DNA of 64,000 nt. Origin: Mizuhopecten yessoensis. Lineage: Eukaryota. This document shows positions 1-64,000 of this stretch, one piece after another. The notes beneath the pieces are model-generated. The model worked only from the letters and a program-made list of their open reading frames with translations. It ran no database searches and had not been told where the DNA came from. The stretch lies in contig NW_018408744.1 of the NCBI RefSeq assembly GCF_002113885.1, positions 59,965 through 123,964 on the forward strand. Direction: 5' to 3'. A program made the position numbers and the translations under genes. Positions within the stretch are counted from its first letter, which is position 1; every line of letters begins with the position of its first letter.

Positions 1-2236
1 GAAATCAGCTTGTCTGACTAATGATCGTAAAGCATCATAACTGATAAGCATGAAGATGATACAAAATTATAAGGCTTAATTAATTTAACAATAAATTGAT
101 CTGACATTAAGGACCAGGATAGATTTAAATATGTTATACTAAGAAAAATAATGGAAACAAAGAATTGTTTGTTAAAAAAGATCATTAGTTTGATAAGATG
201 ATCATTTTGATTCAACTTAATTCCATACTTATTTGTAAATTATAGTCCTTTAATAGCATTGGAACCAGTGTATTTATTTTGATGATGATAATATATTTTA
301 ACTGAAACTTAAAGTCATATGACTGACTTATTTAACTAATTAGCTGTGCAATTAAGAGGAATCTATTGTATTTAAAAAAGTTTCTTTTATACACTACACA
401 TTTAATTGCATATTTCGAGGACTCCAGTATGAATAATTGCATAATATAATTAATTGAATGGGACTATAACACTAAAAAGGTAAAAATTGACACAAATGAT
501 AATGGGACAAAAAAAGAAGCACACCGACCCTCCATTTCTATGGATGTTTTAGAAAGAGAAACACATTTTCTTTTAATTCATTAAATATTAAAAAAAGTTT
601 AATACCAAAACTTTTTATATCAAGCGTTTAATCTGCAAAAAATGGTAAAAAATGAGTATTTTTTCATTAAAAAATAGGGGGTAGGGGTAACTAAAATCGG
701 CTTTCTGAGTTAAAAGAATAAGATTAAGAAATTTTACTTCTTTTTGGAAACATTTATTTTCTGGGGCTTAAATCTGTTACTCAAAATGTCTAACTCATAA
801 GTCGAGATTGCGATGCCTTATGTAACAAATTTCAATCAGAATTCCAGTCGCAGCAATATCACTAATTTTACATTTACACCGTTTTACCCACCGTTTTAAG
901 CGAAAACGACAGCTCTTCATTGAGACGAAAATACTTTCTCAACTTCAAAGACGCACGCAATGTTACATTTTGTATTGTATGTTGCCATGCAGTTGGATTA
1001 CGTTTCTTTTTCAAGTGATGTCCGCCTTTGAAATTCAATGATATCTTCCACGCTGTCGTTACCTTCATTCCAGGACTTTTTCATCATGAATTATTTTAAC
1101 AGTGTTAGTGGCTATATTTGGTATAGCTTCATGTAGGCGCAGGGAAATAATTGGAAGGAGCGGATTCCAATAGGTAAGAACGCTAGCTGTTGGATTAGCA
1201 CGCAATTCCACAACTACTGCAATTTATAACCCAATGAACATTCAAATTAAAAAAGTTAAACCAATTATTATTGGGCTTAAATTTGTGATTCCGTGACATC
1301 AAAATAAAAGCACATCAACTGTTACATGCAATTCCTACATAATACGAGGTGATCTAATTTACGGTAAGACATGAGGTACCCTTAACACGTGGCTTTCATA
1401 GTCACCTTTCGTGCAACTCTGCCTATCAAATATCGCATACAAAAACAATTCAACGGCGCGTCGATGGTAACTTTCAACCAGACACACATTTCGGTTTTAA
1501 TCTTGTTTCATTGCCTTGACAAAACTGAAAGTCTATTTTGATTTTGATTTACAAACATGTCAAGGATTCCAATATTTCTGCCCTTTTATTTGACACAGTG
1601 AATGTGAAATCTCATTTACATCATTGTATAAAACCAACCACGTTTAAGTGAGCAAAGATCGTTATCATTATAGATAAAAATACAATGTACTATTGCTTTT
1701 GTAAATCCATACACGTGTACATTATACTAATATCTCTCGGACGTTTACTGTGGCAATATGATCTTCATCAGAACATCATTCTGTCATATCATTGTCTACA
1801 ACTTGACCTTGAAGGTGTGCATTGGAAAGCCTCTTTTTTCAAAGTTACAAAGATTCACTTCGATTCTTATCTTCACGTTCATAACACCAAAGAAACATAA
1901 TACTTCTGTGCAGATTAATGTGGTTTATTTTAAACAAATTGTTATACCAATTGATAGAACAGCTACATTTTGCGGAATGAAGATATTTGTAATGGTTACT
2001 AGATCTGTCATGCGACAATTATCAATCAGATATCGTTATTTGATTTTGACTACACGCAATGATTTCCACCATGCACTCACATAATATGGTGGAATGTCTG
2101 AACATTGTCTGACTTATGATTAAGTAAGTATTGAAGCTTGTTTATAACAAGGTTTTTGTTGGTAGACGAAGGTTTATCTAACGATTATATAAACTATTGA
2201 TGCTATGATTATTTTTTCCTGGATCATGTACGTATA

Positions 2237-2540
2237 TCAAAGTCCTTAAAAATGGTGGTTGTTATTCCCTGCTTAACGTTCAGCATTTAAGGTAATGGCA
2301 ACAACTTGTTCACCCGTTGTCGGTATAATTTGACCGGACGGAATGCTGTCCTGGGTGCTTTCGACATGGTATTTCAGTGAGATTCGGCGTCAGATTCGCG
2401 CTATCACAAGAAGGCAATTAAACCAACATACTCTGTCTCCGGCACACATACACATGCCCTCATACACGACACACATGGTGGCATTTCCTTAAATGACTTA
2501 AGCTGTTGATAGGACGTTAAACAAAACCAAACAAAACCAT
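2237..2540 (+). mobile_element. 5'-truncated Meta-domain-type SINE remnant
   Basis: aaagtccttaaaaatggtggttg...cagcatttaagg core, and a 3' tail taaatgacttaagctgttgataggacgttaaac followed by aaacc-type repeats. The same tail recurs inverted at 52384-52448. Confidence 0.6.
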
Positions 2541-3685
2541 GTATAACTGTACGTATAAACAATGGAACCTTGATTTAAAACAGGTTTAAAAATATTGGCG
2601 TCAACAAGGAGGCCTGAAATCCGATTTCAAATTGTTTTGAGGATGTAACATCCTTAAGATTATGGACCTACCAATGTCATTCTCTCCTACTTCCACGTAC
2701 CAATTATTTTGCATAATGCGATGGGTTGGGACAATGGAATTCTATAATTAACTGAGTAAAAATAATCCAGTTTGTTTAGCAACATTTATCCTGGTAAATA
2801 AAACAGTTATGGAACCAGATTATTAAACATTTCATTCGTGTTACAAACTTATTTGTCGATTGCAAAAGCAATATTACAGAAATGCATAGGAAATGGTAAG
2901 AGTAAAAGTATACTATAAACTTACAAAACGAATGGAATGGAATAAGTGGTAAAACTGCTTGATATACTTAATCCACTTAAAAAGTATATATAAATCTAGG
3001 AGGTTTGAAAGACATGGTATGATTTATAAAAAAAAGTGTAATGATTAAATGATAGTTTTGTTCTCCAGTGAGATAAGTAATAACAGTTTTCGTTATTTCC
3101 TCGAAATAAGAATGCTCTGAAACAAATTACCTAAAATGTCAGAGTATAACAAGCAATCCTTTACAAAAAGATGTTCTCCTTACATTCTTGCTCAAATAGT
3201 ACAGCAACGCCGCAAGTAGAGGTGGAGGGTTGCAGTCAATCTCTATGTCATCTACCGCTTCCATATTTAGTGAAATTTGTGTTTGTCTGTTTCTCGCACC
3301 TCAGACAAAGATATCCCAAGTCATACCCCGTGCTAGATTTTTCTATCTCGTCCGATCTGTCTTGCACCTTTACGTGACATTTCGCGGAATTTTTACACTG
3401 CGATGTATTCATCAGCGAGTTAACTGCTTGAAATTAACAATCTGCATTATAAATGATCTGTTTTATTGTTATATGTAGAGTTTTGATGCTGTTAGATATC
3501 TTATGTTGTAGATAAAATATAATCTATACTGTGAAATACATTGTCATCTATGTAAGAACGGACAGCATGTTTACGCGGAAGCATTCAAATGTAGCTTAAG
3601 TAGTGAAGAGATCATTATCATTTGAGGCCCCAGACGGGATACTTGATGTTTTTAGCAAAAAAATATTTTTGATCGAGCTGCAGTC

Positions 3686-3736
3686 TCTGTAACATCCTAA
3701 CCGAGGCTTATGCCTCGGTTGGGATTTTGTTACAGA
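3686..3736. repeat. Fold-back palindrome (hairpin element remnant)
   Basis: tctgtaacatcctaaccgaggc-ttat-gcctcggttgggattttgttacaga; the arms are reverse complements with small mismatches. Confidence 0.75.
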
Positions 3737-5972
3737 ATCTTAACCCTCGACCATAACCCGATCTCGCTCAGTTACAGGTCATATATTTTATTAGTATAGT
3801 GCCGTTGTCTAAAACTCGAATCAGTTGAAGACTCGCTGATTTACCTGTATAAATCCGTACTATTTCTTACACAGAAAAGCAGTCCTTTTACTCGACGTCC
3901 TAACATTGGTCTTCATCACTATCTGTAGTTTACAAGGAGTTATTTCCCTTCCTATAAATACCGCTTTTTGTTTACTCGATGAATATAGGTTGAACAATAT
4001 ACTAAAAATGTTCCGCAAATCTCGTGTGTACCCTGTAAACTGCCGACCTTTTGTATTCCTTTAGGCGTCATAAATATTCTTGATCTCTTCATGTATATTG
4101 AAATATTCCACTTCTTGCTTTTGTATATTCACAGATACACTGTTTAATTATGTTGAATATATTTCTGCCTATGTTTCTTTGCCAAAGGTCTCTGTGTATA
4201 AATGATGACAAGCGTTTGCTCTTTTCTATTTTCCGTAGATATATTTCCATATTCCTTTGCGTTTTTTTTCCTTTGGCATTATTTCTTTATTTGATCTTAA
4301 TTATATATGTACTTTCGTGATTACTGTGTTCTCTTCCTTGTCACACTTCTTTCTCTTCTGAGCTCCTTTTTATACTCTCGTCCTTTTTCTTAATGCTCTG
4401 TGTTGTGCAATAAAGAGGAATACTTCATTTTTTTCATTTTGTGTTTCTTCTTTGTCCAATCAAATTCTCACAGAACTTTATTTGACCCTGTAAAATATAT
4501 TTTGTTGAGGCACTTCATGTATTTTTCAAAATAGCTTAGCATAACAAAGTTGATACATAACCCTTTCTGATGTTGTTCTTAGGTTCGTGAAGTGATGGTT
4601 GGTAACTGGCTATGTTGAATTTCCTCTATTGGGACTTAGTGTAGGGAGTGATCTGTCAACACTTTTGTTGTTGTGTAAAGTTCTACAAACTGCCTTATAA
4701 ACAAACGACAACTCTTTTGTGATGATACAACACTGCAGCGTTTAATGTCACGGATATATAACAGTTGAGCAAGTACAGTATTTATTGTAATTAGGATTTG
4801 CCTTGAGCATTCTCATTCACACAGCCTTTTGTCTCGTCCCAGATTTATATATACACATTTACAAAGTATATATATACGACAATAAACACATCACAAAAAC
4901 TAGACGAAACAGACCTATATAAGTAATACTGTTGTAAAGGCGCATAACAATAACTTATGTATTATAGTATTTGTTTTCTAATTCTAATATATATATATAT
5001 ATATACAAAATATATCACAGATTCCTTGGACGGCGTTTATGTGAGAGGTTACCTCCCTTTCAAGAAGTTACCTCCCTTTCATAGCGAGTATGTTATCTAA
5101 CACATGGTCACACAGTACGACAGTGGTAATAAAACATGATCAGTTGTGTTACAATGATATTAAATGTGTTTTATCACATGAAAACAGACATATTAAAGTA
5201 TGCAAAAACATATAAAATAATTTAAGATCGTAAAACATCTACAAGTTTGTGTCAATGTGGTTATAAGTTTGTGCAGTTCCAATATAAATGTCAAAACGTC
5301 GACGACTTGTTTCATTACCAGACCGTTATTTCCACCACTCAGTTGAAATACGTTTCGTATATTTAATAGGGCAAATCCTCAGTTTCTTATACTTATACAA
5401 ACCTGGAAATACTGTTTCTGTCTTAACTATATGTATGCTTCACATTCATAACTGTGAGAAAAAAACGGCCTGATCAATGATAAATATGTCATTTGATAAC
5501 ATATTTCAATTTATCAATAAATTATAATCTGGACTCACTTTTAAGTCATTTTCAGTTATACCATTCAGAAAATACCCTGTTCATGTTCCAACAATAAAAT
5601 AATGACCTGTAATCTTAAATGATAAGGTAGGGCCTCGATGTAGATTTTTACCTATGAAGGTCAGTAATATTTAGAATATTAAGAACGAATAGTTCACTCT
5701 TATATTTGTCCTGTATGAGAAGGTTAAAGGTCAATCTTGATCAAAAAATATAACACAAATTAACCTCCAGAAACCCAGCCTAAACAAGTCCTGGTCAATC
5801 TTGTGTGATCTTTAATACGAAAATATTAAGTGATCTTCAATGCAAAAATATTCAAACAAGTACAGTGTATAAGTTCCATTTGTTAACAGGACGTTCTTGT
5901 ATCTCTCCTCGAATCAGCAGTAAAGTGTTCATTTTACAAAATGGTTAGATTGTCTCTTGTACTTGTTTGATA

Positions 5973-6211
5973 TTAAAATGTATTAGGGCTTGTCACATCC
6001 GCTCGTTGTTGATCTACTGGCGCTGGTTTTGATTGGTTAGCTGCAGCATCTTCCCTTTTGCCCTGCGCGGATGTGGTAAACCGGAACGAGGTTCCTGGGG
6101 CAGGTGGAGCCTCGGTCTTGATTGGGGACCGTCTTCCGGCATTGGTCGGCGGGCGTGAGAATTGTTTCTTGAATGCTTCGCTTACTGGTGGACGGATATT
6201 GGTCGTAAGTT
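5973..6211 (-). CDS. TBATA: TBATA-like terminal coding exon (ELTTNIRPP...SPNTF*)
   Basis: Acceptor tttgtag|, phase 1, open to TAA at 5975-5973. GC-rich relative to flanks. Confidence 0.78.
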
Positions 6212-9200
6212 CTACAAACGAAACGAAACGCAGTATAGACAAAATATCTACAAAGTTACATTTGAATAGGAATAAAAATTATCACGAAATGTTATATATA
6301 TAGACAAGATAGATGCAAAGGTATTTATGAGGACAAGATAAAAAGGCAACGTTAACTATTTTGGCAAGAACAATGCAAAGGAAACGTTACTTACATATAC
6401 GCGATACAAACGTAACTTTACATGTATATTTATCTATTCCAAACACTGCCTTTCATCACACACAATCAAACCCCTTAAACTCGCTGTTAGGAGAACCATC
6501 ACTTGACTGTATTGAATCAAACGTGGAAAGGAAGCAATTATAAATATCATAAAAGGGAATTTGTTCATTACACTAATTCGAAAGATATCGTTTTACACAT
6601 TAAAAGATAGCGTAACTAACAGAGTTACAACAAATTACAATATGAAGGTGTCGAAAACAATAGAAATATCACAGGTTCACCAAAGATTGGGATTTAAGAT
6701 TTTATATCGAAATCAATATAAATAGCGATTAGAGAGAAACTGACTTTATAAACATAAATTGGTAAAAATACAGTAGAACTGTTTATACAAAATCTTTTAA
6801 GTAAGCCTAAATACCTGACCTAATGGTTGGAAACGTTTTTGCATGAGCAGATTGATAATTAAGAATGAGATGCTAAAACACATAAAAATAGAAATATATG
6901 AAAATTAGTGAAATTGTAATATTGTTCACAGTTTTTGTATTTTGTATGACACAGATCCCACATCATTTGAAATAAGTTCCGACGAAAGCAATCCCTTTTT
7001 AGTTAAAAACCTGTTAAATAGTATATTCTCGTACCCATACATGTACAGTAATTACCGCCTGTATTAATCATAGTTTCAGATATATGTATATATTTGATGT
7101 TACGCCACCACCTTAGCTGAAGTTAAGCTGTTATGCCTCTGATTTATTTAAAGTTATTTAGTTTTGTTATACAAATGAAATAAAATTACATGTTCAAATT
7201 TTCGGATTATAAGCAACACAACTCTTCAGCAAAACACTACGAAAGTCAAAAGGTATGTGTCACATCACGTGATAGGCTTTTACTTGCACATATGTGGCAA
7301 AACAGGTGAGTATAAACCAGTGGTGAGGTGTAGTGATACAAACACATTCCATAGCGTAAAGTGTCTGTATAGTTCCTTATTTTGTAGGATCATATGATAT
7401 TACGTGATAAATCAGCGGTATTCGAGGCGGATCTCACCTAAACACTAACGGATCTAATGTTAAGAACAGTCTGGTGATACCATGTGTAGTGTAGTGTAAG
7501 ACGCCGTGTTAAACAGATGTAGTGCAGTGATCAGTGGTGAATGGCTCGCTTGAATTTCCGTGAAATATTTTAGGTGTCCCGTGGGATGCAGGGAATATCA
7601 TTTGTAGAATTAAATCTTTAATTAATAAGCTCTTAGCAAAAAATGAATATAGCTAGACCATGACTTTGCATACTAAGGCTATGTCAGCTACAATATTAAC
7701 TGTGGATTTAAAAGTATTTTGTAAAGAGTGACCCGTTTTGGAGTAGGTACCGATCTCTCCTTGGAAACCATATAATTGGTGCTGTGTTTGTGATTTAATG
7801 ATTAACACACATTGTTGGGAAGGCCACCTGTCTTAGTATATATAGCTGATGTCTGCCTAATTACGTAAATTGTTTCAAATCAAATTACTAGTGCTGCTTT
7901 GTTCATGTCAAACGTTTCAGTGCGATTTATGATAAACCGATGTTGATAACGTAAATCACAGAAATAGGGGTGCTGCTTGTTCTGACTGTTGTGTGGAGAC
8001 ATAATAAGCGACATATAAGCAGCACAATCATTGTATACCTCCTACCTCCTGGAAACCTAGCACTTCCGGGAGGAACTCAAACTCTGGAAAACCAGCAAGA
8101 CTACAGTCTGAACATGTGTTACATGTCAGAGGCCAAAACACAGGTTAACACTGTCATTTACTCACGCTTCTAATCAAGACAATCGTTCAATTGTAATCTG
8201 CTTATATCAAATCACGAATTGATCTAATTTTCAATAATATTTCATATTCAGCCGCTAACTATGACTGGTCGGAAACAAATTACACCATACTCCTATATAA
8301 AATACTAAATTGTAAACGGACTATGACATGCATGTTCAAATTAGTAATTCTGATTAATCTTGTTACGAATAATATAAAAGCATTTTCCGAATTGTTTTTA
8401 AAATGATTTACTGGCAGACCGCATTTTGCAACGATTTTCGTAATTTTAAAAATATGAACTTACCTCAAAACAACTATTTACACCAATTTATAAAGTAAGC
8501 CCCAAAAATATTGTTAGGATATAATAAAGGAAGTTCAGTTTTACCATTTACGTTTCACACAAGATGTTAATCATCTACAACACTACAGAGAACCTACTTC
8601 TATCCAAACAATTGCTTTGATTTGTAATTCAGTCGTGTGTTAGTATGTTTTATCAAATGTTAAGGGTGTGTGTGACGTAGTACCCACCATCCTGATCAGT
8701 AATGACGGGTTTGGGTGGAGCCTTAGGCCCCATGGACTGCATCTGTGGCTCCCCCGGGACTCCGTTATCCTCCAGGATGAGCCTGTAACACACAACGTAC
8801 ACGGATATATAGCAGATGGAGGAAGGGCCTCGTTACCCAACAGTAGTAATGCCACACTAAGAAACGTGTACATATGTATATTAAAAATCGTCTGTTAAAT
8901 GATGATCAACGCTGAAACTGCAAAAAGAGCATACATTGATCTAAATAAGTTCATTTTGAATAATAAGGTTAGGCTAAAAATCTTTAAATTTTATTTATTT
9001 ATTTAATTTTTGATTTTTGTCAAACTACTGGTATAGTTTTACGATAGCCTACCCTAATGTGTTTGAGTCAAGTAAAGTAAAGAATTGTATTCAAAGTAAC
9101 TTATATAAATTTTGTAAATGAAGTATTTGCACACCCACTGTCTAGAGGATGATCCACACACAAAATGAACGTTTCAGGCCTAATAAATGTTTGTTAGAGA

Positions 9201-12200
9201 AACAACCCTGACACAATTCACCATACTACATACCTGTCAATTGTCCTCTCCATATCCCCAGGCATAGTTTGTTTCTGACCTTCGCCGATAGGGGGCAGGA
9301 TAGTTCTCTGCTCATCCATAAATTCGGGGTTGTAGTCATGTCTGTAGTAAGTCTCCTTAGACCCCATGGCCGCTTTTATCATGTCCATCACCATCGTCTT
9401 TTCTAAAATAATATCCATAGCGGTGTTGTTAATGTAATATCTTCTCTATACAAATACCCATAGAGATGCTATTCATGCTATGTCTTCTCTATAGAAATAC
9501 CCATAGAGATGCTATTTATGCTATGTCTTCTCTATAGAAATACCCATAGAGATGATGTTTATGCTATGTCTTCTCTATAGAAATACCCATAGAGATACTG
9601 TTTATGTTATGTCTTCTCTATAGAAATACCCAAAAGAGTTACTGTTTTTGCTGTGTCTTCTCTTTGGAAATACCCATAGAGGTATTTTTATGGCTATTTG
9701 AAAACAATAGTGGTCTTATTTAACTATTTTCTCTGTAGAAATACCCATAGTATTTGTATGCAATTGTTTTCATTGTACCAATGCCAGAAGTTCTGGTAAG
9801 TTCAGTAAATAAAAGAGGCAGACAGTTTGCCTCGTATAAAGAAGTCATTTTGCCAAATGGTACAGAACTTTTCTTACAATAGTGGTCTAATTTAACTGTA
9901 GTGTCTGTAGAAATGTCCACACATCGTTGTTTATACTATAAAGATGTTTCTATAAAAAATTTCCACAACCAAGTTGTTTATACTTTATGAATGTTTAAAT
10001 TTGACATTAAAATCTGAAGAACGATTTTTTTCAATAAACTGAACGAGCACTTTTCTAGAGTAATTTTTCTGTTGACAAAATCTTATTTTTAATGTTATTA
10101 ACGGTTATACCTCGCTCCCCTGCCGAACATAGCCAAGCCTGGACCGCGTTAATGTCCTCTGTCTGGAGGATCTGACACAGCATGGACAACACCTACACAA
10201 CAGACGAAATATGGTATCAGTTGTGCACACAGGTACGAGAGTACTTCATAAACAACAATACTCAATGTGTGGCAGGACAACGTAACGCCTGGACATCATA
10301 ATGGGTATTTTTTAAAAAGTCAAAAAAATAGAAAGCACTAAATAAATACTTTTACAAATGTACAAGGTGATAAAAAACAAACAGATGACCATAATAAGGG
10401 TCACATCAGCCTAGATGAGTTCACGATCATCGTTTAGGATAGAAGAAGGAGAATCTAGACAAAGAGGAATATGATATGTCTCCACTCTAGGAGAGTGTCT
10501 TAAATTTTCGTAAAAACAGACGTTTCTATATGTTTATCAATCCTTTGGAATTTGCGAATTATATCTCTAGAAGTAGTTCCTGAACACTCACCATGCTTTC
10601 CATATCTGGCTGTGCTGCTATGTGACGTAACAGTGGTTCACGTGCGCCCTGTCGAGATGCACGCCGGGAAGCCCCACGTGACATTGCACGGGAAGGTGGG
10701 GGTATAAGTCGACCCGTTTCCGCGGAGTAAAGGGTCCGTGGTCGTTCGGGTTCCTTCGGTGCCAAAAGAGCCTGCGGTTTTTGTTGTTGTTCCTCCCCCA
10801 TCAGGATTCGTGTAAGCTGCTGGAGTTCGTCCCTCCACGCCTCTGTTACAGGAACTGAATGGAAACAGAAGAAAAAAAATCATGATGTATCGTTGTACAT
10901 CAAATCTGACCTTAACGAAACAGGTCCGATACCAAACGCATCCAACGAAACATGCGTTCTAATTCAACAACTAATTCTATAGGTCTATTTTATTACTTGT
11001 GCACATTTATGTACCTATAAGTTTTATTAAGTATACATATAGAGTACAACATTTTTTTTTATATAAAGCAGTAAAAATTGAAATGGTTTTCCTCAGCAAA
11101 GGTTTATCCGGTATTTTTTCGGAAAACGGACCCTGGGATGAAAATGGGAAATCATTAACCTCAGATTAAACACAGGGAAATGTGGATGATCATTATGACA
11201 ATTTTGAAAACAGCATATCAGACTTTTAGACTTTAAAGCTTACCTCAAGAACACCACTATAATTCAAGTCTTTATACATATGCTGCATGTTGAGAACTCG
11301 ATCAATTGTGAAGATTTTATGTTAATTTATGCATAATTTGTTTAGGGTAAATTTGGAAAAATCACCTACGTTTCGATCTGACATGGGTCCTGGAAAAGAC
11401 CGTCAAAGTACTCGGATAACCCCTGCTCAGGTAATTGATACATTTGTAAGAGAGTTCATTCATCAATGATTAAAATAATACTCATTATATCATATTTTTT
11501 AACTTGATATGGATTTGCACTGTGATCAATTATAATAATCCTTGTGATTTGAAAGACAAAGACAGAAGAGAAAACACAGCATTTTTAACTGTTTATTACA
11601 GACAAAGACAATATTGACATTATGACATTCATAACATTATATAACTATTTATGTACAAAAAAAGTCATAAAAATAACTCCCACGATTCATATGTTTTGAT
11701 TTGTCACTGTATTTTATTACCTAGAACTAGAACCTAAAACACAAAACTCGCTACGAAACTTAAAGTTGTTAAAAGTTTGCATATCCTGGCACAGCGATAT
11801 GTAGAGCTCTTTACGTGTTCACTATATATGATTTGTAATAATTAAATATGCGAATCAGTCCTAGAATTAACTGGAATATATACAATCGAAAAATAAAGAA
11901 GTAGGTAAGTCCTATATCTTTGTTTTCAGATGTCCAATATTATGCATGTATATCTTTTCAAGAAACACAATCCACAATCCACAAACTCGGCTGGTGCTAG
12001 CTATGGCGGAATGAGTATTAATATCACGACGTGGTAAGAAGGATAACTCCAATGCACTTCTAACGTAAATTATTATGTGTCCTTTGGACTCACAATTGCC
12101 TCTAAAATGTCAGTCTACTCATATCACATCAAAACGTTAATTATTTGTGGAAACATTCCGAAATTCTGTGAAATTGTCACGTGTTCTCAAACTTCCAAGC

Positions 12201-15200
12201 TGGACTACGTTGAGTGATGGTCTGCACTAAAAGCACGTGACTTAATTCCATACAGACCTTGGTTGCATCACCGCAACAAATGATTGTAGCTGTACGAGTA
12301 CCTAAGCGACCCGATCGACCTGACATTACCCCTAACGTCAGTTCGAGGTGTCCCGCTCGCTAATTAAAAAGCAGATAGGGATAATCGTCAGAATCGGCGC
12401 AAACGTTAGTGTTCAAACTAAAATATAGTTTAATGATTTAAGAACGTAGGTTTACAGAAGTATCCACCATAATACCAATTTCATTCAAGGTGTGATTTAT
12501 AATCAAATTGAAAAACCTCAACACTGCATCGCACGAAAATGCCCCCAAGGACTCATTTAAACGACATTAAATATTGAAAGGCGGTTTTCTGTTTGGATTT
12601 GTAGTTGAATTGGACGTGGTAACGGTTTAACACCATATAAACAATCATGCTCTTTGTTTACCCTCCTTGTTTAATGTAATGATGGCAGTGCAATATCAAT
12701 TGTATTAGCTTTCAGACCTTGGTTATTATTTTCTACAACTGCTATAAAACGGGTTGTTTTACGTAACGTTTGAATGCTTGAAAATAATCAGTAACTATTC
12801 AATGCCAAGTAATTATTTGCTCATACTTACTCTAGAACTCAAATAGATTCTATTTCAGGTAACGTTTCAAATACACATGGACAGGGAAGGGAGCATCACT
12901 CTACATGTTGTTGTCAATGATAAATTGCTCACTCACCCATGCCGACTTTGGGGATGGCCTTTTCCCTCCAGGGGTAGCTCTGTAGGCCGGTGAAGTACTG
13001 TAGCCCCGTCACGGTATTGATGGGGTGGAGCTGAGAGTTAACGTTGATGGCGTTGACGGGAACCTTGCCGTGGTTGTTCATCTTGTTGTTGTTAAAAGCG
13101 TTTGGAGGGAATTGCAAGGAGTACTTTGGACTAGAAAAGTAGCCATTGTCATTCACAGCACAGATAGGCACATCTAAAAGACCTGTAAAACAGAAATTTG
13201 ATACAATATGAAATCCCGGGTTTTTTTACAGCCGTTTCAAGTATATCACCTTGAGGAAGGAGCCTGTGAACATTGGGTTTGATTAAGTATTAGGCATGTT
13301 TAGGCATGTTTCCTAGCAGGACAAACGTCATATACGGACACCATATATTGCATGTAATTCAATAGGAGCAACATTTTCCCAAGAATTCATATTTACATAT
13401 TACAGATCTAGAGCTGGAGAAATGTTTTTCAGTACATCTGATATAAATTCAACATTTACTGAAGTCAATACAAAGCATCGTGAACCTGTTGGTACATTTC
13501 TGGCTAGTCTTACCAACTAGTATTTTACATTTTACAATATTCTTTTTTTTAACGTAAAGACAACAGTGATATTCTAATAAAGATGAATGAGTGAAATTAA
13601 ATTTGACTTTTTATTTTATTCGGGCTCCGAGACGGGTACATTGTTAAAATGTACAGGTTCCATTAATGATATCATAATGCCTGCCACTACATTGTTTTTT
13701 TTTTCATATCTAATCTCCTGATATTACTTTCGGGGTAAACATTTCCCTTCAGAAAACTATAGGTTTCTTTAAGAAACAACTTAAAGAAAGTTTGTACCTG
13801 GCCTTGCATCACGCTCACTCGATAAACAAAATTAGCGGACAAAACAAATATTGACAGAATTTTACGTACAATTGTGTTTTTACACAATAATCCGACCTCA
13901 AAATAACATAGCACTGAAGGTTTGAGGCCTGTACGGTAAAATATATTTATTAAGTGGGTTACTTGCATAATGCGAGGTGCTACAATGTTTGTCTTACATA
14001 CTTTTTTACTTAAAAAAATAGTTTTGCGCTTCGGCCAAAGAGATTGCAGTGTTAGTCCACCATCGAACACAAATAAATAATTTAATCATATCGATACACA
14101 ATCCCAATGCTTTCATGTGGCTGTTTCCTAATTGTTTGGCGCTATGTAATAATTTTTTGAGCTAGAAGATGAGGTGATATCTAGTTACATATCTAATAAA
14201 ATATATCGGGAAGATAATATTTCCTTGATATGAGAGTCGTTGTAGATTTGGAAGAGTGTGTTTTTGTATGTCCGTCTTTTGTTACAAGTGTACATTTGTT
14301 AAACTGACCAAAGTCTTGATGTTCTTCTCATCGCCTGTCAATGTGATATACTCGGATATAGATGATGACTTTACCAAAATAAAAGGTTTGATTGCACAGA
14401 AATTAAAACTAAAACGGTGACCTGTTTTATAAAGCATCTTATCAAGTAAAGTAAACATGTAAATATTTTGGTGGAACTACAATGTAAATATTTTGTAATA
14501 AAATCACATTTTTTTTCTATAATTTTCCAAACGCGATACCATATTGTGATCTATATCCAACCTCACCGCCGCATGTGTCCATGCAGAGCATTGATCAATC
14601 AAAGAAAAACAATCTCATGATCTTACCCTAGATGTAATATCTGCCTTCCACCCCCCGAATAAAACTAACAATAAATAGTGTATATATATTAAATGTATAA
14701 TTAAAGCTTTTATACGATTGTGAATTTATTAAACACAATTAAAAACAGGCAATTATATAAACCGGTTGATCCTACGTGACGGGGAGACTAGTCCACGGAC
14801 AATGACCGACTTCACGCTCCACGGCCACGTGTGTATAGGGAACGACAGTATTATCCGGCAATCACACACACAAGAATTCCAACCGAATTACGTTTTTATT
14901 TTGTTAAAAGTAATAGTCCACGAACAATAGCGGGTAATGCCTTGTAGCTATGACGACATGTAAACTGTCAGGAAGCAGTCTGAGTGTCGTGGCCTAACAA
15001 GCCGTTGTCGTACTTTACGACTTACGTTTGGGCTGATCCTGGTAATACACACACTCATTTTGGTGTCACTCTATGCGTTAAATCCACCTAGAATGGTTAC
15101 ATAACATTTGGAAAGGAGTACCAAACGCGAACTAGCGAGTTACAATTGAGATCGAGCTTACATCGACTACGGCAAATGAAGCTTGAAACGTATTAGAAAT

Positions 15201-16488
15201 TTTCTTTTGATAGGATGTATAAATCATTCGTAAAATGGTAGGAATATTTAATCAAACTACAGGTGCACATCCCACGCACCCAGTGTACCTGTTCAACAAT
15301 ATCATAAAAAGGAAGTAGGAAAGGGAATTAAGTATTACCCACTAAGGAGGTTTGTTGGACAAGGTAATGTGGTCTCTCTCATCATATACTGAGAGAGGGT
15401 TTGGTATCGAGGTTGTCTCTCATTCATTACTTTAGAAAACGTTTAAATGTTCAAAGCAAGGTTGCCTCTCGGATGAATTACATTGTAATTATAGAGGGTT
15501 GCCTGTATAAGGCACATATGTCTCTTAGATAATTACTTAAGGAGGGTTCGACTGTACAAGACAAAACAAATCAAACTGCCTCTCAATTGAAGGATAAGTG
15601 GAGCTCTGACTGTAAAGAGTAATGTTTAATTTCACTTTGCTCATTGACAGTGTGACTAGTGAAAACATACCTTATTGGAATAAGCTGCATTGTGGTTTTA
15701 TGGGTTATCCAAGTTAAAAACTAATTTAATCAATTCAATCCTCAGTGTGATCTAATACGACTGTGATATTTCTATAATCCAAGTTCCGTTTAGTAATGTG
15801 ATATAATAAGTAATGTTACCATTTACAAGACTAGATATTGTTATTATTATTGATTGCTACTGTGTACATGACTACACAATGCAGGGTTGATTCTCATATG
15901 ACTCCTTGCTTGTGTGAATACACAAAGAAGTCGTCAGAATATTTATTATTTATACTTAATAAATAAGTAGCATTCATATTCTTTGGAATATATACGATAA
16001 CTCTGGCGGTTGTGGACACGCAACAGACACAGCTCACGGTGAACAATGAGGTACATATTCTGTCAGGTTTCCAACGAAGTGTCCATCGGAATTCCCAATG
16101 AGTTAACATCAGAATTCCCAATGAGTTAACATCATGATTCCCAATGAGGTAATATCAGAATTCCAAATAATGTAAACATCAGGATTGTAACGAAGTAAAC
16201 ACCAAGATTTCAAAGAGGTACACGTAAGGATTTTCGATGGGATAGATATATTTGTGATAAGATTTCACAAGGCTTACCTTTGATGTGCCTGACCCTGTTT
16301 GGGTGAGGATTATGGCGAGTGAAGAACGAGTTCTGGCTGAGCTGGCCGAATCGGTATCCTCCATTGGTAGAAGGGCGACTTCCAAGCTTCCTAAAACTGT
16401 CAACGGACGCCATGAAACCTTCGTCGACGGGACCTGGCCGCGCAATTAAATCTCCGTTTGATGGTCGAAACACTTCCGACTGGCTCAT
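5973..16488 (-). CDS. TBATA: TBATA (SPATIAL/C10orf27)-like protein, 7 coding exons, ~434 aa
   Basis: Manual join complement(5973..6211,8688..8782,9234..9402,10111..10192,10592..10854,12937..13182,16278..16488) = 1305 nt. All introns are GT-AG with matching phases (1,1,0,1,2,1) and there are no stops. It has TBATA-family blocks in the expected order: [85 protein letters not shown]. Confidence 0.88.
8688..8782 (-). CDS. TBATA: TBATA-like coding exon 6 (LILEDNGVPGEPQ...ITDQD)
   Basis: GC-rich island with acceptor gttacag| and donor GATG|gtggg. 95 nt; phase 2-1 links exons 5 and 7. Confidence 0.75.
9234..9402 (-). CDS. TBATA: TBATA-like coding exon 5 (EKTMVMDMIKAAM...ERTID)
   Basis: Acceptor attttag|, donor ACAG|gtatg, 169 nt, phase 1-2. 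Confidence 0.83.
9441..9690. repeat. 43-bp minisatellite, ~6 copies, intronic
   Basis: Unit cttctctatagaaatacccatagagatgctatttatgctatgt starts at 9441, 9484, 9527, 9570, 9613 and 9656. Confidence 0.92.
10111..10192 (-). CDS. TBATA: TBATA-like coding exon 4 ([27 protein letters not shown])
   Basis: Acceptor ttgtgtag|, donor CGAG|gtata, 82 nt. Conserved LCQIL..WL block; too short to appear in the ORF track. Confidence 0.87.
10592..10854 (-). CDS. TBATA: TBATA-like coding exon 3 (VPVTEAWRDEL...QPDMESM)
   Basis: Acceptor attcag|, donor ATG|gtgag, 263 nt. Contains [10 protein letters not shown]. Confidence 0.88.
11091..11431. mobile_element. MITE-like element with imperfect terminal inverted repeats
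   Basis: cctcagcaaaggtttatccggta (from 11091) is an imperfect reverse complement of tactcggataacccctgctcagg (to 11431). No internal ORF. Confidence 0.5.
12937..13182 (-). CDS. TBATA: TBATA-like coding exon 2 ([12 protein letters not shown]...PKVGM)
   Basis: Acceptor ttttacag|, donor ATGG|gtgag, 246 nt, phase 1-1. Confidence 0.87.
16089..16186. repeat. 23-bp tandem repeat, ~4 copies
   Basis: gaattcccaatgagttaacatca repeated. Confidence 0.85.
16278..16488 (-). CDS. TBATA: TBATA-like coding exon 1 (MSQSEV...RVRHIK)
   Basis: Acceptor tttcag|G lies 1 nt before the ATG, so an upstream non-coding exon should exist. Donor AAAG|gtaag at 16278/16277. Confidence 0.88.
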
Positions 16489-16874
16489 CCTGAAACAACA
16501 GAAAACATTAACACATTAGAGAACATATATTATGTAAGCTATATTGTACCAGAGAAAGACTTCAACCACAAGTAACTATCGTGATATTCATAGGTCTAAT
16601 CAGCAGGGGTACAACCAAAACAGCAGGAAGTGTTGTCACCGTGTATCTGTGGTAATATCGACACATAAAATAATATGCCGTGCGTTTTACCTGAAATAGC
16701 ATATCTTACCTGTGATGCATATCGATTAAACGTAGGAAATCATGTAACATTAGCCAGCCTTACTAATTACATGTTAGTTGACCTGACTTCTTGACTATGT
16801 ATATCACCTATTCTTACAATGTACACGACTAATAGGTCTAGGCGCCGAAGTTGTTTTTTGTAAGCCGGTATCTA

Positions 16875-17740
16875 ATATCAATTTGTCAATATGTGTACAC
16901 CGGAAAATGTCAATTTCTGAATGTGTATAACACTGGAAAATGTCAATTTGTCAATGTGTATACAACTTACTTATATTGATTTGTCCATGTGTATACAACT
17001 TGCTAATGTCAATTTGTCAATGTTTATACCACTGACTACTGTAAATTTGTCCATATATATACCACTGACTATCGTCAATTTGTCCATGTGTATACAACTT
17101 GCTAATGTTATTTGTCCATGTTTATACCACTGGCTACTGTCAATTTGTCCACATGTATCCCATTGGCTAATGTCAGTTTGTCCACATGTAAACCACTGGC
17201 TAACGTCAATTTGTCCATATGTATACCACTGGCTAATGTCAATTTGTCCATATGAATACCACTGGCTAATGTCAGTTTGTTCATGTGTATACCACTGGCT
17301 AATGTCAATTTGTCCATATGAATACCACTGGCTAATGTCAGTTTGTTCATGTGTATACCACTGGCTAATGTCAATTTGTCCATATGTATCCCATTAGCTA
17401 ATGTCAGTTTGTCCATATGTAAACCACTGGCTAATGTCAATTTATCCAAATGTTTACCACTGGCTAATGTCAATTTGTCCATATGTATACCACTGGCAAA
17501 TGTCAATTTGTTCATGTGNGTGTATACCACTGGCAAATGTCAATTTGTTAATGTGTTTACCACTGACTAATGTCATTTGTCCATATGCATACCACTGGCT
17601 AATGTCAATTTGTCGATGTGTATACAACTGGCTTATGCTGATTTGTCAATGTGTATATCACCGGCTTATGTTTGTGGCAAATTGTATAAAGTTGGTCAAT
17701 GCAAATATGCCAAAGTATATACCCACTGACCAATGCCGAT
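16875..17740. repeat. 33-bp minisatellite, ~25 copies
   Basis: Unit tgtataccactggctaatgtcaatttgtccatg, degenerate at both edges. Contains an N at 17519. Confidence 0.93.
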
Positions 17741-18380
17741 GTGGGATATTTTTATCTATATATTATTTATATACACCGACAGGTATCATTACAGAGAACC
17801 ATGCTTAATTGCTAAAACAAACTAGCACTGCCTTTAATTCTTATTATCATGGATATGGGTTTGAATTATTTTCTGGCATTCTTTTTTTTACACCAGATGA
17901 ATGTACTCTATGTGGGGTAATCATTGTTGAGGTTGGCAATAGTCAAACACACGTAGAGAGACAATTAATATGACACGGGGCCGCCATTGATTTCGGTCAG
18001 TGTCTCTGATCGCAGTTACCTCTAGTACAACATCTCGCCGCTCAGACCTATTATGACTAGGGCTGATGCATATTTGATCGTCTCTATATACAAAAGTACA
18101 CCTCTGGCAGTGTTTGCCAGTGAGGTCCGAGACGAGACGAAGTAGTATCATCCAATCAATAAACCTTTATTATCTTAGGTGACTTTGAAATCGCAATAAT
18201 TATCTGGGGTTCGTCTAGATGTACACAGATCTGTCATCTGTAAAACGATAAAAATAGCACACGGTATCTTCTATCACTCTATCATTGTGACCAGAGCATC
18301 GAGAAAGCGAAATTCAAGACATTAATTGTTCAAATGTCGTGAATTTGTATAACATATTGATCAAATGTCTTTAATGTTTA

Positions 18381-18500
18381 ACGTTATTTTCAGAGGATGT
18401 CAACGTATAACGTTTCGTTCAAAGGATGTCAGTTTATGACGTTATTTTCATAGGATGTCAATATATGACGTTGCTTTCACTGGATATCAAAGCTACGACA
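18381..18500. repeat. 29-bp degenerate tandem repeat, ~4 copies
   Basis: acgttattttcagaggatgtcaa... recurs with period 29. Confidence 0.75.
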
Positions 18501-20160
18501 CAAGACAGTCAGTCATGTTTTTACTAAGCCATTAACAGTGTATTATAGTTCTGAAATGCTTCGATAATAGTGCATGCTCGATTCAACACACCGATTTATA
18601 TAGTGGCTAACATGGTGTTCATTCTATATGTAAAAAACCAAGCGTAAATCCGATTTCATAATTGAATAATCTGGCCGGTGTTCAGATTATATACAATCGT
18701 CTGAATGGTGACCTTTAACTCGAAGCACGAGTATAACAATGGCGACATACCGAGAACAAGAGACGAGGTTGATATACGATCAAAAAGAAGTTTTCCGCCC
18801 CACTGCTAACGATTCTGATCACAATTATTAGAGCAATTTGATGGAGTTTGGAGATTGTTTACACATGCCTAAAGGGTGATACTTTTGTTCCAAGGCTCGA
18901 TAGTAACTGCAGAGTACATGATTGACTGGGATAGTAACACTCTTTACAGCACTGTTTGTTAGAACTAAACCGTTTAATCATACAACTCTTTATTACGAAT
19001 ACACAGACACATTAGTCATATCAAAATATCGTTTCCCCGTAGTCAACTTAATACCATTAGGATCTTCAAACAAATCACCCTATTTATTTCGAAAGATATA
19101 TTTAGATTTAGATCATTCAGATATGTCTAAATTACTTTTTGATAAAAAATAATTTAAAAAATCTATTCGGCAAAAAATCAATGCATTTGTTATGTGTAAT
19201 ATGTACGCTACGTTAACACGTTATGTTACTTCAGTAGGTACCTTGATGTGGAGTAGTTTACACTATTAAATGTAGTAACATATATTGTGGTGTTTTATTT
19301 TATTGATCTTCGTAATTGTCGTTTCAATTTATAAATATACACCAAATCCACATACGACTTCCACGTGGCCACACTGTCACCTTTTGATGTAAATATGGTA
19401 CCTTATAACTACTCTGAACTGGTTTGGTCATTAAACGTTTCGGTTTTACAGTATATGAAATATTCCTATATCCGATTACTGATAAAGATTACCCCAAATC
19501 CATTTATTCTATGAATTTAAATCTCAGAGTCCAATATGTAATTCATTTTTAATGTAATAATCAGATAAGTTTAAATGTAAGTCTTGCGTCAACTGTTTTC
19601 ATCGCCTTAACGGATAGATAGGATCCGCGCATTTTCAATGAGCTCTTCAGATAGCAATTCATAGCTCTGGTGTCAATCATACGTTTTATACATGGTTACT
19701 ATTAAAAAATATTGAAATGTCATGACTTTGCCATGATTCACACGACGGATCACGGTAAAGATTGTGTGAGCGTATTGATTCCAGTTTTCCCTCAGACATA
19801 GACATGTCAATATCATTATTGTAATCCAAATTGAACTTAACTTATCTTTATTATCCGAAGTTAAGCATGCTTTGAAGACTTAAAAACATATTGAGTATAT
19901 GATAAGAAATGATTGAAACCAACAATATAAGATTTAAGGAGAATTGTTTAATTATTTCGCCAAACAATGAATTTAACATACAGAAGATTATTACATATTT
20001 TAGCAATTACCGGGCTGTTATATTTGAGTTTGATATCATTACAATGTATCGACATCGGAGTGTTATATATAATACCAATAATGGAATGTTTACAAATATT
20101 ACCAATATCTGATAAAATGCTACTGCGTGACCCCTTCCTCCAACACAAAAACGCTTGTAC

Positions 20161-20375
20161 GTCTCCGGAGATATAACACTGATTGACACGCTAATGTCTC
20201 CGGAGATATAACACTAATTGACACGCTTATGTCTCCGGAGATATACACTAATTGACACGCTAATGTTTCCGGAGATATACACTAATTGACACGCTAATGT
20301 CTCCGGAGATATAACACTGATTGACACGCTAATATCTCCGGAGATATAACACTGATTGAAAACGCTAATGTTTCC
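20161..20375. repeat. 35-bp minisatellite, ~6 copies
   Basis: Unit gtctccggagatataacactgattgacacgctaat. Confidence 0.92.
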
Positions 20376-20694
20376 CCCTTGATTTCTAAAATTGATGTCA
20401 TTGTTTTGCTGTAAAGCACCAGATATTATGTGACATAATTATAATCATGGGGCGTGGCAGTACTCATCTAAGGACATATAAGTGTTGATCGTATAAGTCC
20501 CTCCTAGCTTCCAATAGGATTTCAATAAACTAAATCTGGCACACTAGTTATTACGGTGGCCATTTAAATTTGAGAGCGCTGAAGGTTCAATCTCTTCACA
20601 AAATGACAAGATCAATTGGTACGATTTTTATTCAATTTTGTAGTTCAGGAATTGTTTTTTTAACAAGACAAAAGTCTCATTTGTGATGCTTTGG

Positions 20695-21090
20695 ATGTCC
20701 ATAGCAACAGAAGTGTGATTTAATGTGGATAGCAACAGCGGTGTGTATTTATGTCCATAGCAACAGAAGTGTGGACTTATGTCAATCGCAATAGCGGTGT
20801 GTTTTTATGTCCTTAGCAACAGAAGTGTGTATTAATATCCATAGCAACAGTAGTGGGTATTCATGTCCATAGCAACAAAGGTGTGTATTTATGTCCATGG
20901 CAACAGAGGTAAACAATCATAATCAAAGCTACAGTGGTGTGTATTCATGTCCATAGCAACAGAGGTGTATATTTATATCCATAGTACCACACCATACATG
21001 CATGTTTTTATGTTCATAGCGACAGAATTGTATATTAAAATCCATAGCAACAGAATTGTGTTATTCTTTCGGTGGCAGCGGTGATGTGTA
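20695..21090. repeat. 29-bp minisatellite with a CCATAGCAAC core, ~12 copies
   Basis: Unit approximately atgtccatagcaacagaagtgtgtattt. Confidence 0.88.
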
Positions 21091-21139
21091 CATGACTATA
21101 CGTTATAGATATACTCCAATAACTGTTGTATCCGTTCCC

Positions 21140-21415
21140 CGTCACAAACCCGGACTGTTTCGGAATGTATTATACGAGTTTTTACAAACCCGGAATGTTT
21201 CGGAATGTATTATACGAGTTTTCACAAACCCGGACTGTTTCGGAAAGTAATATACGAGTTTTCACAAACCCGAACTATTTTTTAATGTATTATACGAGTT
21301 TTCACAAACCCAGACTGTTTTTAAATGTATTAAACGAATTTTCAAAAACCCAGACTGATTTTTAAACGTATTATACGAGTTTTCACAAACCCAGAATGTC
21401 TCTGAATGTATGATA
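21140..21415. repeat. 40-bp minisatellite, ~6.5 copies
   Basis: Unit tttcacaaacccggactgtttcggaatgtattatacgagt. Confidence 0.92.
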
Positions 21416-22450
21416 CTATTGGGTAAACTAGTAGTAATTAACGGAAATGCATGTAACAAGAAAGCGCCATAACAGGTGAAGTCCTACTTTAAAAGGAAAC
21501 TTTGTAAGTATACGTTGACCCTTCAAACGTCTTAACTGTACAGCTGGAACACACGCTCGTAATCTCCTTCACCACAACGACGTACGTCAGTTAAATCGTA
21601 AACAAACATCGGTGGTTTGGAGTAGGAAATATCAGAAGCACTAAAATATATCCGAAAAATAGTCGTCGAGAAGTGCCGTCGGGATCGATATTGATCGGTT
21701 GGCTAAATAGCACGGACATTGTATATTTCAGTGTTAGGTTATCACCGCTCTCCCGTCGCTATCGAATTGTCAAATATTTATTTATTTCAGTTTATCGGAA
21801 TACGTATTTGACAAACGGAACACAAAGATATGGCACGAGAATTGGACAAAGCCGTCTGTTTGGTCACAGAGGGGTTATGGCACCAGTCGGTGTGCTTGCC
21901 TTTAACTCTAATCATATATAATGTTGCTAATTCTGTTGCAAATACGCCGTATATCAATTTGTTTACAAAATATCGATTAAAAAGTTTTATATAGCATCTT
22001 TGAACGTATATCAATGAATAATGTTTAATTGTTTTGATAATTTTGCTCGTCGTAAAAACGTCCGTTAGTACAACAAGGAGTGTTCACAGCAAACAATATC
22101 TATATATCTATACAAGAATATCCAGGCGCGTACGTACACGAAGCCAGCGTATTTATCTGGTAGACCTCAGAACAAGTCATAGCCAAAGACTGGAGTAGGG
22201 GTTGGGCTTAATTTGGGGTTGCCCCAATCTCCTCCAAACGAAGGTTGGTGCAAGGTCATTATAAGAAAATATAGAACCTTTCTGGTGTGTTTAAATGGAC
22301 AACATTCTTGGATTTGCACCTCTACAGTGTTGTGTTCTGTTATAACATAATAGTTTATTCAAAGTGTACTATTTTGTCAAGATGTTATGAACAGGGTAAA
22401 TCAAAACTGTCATAATCAGAATGTTTATGGGTGGCTGAGGACGATTTGAG

Positions 22451-22632
22451 TTTTCATACAGGGTCGCATCTGTCTCTTTATACGAAGATTCACCAAGCGA
22501 TGGCCGTATATTTCATACAAGGTCGTATCTGTCTCTTCACACGAAGATTCACCAAGCGATGGACGTATATTTCATACAAGGTCGTATCTGTCTCTTCACA
22601 CGAAGATTCACCAAGCGATGGACGTATATTTC
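22451..22632. repeat. 59-bp tandem repeat, 3 copies
   Basis: Unit tttcatacaaggtcgtatctgtctcttcacacgaagattcaccaagcgatggacgtata. Confidence 0.9.
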
Positions 22633-23400
22633 GGCAACTCTGGATTCAAGAACATAAGGATCCACATCGAAATATATGTGAGCATATAACAGTACCAGCA
22701 ACGACAGTCACACTGCGTCGTCAACCCAAAACGTTCAGCTGAGATTAATGGCATACAAAGGAGTACCTCCAGACATAGGTTTGCATTAGAACACAATCAA
22801 GGTTCGTTGGTAGATGTTATGGTGTCACGAAGACCAGCTGGCTTGTTTCTATAAGCATTGTCCCATCAAACATTTCTTAACCCGATTTCCGCATTCAATT
22901 GCATCCTGTCTCCAGCAGGAATATTAGCACCGTGGGAGGCTTACAGGTGTAAATGCTTCGTTCGTGTCTAGATAATCATCATTTCGTTCTACACTAAGAT
23001 ATTCTTTGACAAATTCTAGGAGATTGATCTAATGGTTGTGTTTTGTCCAACAACAAGTTGTTGAGTTGTTGAAGGATATGCTCAGCTGTGATAAGGGAGG
23101 TAATGACAACGAGTTGTTCGATGGACATGGCATACTCTCTAGGTTTAGGGAGTATTACCTCCGTCACCTTAGTCACCTTTACCCTACAATAACTTGACGA
23201 CAACAGTCCTCAACCCGGCCAAACCAGACTGTTTCTCAGAGGTTCTTCAGATTTGTCTTCCTGCCCATAGCAGTCGTTGCTTCATTATCATTTTTCCAAA
23301 CATTGTTCAAAATTCAGAATACGTCTTGAGGGCAAATGCGGTTGATTTCGTATACCATCATGTTTCTGATGTGAGCTTCTTTGAAATAATGTACGATCGA
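22632..23400. mobile_element. Heavily decayed non-LTR (RTE-like) reverse transcriptase fragments
   Basis: Plus strand 22632-22810 reads, with frameshifts, EHIT..VTL..STQNVQLRL..DIGLH*NTIK, like the region around and after YADD. Minus strand ~23400-23050 reads WYTKSTAFALK..IMKQRLLWAG..EEPLRNSLVWP..SIEQLV, like the RTE C-terminal RRLRWAGH region. Recognised by eye only. Confidence 0.35.
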
Positions 23401-24859
23401 TAGATTCGATTAAGGGGCTCAACAATAGCCAACGGAACACGTTATCGAATACGTACTACTCACCTGGGTTGATCATATCGGCGGCAGTATCCTATGAGCA
23501 TATCATTGATCATGTACTTGAATAGAGAGACTCCGATTCTTCAAACGCGCACGAAATAGTTTTAGCTAATTTTGTCTTAGGATATATCTATCTGTTTTAT
23601 AACAGATATACGTTTACACACAGTAAAAAGATACATGTAGAAAAGTCATAATTATAATTCCTTTTATATCGCTATACAATCGAGAAATCCAATGGAAATT
23701 GCAATTACATATACGAGTTAAATATGCACATGAAAATGTCATCTGGGATCGCAAACACAACTAACAAAAATGATTGTAAAAGTAGCAACATTTCAGTTTT
23801 ATAGCAGAAAAATAAAGTACCACAGCTTTAAATGAATTCAACAATTATCTGGGATACTTGAATCCTTTAAGTTAATTTTGCTAACAAAATAAGAGCGTAA
23901 TTTGGCATTTATTTTTACATTGAAGTGACAAAGATATTGTATATGAACTTTAACACAAAGTGAGGTATATTTTGTTAAATTTGCTTAAATATACAAGCAC
24001 TAAACAGATATATTATAATTCTAATAGCCCAACAGTAAATATCGCCATAGACACTTAATAGGAAACGAATATTTTTCTATGATAGGTTTTTCTATTTTTG
24101 TATTAAAACATACACTGGGAATATAATTTATTTCACATTAATCAATAAGTTTGTCATTTAAATTTACCATTTATTTGAACGTTTACCAATTAAAAACAAA
24201 CTAGGTCGTAATGATTTCGATAAAACGTGAACTGAAATTAGCTGTCCTCTTTACATCAGCTGTGTGTGAATTTAAACGTTTCTATATCACACTGAAAATC
24301 TGCCCTATTGAAATAGAAACGAGACCCTAGTTTGGAGTAGCGGAATAATCAATTGCTATGATGTGAATTGACTCATAATCGACAGTTCCATGATTTCATA
24401 TCTTCAAATAAAATGAATTACTTTTATTTTAAGATTTTCGATATAACTTCTAAAGATTTCTATGATTGTCATAAATAATGTCCAAAATATACATTCCAAG
24501 CCTATAAACCCCCAGAACAAACTGAACTGATAAGTCTCGACGAAATATAGCCATGGCCAAATTAATGATTAGCGTTACTGTGACTCATGTTTTAATATAC
24601 ATTTATAACCACAAATACATTTTTAAGTACATAAACATTTATAACGACATGTAAAGACAGCCCATAACCCCGCATGCTTAACTACAGCAAATAACAGTTA
24701 TAAAATATATATATATCATGTAAATAATGCAGTGTTACCGTAAGGACTTCTGTTGCAATTTTGGTATTGGTGTTGTAGTTTCAGAGTTATATGTATTTTG
24801 TACTTTAGTGTTAGGATTTTTTATGTAATTTTCGTGTTATAACTTAGATGTATGTTGTA

Positions 24860-25115
24860 GATTTAGTGTTTTGTCTTTGTGTTACAGTTTTAGTGTTTTG
24901 TCTTTGTGTTACAGATTTAGTGTTTTGTCTTTGTGTTACAGTTTTAGTATTTTGCCTTTGTGTTACAGTTTTAGTGTTTTGCCTTTGTGTTACAGTTTTA
25001 ATGTTTTGTCTTTGTGTTACAGTTTTAGTGTTTTGCCTTTGTGTTACAGTTTTAGTGTTTTGCCTTGGTGTTACAGTTTTAGTGTTTTGCCTTTGTGTTA
25101 CAGTTTTAGTGTTTC
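24860..25115. repeat. 27-bp minisatellite, ~9-10 copies
   Basis: Unit gtgttacagttttagtgttttgccttt. Confidence 0.92.
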
Positions 25116-28100
25116 AAATTCTGTTGTAGTTTTGGTGTTATACCTTGTGTTGTGTAACCATGCTTTATATTATTGTTTTTATCGATTCAACAATAATAAA
25201 GATAATTGTAAGAAGTTATTACAAACGTTAAACAATGATTATATATGAGTATTCAACGAGCATTCACATTACTCTGTTTACATCATATAGTTTAACCGTT
25301 AAATTATTGTTATACAAAATATAACTAGATAAAAGCATATCTAAGTGGTCCACTAGCCCAGTTTGCTTGCTGTCAATATATGCTTTCGTCATACAATTGT
25401 AATTAGCTCCCTTTTCTAGCACAGTCTAGTCATTCCCTCTAGCTCATTAACCATTATTACACGTGCATATTAAACAAGTATAAAACCATTGTGAATGAAA
25501 CGACATCGACAACTTTATCTTACCGTAGTTTCTCTTAATGATTCCAAGCGTATTAAATGATTTCATGACCAGGACATATTTAACACAGCATTCATAGTGG
25601 GAGTGAGCAACAGGAATTGTCTAATGAGGAGGAACCAGTCTACGTATGATAAATGATGTCGATGTGTTTCATTACAATGGTTGTCAGTAATAAATTGGTA
25701 AATGATAATCTTACCACTGCCAGGAAACAAATATTCTACAAACAAAAGAGTTAAATACTATGTATATAATATAACAATGTATAAAAGACAAATTAGGAAT
25801 GCATTTGTGACATAAAATCCTGTAAATTACATGTTACCAACATCAGAAGTACGATGGTATTCCGGCTAATTCAGACACGCTGTAAGACAAAAACAAACAA
25901 AAACGAAAATATTGTGTCATTATTCCCGATACATTGCTGGAATCACAACACAAATTTCCATCCAACATGATAACAGAATGTCAAATAAAAGCACGAGGTA
26001 TGTTTACACTTACACATACTATGCGCCATCCTTTAAATACATCACCGAGGGAAACACATAATGAATTCACTGAAAGGTATTATATAAAAATACCTTACTT
26101 GAGAGCAATATCTTACTAAAGATGTACAAGTTTACTTACATCTACCAAACAGTCAGTTGAATACGTCGTTATGATTTGGGATAACTGCTTATGGCAGAAC
26201 AAAAACGTTTAAAACTCCATACAAATTAAGGCTTGTATTACACCTTGACTACATCAGGGAAAATCACATGAATATTTACACAATGGGCTTGTATTTGGAA
26301 ATGTTCAAAGCAGACAGGAAAAAGGTTAACGGATATTTTTGTATAAAATGTTTCATACATTTCAAATATATTGTGAAAGAATATTAATAAGCTAGTTACA
26401 AATGAACTCATTGGGGACACTTAGAGCGTTAAATAAGGCAATATACAACTGTGGCCATAATAATGTCTTACCACCTGTCGCGAATTTATAAATTCAGCGA
26501 TAAAATTATAAATGCACCATTTGTTGAAATATTCTTAAAACATTAAATATGTATATTCATAGAAAAAAAATGCAAATAATACGTTGTGAAATGGTTCAAA
26601 ATAATTCATTGGTGCAATGCATAAATATATCCTACTTAATGTGACTAAACTCTTCAAAAGCAAGAAGAAGGTCTGAACCTTTTATATCCTTAAGTGTATT
26701 AATTGCTAGTTGTAATCTTAATAGACTAATGGTATATATATGAGCGCAAACCCTGCAGGAGGGAGAGAGAACACACACGTAATGGATTTGATTATGCCCA
26801 GCAGACCTGTGTAAGGAACACTGATGACTAAATACTTTTTTTCTCAGACATTATTCCTTAATACTCAATAATATTCCAAAGTCTACTATGTCAGGAACTC
26901 TGGGGAACTTTTACACCCTCCTCTCAGCTCCATTTGTATGTAACACAATTATTTAATTTGGTATATCATTTCAAACGTTTCACAACTAAACAAAGACATC
27001 TGATGTTAAAATATGAAAGTATGAGACCCTTGCTTACTTTAAATGACCTTATTCCATGTCTGTTACCGGATATTATTGGGATACAAAGTATTGTATTATT
27101 GATAGAACGAATGCATGATTCATGTCTTATGTCTAATCCTAGTATTTATCAATAAAATGCACTGACTCTGACTTGTTACTTGGAACTCGTGAGTATTAAA
27201 CTGTATACACCTATCCAACAGTTATACTCTATATGTTATGTACATAAGTACGTTCATCAGGATTGACCAATCAGCTTATGCAAAGTACGTGCATATGAGA
27301 CACATGTATAGAGCTCTAAGGACAGTACGGATATATGGTCCACATAAACAAACTATCGAGTGAGGTGTACACTTTCTAATACGGAATACAATCTAGCAAG
27401 CCAATACAAAATATCAAAGTGTAATTTGGGGGGATCAGCTGGGCACAAATAATAAATACTTTCTATATCTTACAAAGAGACACATAACAATATCTGATTA
27501 TATCTAATCGGTGTCAATAGGCAAAACTGACATGGCACAGACAGATTAAAACGGTTGCTTTGATAAAAAACAGTTTTCTCTTAATTAAAATCCTTGAAGT
27601 TTGCACTTGTAGTATACTCAAACACCCCTACAATGTCAGTTTGACGAGGCTAGTAAAACTTAATTAAACTGTAATACATTGATGTAACGAACAGAAATAA
27701 AATGCAAACTGTTTAACACGCTGACATAACATCAAAGAGGAATTCACACACTACAAACTCTGGAGAATACCTTAAAGTGCATGTATTCAAATGTATATTG
27801 GTTGAATTAACATCAATATTACGGCATGTATATATGGCATTTCCGTAACAAGTAAATGCTAGGTAAATATAGACATTGACTGTCGGTACATAAACCTAAT
27901 TGAGGTATAAATTACAAGCCATATACGTTATTACACCTGAAGTCCAACACTACCTTAATTACATATTACCTGTGCAAGTCAGTGCAGTAGGTATTCACTA
28001 AGTCTACGTTGGCTATCATTAACACTATCTTATACACCTAGTCTATTCCGACATAGGTGTGGACAACACTTTAATGTATTTGATACCTGTTCTGATACTT

Positions 28101-28937
28101 CGTGAAGACGACTTAACTATTACGTATATTACCTTATATACCTGTCTAGTTATTTATCTACCATAGCAATGTGGAATATAAAAGTAAGATCAATATAAAG
28201 TGTACCAAATCGTCAACACACAAAGACAAGATCTCTCGAACTGAAAAAAGCGACCATGAGCGCTAAACAAAAAAATAGCAAGGTGTTCAGGTAGGTTAAA
28301 CCTTTTCTGCACCACATGTGTCATCTGTCCTGATGTATGTGGTCAGATCGATAAAAGTAAAACGGTATTATGCATCATCATATTACTGAAACCCCATACC
28401 AGTGATGACATGTATGGATTGTGATTAGTGTGAACCAGTATGTTTGTATTGACCGACTCTATTACGTCTTCATACCACATTAAATAGTGCGTATACCCTA
28501 ACAAAAACAAAAGCGTGTACTTGAATAACCACAATTCAGTTCTCGTCTGTTTGTTAAATGTTCTTTCCTGTCACATTCCTGTGTGATATTATGGGTTTAG
28601 AAAATGTAATCCCGTGGTGATGTTATACCGAAATGATGTATGCCAACTGTCTATATGTTTAGATCTTTTCTATTAATTCACTTGACCTCAAGTATTCAAG
28701 ATGAATGTTCTACAATAATTAGGTACTGGGTATGCGATTACAGCAGCATATTTCAAAAGTGATTATTTGTTTTTGGTTTATGTAATTTATGCTGTAGTGT
28801 TGTTTCATAGTGACTGTTTACCCTTGTTATATGTTGTTATATGTAAATGTTCATGTTTCTGTATTGAAAAAGGGGCGGATTGCCCTGAAAAATTGACAAT
28901 TCCCTTTGTCTGGATTGTTGTTATTTCTTCCTTGCCC

Positions 28938-28944
<7 letters not shown>

Positions 28945-28968
<24 letters not shown>
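28945..28968. repeat. (TA)n microsatellite
   Basis: Uninterrupted TA run. Confidence 0.9.
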
Positions 28969-31900
28969 GTTTGCACTACATATCCAGAGTTCACAAAGTT
29001 AAATAGTCACGCGAAACAGGAAAGGTGACTTTTTCAATAACACACATTTTTCATATCATAAAAAGAAATAGAGGGTGTGTTTCGATTGACACAGGTAATT
29101 CTATAAGACTGGTGACGGACAAAACTACGATTTAAACCACTTAAAATACGATTCGTCAGGATTCAGGAAGTTCACTGAAGCATGAAATAGACACCTCCCC
29201 ATGTCCCCACCATGGACATCAATTGAAGTACGGTTATACACAATGGACGTGCTCTGTCAGTCTATGTGTGGGGTAAATGAAGAGGGTTTGTGATTTAAAA
29301 ATTTGGAATTACTGTTCTTGTAATTGTGTCCGCACCGATAGATATACAGGTTTAACGGTACTAATTTCGACATCACTAGCACGGACTGCGGTTTAGTAAA
29401 GGTTTATGTTGGCCATAGAAAAGCGATAAGTGAGAGTATAATGAGTGCCTAACTCAACTCGATCCAGTTCATGTTAAGTGACCAATGGGATCTTACTACA
29501 AATTGTTGATGTGACTTATTACTCTACACCGACAAGCATAGCACGGGGTTGCATTTCTTGTTGATGTAATCATATTTTTGTGACCTTTTTGGTTTTATTT
29601 CATGTCTTAATTTTACGTTTGCATCAGAGCATGGCATGTTAAAGTTCATTCAGGTTCGAGTTTGTTGGTATTTATTTTCTACATCAAACCTAGAATTTAA
29701 CTGACGTCACAGGAAAAACAACGTGATATTACAGAACACATGTATTAATGAAGTATATGGCGCTGGAACAAACGCTCGTTATTTGCGTTTTCCCTACATG
29801 TTCCAAGACTGGTGGCGATGGCAGTGTTCGCGGAGGTCTAGTAAAAAATCATGGAGGTCTCGGATGTACGGTTGTACAGAAAGGACACTTACCAATAGAT
29901 CGATTTCACGCTGTGCATATCACTGAATGAGGTATTGGGGATGGGGGCACAGTGTACATAGACATAGGGCGGTAATCCGTTTACTTTGGTGTATTTGTAA
30001 ACGTACGAGATGAGAGAATCCAACCAGTACACCAGTCGCTATCATTAATTTCAAAGCCCCGTACATTGTCTAGTGTCTTATTACTTATCGCAGTCCATGA
30101 AACGGTCATCTAGGGAAGGAACTTGGAAAGTAAGGTGTGTAAATTATTCCAGTTCAATTTCAATTTTTAAATGCACATACTCTGATGATGATAAATTTGT
30201 CATTCACACCTAGGATATGATAGATAGCTAACAGGGGGTCATTCAAAGGTGTTATCGTATTGAAATAACCTTTAGCCGTACGTGCAATCTTGCCACCTGA
30301 TACTAACCCATGACAATCGTGTACAGCTTTATATATATACGTAATATATAACTCAATATATCAAAATCTGTCAAAACCCCACTTGACGAAGCTAGACCAT
30401 AGAACAGCTGACATGCTTACGTATGGCTTGTGAATATAATTGACGACACGTTTGGTTTCAATACCAAAGTAGGTCGAGTGTATGGGACGTATTTGGTCTC
30501 AATACCTATGCATAGGAACTTGACTCAATTATTTGTTAAAGGAAATTATCATTCTATAATTTTTTACACAATTAACAGTTCATATTGAAGTACTGAAAAT
30601 AATATAGCTAATTTGATATTCCGTCTTATCTTAAAGTGAAATCGATTGTGAATCTCTTTCACAAGGACATAAGAGTTCGTCAACATATCTGCTAAGGTTT
30701 GTCTCAGTTTGAATTTACATACCATTTAGAACATTAATACATACAAAAGGTTAATTTACATTGATCTTATGATATTTTAATAATATTGCACATTTACATA
30801 TTGTTTATACAGTAATTATAAAATTTGAAGTACTCAATGGACTCAGTATGATTCTGTATGACATATATTTACATACATGGATGTAATTTCTATAAAGGGC
30901 GCCAAGTCGTTACGCGTGTTCATAGACAACAGTAGTCACAGAGATTCAAACGTGGGAAAGCATGTCTGGAAAAGTATCTATAGCGACAATGTATATCACT
31001 GTATAGGAAGTATATACATTTTATTTAAAATAGTTTAAAACCCTTTTGCTTCGTATTGTGAAGACGCAAACGTAGACGGCATTGATGCAAATTTGATTTC
31101 ATGATTAAACATTTCGTAAGATAACGGAGCTGAAATGTGACTCACAAATACCTGTTCATAATACCAACTACTGCATCTAGTGTACAAAATTAGTTTTGGT
31201 GAAAAATAGTTTCTTTGAAGATCAAACCGTCGAAGTTACATGTAGCAAAGAATGCTTTCATCATCTTGTAGACACTTAACACCACCATAAATATATCAGA
31301 TCACAGGGAAACCTGTATGATAGAACGAATGTCAATACACAAGGGTACACGAAACGGTAACAATTTCCTAATTGACCGTAGTGCGCAGCTTATATAGAAC
31401 TAATTCTTCCATGGCAAACATGGAGAGTCCACTTAGGTTTATACCCATTCGACATCGGGGCTATGGCAAACATCCGTCTGACCTCTTCACATCCATGTGT
31501 AAACCCAGTAAAAAAAGGTCGCGTGTTTGACAAGGAGAAACAAATTGATTGTAAAAGAATACCCCTGCTAAATCGACAGGCAATTCATATGATCTCGCGT
31601 TCTGGGTTCGTAAAGGTTCCCGCCATAACTGCTGGAAGCAGACGACAACAGGACTTCAAAAGACAGTCGTAGTTGTTCATTGACATACAATTTATCAATA
31701 ACATTTAAAAGCAGGATAATATAAAACATCTTCTTTGACATTTTCATGAATATTGAAATTGTAAAAAAGTGTTCCTGCTAGAATTGTTATGACCGTCTCG
31801 TGGTAGCACAGACCCAACCACTACCATTACAGCAATATCTCAAAAGCCCACATCGGCATTGCGGTTGTTTATAAAAATGGCAAAATGATTGTCAAAATGT

Positions 31901-34900
31901 TCAGCTTTCAGTAACTGTACTGATAAAATATGTAATATTCTTAAAGATATGAGTTTCCAAAACGTAGACGTACCTACATTTGTATAGTATTTTAATTCCT
32001 TATAAAAGAACACATATATGTCCGAAATATGTCTATGACATACCGTGGTAAGATATCTAACCCTAGTATAAAGGAAGGAAGGAGCCGTTTTGCAAACAAA
32101 AACTGTGGATTGTTAACCGGTAAACATTATAGATAAAGGGTCCTTCTGAAACATATAATTTAAATGGATTTACAACAGTAATGCGTCTCGAGTCTTACCG
32201 ATATACGTAGGTCTACAACACATCCAATGAAACCCTAATCACGTGGTGACGTCATCAGCGTAACTTTAACAAGTGTTTATATACTAAAGTATGACACTAA
32301 GGTTATCGGTTTTATTCGTAGAACGTGTGAGTACATTGGTTTGAATGCAGATGTAGAACGTTTCAAATAAATTGTATACCTGTTCAAATAAAAATGATTT
32401 ACCTTTATTCAGAAAAATATTTTGGACTACAGCTTGAAAACACATGAAACGCAACTTTCGGGTGCATAGAGCTCCAATATTGAATACAGACATGCGCTGA
32501 AATGAGAGGAGTTAGAACACAGATGCATTTCAAGTCGAACGATCTGGAAACAAAACTTAAATCGGACCCTGTAAACGACCAAACCCTTTATGACAGCGTG
32601 TAGTACGCTTTTATTGATTATACCTCCGTCTGGTGCTTCCGTTAGAAACATGCTGTAAGCGGATTACCTGACAACAAACGGACTTATGTAAAAAGGACAC
32701 GTATGACGTAACAGACGGTTGGATCATCAATGCTTAATGCCCATTAACATCTCAATCAAGTCGGTAAATCTACCATACCTCGTATGTGTACATAGAAGAG
32801 GTTGACCGCTGTACCGTACCGAAATATTTATCGACTAATTATGCTTTGCTTGTATCCAAAAGATCGTTATTCGATATATATGCGAAAACATGGCGACATC
32901 ACTGAGAATATTGCTTGAATGCGCTCGTATCCTGTTACGGAGGCAACGGACCATACGATAGGCAATAAAGCCATAAAGCATTCTAGAGGCCTTTGATATA
33001 AAGCTTTCATTTTAGGACAATAACGGTGAAAAATATTAATAAATAAATTGCAATTAATGCAATGAAAATAAAATCAATTTCAAACATTTCCCAATTGGTA
33101 TCCCGAACTCAACCATGAACTACAAATCAATATTTTACTCAAGGTATTATCCTTGCGGGTAAGTTTAAATTACTTATTGATTGTAACGAGAAATAAGCGA
33201 TTGTAATCGTGCCCTACATCAAAAAAAAAATGCCCTCCAATCACAGGATATAACTCTACAATTAAATCGTCTCACAGAGATAACAGTTAACAAACTTACG
33301 TACCCCTCTCCTCTTTTACCAAATTCACATACTACTGTAATATTGTTCAAGACCTACGTTAACTTAGCCCTAGATGTAGCACCTCAGGACAATCACATCA
33401 TCAATACCTGCTCAGGGTCTGCAACTTAGGGTCCTGATCTACACCCATGCTACCCTACCCCAAAGCAACTGCCATGTTGCCTGACATACCTGACGAATGC
33501 TACATTGAAGTCGGTGTATCGGATCGCAGCATAACGCACGTCACGGATGGACGGGACGCAGCCCGTCTCCACTATTGCTGTCATCTGACGTCAATAATTG
33601 ATGGGATAACCTACAGTATCCGGAACGTTCCTGAAGGTGAATTAATATGTATTTCCAGTTCCAGGTACACAAAACAGCCGTGTCTGTACTCAGGCTTTGC
33701 ATGAACCGTGGAGTTTAGATCACGACGTCAGGATTAGTCGTCTGTGACACTACATACCTGTGTTCCAGAGTGAAGTCTACATGTAACCGTTACCTATCGA
33801 TCTGTAGTCAGATCGATTGAGCGTAACTGTCAAAATTCCAATGTGTTCAAATTCTTCAAATGTGGTCAAAATCGATACAAAATAGCCGTAAAGTAAATAG
33901 CAGGATTACCCTCTACCGAATGGTTAATATTTAGGCGTGCCATTAATAAAGCCCCGATACCTAACGTTTAAACACGTGCTTTTATAAGCTTACGCCATGA
34001 CGTAATATATACTGAAATTCGATCTGATGGTTATCTTTCCGTTGACATTACAGATTATTCTTGGTAAAAGTATACATTACGAGTTCTGGCGACAGTGGTA
34101 CCTCGACTAAAACCCTCGGTTTGTCGCTTACTTTTGTTTTATGGGTTGCGATACCTAGGTATTCCCATTGAAATGTTCATGTACAATCAATAGCCTGTAT
34201 GTTGGAAGGTTCGACGTATATAGTGTTACCCTAATATAAAAATACTCGTTTCATTTATAAGTTATATTAAAACGATGAATGGACTCAATTTCGTTTTATA
34301 AGTCAGGGTGAATCTCTGTCTACGTGTATTTTGCTACCATTAACACTACATTATTCTTACGGTCGGGAGAATCTCAACTCAAACCAGCCCGTCTTCCAAG
34401 TGCAGACAAGAAGGATTACAAAAGCATATCTTTGCATATTGTTAAGTAGCGTTCTAGGGCGTGTTGGTTTGGTACAGGTGCAATACGACACAGACAGGAA
34501 CCAAATAGCTACAAACTTTAACACACCTCAGATAACCATATTTTATAAATAAAAGTATGTAGGTTAACATTCCAGTCCTATTCGCATAGTATACATAAAC
34601 ATTCTAATTCTCTTCATAGGTCCTCATAGTGTTGTTTTACACATGTAAAACGAGAAAGTGCTGTCATGCCCCTAAAACACAACCACCCTGCAACACCGAT
34701 ACCGCAAATATCGGTTGTCTGCGAGTAATATAATGTCGACAAAAGCTGTTAAAGCTGTTCTATTTACATGTACAAATTCTACACGAGGTACCTACCTATA
34801 TATGGGAATTTAGGACACTTACTTTGACTAAATTTTGTGAGCTTTATTATAGAAAGTTTTCTTTCACATTGACGTAAATTGTCTTTCAATAGCAATGCAA

Positions 34901-35237
34901 CATATCGTTTAACTCTGTCTATATTTAGTTGAATTGAAACTATATAAGTTTATTCATTATTTTCAAAATAACAAATTATTACACAAGATTAACAAAACAT
35001 GTATTGACAAAATAGATTCAGTAACATGATGTTTATATGCAAATGCCCCTACGTTTAAAGTACTGTAATACATAATGTATGTAGTGGTCAGAAGGCTTCG
35101 GACAAAATATCTGTGTGATGATAAATCAGTGTGTGCCACTGGGGTAGATTAAAGTTAAGTGTAAGTTATATGTACATGTTCAGACAACAGCTCCTGGTGG
35201 ACGTCGTGCGTGTTGCTGAATACTAAATAGTGTCCCA

Positions 35238-36455
35238 AGGGGAGTCTAACAAAGCCAGCACACAAATAGTGTTCCCGGGGGAGTCTAACAAAGCCAGCAC
35301 ACAAATAGAGTTCCCGGGAGAGTCTAACAAAGCCAGCACACAAATAGAGTTCCCGGGGGAGTCTAACAAAGCCAGCACACAAATAGAGTTCCCGGGGGAG
35401 TCTAACAAAGCCAGCACACAAATAGAGTTCCCGGGGGAGTCTAACAAAGCCAGCACACAAATAGAGTTCCCGGGGGAGTCTAACAAAGCCAGCACACAAA
35501 TAGAGTTCCCGGGGGAGTCTAACAAAGCCAGCACACAAATAGAGTTCCCGGGGGAGTCTAACAAAGCCAGCACACAAATAGAGTTCCCGGGGGAGTCCAA
35601 CAAAGCCAGCACACAAATAGAGTTCCCGGGGGAGTCCAACAAAGTCATTATACAAATAGTGTTCCAGGGGGAGTCTATCAAAGCCAACATACAAATAGTG
35701 TTCCATGGGAAGTCTAACAAAGCCAGCACACAAAAAGTGTTCCATGGGGAGTCTAACAAAGTCAGCACAAAAATACTGTTCCAAGTGGAGTCTAACAAAG
35801 CCAGCACACAAATAGAGATCCCGGGGGAGTCTAGCAAAGCCAGCACACAAATAGTGTTCCATGGGGAGTCTAACAAAGCCAGCACACAAATAGGGGTCCC
35901 GGTGGAGTCTAACAAAGCCAGCACACAAATAGGGGTCCCGGTGGAGTCTAACAAAGCCAGCACACAAATAGGGGTCCCGGTGGAGTCTAACAAAGCCAGC
36001 ATACAAATAGGGTTCCCGGGGAGACAAACAAAGCCAGCACACAAATAGAGTTCCCGGGGGATTCCAACAAAGTCATTATACAAATAGTGTTCCAGGGGGA
36101 GTCTAACAAAGCCAGCACACAAATAGTGTTCCCGGGGGAGTCTAACAAAGCCAGCACACAAACAGAGATCCCGGTGGAGTCTAACAAATCAGCATACAAA
36201 TAGGGTTCCCGGGGAGTCAAACAAAGCCAGCACACAAATAGAGTTCCCGGGGGAGTCTAACAAAGCCAGCACACAAATAGAGTTCCCGGGGGAGTCCAAC
36301 AAAGTCAGCATACAAATAGAGTTCCCGAGGGAGTCTAACAAAGCCAGCACACAAATAGAGTTCCCGGGGGAGTCCAACAAAGTCAGCATACAAATAGAGT
36401 TTCCAGGGGAGTCTAACAAAGCCAGTACACAAATTGAGTTCCCGGAGGTGTCCAA
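35238..36455. repeat. 39-bp minisatellite, ~31 copies
   Basis: Unit gggggagtctaacaaagccagcacacaaatagagttccc. Explains the overlapping 272-312 aa repetitive ORFs. Confidence 0.95.
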
Positions 36456-38233
36456 AAAAGTCAGCCCCCGACCTACACGTCTCGTTGTTATCATGTTGTG
36501 TGACAAAAACTTTACTTTGCAGATATTTAAAACTTAAACAGATTCCACGGCTTGAATAAGCAATGCCTTAATGCATAATGGATGAAATAGCTTAGCCACA
36601 CACTTCAGAAAGTATGAAGGCTTTGTAAGTTTTGCAAGGATTCGCCAAGGAGCAAGTTTATATGTATTTGCATTTGGATCTTTCACCATAATCTCCCACC
36701 CAGTGTTTAGATGACACTACACTCTTGATAGGAAAGCGAATATAGTTATTACACAAAGAAAGGCAGTCAAATCTCGTACTTGACCTCAATGTGATTGCTC
36801 CAAAGTGTCCTGTTTGGGCAGCTTTAATGTATGAAAATGTCATTTCAGAAATTTGAAATGTCGCTATACGAATGATTCGTCTCTGCATGACTCCCCAAGA
36901 CATGCACCGATATCAGTATGTAATCACACTTCTTGATAAGATATCTGGGGTAGTTTCATACAACTACACTCATTTATAATTAGCGGTCTGACATGTATTT
37001 GACGCGCTGCCATACAGCACTATCACTGACGACAAGGCCACGACGTTATAAATGTGGCAATGTCAGTTCGCACTGTTTCCGGAATGTCTGTCCAATATAT
37101 GAGAATACATGTAGAAACGCACTACTACTTAATTTTCGATATATGGTAACATTTCGAGTCACAACATTTAGTGCTCTTTGACATTTCCAATTTTACTTCT
37201 TATACAAAGTCGTGGGTAAACTTTGGTTGTTTTCGTCCCGTGTCAATATGTGCGTAAATAAAGCACCTTACTTCTCTCTATATAAATCATGTATATAGTT
37301 ATCCAATATATGAGTCGACTAGGAACCTTCTAATGTGTTGTCTATGTATTCGCAAATTTAATTGCAAATTTCTTCTCAACCTAATTTGGACCTCCGTCAT
37401 ATTACTACTGTACTTGATCGATAGCATGTCGAGTGAGAATGGATAGCCCTTTACAGTCTTAAGTTTATCAACTGATCAACAAAGAAAAACAGACTTTTAC
37501 AAACAACAATTGTCGTATCGTTTAAAAGACTGTTTTAACAAATCGCTACACATTTTGGACGCCTGTCAATATATTGACACAGAATGATATTAGATTGGTT
37601 TTACATTACGTAACCTTACTCCTTTTCCGATTAATCCGGCGTAAACATGTCCAATAAAACGTGGATGTAAAAGATAACCACAGTAGGCCATATTGTCGCG
37701 TGCCGCTACGTATGTATCCCGATTCTAATTGACACAGACATGTCAGAAACCACAAATATTTAGATGTCCATTCTTTTATTTATTTTACGATGAAAAAAAA
37801 TCACGTTACTGTAAGGTATGCTCCAGGCAACGTCGATTAATTAACTTTTAATTGAAACGTCGTGCAGGTAAATATTTATATTAGATGTAACAAGATAAAG
37901 TCAGTAGTAAAACGTGTCAATAGAATCAAAGTCTACCTAGGTTCTTCCCAGTGAATGGATTACCGCCCTATGTCTATTTTTACTAGTACTGTGCCCCTTC
38001 GGTTAAGGGTGTCAGGAGCGCGTGCTATGACGTCATATTTGTGAACATACCCAAGTACCTATTTTAAAAGGTATTTGAGTAAAATGTGCAGATGTAAGAA
38101 AATGATCAAATATTACTTATGATATAAGGATAGGGGTTGGATGCACTTTTCTGTGTTGCCAACAATACGTAGACAATTAAAAGTCACATTCATGTCTTTG
38201 ATACTGAAGACAATTCCTCAGTGAGGAGCTCTC

Positions 38234-38341
38234 CTTAGCTGATGCCGTGGCCACTAGAAGACCAGTGTTAAATCTCTTAGCTGATGCCGTGGCCACTTAA
38301 AGACTAGTGTTTAATATCTTAGCTGATGCCGTGGCCACTAA
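38234..38341. repeat. 42-bp tandem repeat, ~2.5 copies
   Basis: cttagctgatgccgtggccact occurs three times at ~42-bp spacing. Confidence 0.85.
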
Positions 38342-39149
38342 AAGAGCAGCCACCTTTACGCTTTAACACATTGCTTATTGTGACACATCCAATGCTACTA
38401 CAAGACTTATCATACACCGCGCTGATACCGTCATCGTGTGTCTTAATCCAAGCTAAGTAAGGTGTTCCCAGGCAGATAACATGTGATCCCACTAACACTA
38501 CAGTGTGGGTGCGGGACTCCCAAGAACCCATATAAGTACGCCACAGAAAGAACGTCGGTACAGGTCGGCACTGCGATTCGTCGATCTGAATAAACACACA
38601 TACCTTCGGTACTCATATGTCTAAACAATCAAAAAGCCCTACGGAACAGGTCGTCAGTCTAAATAAAGTGCTTAGTTAAAGTATACCCGAGAGTTTGATA
38701 TGAACAATAATTTACCTTTGGTATTCTTTAGTTTCCATGGGTAAATTTTAATAATCTATTTTAAGCTCAGCACGAATGTTAGTGATTCTTTCTCTATTTT
38801 CGGTACCGAGGCTGTACCAGTCTCAGTAAAACTTCGGTTAACTTGAGGAGTTAATTAAGTCTCTATCCCTAAAAGACTATAATACCAATGTCTAACCACC
38901 CTCGACAAAACCTAGGTAGCTATCGGTGTGGTTATGAAACCAATAAACCGACAAACTTGTCCACTCTAACGTGAGTGACATGTATGAGGTATAGTTTACG
39001 GACGCTTGAAGCCGCGGTCAAACTGAAGTGCTTCAGACTGTTTATACAGGAATCTACACGAAAGTCAACAGGACTGCCTTCAACGTATATATGCTGTGTC
39101 CTAGCCCAGTCTTTAGATGGTACATGCCGGGAAACAAGAGCTCATCCAC

Positions 39150-39365
39150 TTCAGACAAAACCGGTCAGTCTCCGAAATGGTCAGACAAAATTGGTCAGTC
39201 TCGGACATGGTCAGTAAAAAACCCGGTCAGTATCAGACATGGTCCGACAAAACCGGTCAGAGTCAGACATGGTCAGTCTATAACTGATCAGTCTCAGACA
39301 TAAGCAGCTAAAACTGGTCAGTCTCAGACATAAGCAGCTAAAACTGGTCAGTATCGGACATGGCC
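39150..39365. repeat. 30-bp minisatellite, ~7 copies
   Basis: Unit cagacaaaaccggtcagtctcagacatggt. Confidence 0.88.
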
Positions 39366-39689
39366 ATGGACCATTCAACTGCTATTTTAGTAGTCGGTTC
39401 AAACATTTAAGATTCTGTATGTTCGCAAGCAAATTCACGTGTAAGGTACAGACATATACGTAAACGCACTCTAAGGTTCCTAGGCCACGGTTAGACCCTA
39501 ACTATCATCAGGAGACAAGCTTCGTTGACGGTTCGTCATGTTCTATGTCCCTTTAGACCTTCTTTAGAGCATTTTTATTAGAAGACAGGTCTTGTTGACA
39601 GGCTCTTTTTCGGCTCCCTAGTCTAGGCATTCTTTGAGAACTACCCATGACTAAGATACAAGTATTCTGTATATTTGTTTTAGTTCATA

Positions 39690-40241
39690 AACCTCATTTA
39701 GACCTTTCCTAGGCTTAGAAGAAAAGACATGATGGCAGTTTTTAAGTTCCTAGACCTGATTTAGACCTTCACTAGGCTTAGAAAAAGCGACTTGAGGGCG
39801 GATTTTAAGTTCCTAGAACTGATGTAGACCTTACCTAGGCTTAGAATATATACTTGATGACAGTTTTTAAGTTTCTAGACCTGATTTAGACCTTACCTAG
39901 GGTTAAGATACCAGCCTTGTTGACGGTTTTGAAGTTCCTATACCTGATTTAGACCTTACCTAGGCTTAGAAGATAGACTTGATGACGGTTTTTAAGTTTC
40001 TAGACCTGATTTAGACCTTACCTAGGGTTAAGATACCAGCCTTGTTGACGGGTTTGAAGTTCCTATACCTGATTTAGACCTTACGTAAGCTTAGAAGATA
40101 GACTTGATGACGGTTTTGAAGTTCCTAGACCTGATTTCGACCTTACCTAGGGTTAAGATACCAGCTTTGTTGACGGTTTTGAAGTTCCTATACCGCTTTT
40201 AGACCTTACCTAGGGTTAAGATACCAGCCTTGTTGACGGTT
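39690..40241. repeat. 62/63-bp satellite with alternating A/B units (~125-bp dimer)
   Basis: Core ttagaccttacctagg followed alternately by cttagaagatagacttgatgacgg or gttaagataccagccttgttgacgg. Degenerate copies extend back to ~39475. Confidence 0.9.
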
Positions 40242-41565
40242 CTTTACGTTTCACTGTTTGAGTCAAGAACACAGTGACACTGCAATAACACCACTTACAG
40301 ATGTTACGAGCCCAACAATACAAAAAGTCTCCAATATGTACTCAGACTAAATCCCATATAACTCTCCTCTCGACTAATGCACTGTTTTGGAGACCGATTC
40401 TTATGAGGGTATGATAAACAAATAGACCAACTGTTAAAATTTCAATTAATTTGTCTGAGTTAGTGTTGTTTGCCCTGGCTTATTTGAGAGTCATTGAGCA
40501 GTGTATAGCAACTGATACTCTGTCAATACACAAAACAACTGGTAAAATAAGCAACTGTCCGCCTACTATTATACTTTTAGGTATATCGTCTGTCAAAGGG
40601 CAAAAAACCTGGATGTACAGTGTATCTTTCTATTAGCCGACTAAACGGCTGAGTAATTACAGGTAAACCATATTCAGGTAAGAATAATACCTTCAGTCAA
40701 CAATGTTTTAATTTCTTGAATAAATCTCACAGTAAAAAAAAAGTTTGAAACGACGACAGTTAAATTTCTGTAATATATTCAAATCTATGTGGTTGGAATT
40801 TTATTGTTGTTGAAAGGCCTATGGCTTCAATCGGGATCGTCTTGTTTAGAATTTAAATGTCTTATTCAAAAGACGTTAAGGACTAAAGCTCTTTATAAAT
40901 GAAGTAAGTTATTCACCAGACAGTGGGGTGTATATTAAGTTGTGGGAGACTCATTGGTAGATGAACTTCACAACACCATAGGAAACCTCAGTATGGTCTA
41001 TACTAGTCACGTTATGTTGTTTACCAGACCCCGTGTGCTATATACTAGACATGTGTGTTATAAACCAGGCCTGTATGTTATATACTAGATCTGTGTCTTA
41101 TATACTAGACCTCTATGTTATATACTAGACCTTTATGTTATATACCAGACCCTGTGTGCTATATACTAGACATGTGTGTTATAAACTAGGCCTGTATGTT
41201 ATATACTAGATCTGTATCTTATATACTAGACCTTTATGTTATATACCAGACCCTGTGTGCTATATACTAGACATGTGTGTTATAAACCAGGCCTGTATGT
41301 TATATACTAGATCTGTATCTTATATATTAGACCTTTATTCTGTATCTTATTCACTATACCCTGTATGTTATATACTAGACATGTACGTTATATACTAGAC
41401 ATGTATGGTATATACTAGACCCCGTATGTTTTCACTATACCCTGTATGTTATATACTAGACTTGAATGTTATATACTAGACCTGTATGTTATATACTAGA
41501 TCTGTATGTAATATACTAGACATGTATGCTACATTGTATACACAATACCCCGTATGTTACATGTA

Positions 41566-41919
41566 TTTATCACATACCTGTTGAATCTTATTATAGTAAT
41601 ACAAGCAATTTCCAGACCATGAAATACAACGTTCTGTATTGCACATGTGCAGCCGGAATAACTTTTTGGTGGAATCCCCTTGTCATGGCCAACTGAAAAG
41701 TTCCCGGTATTTTCAAAAAAAAATCAAAGTTTGTAAAATCTTTGTATCGATCTCTACCAAATACGGAAGGTATGTGATAAAAGCAAGACCACACACTTGT
41801 GTTTTTCTAACGAATCAGAAAGTACTCATTTATTGCGAGAACGTATATATTCACTGTGCGCTCCGCGCACTCGTGAATACTTTCTGATTCGTTAGAAAAA
41901 CACAAGTGTGTGGTCTTGC
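41566..41919. mobile_element. Non-autonomous fold-back element (short IR pair plus terminal palindrome)
   Basis: 14-bp IR tttatcacatacct (41566-41579) / aggtatgtgataaa (41768-41781), then perfect 42-bp arms at 41783-41824 / 41878-41919. Sits inside a minisatellite. Confidence 0.75.
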
Positions 41920-42098
41920 ATATATTCTATACCATGTATGTTATATACAATGTACTAGACACAGTATGTTATAAGACTCCGTATGATACAAATGTATATA
42001 CATGTTCTATATACTGTACAATATACACTAGACTGTGTTATATCTCAGACCTCGTATGATAAATATTATATCATATACAATATACACTAGACCCTGTC

Positions 42099-42496
42099 TA
42101 TTAGATGAAACACATTTCCCCCACATTCTCTGTGTTAGGTTACATTTTCACGTCCAGGTCAGTGGTTTGATATTGACTTGGTATTACCATTTTTTAGAAA
42201 CAGCAGGTTAATGTTCACTTCATGACGACATTTCAATTGTAACGTCATAATGCTCTCTGCTAAATGTAGTACTTTCCTCCGTTTAATTTATATACATTTT
42301 GTACGTTCCAACTTGTTTAATGATAAAAGCATTATTAAGCATCTAATTTAACAATTAAGGACTTTTATTTCGGTGAATATGTCGCTATATGGACATGAGA
42401 AAGAGATATTAACCGAGGCAAAGTCGAAGTCAATATCACTTTCTCATGTTCATGTAACCACATATTCACCTCAATAATAGTCTATAATGTATTAGA
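42099..42496. mobile_element. Non-autonomous fold-back element with a 7-bp flanking direct repeat
   Basis: Imperfect palindrome 42354-42488 centred on ccgaggcaaagtcgaag. Short IR attagatg (42100-42107) / catctaat (42340-42347). tattaga at 42099-42105 and 42490-42496. Confidence 0.7.
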
Positions 42497-43020
42497 CCCT
42501 ATATGTTACATACTAGGCATGTATGCTATTCCCGAGACCCTGTTTGTTGTATACTAGATCCAATAAATAGATGTATGATATTAACGTATCATATCCGATG
42601 ATATTCGTTAACAAAATATAATGACCACATTTTATCATTGTTATCAACCTTATGGTATCTCAATATCAGATCTAATACTACATATGTTTTATAATTGGTT
42701 TACTTAGTGATTCGGTAGAGACAATCAAAAGTAAATCGCTGTTACTGTGAAGAAGTTTAAAATTTCGATAATCATTTTTGTATTAAAATTGAGCCTGATG
42801 TAGTGGCCGAGTGATGATCGAGTTACCAGCTTATAACCCACAGCCATTGTACGGCGCCATATTGAATTACACCAGATAGCATTCAGTGAGTTACCGATAT
42901 ATCAAAAAATCATTTACATGAGTCAGAACATTATTTTATACCAATCAAATTATGAAATTTAATCCAATATTTTTAACGATCCAATGAGTGTATGTATTAT
43001 CAGGGTGGTCGGGTGGTGCA

Positions 43021-43170
43021 GGGTGGTCGGGTGGTGCAGTGGATAGCGCACTTGCCTTTCACCAAGGCGGCCGGGGTTCGATTCCCCGATCGGACGTGAA
43101 AAGGTTGGGGTCACCTGCCCGACCACGTGGGTTTTCTCCGGGCACTCCGGTTTCCTCCCACACTAAGACT
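43021..43170 (+). mobile_element. tRNA-derived V-domain SINE (3'-truncated)
   Basis: Pol III A box tggtgcagtgg (43032-43042), B box ggttcgattcc (43075-43085), and V-SINE core gggttttctccgggcactccggtttcctcccac (43129-43161). Confidence 0.85.
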
Positions 43171-45828
43171 TTAATCAATCTCTAAGGCGAGGACAGCTTG
43201 AACCTAGATAAAGTTCTTGTTCTCAGATGTAACGTTTTATCATCAAACCAATTTTTAAGAGGTTCGAATCCATACAACACATATACATGGAGTTGCTGTA
43301 TAAATCCTTTTATGTGACTTTAATTGTGGTCAAACAATTACTAAAGGTTTAACATTAACGTAACGCTGTTCTCCAACTTAAACCCGTCGGATGTCAGTCG
43401 TTCGTTCAAGCGTGCCATTTGCGGCAGGTTCCGGTATGAACAATGTGTCTACATGACCACATTTCCTGTGTAAAAGGTGTACTTAGCCAGTTAACGCTAG
43501 TCAATATTAGCCGATACAGTGGTCGCTCGCCCATGTAATTCCATAGTAATACCTAATGGACGCGCTGTGTCATTCAAATGGTTCCTTCTCCACAAATATA
43601 TACCGAGTATTGTACTTAACAAATTAACATATCTATTCCCCGTAGTGGTTTGTTTGTCAAACGAGGCGTTCTGAAGCTTTAACCGATATGGGGTGTCTTC
43701 CAGTCAATAGTTGGCAGGCAAATTTGTGACATGTGTAGTGTAGCTAGGCACATCAACGATCGGGAAACATAATGGTTCGGTTTAAATACTGGATTAGGTG
43801 TCAAAATATCGTAAAGGATATTCTTATTACGGCATCTACAGTTCAAAATATTGTGCCAAGCATCCTTGGAATCAAAAAACATTATCTGTCTTGGGTAGGA
43901 TTGGTGCGCCTACTAAGGAAATCTGAGACAAGTAATTTATCTTACCTATAAGAAAAGGATTATTTTTAAATAGAAGCGGAGAGTTTTGAGTGTCGCTTTT
44001 GTCGAGGTTTCTATTGTGTCACCAGTAATACTACACCCATTCAATGTGCAACGGGTAATTGCTTGATATTTCCAACTTTCAATTTGATACATGTACATGT
44101 CATCTGATTCCGTAAATCGATGAAAGTATATTGGTGTAGTGACAACATCATATATTGACATACATTAGTGTGATGGTAATATTGTAGTGACGACAACATC
44201 ATTGTAATCCATGTGATGACATACATCATTACTAGGATTGCTATTAATGATTCGATGGCGTGGAGGACAACGGGATAGTGGTGGAATATATATACCTCAC
44301 TGAAATTAAATGACAATCAAAATAAAATAGGTCGTTTGTTATAGTAGATATACTCTAAAAAGCTGACTATTCCGTGCGTGCTTCCTTTCAATGGGAGGCA
44401 CTTTGCACATCAGGACAGCATAGACAACACGAGGTCATCAACTGGAACGGACTGATCAGCTCAGTGCCATGCATGATTGGCCAAACCCTATACACCAAGT
44501 TCTCCGTTGTATAGCTATAGGTAGATTACACTAATCCACGAGTACGTGAATACACTGTACATAACGTGTAAGTTCTTACTATTACAGGGATTAAAATAAC
44601 GGGCCAACGATGACAGTTCGAAAAAGAATTAAAACTGCCAATACCTCATCTTTTGAATCGTACTGTACGTTTTTATATTATGAGTGTACGCGTTTTCCAT
44701 CTATAAGCAGAGAATGGAGTGTTCGGGTGTTTATTACTCATTAAACATATAGCTAACTACACATGGGACTGAACAACATTTCCTCGCTAGACCTGCCATT
44801 TTGACGAGGAAGCCATCATGAAATAAAACAAGGTTAAGATTTACAGTGTCCCTCATCGCGTCAAACAGACACAGACAATGAGAAAGAAAGGTTGACGTTA
44901 GCGGAGGAAAGGTTTGAACTAGCTAAGGAAAGGTTGGAGCCAGAAGAGGAGGGCTAGAGCTAGCGGAGGAAAGGTTTAGGGAAGGAAAGGTTTGAACTAG
45001 CTAAGGAATGATTGGAGCCAAAGGAGGAAGGTAGATGCCAGAGGAAGAAGGTAGAAGCTAGCAGAGGAAGGTTGGAGGTGGCGCAAAAGAACCGCTACAT
45101 ATGCCTGTGAAAAGAGCAATCTTGGGCATCTACCGGAGCAGTGAATGTATCTGCGATCATATTTGTAACTTACGCGGAACATGGAAACAATAGATCACAG
45201 GACGGCTTACCGAGTGCCTTCGTTTAGTAACTTAATATCATGGCACAGATACAGGACTTCAGTTAATCAAATTACATACAAATGTACTTGGTCAGATTGG
45301 AGGTGAGTTCTGATACACATTGGGTCGATTATTAATTAGCAAAATGAGTGTCTTAATGAAGGAAACACTAATCTTACATACAAATGTCGCGCTGGATATC
45401 TACTCGACAGACAATTCAAACCCATTTTAGACATGCACGGATCCCGATGATCTCTGTGATAACTGGATCTTTAAAACGAATCGAAGTCGGGTTATTTAAA
45501 AACACATGTTCAACAATGTAAAGGAATATATTGGAAATATACCAGTAACACATTTGACATACACGAACAAAACCGAATAGTTTAGTGAATTTACTAACAC
45601 AGGTGTCCTTCTAATTTAAAACCGTCCTCTATTTAGTTTTATCTGACTTGACAGAATACACCTATTTCCATTGGAGTGTGAAAATCTAACCACTGCATAT
45701 ATACCGACTAACACCGTCATATATGTACATATTTAAGAAACACTTGAACGAAAAAACAGATAAAACATTAAAAATTGATATTCGCTTATAAATTTGAATA
45801 AAAAGTTTTTAGAAATGAATTGTCTTAC

Positions 45829-45962
45829 CTGGTTTTGTATAGGTGTAATTTCCCCTGTTTGTCAGGTGTTAGCGACACAACGGTAGCTATAGAGGGCTGA
45901 TCCAGGTAAGGTCTAATTCACGGAGACGCTCGAACAGCATGGCGACGGGTAACCAAGGACGC
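45829..45962 (-). promoter_or_regulatory. Candidate RFX/X-box-rich promoter and non-coding first exon
   Basis: Strong minus-strand donor CCAG|gtaaga at 45829/45828. Clustered X-box-like sites ttagcgac, cacggagac, catggcgac and gtaaccaaggacgc within ~100 bp of CpG-richer DNA. Confidence 0.35.
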
Positions 45963-47200
45963 TAAGGCCACGGACTTAGTCAATAGTCGACTGATTAATA
46001 GAGCCTATTGGAACAATATATACCGGCCCACGATTAGTGTGTTAATCTCATAGGACGAATGCTGTGTGTGCCGGAATCTACTGTGTGTTTAAAACTATTG
46101 CACCCCTTCAAAGTGTAATATACGGTACAGATATCGTTAACCGAAATTGATTTTAAATGTTTGAGCGTTTAAGTTGAGCAATCCGTTACGTTTATCCCCG
46201 TTATGTTCGATCGCGTAACATGTTATCGGAGGTACTTAAGCACAATCTTAAGTTGCTAACGAAGAAAATATGCACTCCTAGACGGCAACGTGGAAAAAAC
46301 AGTCAGTTACTTAATATATCTTCCGTTTACTTTTTCAACTGTAGACTTAGCACCTCGGAATAACCTGTCGCTTGACATTACTGCATTGACTTAAAACATT
46401 CTTTTCAACGTCTGACAATTTTATGGCAGGACACCCATTACAGAAAACTTGCTCCCGGATTTTTACTGCATTGGAAATGAAAAAAGATTAATAGACGTGT
46501 CGCGTGGTGGCTTTAATTGGGAAATTGAAAAAGTTATTTTAGAGTAAACGGTTTACATTTGGATATAGACACAATTATATTGGATAAATGGAGCTTATGC
46601 AAATAATCTCACCATTGACACTGGGGCCGTAAAGATTTTTAAACGTTTCCCCCAAACACAGAAGACATGACCACACCAAGACCAGCTGTACCTATCTGAT
46701 GACACACAGCTTAAGTTTTAAAACGATTTCTTTTCCAGAAAATTACCTCAAATTCAAATATTTTTACTCCTTCTTTCCAGAAAAAGATTTTGTAGAAAAC
46801 ATGAGTGTGTCAATGCATGTACATTGTATTCTACAGAACTGTGTTTAATTGTAGCGGTAAGAACGTCTCTCGGTTAAAGTTTAACACGGCAATTATAACG
46901 GAAACGAATCCTAGATGAGCGTTTTAGCTGGTAATTCTGACGGAAAAAGATTAGATTACCATTTTACCCCGATAAGAACGTATACCTTATCACCTTTTTA
47001 CTCAGTAATTCTGACAGATAAGAAAAATCTTTCATAACCAATTTACCTGGAAATTGTGATTGACAAGAATGTACACAAGGTTACCGTTTTACGCAGTTGT
47101 TTTATTATCATAATAAGAGTTATATACTCTATATGTAAATATTTACGTACTGATATTTGCAATTTAAAAATGAATGTGTACCCCACATCTGTCCACATTA

Positions 47201-47445
47201 GGGCCCGTATTCATGAAACGATTTTCATGCTCAAACTCATGCCCACATTTTGTGCTAAGCCAGACTTTTTGTTCTGGTGAGAAAAACGTTTTTGTATCAA
47301 TGATTTGTAAGAATTTTGGAGACACCTCAACCTGATGACTGTTTTAAATGTTGATCATTTTTTTTCACCGTCACGCGTGATTTGAACGAGTTGCAAGAAA
47401 TAGTTTGAGCACAGAATCCATGCTTGAGCTCATGAATACGTGTCC
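47201..47445. mobile_element. MITE, PIF/Harbinger-like termini
   Basis: gggcccgtattcatga (from 47201) versus tcatgaatacgtgtcc (to 47445), plus an internal tgctcaaact / agtttgagca inversion. Confidence 0.55.
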
Positions 47446-47748
47446 TGGTATATGTATCGAACCGAATCTTGAACATACCAAAGACTTGTCCATCATACTT
47501 GCTCGTGCATTTATAGCAAATATAAACACAGTATTGCTATAGTATAATTAAATACAATACCAGAATTAGTTAAGTACTGTGTCGTAATGAATATAGTCTC
47601 TAGAAATTAATTTAAAAATATATTACTCATACATGTAGAATGTTAAACAAGAATGTTGTGTATGAACGAATCCATATGAGGTATCTTTTGCTTTTTTTTG
47701 GTGTATGCAAAAACGGTTGAAGATACACTTGACTAACCAATATTTAAG

Positions 47749-48987
47749 AAATAATCAACATATATGCGTGTATTATGGAGGAATATATAACGAGGGTGAA
47801 AAAATGTTGGTAATAATAATTAACGAAGGCCACTTCGGTTCGGCCTGAGTTAATTATTTTTCCAATATTTTAGAATCCCGGCCTTCGTTTATTTATTTTT
47901 ACCAACATTTTTTCACCCTCGTTATATATTCCACCATAATGCACGCACATAAGTTGATTATTTTTATTCTACCACGTCAAATGTAACTTATTGTAAAGTT
48001 TTTGCTGTCTTATAAGACGACATGACCTAGATAATTCGATATGCAAATTAGACGCTGTAATTTGCGCGTGCAAGATTTATCACGTGATCGTCATGCCTCG
48101 TTTTAACTTGATCAATGTCGCGCCAACATTTCTCAGTGCGTAGGGTTGGGATTCCCTGATTGTGTTTACTTCTAAAACCATCATCATCGTACCGATACCA
48201 TGCGGATTTTCTTGGAAGTGCCAGTGATACAACCTCATACGATAGGCCTGACATGAGTTGGCATATTTAGTTGGTTGCCATGACGTGATGGAAAGTCGCT
48301 GACCGGCTGATCATGACGCGACCTTCACCTTCACCGACTTCACCGGACAGCTGTGTTTTGCAACCACTGTTCAGACCGATGCTACTCTTTGCAACATTAC
48401 TCTTCATACACGGTATGTACACTGTAGGCGAATGTTCGACATCACTTTGATTTTTTGAAAGCAGACGACGTTTTGCAGACCAGAAACAACTGAACACGTT
48501 TGACGTCAGATACATGTACGATGTTTATTTCAATCAATCAAACATTGGCATGCTATCCACATCGTTCGTCAAAACATGAAATCAACGCTTGACAGTACAT
48601 ACACACACTGCACACATCGTGAAATGTACGGCACTACCCAGTGAAGTAAAAACAGAAGTAATTGATAATTTACCATTTTGTCTTCAGACCTGTACATTTT
48701 AAATGTCAATAATTAAAAAACCAATTTCATTGCACTGACCCACATACTTTAGGTCTATAGATCCGCGTAATCTTTTGTATGTGAGGCCTGTCAAATATTT
48801 TGATCCCGCCTGACAGTTATGCTTTTTTGTTAATTCATGACAAAATACGGGGAGGTTGTTGGAACAGCATGCGTGCGCACTATTTCACGTACATCGGTTA
48901 TTGGCACGCGCATGGTATATCGCTCAATAATGCACTCTTTTTAACCAATGAAAACCGTCGTTACATCACAGACGTGGTAGAATTAAA
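47749..48987. mobile_element. ~1.24 kb fold-back element (terminal palindrome plus short IR pair)
   Basis: ~83-bp arms at 47749-47831 / 47880-47963, then ttttattctaccacgtc (47962-47978), a 16/17 inverted match to gacgtggtagaattaaa (48971-48987). Confidence 0.72.
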
Positions 48988-49667
48988 CGTAGTGCATGTA
49001 TTGGTACGATTTATAGCCACATTATTGTATATACGACTGACAATACATACACACCGTGTGTGGACGCCACGACGTTTGTGTAATCTGTACACATTGATTG
49101 TTGTTCACAAACAAATCCACGTGTGAAAAGGTACACACAAGGTGTTTACGTATTATATTTGTGGCTAATCAAACTTTGTGCAAACAAAAGGTGATCCTTT
49201 CTACTATCGGCAGTTCCGGCGAATTACGGAATTTAACACAGTTTTTGGATGAGCAAGGCTCAAATCGTGGTCAACTTATGTATATTTATTATTACTGTGT
49301 AATCAACTATCAACTACTAAAGGGAGTTGAGAAGAAAGGAAAACTGAACACCAATAAACAGTTATATGTATGAGTTTCTTTGATTTATATATAAGCGTAT
49401 ACCTGTCTATACTATATTAGTAAGGTATAGACTTGGTGACATCCTAGACACGGCTATTTTATTATGTTCATTAAATATGAATGGCATGAGCTTGCGCGCC
49501 GTTATAAATGAAGATTGGAACTATTGTCACGGCACGATTGATCTGGAATCAAATTACTGTCACATCGATTAGCAGGATATTGATGTTTGCGTATCCTTGT
49601 CAACATACGGGCACTTCATATACTACAGAGAAATGTGTCAGTCATTCGTCCTTACTAGCTATACCTT

Positions 49668-50050
49668 GTAAGTCTTGACCCGAAATCAACAGAATGACAA
49701 AAGTCTCAGCCCAGGGGTCATATTATTGACTGTCAAACTCGGGGCTTGCTTCAAGCCAAGGGTTAAACTTTCAAGAATATGTCCCTGACAGTTGAGCTTT
49801 CTCTGTTGATAACCCTTACTGTAGGAAACATTTTTTTCGAATACTAGCACTTATATTTTCCAAAATAATCATAATCAGCATTTAAACGTCCTCAGATTTT
49901 TACTGTAAATGTGACTGCACATACGACGTACTCCATCCCGTCGACAGCTTATGACGTCAAATTCTATTGTTCCCGTAACGTCATCTTATTGTTTGTTTCT
50001 GGTGTTTTATGGTGCCAAGCAGCCAGAGAGCGCACGCGAATGTCAGGAGG
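49668..50050. mobile_element. Degenerate fold-back element inserted after the first unit of a minisatellite
   Basis: Imperfect palindrome 49668-49819 (atcaacaga...ggcttgcttcaagcc...tctgttgat). One orphan array unit at 49648-49668; the array resumes at ~50052. Confidence 0.55.
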
Positions 50051-50051
50051 A

Positions 50052-51830
50052 ATCCTGGTCCTTGTCAGTTATACCTTGTTCCTCATTAGTTATACTTTGG
50101 TCATTACTATAGCCATATCCTGGTCCTTATCTGTTATACATCGGTCCTTACCAGTTATACTTTGGTCCTTACTAGCTATATCCTGGTCCTTACTAGTTTT
50201 AAATCGGTCCTTAACAGTTATACCTTGCTCCTTACTAATTATATCCTTGCTGGTCTTTAACTGTTATACCTTGGTCCTTACCAGTTTTACCTTGGTCCTA
50301 ACTAGCTATATCCTGGTCCTTATCAGTTATACCTTAGTCCTTATTAATTATATCCTGGTCCTTACCTGTTATACCTTGGTCCTTACCAGTTATACATTGG
50401 TCCTAACTAGCTACATCCTGGTCCTTATCAGTTATACCTTGGTCCTTATTAATTATATCCTGGTCCTTACCTGTTATACCTTGGTCCTTACCAGTTATAC
50501 ATTGGTCCTAACTAGCTACATCCTGGTCCTTATCAGTTATACCTTGGTCCTTATTAATTATATCCTGGTCCTTACCTGTTATACCTTGGTCCTTACCAGT
50601 TATACATTGGTCCTAACTAGCTACATCCTGGTCCTTATCAGTTATACCTTGGTCCTTATTAATTATATCCTGGTCCTTACCTGTTATACCTTGGTCCTTA
50701 CCAGTTATACATTGGTCCTAACTAGCTACATCCTGGTCCTTATCAGTTATACTTTGGTCCTTATTAATTATATCCTAGTCTATACCTGTTATACCTTGGT
50801 CCTTACTAACTATATCCTGGTCTTAACCAGTTATTTGGTCCTCAGTATTTGTACCTTGGTCCTTATTAGTTATACATTCGTCCTTACTAATTATATCATA
50901 GTCCTTACCAGTTATACCTTGGTCCTAACTAGCTACAATGTATATCCAAGTCCTTACGCGCAGTACATTGGACCTTACTTATTATACAATTGTCCTTACC
51001 AGTTAAACATTTGTCCTTACCTGTTATACATCGGTCCTTACCTGTTATACATCGGTCCTTACCTGTTATACATCAGTCTTTACTAGCTATATCCTGGTCC
51101 TTATCAGCTATAACTTGGTCATTACTTACTATATCCTGGTCCTTATAAGTTATACATTAGTCCTTACTAATTATATCCTGGTCCTTATTAGTTATACATT
51201 GGTCCTAGCTAGCTACATCCTGGTCCTTATCAGTTATACCTAGGTCCTTACCATTTATACCTTGGTCCTTACTACATGTAATTATATCCTGGTCCTTACC
51301 AGTTATACCTTGGTCCTTACCTGTTATACCTTGGTCCTAACTAACTCTATTCTGGTCCTTACCAGTTATATGTTTGTCCTCAGTAATTAAATACCTGTCC
51401 TAACCAGTTATACCTTGGTCCTTACCAGTTAAACTTTGGTCCTCAGTAATTATATCCTGGTCCTTACCAGTTATACATTGGTCCTTACCAGTTATACCTT
51501 GGTCCTTACCAGTTACACATTGGTCCTTACCAGTTATACCTTGGTCCTTACCAATTATACATCGGTCCTCGCCTGTTATACATCGGTCCTTACCTATTAT
51601 TCTTTTGTCCTCAATAATGATGTCCTAGTCCTTACCAGTTATACCTTGGTCCTTACCTGTTATACCACGGTCTTTACTAATTTTATTCTGGTCCTTACCC
51701 GCTATACCTTGGTCCTTACTAATCATATCCAGGTCCTTGTGTGTAATACCCTGGTCCTTACTACATGTCCACTGTTTTTAAACATTGATTTTTGTTAAAT
51801 TGAGCTTCACTAGCTATATTGTGGTCCTTA
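50052..51830. repeat. 21-bp minisatellite (~80 units) with a 105-bp higher-order repeat
   Basis: Unit ggtccttaccagttatacctt. A five-variant block repeats ~5 times in ~50260-50800. Confidence 0.95.
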
Positions 51831-52383
51831 CTTGTTTTTTGTTGTGTGGAAATGTCGTAAAATGGGTTATACATGTATTAAAGAAGTTCCAGGATTGTAG
51901 AATAACCAAAGCGGAACGACTCTTCGATTTCATCAAATCGATAAAATCTCGGTACAGATCTAGCAAAGTAAAGAGTGATTTATGTTAAGAATAAATCTTT
52001 ATTTATTGATATAAACTTTCGTTGTTACTTTGCTATAGACACGTCTCATGCATAATAAAATACCACTTTTATTTTTACTGCTTACGATCTCCAGAAAATC
52101 AATAAATTCAAATTAGCCACTGGCAGCTTTCAATTTATAATCTATGAGACTATGGTGATAATTTCACTATGTGTTTTACGGAAATCAAAGATTTATCGCG
52201 CGAAGACCATTTATGTGTCAAAATCAATTGATTAGTGGAAATGGAGGTTAAAAGATTTACAAGAGCACAAAGTTCAGTAATATACATGTGTTCAGTAATA
52301 TACATGTGCAAAAATTGTATCAAAATAAGATGAACCTGAACTGTGAAAGCGGACAAGGTGTTTCTGTGTTAACTGGTAACGCT

Positions 52384-52448
52384 TGGTTTAGGTTGGTTGG
52401 TTGTACAAGGTTTAACGAACAATCAACAGCTAAGGTCATTTAGGGACG
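52384..52448 (-). mobile_element. SINE/LINE 3' tail fragment
   Basis: The reverse complement reads ccctaaatgaccttagctgttgattgttcgttaaac...(aacc)n, matching the tail at ~2488-2540. Confidence 0.6.
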
Positions 52449-52701
52449 TAATTGTTATAGGGATTGACTCTAGATCTCTTTGCACGTATGATTCAATTCA
52501 TGGCAGAAGACTCAGACTTGCAAGGGATTCAGAATGGTTATTAACAGTCGCAAAACCAGGTGATAATTGTCACAAAATTATACACAACAACCTAATTTTA
52601 TTATATGGATATATCTTCATATCATTAATCTCACCACAAACACCAAATCGCGAAAGATGTCGACAACATTTTGAGAATATTCGTGTTCACATTTTAATGT
52701 A

Positions 52702-52776
52702 TACAGATAGGCAAATAGAACATAATAGGTCCCTGTTTATACAGATAGGCAAATAGAACATAATAGGTCCCTGTTT
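52702..52776. repeat. 38-bp tandem duplication
   Basis: tacagataggcaaatagaacataataggtccctgttt occurs twice. Confidence 0.85.
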
Positions 52777-53713
52777 TGGCCGGCATAAAACGTGTACAGC
52801 CACAAAGGACGAGAAATGCAACAGTGTCAAAACTGTTGGAGCTGATGATATAGCCATAGACTTGGACTAGCCCCCGGTCTTATAGAATATTCCTTTTCTA
52901 TTTCACAAATCCTTCTTTTTAACAAAATGTTAATAATTATCTGCATTTTTATAATTCATTGAGAAAATCCTTGGAAAATAATTTCCCGTTGCAGTTAGAA
53001 ATTACTAACATAAAAATTACAGCCAAGGAGTACAGACGATACACACGCTGCTTATGTCAACAAAGTCTCCTTGAAATGTAGAATTATGCTTGTTTATTAT
53101 TTCTGGCTAGTGGAATAAAGGGGGAGAACTCATTTGTTTTCTTCGGGGCAAAAGGCTGAAACCTTCTCTGCATGTTTAGCCTGAAAATCACATCATCAAT
53201 CCACTGACTACTGACTGGTGCCCTCTCGTTAGACATTTAGTCTTAAGCAGCACACAATTGTTTTTTTTGCATATTGTTGAATGAGACTGTAAAATATTTG
53301 GCATTAATCGGAAGTGCTCATAACCCTTATCACGTTTCTAAAACCCTGTCGGATCCGGAGAGAAAACGAGTTTTGAAAACTGAGTATTGTGGTTATATTT
53401 AGAGGCAGACGAACACAATGTACCACATAAAATTCTAACGCAGAACCTTAAAACCACAGGATACATATCACATGTCATATAACACTGTACCGAAACAGGA
53501 TAACTTGAAAGGAAACAATCAAATTCATTTCAGTAACCTCAGAAGTGCTTAAAAGATTTTAACAAAACGAAAATCTTGTAAACTTTTAAAAAACTGCAGT
53601 ATTTTTCAAATCTTTAATAAATACTTTCTATGGGTTTTTTTTTATAATAAGAAAATTGAATTCTGGAGGGAGACTCAACTCTTTATCTTCCAATAGCACT
53701 GTATATTCGTTCA

Positions 53714-55754
53714 CTAAACATGGCGCACAAACACTCGAGACAGTCCATTCGGTGCTCGCACGCTCTTTCCAGCTGTGGTTGTGACCGTGTTATCACGATC
53801 CGTGGACACAAGCGTGAGACGTGGACGTGCCTGGACGGAGTTCACTCTTACTGGTCTCATTCCTCGGTACCATAGCCGAGTAACGCTGCCCCTGTAGTCT
53901 TCGTTAAAGGCGATGAACACTAGAGGATTGACAAAGTTGGGTAGGAAGAGTAGGCAGTACCCCACAAAATCCTGTGTATATGTGATAGTAGCTCTGTCGG
54001 TGTCCAGGCTCAGTGCAGACAACACGGAATAGGGAGCCCAACACAGACATATGGTGCCTGGAACACAAGACAGAATGGTAAAGGATGGGATGTCTGGAGC
54101 AGGAAGGAAGATGCTACAAGGTGGATGACATCTGCAACGGTGGTGGGGGGTTAGGTTTGGTCTGGAACAGACAGGGAGCATGATGGAAAGACATAATAAT
54201 TTTAGACCGATTTAGCAATTAGGACGGGGATGGTTATCTTTCAGATATGACAAGGTGGCAATCTAGGGTCACCTAGAAGCCCAAGGACGGGGTGGCACGG
54301 TGAGAATATCCTGAACATATTGGACAGAGTGGTAAGTGTTCGTAATGGTTTCCTTGAACTTACAGGAGCGATTGGTTTATTAGGGATCGCATGAAGATGT
54401 AGTAAGAACACTGATCGTACTTCGGGGGATTGGACTACAGAACAGGGTTGATTAAAAGGAGATACGGCTACGGGATGGGTGGCAACAAGGTAACAATCTA
54501 TGACGACGGGCTACAGTGCGGGCTGGTTACCTATTTACATGGGGATTGGACTAAAGGTCGGAGTTGGCTTCAAAGGGAATGGCTACAGGACGGGATGGGG
54601 GTTCAGGAAAGGGAAGTAATTATGGGAAAATGGGCTACAGGATGGATTGGTTACAAAGGGAATTGGGTTACAGGACGGGGAAGTCTTCTGGACCGATGGG
54701 GCTTCATGAAGGAAAATTAACATGCTTATAAAGTGGATATAACATCTCTTATTTAATAAGTCTAAATGGTGGTTAACATTCATATTTTAATATACAGCAG
54801 TTGACCTGTTTTTAAACATAAACATTTTTTGATAATGCTATTTACGATAGAACATGCAGACTTGTATCGACAATGGCCTTTAATATGTACCGTATTAACC
54901 TTTAGCGATGCTGACTCTGGTTTGAATATATATATCTTACCTATATTGATGATAACTATTTTGAATGTCTTGAGACAGGAAGCAACTGATCTTGTTCTGT
55001 CCACCAGTCGCCGTCGAGGGGGAGGAGTGTGGCCACGTATTGTTCGTATGTCATCATTGCCCCTATGACAAGGGTCAATTAACGACCGCGCCAACAACGC
55101 GATCTTCAAGTAACAAAATATAAGAAGGCAGAGCGGTACCATAACAGTCAGACACCACGTTGTGTAGGAAAACGCCCTTGAGGTAATCCACGTGATTCCG
55201 CAGATCTGAAGACTTCTCGGCTGGAAACAGATGCTGATACCTCCCCACCCTAAACATGGCGGGACAGAAAACATGATCCCGATACACCAGGTTGACATGA
55301 CCATTGCAAGGCTCTTGCGGAAGTCCATAGTTAGCGAGTGTGTGAATGGCCGGAAGATGGTGAGGAATCTGTCCATACCAATCAGAGCTAGTGTCCAGTT
55401 AGTGGATATGGACGTCACCATGACAACTATCGGAGACGAGCGACATACGATGTCGGCTAGGACGAGGTGAGAGTAGACGATGGAATAGCACAGTATAGGT
55501 ATGGGGTACACGGACGATAGGAGGTAGGCAGTCGACAGACTCAGGATGCATGCCTTCATCGATGTCGTCATCGATTTCGTCCTATGGACGACGTAGATCA
55601 GCAGGGCGCATGACGTCACACTCAGTATGATGATACACACAAGGAAAACTATCTGGATTCCCACTAATGTCGGTCTGACACATACCTCGGAGTGCGGGTA
55701 ACAGTAGATGTCACGGGGATAGTCCTCCATGTCACATTTATTACTTCCGTTCAT
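53714..55754 (-). CDS. Class A (rhodopsin-like) 7TM orphan GPCR, 2 coding exons, ~385 aa
   Basis: complement(join(53714..54057,54941..55754)). Donor ATAG|gtaag and acceptor ttccag|GC give a phase-1 intron within TM6 (IINIG|TICLCWAPY). N-terminal NGS sequon, seven hydrophobic segments, TM3 Cys and DRF, PPCLGWG, ECL2 Cys, CWxP, NPLVF. Confidence 0.88.
54420..54700. repeat. Degenerate G-rich short repeats in the GPCR intron
   Basis: Recurring gga(t)tggctacag/ggttaca-like units. Confidence 0.6.
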
Positions 55755-57150
55755 CGTCCCAAATATTCCATACAAATAGATCGGAAAGTATTCAGGGTTT
55801 CCGGTTGTTAACAGATCCCTTTATATTTGGTACAACATTTCACTATTTTGCCACATGCTTGGAATGATTAACTCTCAGTGACCATTTTGTCTATACCAAT
55901 GACTGGCCGATGACTATTCCGTCTTAACTGTTGACAGAACCAGTGACAAGCCGGTGACCATCTCATCCAACACTGAATTGTCGGATGAAATCCTGACATT
56001 CAGATCAAGCCAATTTATTACAAAGTCTGCTATTGATAAATAATGCATATATTTTCATATTTAATGTATTAGATATATGTATCGTTGTCTTAATGGCGTT
56101 GAGAGTTATAGAGGGATTGCTGTATGTAATGCCGAACTCCCAGTGGAACTACTGGTACAATGCAGACGACAGTGGTCATATACATCAATCTACAGGTGTA
56201 ACACAACCAGTAGACGTTGTCTAGCTAAGTGATTGTCTTTTTACCGTTGAAATCAATTTATACATTACATTTCGTTTCATATATATTGATAAAGAGCATC
56301 TAAATAAAACAAAATATTACAAAATGTATTATTTTAATTTATCGTTTTTCAGGACACGGATACACTTGTTTATATGTGTAGATGCTGCTTGCATTTTTCT
56401 AAAACTTTTCTCTTCTCATTATTTTAATGAGTATTGTTTGTCATCGCTAAGAGAGCAATCGTAATTACGTGTATAAATTGTTTAAACTCATTTTCATGTA
56501 ACTTACATGTATACGACGTCCTTACTTTTTGTTTTGTGCTTGGTTTTTAGGTTATACGACATCGCCTGAAAAAGTCTAGCATTGAGAGAATAGCAAAATT
56601 AATATAATACGGGTATAAGCATTCATTTGAACTTGGCGACCATGGAAATTACCTCGATGAGAGAAAGGGTAATACAGTACATTTCAATAATAGACAATGG
56701 AATTTACCTGTGCATGTACATTGCACGAAGTCTTTGTAACTTTAACAACTCAAAATTCGATAAAATCGGCCTAGATGATTTGTCACGGGAGATCGAGAAA
56801 TCGAGGCCCGGGTAGGGTACAGGTGAGTAAAAAACTGTCTTTCTCCGTAAGAGTCTTTCAGAAAATATTTTATGCAAAGTACATGTAAAATAGATTTTAG
56901 AAATCTGTCCAAAATCTGTCCAAAATCTAAAATTGTAAAAAAATCCTAATTTGTTTTAGGTATTTAAGTCTATAGAGTTTCGAAAAAATACTGACAACTA
57001 ACACTTTTGAGGTGTTATATCAAAGCTGAGTGAATATACAATGAATATAAGTACTCGTCTTTTAATGATTCACCTTATATTACCCCTTCAGCTGAGAAAG
57101 AGATAGATGCGGTGCCCGTAAGAGAATGGAAATTATTTAAGGAACCCCCA

Positions 57151-57183
57151 GTGAGTCACGTGTACCTCCGTGAGTCACGTGAC
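57151..57183 (+). promoter_or_regulatory. Tandem composite AP-1/E-box sites; the second forms a CLEAR motif
   Basis: gtgagtcacgtg at 57151-57162 and 57170-57181 (TGAGTCA overlapping CACGTG), with gtcacgtgac at 57174-57183, ~70 bp upstream of the candidate ATG at 57251. Confidence 0.55.
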
Positions 57184-57250
57184 CAGATAGGATACCCATG
57201 TAGATTGTTATTGCCAGCAGCAGTAGCAGCTGGTTGACCTCGCACGACAA

Positions 57251-57352
57251 ATGTCTGGGCTCATTTCTGTGGAAAGGAGTCCAAACCTGGATCAGAAATT
57301 ACTCAAACAATGGTCGAATAATGCATCGGCGTCCCAAAGAACCGCTGCCACG
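57251..57352 (+). CDS. Putative first coding exon of the beta-1,3-galactosyltransferase gene (34 aa)
   Basis: ATG at 57251 opens 34 codons up to donor ACG|gtaagt. Phase 0 joins acceptor ttttcag| at 58558, in frame with the main ORF. Confidence 0.6.
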
Positions 57353-58557
57353 GTAAGTCGTGTGTAAACTTTCTCTGAGTGAAAACAAAGATTGTTTGTG
57401 TACTTCCGGTTTTACATAAAACTCCCTAATTATCTATATGAGGGTAACACGAAAGTACACACATATCGATACCCCATTGTAAGGTATACATGTTGTGGTC
57501 TAAAGGTCAGTGTACACGGCCAGCTAACACGTAGGGGGATTGCTCATTTATGTTTACCAGGCCCACACGTGTGTGATGAGGGGAACAGCACAAGGAGGGG
57601 GGTGAACGATAACAGCATTTGTAACTGTGGACACTGTATACACGTGTATGTGTAGTGCATACGCGTACATTGTACTTAGGCACCTCGACTGGGGAGAACT
57701 GTGTACGTGTAGTTGAAAACCGTTTCTGAAGGATCACAACTATTTAATTTCGAAGGGATTTGTGTATACGACTGTTCGAGGATACATATTTATATATATA
57801 TACATACGACTGGTAGGTGTTGGGACATCTACTTACATATTGTACGTGAACACACGAGAGTAAGAAATGTCAACGAGAGGAGATTGAAATATATTGACTG
57901 AGATGTATTCAATCAGTACTTATGAAATCATTGAATCCCGTTACATATCATGGTAGTGTAATGTTTTGTAGCACCATTATATAATCTACGGTACCTTATA
58001 TGAATAACAACACACACTGTGACGTAAATATTACACCATGTCATTAATTCACGGCAATATTAAAGACAAACATCGTGACGCTTCTCTTTTCTAACTCTTG
58101 CAATGTGTACTGTATGAACAGAATCTTTTAAAACACGTTTCCATATCGCACGTGCATGAAACTCGCCAAAGATCTTTTCAGCATACAATTTCACATTTAA
58201 TGTTATCTTGTTTAGGTTTTCATGGGATGTCCCGACTTTATGACTTCCGTTATTGAAAGAAAGCTTTCAGTTGCTATGATGTACAACCAGAATACACTGT
58301 AGACAACTACTTACATGTGTATGACTTCATTGTTGATATGAAGTGTCACATTAATACATACGAGTGTTAAATGATGACATTGCTGGTTATCAGGTAAATG
58401 AAGCGTCTATTTATAAGTGTTCAACTCTTTTAGGATCATGTGCGATATAGGGAAGTAAGATAAAATATGTATGGATAATTCAACCTGCAAATTATAATAA
58501 TACATTATGTATTTTGAAAGCATAAATGAGTACTAATTAAATATTTGTATTTTTCAG

Positions 58558-59694
58558 AATAAAATGACACTTTGGCCACAGCGATCGCCACCTGTTTCCC
58601 GCCTGTTGTTGCGAGCCGGTGTAGTGATAAGCGGAGTTGCCTTTTTTTTCTTGTGTCTGACGTCATTGCGTGTTTCACAGAGTCAGGATACACAGCTCAA
58701 AAAGATTCATACCGTACTCCACCGACCCGTGTCGCAGGCATGTGTTGGCGGAAAATGCTTCTCACAAACCTCGATGGACGAACAATATGCACAATATTTT
58801 ATTCCTAGAAAAGAAAAAGTGAATCCTTTTCCGTTAAAATATGTAGTTCCAGGTTCATCGATATGTTTAAAGGGAGCCCCCGTATACTTGGTCATTCTCG
58901 TGCCATCTATACAAACACACGTGGAAGAACGTCGTGCAATACGTAATTCATGGGGAAGTGTTGCCAGGGGAAACCACTGGCCCCGGCATCATGTCAACAC
59001 AACCGTTAAACTAGTGTTTTTGTTTGGTAAGGATCCTGCCATGAAAAACAACAGAGTTGCACAGTTAGAGAGCGAGATGTACGGTGATGTCGTGCAGGGA
59101 GATTTTGTAGATACGTATGCAAACTTGACACGGAAGATGCTGATGGGTCTTAACTGGGTATCGAGTTATTGTACCGACGCTGAATACGTACTGAAGGCGG
59201 ACGAGGATACCTTCGTACACATCCCTAAACTCGTGAGCGTCCTGGCTAGAACGCGACACCCTGCCTACCGGGGAGTTGTACTAGGACACGTGAATGTGGG
59301 CGGCATTGTAAAACGTGTAGGGAGGTGGAAGGTGGAACAAGAAGATTACCCGTTTCCACATTACCCTCCATACGTTTCCGGTAACACATACGTCATTTCC
59401 TCTAACATCGCAGCGTCCTTATTCAGGGCGTCAGAATACTTCCCGTACATCCCCATTGAAGATGCCTACATCACGGGTATTTTAGCTAAGGCGGTCACTG
59501 CGGAGGTTATTGACGTGCCAGGGTTCACGTTCTACCTAGACAGACCGCCTCATGCCTGTGATTACCTACAGGACAGTCGAATCTCCTCCACAAAAGTCAG
59601 CTCTCACTTGAAGATCTATATATGGGAAAAACTCCTGTCGAATTCGCTCAATTGTAAGAGAAAACTATACACAGAAAATGAGGAGACACAGTAA
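58558..59694 (+). CDS. GT31 beta-1,3-galactosyltransferase-like type II membrane protein (B3GALT1/5-like)
   Basis: N-terminal TM (GVVISGVAFFFLCL) and GT31 motifs RRAIRNSW, LVFLFG, GDVVQGDFVDTYANLTRK, YVLKADEDTFV (DxD), YPPYVSG and EDAYITG. Stop TAA at 59692-59694. Confidence 0.93.
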   Translation, partial: NKMTLWPQRSPPVSRLLLRAGVVISGVAFFFLCLTSLRVSQSQDTQLKKIHTVLHRPVSQACVGGKCFSQTSMDEQYAQYFIPRKEKVNPFPLKYVVPGSSICLKGAPVYLVILVPSIQTHVEERRAIRNSWGSVARGNHWPRHHVNTTVKLVFLFGKDPAMKNNRVAQLESEMYGDVVQGDFVDTYANLTRKMLMGLNWVSSYCTDAEYVLKADEDTFVHIPKLVSVLARTRHPAYRGVVLGHVNVGGIVKRVGRWKVEQEDYPFPHYPPYVSGNTYVISSNIAASLFRASEYFPYIPIEDAYITGILAKAVTAEVIDVPGFTFYLDRPPHACDYLQDSRISSTKVSSHLKIYIWEKLLSNSLNCKRKLYTENEETQ

Positions 59695-59819
59695 AGGAGG
59701 AAACAGATAGAATGCAATCACTGACAGTGAACATTAAGATAGAGAAGACAAGTGATGATAGTGAGAAGATTTTATGATATGATGGTGACGCAATACGACA
59801 GAGTGAAGACGTTATAGAA

Positions 59820-62800
59820 GTGAGGAGACACGATATGGTAGTGAGGTGATAGTATGTTTTGGTAGTGAGGAGAAACGTTATGATAGTGTGGAGACACGTT
59901 ATGGTTGTGAGGTGACAAGTTATGGTAGTGATGTGACACGATATGGTAGTGAGATGATAGTACGTTATGGTATTGTGGTGGCACGTTATGATAGTGTGGA
60001 GACACGTTATGGTTGTGAGGTGACACGTTATTGTAGTGAGGAAACACGTTATGGTAGTGAGGTGACACGATATGGTAGTGATGTGACACGTTATTGTAGT
60101 GAGGTGACACGATATGGTAGTGTGGAGACACGTTATGGTTGTGAGGAGACACGTTATTGTAGTGAAGAGACACGTTATGGTAGTGTGGAGACACGTGATG
60201 GTAGTGTGGTGACACGTTATGGTAGTGATGTGACACGTTATGGTAGTGATGTGACACGTTATGGTTGTGAGGTGACACGTTATTGTAGTGAAGAGACACG
60301 TTATGGTAGTGTGGAGACACGTTATGGTAGTGAGGTGACACGTTATGGTAGTGTGGAGACACGTGATGGTAGTGTGGTGACACGTTATGGTAGTGAGGTG
60401 ACACGTTATGGTAGTGATGTGACACGTTATGATATTGAGGAGACACGTTATGGTAGTGAGGTGACACGTTATGGTAGTGAGATGATGGTACGTTATAATA
60501 TTGAGGAGACACGTTATGGTAGTGTGGAGACACGTTATGGTTGTGAGGTGACACGTTATTGTAGTGAAGAGACACGTTATGATATTGAGGAGACACGTTA
60601 TGGTAGTGTGGAGACACGTTATGGTAGTGTGGAGACACGTTATGGTTGTGAGGTGACACGTTATTGTAGTGGAGAGACACGTTATGATATTGAGGAGACA
60701 CGTTATGGTAGTGAGGTGACACGATATGGTAGTGTGGAGACACGTTATGGTAGTGAGGAGACACGATATGGTAGTGAGGTGACACGTTATGGTAGTGAGA
60801 TGATGGTACGTTATAATAGTAAGGTGACACGTTATGAAAGTGAAGAGACATGTTATGATAGTGAGGAGACATGTTATAATAGTGAGGGGACAATTTATGT
60901 TATAAAGGAGACACGTTATGGTAGCGAGGAGACACGTTTTGGTAGTTAGGAGACAAGTTATGGTAGTGAGGAGACAAGTTATGATAGGCAGGATACATGT
61001 TATGGTAGCGAGGTGACACGTTATGGTTGTGAGGAGACACGTTTTGGTAGTGAGATGACACGTTATGGTAGCGAGGTGACACGTTATGGTTGTGAGGAGA
61101 CACGTTTTGGTAGTGAGATGACATGTTATGGTTGTGAGATGACACGTTATGGTTGTGAGGAGACATGTTTTGGTAGTGAGATGACACGTTATGGTTGTGA
61201 GGAGACATGTTTTGGTAGTGAGGAGACACGTTATGGTAGTGAGGAGACACGTTATGGTAGTGAGAAGACGCGTTATGGTAGTGAGAAGACGCGTTATGGT
61301 AGTGAGATGACACGTTATGGTAGCGAGGTGACACGTTATGGTAGTGAGGAGACACGTTATGGTAGTGAGGAGAGAAGTTTTGGTAGTGAGGAGAGAAGTT
61401 TTGGTTGTGAGATGACACGTTATGGTTGTGNAGTGTGGAGACGCGTTATGGTAGTGAGGAGACACGTTATGGTAGTGAGGAGACACGTTATGGTAGTGAG
61501 GAGAGAAGTTTTGGTAGTGAGGAGAGAAGTTTTGGTTGTGAGATGACACGTTATGGTTGTGAGGAGACATGTTTTGGTAGGGAGATGACACGTTATGGTT
61601 GTGAGGAGACACGTTATGGTTGTGAGGAGACACGTTTTGGTAGTGAGATGACACGTTATGGTAGTGAGATGACACGTTATGGTTGTGAGGAGACATGTTT
61701 TGGTAGTGAGATGACATGTTTTGGTAGCGAGGTGACACGTTATGGTTGTGAGGAGACATGTTTTGGTAGTGAGATGACACGTTATGGTTGTGAGATGACA
61801 TGTTATGGTAGTGAGGAGACAAGTTATGATAGGCAGGATGCATGTTTTGGTAGTGAGATGACACGTTATGGTTGTGAGGAGACACGTTTTGGTAGTGAGA
61901 TGACACGTTATGGTAGTGAGATGACACGTTATGGTAGTGAGATGACACGTTATGGTTGTGAGATGACATGTTATGGTAGTGTGGTGACAAGTTATGATAG
62001 GCAGGATACATGTTATGGTAGCGAGGAGACAAGTTATGGTAGTGAGGAGACACGATATGGTAGTGAGGAGACAAGTTATGGTAGTGAGGAGAGAATTTGG
62101 TAGTGAGAAGACATGTTATGGTGGTAGTGAGGAGAGAAGTTGTGGTTGTGAGATGACACGTTATGGTTGTGCGAGACAAGTTATGATATAAAGGAGCCAC
62201 GTTATGGTAGTTTGGTGACACGTTATCGTAGTGAGGAAACATGTTGCGGTAGTGAGTTGATACAATATGATAGAGAAAAAAGGTGTTATAAAAGCGAAGT
62301 GAAATGTTATGGTTGAGAGAGGACACGTTATGGTTGTGAGGGGGCAAATTATGAAACAAAGGAGAAACAATATGATATTGACGAGACATGTTATGGCAGT
62401 GAGGAGACACGCTATGGTAGTGAGATGACACGTTTTGGTAGTGATAGTGTGGAGACACGTTATGGTTGTGAGGTGACAAGTTATGGTAGTGAGATGACAC
62501 GTTTTGGTAGTGAGATGACAAGTTATGGTAGTGAGATGACACGCTATGGTAGTGAGATTGCACGTTTTGGTAGTCAGATGACACGTTTTGGTAGTGAGGA
62601 GACACGTTTTGGTAGTGGGATGACACGCTATGGTGACACGTTATGGTAGTTAGGTGACACGATATGGTAGTGTGGAGAAACGTGAAGGTAGTGTGGAGAC
62701 CTGTTATGGTAGTGTGGAGACAAGTTATGGTAGTGAGATGACACGCTATGGTAGTGAGGAGACATGTTATGGTAGTGAGATGACACGCTATGGTAGTGAG

Positions 62801-63730
62801 ATGACACGTTTTGGTAGGGAGGAGACACGTTTTGGTAGTGAGATGACAAGTTATGGTAGTGAGATGACACGCTATGGTAGTGAGGAGACACGTTATGGTA
62901 GTGGAGGAGACACGATATGGTAGTGTGGAGACACGTTATGGTAGTGAGGTGACACGTTATGAAAGTGAAGAGACATGTTATGATAGTGAGGAGACATGTT
63001 ATGGTAGTGAGATGACACTATGGTAGCGAGGAGACACGTTTTGTTAGTTAGGAGACAAGTTATGGTAGTGAGGAGAGAAGTTTTGGTTGTGAGATGACAC
63101 ATTATGGTAGTGTGGAGACATGTTATGGGAGTGAGGAGACAAGTTATGGTAGTGAGGAGACAGTTATGGTAGTGAGGAGACAGTTATGGTAGTGAGGAGA
63201 CAAGTTATGATAGTGAGGAGACATGTTATGGTAGTGAGGAGACACGTTATGGTAGTGTGGAGACACGTTATGGTAGTGTGGATACACGTTATGGTAGTGT
63301 GAGATGACACGTTTTGGTATTGAGGAGACACGTTTTGGTAGTGAGATGACATGTTATGGTAGTGTGGTGACACGTTATGGTAGTGAGGTGACACGTTATG
63401 GTAGTGAGGTGACACGTTATGGTAGTGAGATGACAAGCTATGGTAGTGAGGAGACACGATATGGTAGTGTGGAGACACGTTATGGCAGTGTGGAGACACG
63501 TTATGGTAGTGGAGGAGACAAGTTATGATAGTGAGGAGACATGTTATGGTAGCGAGGAGACACGTTATGGTATTGTGAGATGACATGTTATGGTAGGGCG
63601 ATGACACGCTATGGTAGTCAGGCGACACGTTATGGTAGGGAGATGACACGTTATGGTAGTGAGATGACACGTTTTGGTAGTGAGGAGACACGTTATGGTA
63701 GTGGAGGAGACAAGTTATGATAGTGAAAAG
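59820..63730. repeat. 21-bp minisatellite, ~3.9 kb (~185 units)
   Basis: Unit gagacacgttatggtagtgag and variants, with an N at 61431. Generates all the His/Thr/Tyr-rich ORFs on both strands. Confidence 0.96.
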
Positions 63731-63880
63731 AAAGGTACAATGATATAAACAACATTCCATTCGGTTAATTGTTCGTACACTGTACAATGATTTGATCAGA
63801 ATTAAAGTGTCTGTTTGGTTTGTATTGAAGTTTTTGAGTGTTTTGATCATCTCTCTCCAGTTCACCTAAAGACTGGTTTT

Positions 63881-64000
63881 ACAATAAACAAAGATGTGTC
63901 ACGAATCTTGTTGAAGTAAACAATAAACAAAGATGTGTCACGAATCTTGTTGAAGTAAACAATAAACAAAGATGTGTCACGAATCTTGTTGAAGTAAACA
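63881..64000. repeat. 39-bp perfect tandem repeat running off the window end
   Basis: acaataaacaaagatgtgtcacgaatcttgttgaagtaa at 63881, 63920 and 63959. Confidence 0.92.

What the first reader, a model, noticed from the sequence alone, without database searches (positions are those of the whole stretch)
41566..50050. Sequence-unrelated fold-back elements sharing one asymmetric architecture (short IR - body - short IR abutting a terminal palindrome)
Seen: three elements (41566-41919, 42099-42496, 47749-48987) have no obvious primary similarity but the same layout. An 8-17 bp inverted-repeat pair brackets a body, and one copy abuts (within a few bp) a 135-215 bp palindrome that forms one end of the element. 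Two more palindromes of similar style occur at 49668-49819 and 3686-3736. This is not the symmetric TIR layout of DDE MITEs. Established: tyrosine-recombinase DNA transposons (Crypton) lack the canonical TIR+TSD pattern and carry short terminal direct repeats. Inference: these are non-autonomous members of several YR-mobilised (or hairpin/HUH-mobilised) families in which structure, not sequence, is conserved.
Basis: partly seen in the sequence, partly recalled or inferred. Interest (0 to 1): 0.75.

Follow-up and report, generated by a model that had tools for sequence, protein, structure and literature searches.

The report
Rolling-circle-type mini-transposons with long hairpin ends
Three unrelated short repeats here share the end layout of Helitron2/Helentron rolling-circle transposons, not of Cryptons, and stand out only by an unusually long hairpin at one end.

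Summary
E1 (41566-41923, +), E2 (42099-~42489, +) and E3 (47741-48983, reads on the minus strand) are non-coding. Each has about 900-1150 first-look candidates in its own genome. They share no sequence with each other. They share one layout: an 8-14 nt inverted repeat at the 5' tip, and its complement 1-12 nt upstream of a 123-215 nt hairpin that ends 4-8 nt from the 3' tip.

That is the published layout of Helitron2/Helentron (HLE2) elements and their non-autonomous HINE/DINE-1 derivatives (passages of PMC3627910, PMC4067079, PMC11417382). Copies have no target-site duplication and no terminal direct repeats. One head-to-tail tandem junction exists.

The genome encodes HLE2 transposases. One autonomous copy has an 11-nt repeat pair at its mapped ends.

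The Crypton reading is not supported.

Still open:
- No autonomous partner shares these ends.
- The T-T target rule could not be tested.
- The 5' hairpin is absent.
- The 3' hairpin is several times longer than described.

Verdict: a known kind with an unusual hairpin variant. Interest is modest.

The parts
41566..41923 (+). E1, a 358-bp non-autonomous element inserted in a 20-bp minisatellite
   Evidence: Own-genome search: 1007 candidates; the 39 scored long hits are 79-90% identical and mostly span query 7-364. Ends come from 12 copies aligned with flanks.
41566..41579 (+). E1 5' terminal inverted repeat (TTTATCACATACCT), 0 nt from the 5' end
   Evidence: 14/14 complementary to 41768-41781. 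Present with >=10 nt and <=1 mismatch in 12 of 12 copies.
41768..41781 (+). E1 3' subterminal inverted repeat, 1 nt upstream of the hairpin
   Evidence: Lies within 4 nt of the hairpin start in 10 of 12 copies.
41783..41919 (+). E1 3' terminal hairpin (137 nt here, up to about 170 nt in other copies), ending 4 nt from the 3' end
   Evidence: dG -59.6 kcal/mol, z -15.7, 0 of 200 shuffles as good. Conserved across copies.
42099..42489 (+). E2, a ~391-bp non-autonomous element in the same minisatellite
   Evidence: 1149 candidates, 71-78% identity. Ends from aligned copies. 14 of 37 long hits reach the 5' end and 31 of 37 reach within about 20 nt of the 3' end.
42100..42107 (+). E2 5' short inverted repeat (ATTAGATG; 9-10 nt in two other copies)
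   Evidence: 8/8 with 42340-42347. Found in 3 of the 4 copies that keep this 5' end.
42340..42347 (+). E2 3' subterminal inverted repeat, 12 nt upstream of the hairpin
42360..42482 (+). E2 3' terminal hairpin (123 nt), ending about 8 nt from the 3' end
   Evidence: dG -30 kcal/mol, z -7.9, 0 of 200 shuffles as good.
47741..48983 (-). E3, a 1243-bp non-coding element
   Evidence: 894 candidates; the 39 scored long hits other than the window's own are 86-94% identical. Ends from 10 aligned copies. No ORF over 108 aa.
48971..48983 (-). E3 5' terminal inverted repeat (ATTCTACCACGTC on the minus strand), 0 nt from the 5' end
   Evidence: 13-14 nt in 10 of 10 copies, 9 of them perfect. Pair I8.
47966..47978 (-). 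E3 3' subterminal inverted repeat, 2 nt upstream of the hairpin
   Evidence: Lies within 3 nt of the hairpin in 9 of 10 copies.
47749..47963 (-). E3 3' terminal hairpin (215 nt), ending 8 nt from the 3' end
   Evidence: dG -75.8 kcal/mol, z -15.1, 0 of 200 shuffles as good.
3290..3794 (+). E4, a fourth high-copy family with a terminal palindrome (3686-3792) at its right end
   Evidence: >=1191 candidates. Copies span query 141-644 of 3150-3850 and their palindrome self-matches on the opposite strand. No short repeat pair over 7 nt in the window copy.
49685..49810 (.). Degenerate low-copy palindrome, not shown to belong to the same kind
   Evidence: z -3.4. 6 candidates, with 5 weak matches of 45-116 bp.
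40991..42560 (.). 20-bp minisatellite array that hosts E1 and E2
   Evidence: TRF rows 40991-41531. Unit-like sequence resumes after each element.

Best explanation
E1, E2 and E3 are non-autonomous elements of the Helitron2/Helentron group (HLE2), of the kind called HINE or DINE-1-like. They belong to three unrelated families.

Inferred mechanism, taken from what is published for this group:
1. A Rep/helicase (HUH nuclease fused to a Pif1-type helicase), supplied in trans, nicks at the 5' end.
2. It peels off one strand 5'->3'.
3. It recognises the end of the element at a composite signal: the 3' copy of the short inverted repeat followed at once by a hairpin in the displaced single strand.
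4. The single-stranded, probably circular, intermediate is inserted without duplicating the target.

Shown here: the copy number, the exact ends, the conserved repeat-plus-hairpin layout in nearly all copies examined, the absence of duplications, one head-to-tail junction, and the presence in the same genome of HLE2 transposases and of one autonomous HLE2 whose mapped ends carry the same kind of repeat pair.

Inferred only: that a Rep/helicase moves E1-E3. No partner with these ends was found.

The special trait is the very long 3' fold-back of 123-215 nt here and up to about 250 nt in other copies.
For: Layout:
- The 5' repeat lies 0-1 nt from the 5' end. Its complement lies 1-12 nt upstream of a hairpin that ends 4-8 nt from the 3' end.
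- It also matches PMC4067079 (Helentron/HINE: 12-15 bp subterminal repeats, 3' stem-loop after the right repeat) and PMC11417382 (HLE2).

Conservation across copies:
- E1 repeat pair in 12 of 12 copies.
- E3 repeat pair in 10 of 10 copies.
- E2 repeat pair in 3 of the 4 copies that keep the full 5' end.

No target-site duplication: the longest exact flank repeat is 0-3 nt in 22 copies.

Variable runs of T at the E1 5' end (TT to TTTTTT), as described for Helentrons in PMC4067079.

A head-to-tail junction ...GGTCTTGCATAT|TTATCACATACC..., with the second copy cut after about 92 nt. PMC7492417 mentions such tandem arrangements for the Helitron superfamily.

The E2 3' end is more constant than its 5' end: 31 versus 14 of 37 hits reach each end.

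Non-coding: no ORF over 108 aa within or overlapping E1-E3.

The genome has 56 matches to Helitron_like_N. One locus encodes OTU + DUF6570 + Helitron_like_N and PIF1. DUF6570 is the HLE2 marker according to PMC11417382.

Positive control: that autonomous element's ends were mapped independently from its copies. They carry an 11-nt inverted repeat at the 5' tip and 29-39 nt from the 3' tip.
Against: - No autonomous element with E1-E3 ends was found. blastn of E1-E4 against 34 Rep-bearing loci (137,580 bases) gave nothing at E <= 1e-3, and 12-mer hits there are at chance level.
- By my own comparison of the lists, none of the 56 Rep places shares a neighbourhood with any listed E1-E3 hit. The closest on one contig is about 135 kb away.
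- The two autonomous loci whose 3' sides I could read have no long palindrome.
- The 5' hairpin or palindromic 5' repeat described for Helitron2, DINE-1 and mite HINEs is absent: z = 0.41, -0.44 and 0.21.
- The 3' repeat lies about 142-237 nt from the 3' end, against 20-60 nt in the papers.
- The T|T target could not be shown. With the ends as aligned, the flanking bases are mixed: E1 has -1 T5/A4/C1 and +1 A4/G3/T2/C1; E3 has -1 A5/T2/C1/G1 and +1 T5/A3/G1. No empty site was found.
- The copies examined are the best-scoring hits, not a random sample.
Confidence: 0.7

Rival explanations
1. A hairpin-ended transposon class that is separate from Helitron-like elements. An enzyme that recognises a long terminal fold-back next to a short repeat would move it, for example another HUH nuclease or a structure-specific nuclease. 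The resemblance to HLE2 would then be convergent.
For: - No Rep/helicase partner was found.
- The verified autonomous HLE2 of this genome and its derivatives have only short hairpins.
- Four unrelated families share the long fold-back.
- The 5' hairpin is absent.
Against: Every positional feature of the HLE2 end signal is met. The partner search covered only about 138 kb around 30 of 56 Rep places, plus three longer stretches. The families are old (71-94% identity), so a partner may be extinct.
Confidence: 0.13
2. Ordinary cut-and-paste (DDE) MITEs or fold-back elements. In this reading a short-TIR MITE sits next to an independent palindromic MITE, and the composite was then amplified.
For: In isolation, the short repeat pair with the body looks like a 216-bp (E1) or 1019-bp (E3) TIR element. 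Palindromic MITEs are common in animal genomes (my recollection, no call).
Against: - Every scored long copy carries body and palindrome as one unit with common outer ends.
- The outer ends are not inverted repeats of each other.
- There is no target-site duplication around the whole unit.
- There is none around the short-repeat unit either, because its right 'flank' is always the hairpin.
- A head-to-tail junction without spacer exists.
Confidence: 0.07
3. One reading: non-autonomous Crypton-type elements moved by a tyrosine recombinase through a circular intermediate.
For: There is no target-site duplication. A head-to-tail junction could also arise from a circle.
Against: - Cryptons are described as lacking terminal inverted repeats and as carrying short terminal direct repeats (passage in PMC3627910).
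- Here the ends carry conserved inverted repeats and a hairpin.
- No direct repeat over 3 nt links element ends and flanks in 22 copies.
- No recombinase link was sought or found.
Confidence: 0.03

Closest known systems
Helitron2 elements (Bao & Jurka 2013, PMC3627910; passages read)
   Same: Short asymmetric terminal inverted repeats. The 5' one is at the very end and the 3' one is immediately upstream of a 3' hairpin. Non-autonomous derivatives are numerous. The 5' end begins with T in E1 and E2.
   Different: Helitron2 has a second hairpin at the 5' end, not found here. Its 3' repeat lies about 20-30 bp from the 3' end, against about 142-237 bp here because the hairpin is 123-215 nt long.
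Helentron-associated interspersed elements: HINE and DINE-1 (Thomas et al. 2014, PMC4067079; passages read) and oyster Cg_HINE (PMC7492417; passages read)
   Same: - Non-coding and high-copy.
- Subterminal inverted repeats of 11-15 bp, with a palindrome after the right repeat.
- No target-site duplication.
- Variable T runs at the ends (E1).
- Families that share structure but not sequence.
   Different: Published palindromes are short: 5-10 bp in the mite, and a 'short palindromic sequence' in oysters. No central tandem array, microsatellite or 5' IR module is present in E1-E3. The TT target preference was not testable here.
The autonomous HLE2 of this same genome (contig C5567, loci L069/L070), about 9.2 kb
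   Same: An 11-nt inverted repeat at the 5' tip and near the 3' tip. It has many deletion derivatives that keep its ends.
   Different: It has only short hairpins. Its 3' repeat lies 29-39 nt from the end. It has a small 5' palindrome around the 5' repeat. It shares no sequence with E1-E4.
Canonical Helitrons (HLE1)
   Same: Presumed rolling-circle mode, a 3' hairpin and no target-site duplication.
   Different: None of the three has the 5' TC and 3' CTRR ends. Canonical Helitrons also lack the short terminal inverted repeats.
Crypton (tyrosine-recombinase transposons)
   Same: No target-site duplication.
   Different: Cryptons have terminal direct repeats and no inverted repeats. These elements have inverted repeats plus a hairpin and no direct repeats.

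Membership tests
Helitron2/Helentron (HLE2) non-autonomous elements | Short (8-16 nt) inverted repeat whose 5' copy lies 0-4 nt from the 5' end | tested here: met
   E1 14 nt at nt 1. E3 13 nt at nt 1. E2 8 nt at nt 2 (9-10 nt in two other copies)..
Helitron2/Helentron (HLE2) non-autonomous elements | 3' copy of the repeat is subterminal and lies just upstream of a 3' hairpin | tested here: met
   The gap from repeat to hairpin is 1 nt (E1), 2 nt (E3) and 12 nt (E2). It is kept in 10 of 12 E1 copies and 9 of 10 E3 copies.
Helitron2/Helentron (HLE2) non-autonomous elements | [quoted passage not shown] | tested here: not met
   The 3' repeat lies about 142-237 nt from the 3' end, because the hairpin is 123-215 nt in the window copies.
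Helitron2/Helentron (HLE2) non-autonomous elements | 5' hairpin or IR involving the 5' repeat, or a palindromic repeat | tested here: not met
   The first 60 nt fold no better than shuffles: z = 0.41, -0.44 and 0.21.
Helitron2/Helentron (HLE2) non-autonomous elements | No target-site duplication | tested here: met
   The longest exact flank repeat is 0-3 nt in 10 E1, 3 E2 and 9 E3 copies. The 7-bp repeat at E2 in the window is element sequence shared by other copies.
Helitron2/Helentron (HLE2) non-autonomous elements | Insertion between T and T | tested here: inconclusive
   Terminal T's cannot be assigned to element or host without empty sites, and none was found among the held loci. Flank bases are mixed with the ends as aligned. 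The tandem junction has one T fewer than the two ends added together.
Helitron2/Helentron (HLE2) non-autonomous elements | Autonomous partner with the same ends encoding Rep/helicase | tested here: inconclusive
   None among 34 loci (137,580 bases) around Rep matches.
Helitron2/Helentron (HLE2) non-autonomous elements | HLE2-type transposase present in the host genome | tested here: met
   56 Helitron_like_N matches. OTU + DUF6570 + Helitron_like_N and PIF1 ORFs at C5567, with an end repeat pair at its mapped termini.
Crypton | Short terminal direct repeats and no terminal inverted repeats | tested here: not met
   Conserved inverted repeats are present. No direct repeat over 3 nt links ends and flanks.
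Crypton | Long copies encoding a tyrosine recombinase | not tested
   No recombinase search was run. All scored copies are short and non-coding.
DDE MITE / fold-back element | Symmetric inverted repeats at both outer ends, with a target-site duplication of fixed length | tested here: not met
   The outer ends are not complementary, because the palindrome occupies one end only. No duplication.
Canonical Helitron (HLE1) | 5' TC and 3' CTRR ends, insertion between A and T | tested here: not met
   The ends are TTTATC...GCATAT (E1), TATTAG...ATAATG (E2) and ATTCTA...TAAATA (E3).

The most novel reading that the evidence does not exclude
At least four unrelated families, each with roughly 900-1200 first-look candidates, end in a 100-250 nt fold-back placed right after a short repeat that matches the 5' tip. 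The one verified Helitron-like transposase lineage of this genome uses only short hairpins. These families could therefore be moved by a distinct, undescribed lineage of Rep/helicase, or by a different enzyme altogether. Its termination signal would be a long single-strand fold-back. That would make them a new structural subclass of rolling-circle or hairpin-dependent eukaryotic transposons.
Probability: 0.15. Interest if true: 0.6.

Novelty: new variant of a known kind. Interest (0 to 1): 0.35.

Why it matters
It assigns a sizeable and otherwise unclassifiable repeat fraction of this genome to a transposon group by structure alone. That fraction is four families with about 900-1200 first-look candidates each.

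Detection tools for Helitron-like elements expect a short stem-loop close to the 3' end. According to the passage read in PMC11417382, HELIANO looks for 11-18 nt repeat pairs as the outer ends. Tools of that design would probably miss families whose 3' repeat sits 140-240 nt inside a long fold-back.

If the long fold-back is a real requirement of the enzyme, it gives a handle on how these transposases recognise the end of the element. Long perfect hairpins at roughly a thousand sites per family are also potential sources of hairpin RNA and of replication fragility.

Tried and rejected
Partner search:
- I searched the own genome for Helitron_like_N and ran blastn of E1-E4 against the 30 loci returned plus 40 kb around two of them. 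There were no hits at E <= 1e-3.
- Exact 12-mers of the element ends gave five loci with hits in 137,580 bases, which is chance level. One of them lies inside an ORF.
- One apparent 2064-aa open frame (C217) is mostly a run of N. I left it alone.
- 6 kb downstream of a second Rep locus (C4255) has no long palindrome.

Empty sites: I looked for paralogous empty sites by matching left and right flanks of 35 copies against all held sequence. None was found.

SINE or RNA gene reading:
- Rfam gives only sub-threshold matches of the hairpins to plant and animal miRNA-precursor models, 26-62 bits against gathering scores of 73-211. These reflect hairpin shape only.
- The only tRNA-like hit, at 43026-43096, belongs to a separate SINE.

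Coding capacity: no ORF over 108 aa within or overlapping E1-E3. I did not send these ORFs to any protein search.

Literature:
- Four 12-nt strings from the E1 and E3 repeats occur in no relevant paper. The three chance hits are in unrelated papers (listing only).
- A search for Helitron + 'long palindrome' + mollusc + non-autonomous + hairpin found no paper that holds 'long palindrome' (listing only).
- So I know of no printed description of such long hairpins in this group.

Earlier findings of the scan: word searches gave nothing.

Rows dropped before counts:
- For E3 alignments I used the window plus 9 of 11 loci. L034 and L035 were left out because their matches began inside the palindrome.
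- For E2 I used the window plus 7 of 10 loci. L019, L021 and L023 were left out as partial matches.
- For E1 I used all 11 loci.
- In one search, only copies with at least 10 nt of aligned flank on both sides were counted: 10 of 12, 3 of 8 and 9 of 10.

I did not use the look-up of sequencing runs or read laying. These copies are 71-94% identical to their relatives, so an absence allele in reads seemed unlikely.

Full report
**What is there**

The window comes from a 988-Mb genome in 82,659 contigs, with about 31-45% G+C along the window. I did not establish the organism.

- E1 has a perfect 14-nt repeat (41566-41579 / 41768-41781). The second copy abuts a palindrome with arms 41769-41828 / 41874-41933.
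- E3 has a 17-nt, 94% repeat (47962-47978 / 48971-48987). One copy abuts the palindrome 47749-47963.
- E2 has an 8-nt repeat (42100-42107 / 42340-42347), 12 nt from the hairpin 42360-42482.

Folded as single-stranded DNA, the terminal hairpins reach -59.6, -75.8 and -30.0 kcal/mol. Their z-scores are -15.7, -15.1 and -7.9, and none of 200 shuffles folds as well.

E1 and E2 sit 175 bp apart inside one 20-bp minisatellite.

**They are repeats with defined ends**

Each element was searched against its own genome. The first look gave 1007, 1149 and 894 candidates, of which 40 were scored each time.
- E1 copies are 79-90% identical to the window copy.
- E2 copies are 71-78% identical.
- E3 copies are 86-94% identical.

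I aligned the window copy with the fetched copies plus 50 nt of flank. This used 11 loci for E1, 7 of 10 for E2 and 9 of 11 for E3. The resulting ends are:
- E1: (T)TTATCACATACC...GGTCTTGCATAT, 41566-41923.
- E2: (A)TATTAGATGA...GTCCATAATTG, 42099-~42489.
- E3, on the minus strand: ATTCTACCACGTC...TTCTTAAATA, 48983 down to 47741.

The palindrome is therefore at the 3' end of all three once E3 is read on the minus strand.

The three elements, and a fourth family found later, have no sequence in common. The best pairwise match is 16 nt and the lowest E-value is 0.012. No ORF longer than 108 aa lies within or overlaps them.

**The layout is conserved within each family**

| Family | Short repeat pair | Position of the 3' copy |
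|---|---|---|
| E1 | 10-16 nt with <=1 mismatch in 12 of 12 copies; 6 are perfect 14-mers | Ends within 4 nt of the hairpin in 10 of 12 |
| E3 | 13-14 nt in 10 of 10 copies; 9 perfect | Within 3 nt of the hairpin in 9 of 10 |
| E2 | 8-10 nt in 3 of the 4 copies that keep the same 5' end | 12 nt from the hairpin in the window copy |

The other 4 E2 copies have a different or truncated 5' part. Among the 37 long E2 hits, 14 reach the 5' end and 31 come within about 20 nt of the 3' end. Local alignment at 71-78% identity makes this a soft count.

The copies examined are the best-scoring ones, not a random sample.

**What the ends exclude**

In the 22 copies with at least 10 nt of aligned flank on both sides (10 E1, 3 E2, 9 E3), two things hold:
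- The longest exact repeat between the two flanks is 0-3 nt.
- No direct repeat longer than 3 nt links an element end with the opposite flank.

So there is no target-site duplication and no Crypton-style terminal direct repeat.

It is not a duplication. Its left copy is the element's own 5' end, shared by copies elsewhere. Its right copy is minisatellite sequence.

The outer ends are not inverted repeats of each other, so the elements are neither symmetric-TIR MITEs nor fold-back elements. They also lack the 5' TC and 3' CTRR ends of canonical Helitrons.

**What it matches**

I read passages in three papers that describe this asymmetric layout:
- PMC3627910 describes Helitron2 elements. [quoted passage not shown] - PMC4067079 describes Helentrons and their non-autonomous HINE/DINE-1 partners. 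They have 12-15 bp subterminal repeats, a stem-loop after the right repeat, variable T runs at the ends, TT insertion and no duplication.
- PMC11417382 groups both as HLE2. It names T-T insertion and the DUF6570 domain as marks.

PMC7492417 describes the same module structure for oyster Cg_HINE elements.

PMC3627910 also proposes that pairing of the two short repeats in the displaced strand sets the end point of rolling-circle replication.

**Supporting observations for a rolling-circle mode**

- One E1 locus holds a head-to-tail junction with no spacer. It reads ...GGTCTTGCATAT directly followed by TTATCACATACC..., and the second copy stops after about 92 nt.
- The E1 5' end begins with a run of T whose length varies among copies, from TT to TTTTTT. 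This is as described for Helentrons.

**The genome has the enzyme, and a positive control**

Helitron_like_N matches 56 places. At contig C5567, a 1069-aa frame carries OTU, DUF6570 and Helitron_like_N, and a 523-aa frame downstream carries PIF1.

I mapped this element's ends from where its other copies stop matching:
- The 3' end is at about L069:4899-4901.
- The 5' end is at about L070:4086. One search had been swamped by an unrelated repeat.

Before the 5' mapping, a script had found a single 11-nt inverted repeat between the last 140 nt and the 6.7 kb upstream of the ORF. Its 5' copy starts exactly at the mapped 5' boundary. Its 3' copy lies 29-39 nt from the 3' end.

This roughly 9.2-kb element has many deletion derivatives that keep its ends. 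So in this genome, a Rep/helicase element demonstrably uses the short-repeat end signal.

**What does not fit or stays open**

1. No autonomous element shares the ends of E1-E4.
   - There was nothing in 137,580 bases around Rep matches.
   - None of the listed E1-E3 hits lies near a Rep place (my comparison).
2. The two autonomous loci whose 3' sides I read have only short hairpins.
3. The 5' hairpin of Helitron2/DINE-1, or the palindromic repeat of mite HINEs, is absent from E1-E3.
4. The 3' repeat lies about 142-237 nt from the 3' end, not 20-60 nt, because the hairpin is 123-215 nt long. It reaches about 250 nt in one E3 copy.
5. The T-T target rule is untested.
   - No empty site was found among the held sequences.
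   - With the ends as aligned, the flanking bases are mixed.
   - The tandem junction contains one T fewer than the sum of the two ends. This would fit one host-derived T, but it is a single observation.

**The two other palindromes**

- 3686-3736 is part of the 3'-terminal palindrome (3686-3792) of a fourth family, E4 (3290-3794), with at least 1191 candidates. Its window copy has no short repeat pair above 7 nt, so it shares the terminal fold-back but not demonstrably the full layout.
- 49668-49819 is a degenerate hairpin (z = -3.4) with 6 candidates and only weak 45-116 bp matches elsewhere. I do not count it.

**Verdict**

The Crypton interpretation is not supported. The bracketed HUH alternative is the best reading.

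These are most likely non-autonomous Helitron2/Helentron-type elements (confidence 0.7). They are distinguished by a very long 3' fold-back and by having no 5' hairpin.

I found no printed description of such long hairpins in this group (listings only). The library is partial, and supplementary files and curated repeat libraries were out of reach.

The most novel reading still open is a separate transposase lineage or enzyme that needs a long fold-back (probability about 0.15).

Noticed in passing
window 43021-43169: A ~149-bp SINE-like repeat with a tRNA-like head. Rfam tRNA scores 26.4 bits, below the threshold of 29, and ARAGORN calls an odd tRNA at 43026-43096. There are at least 3488 first-look candidates, and all but two of the 39 scored hits elsewhere are 95-99% identical (two are 92% and 94%). 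It looks like a young, very abundant family.
   Followed up: partly
L070:4340-6300 (G000:C5567:859340-861300): A stretch of about 1.96 kb is 100% identical at 39 other places in the genome, out of 1112 candidates. It ends in a short A run and abuts a run of N. It is either a very recent burst of a non-coding, retroposon-like element or an assembly artefact.
   Followed up: partly
L069/L070 (G000:C5567:~849900-859090, minus strand): An autonomous Helitron2/Helentron-type element of about 9.2 kb. It carries OTU, DUF6570, Helitron_like_N and PIF1, split over at least three open frames. It has 11-nt end repeats and many deletion derivatives that keep its ends.
   Followed up: yes
window 3290-3794: A fourth high-copy family (E4, at least 1191 candidates) with a ~107-nt terminal palindrome. 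The window copy shows no clear short repeat pair. Copies fall into two length classes around query positions 511-537.
   Followed up: partly
window 40991-42560 and 50056-50937: Two minisatellite arrays with units of 20 bp and 21 bp. The first hosts both E1 and E2. Whether such arrays are preferred targets, or are themselves the inner repeats of a larger element, was not examined.
   Followed up: no
G000:C73063:200-640 and G000:C82208:1-243: Two small contigs are 100% identical to window 42080-42520 and 3708-3950. They are probably redundant haplotype or assembly fragments.
   Followed up: no
window 60001-64000: GC skew is very strongly positive (0.56-0.62) over the last 4 kb of the window, unlike the rest.
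   Followed up: no
   Followed up: no
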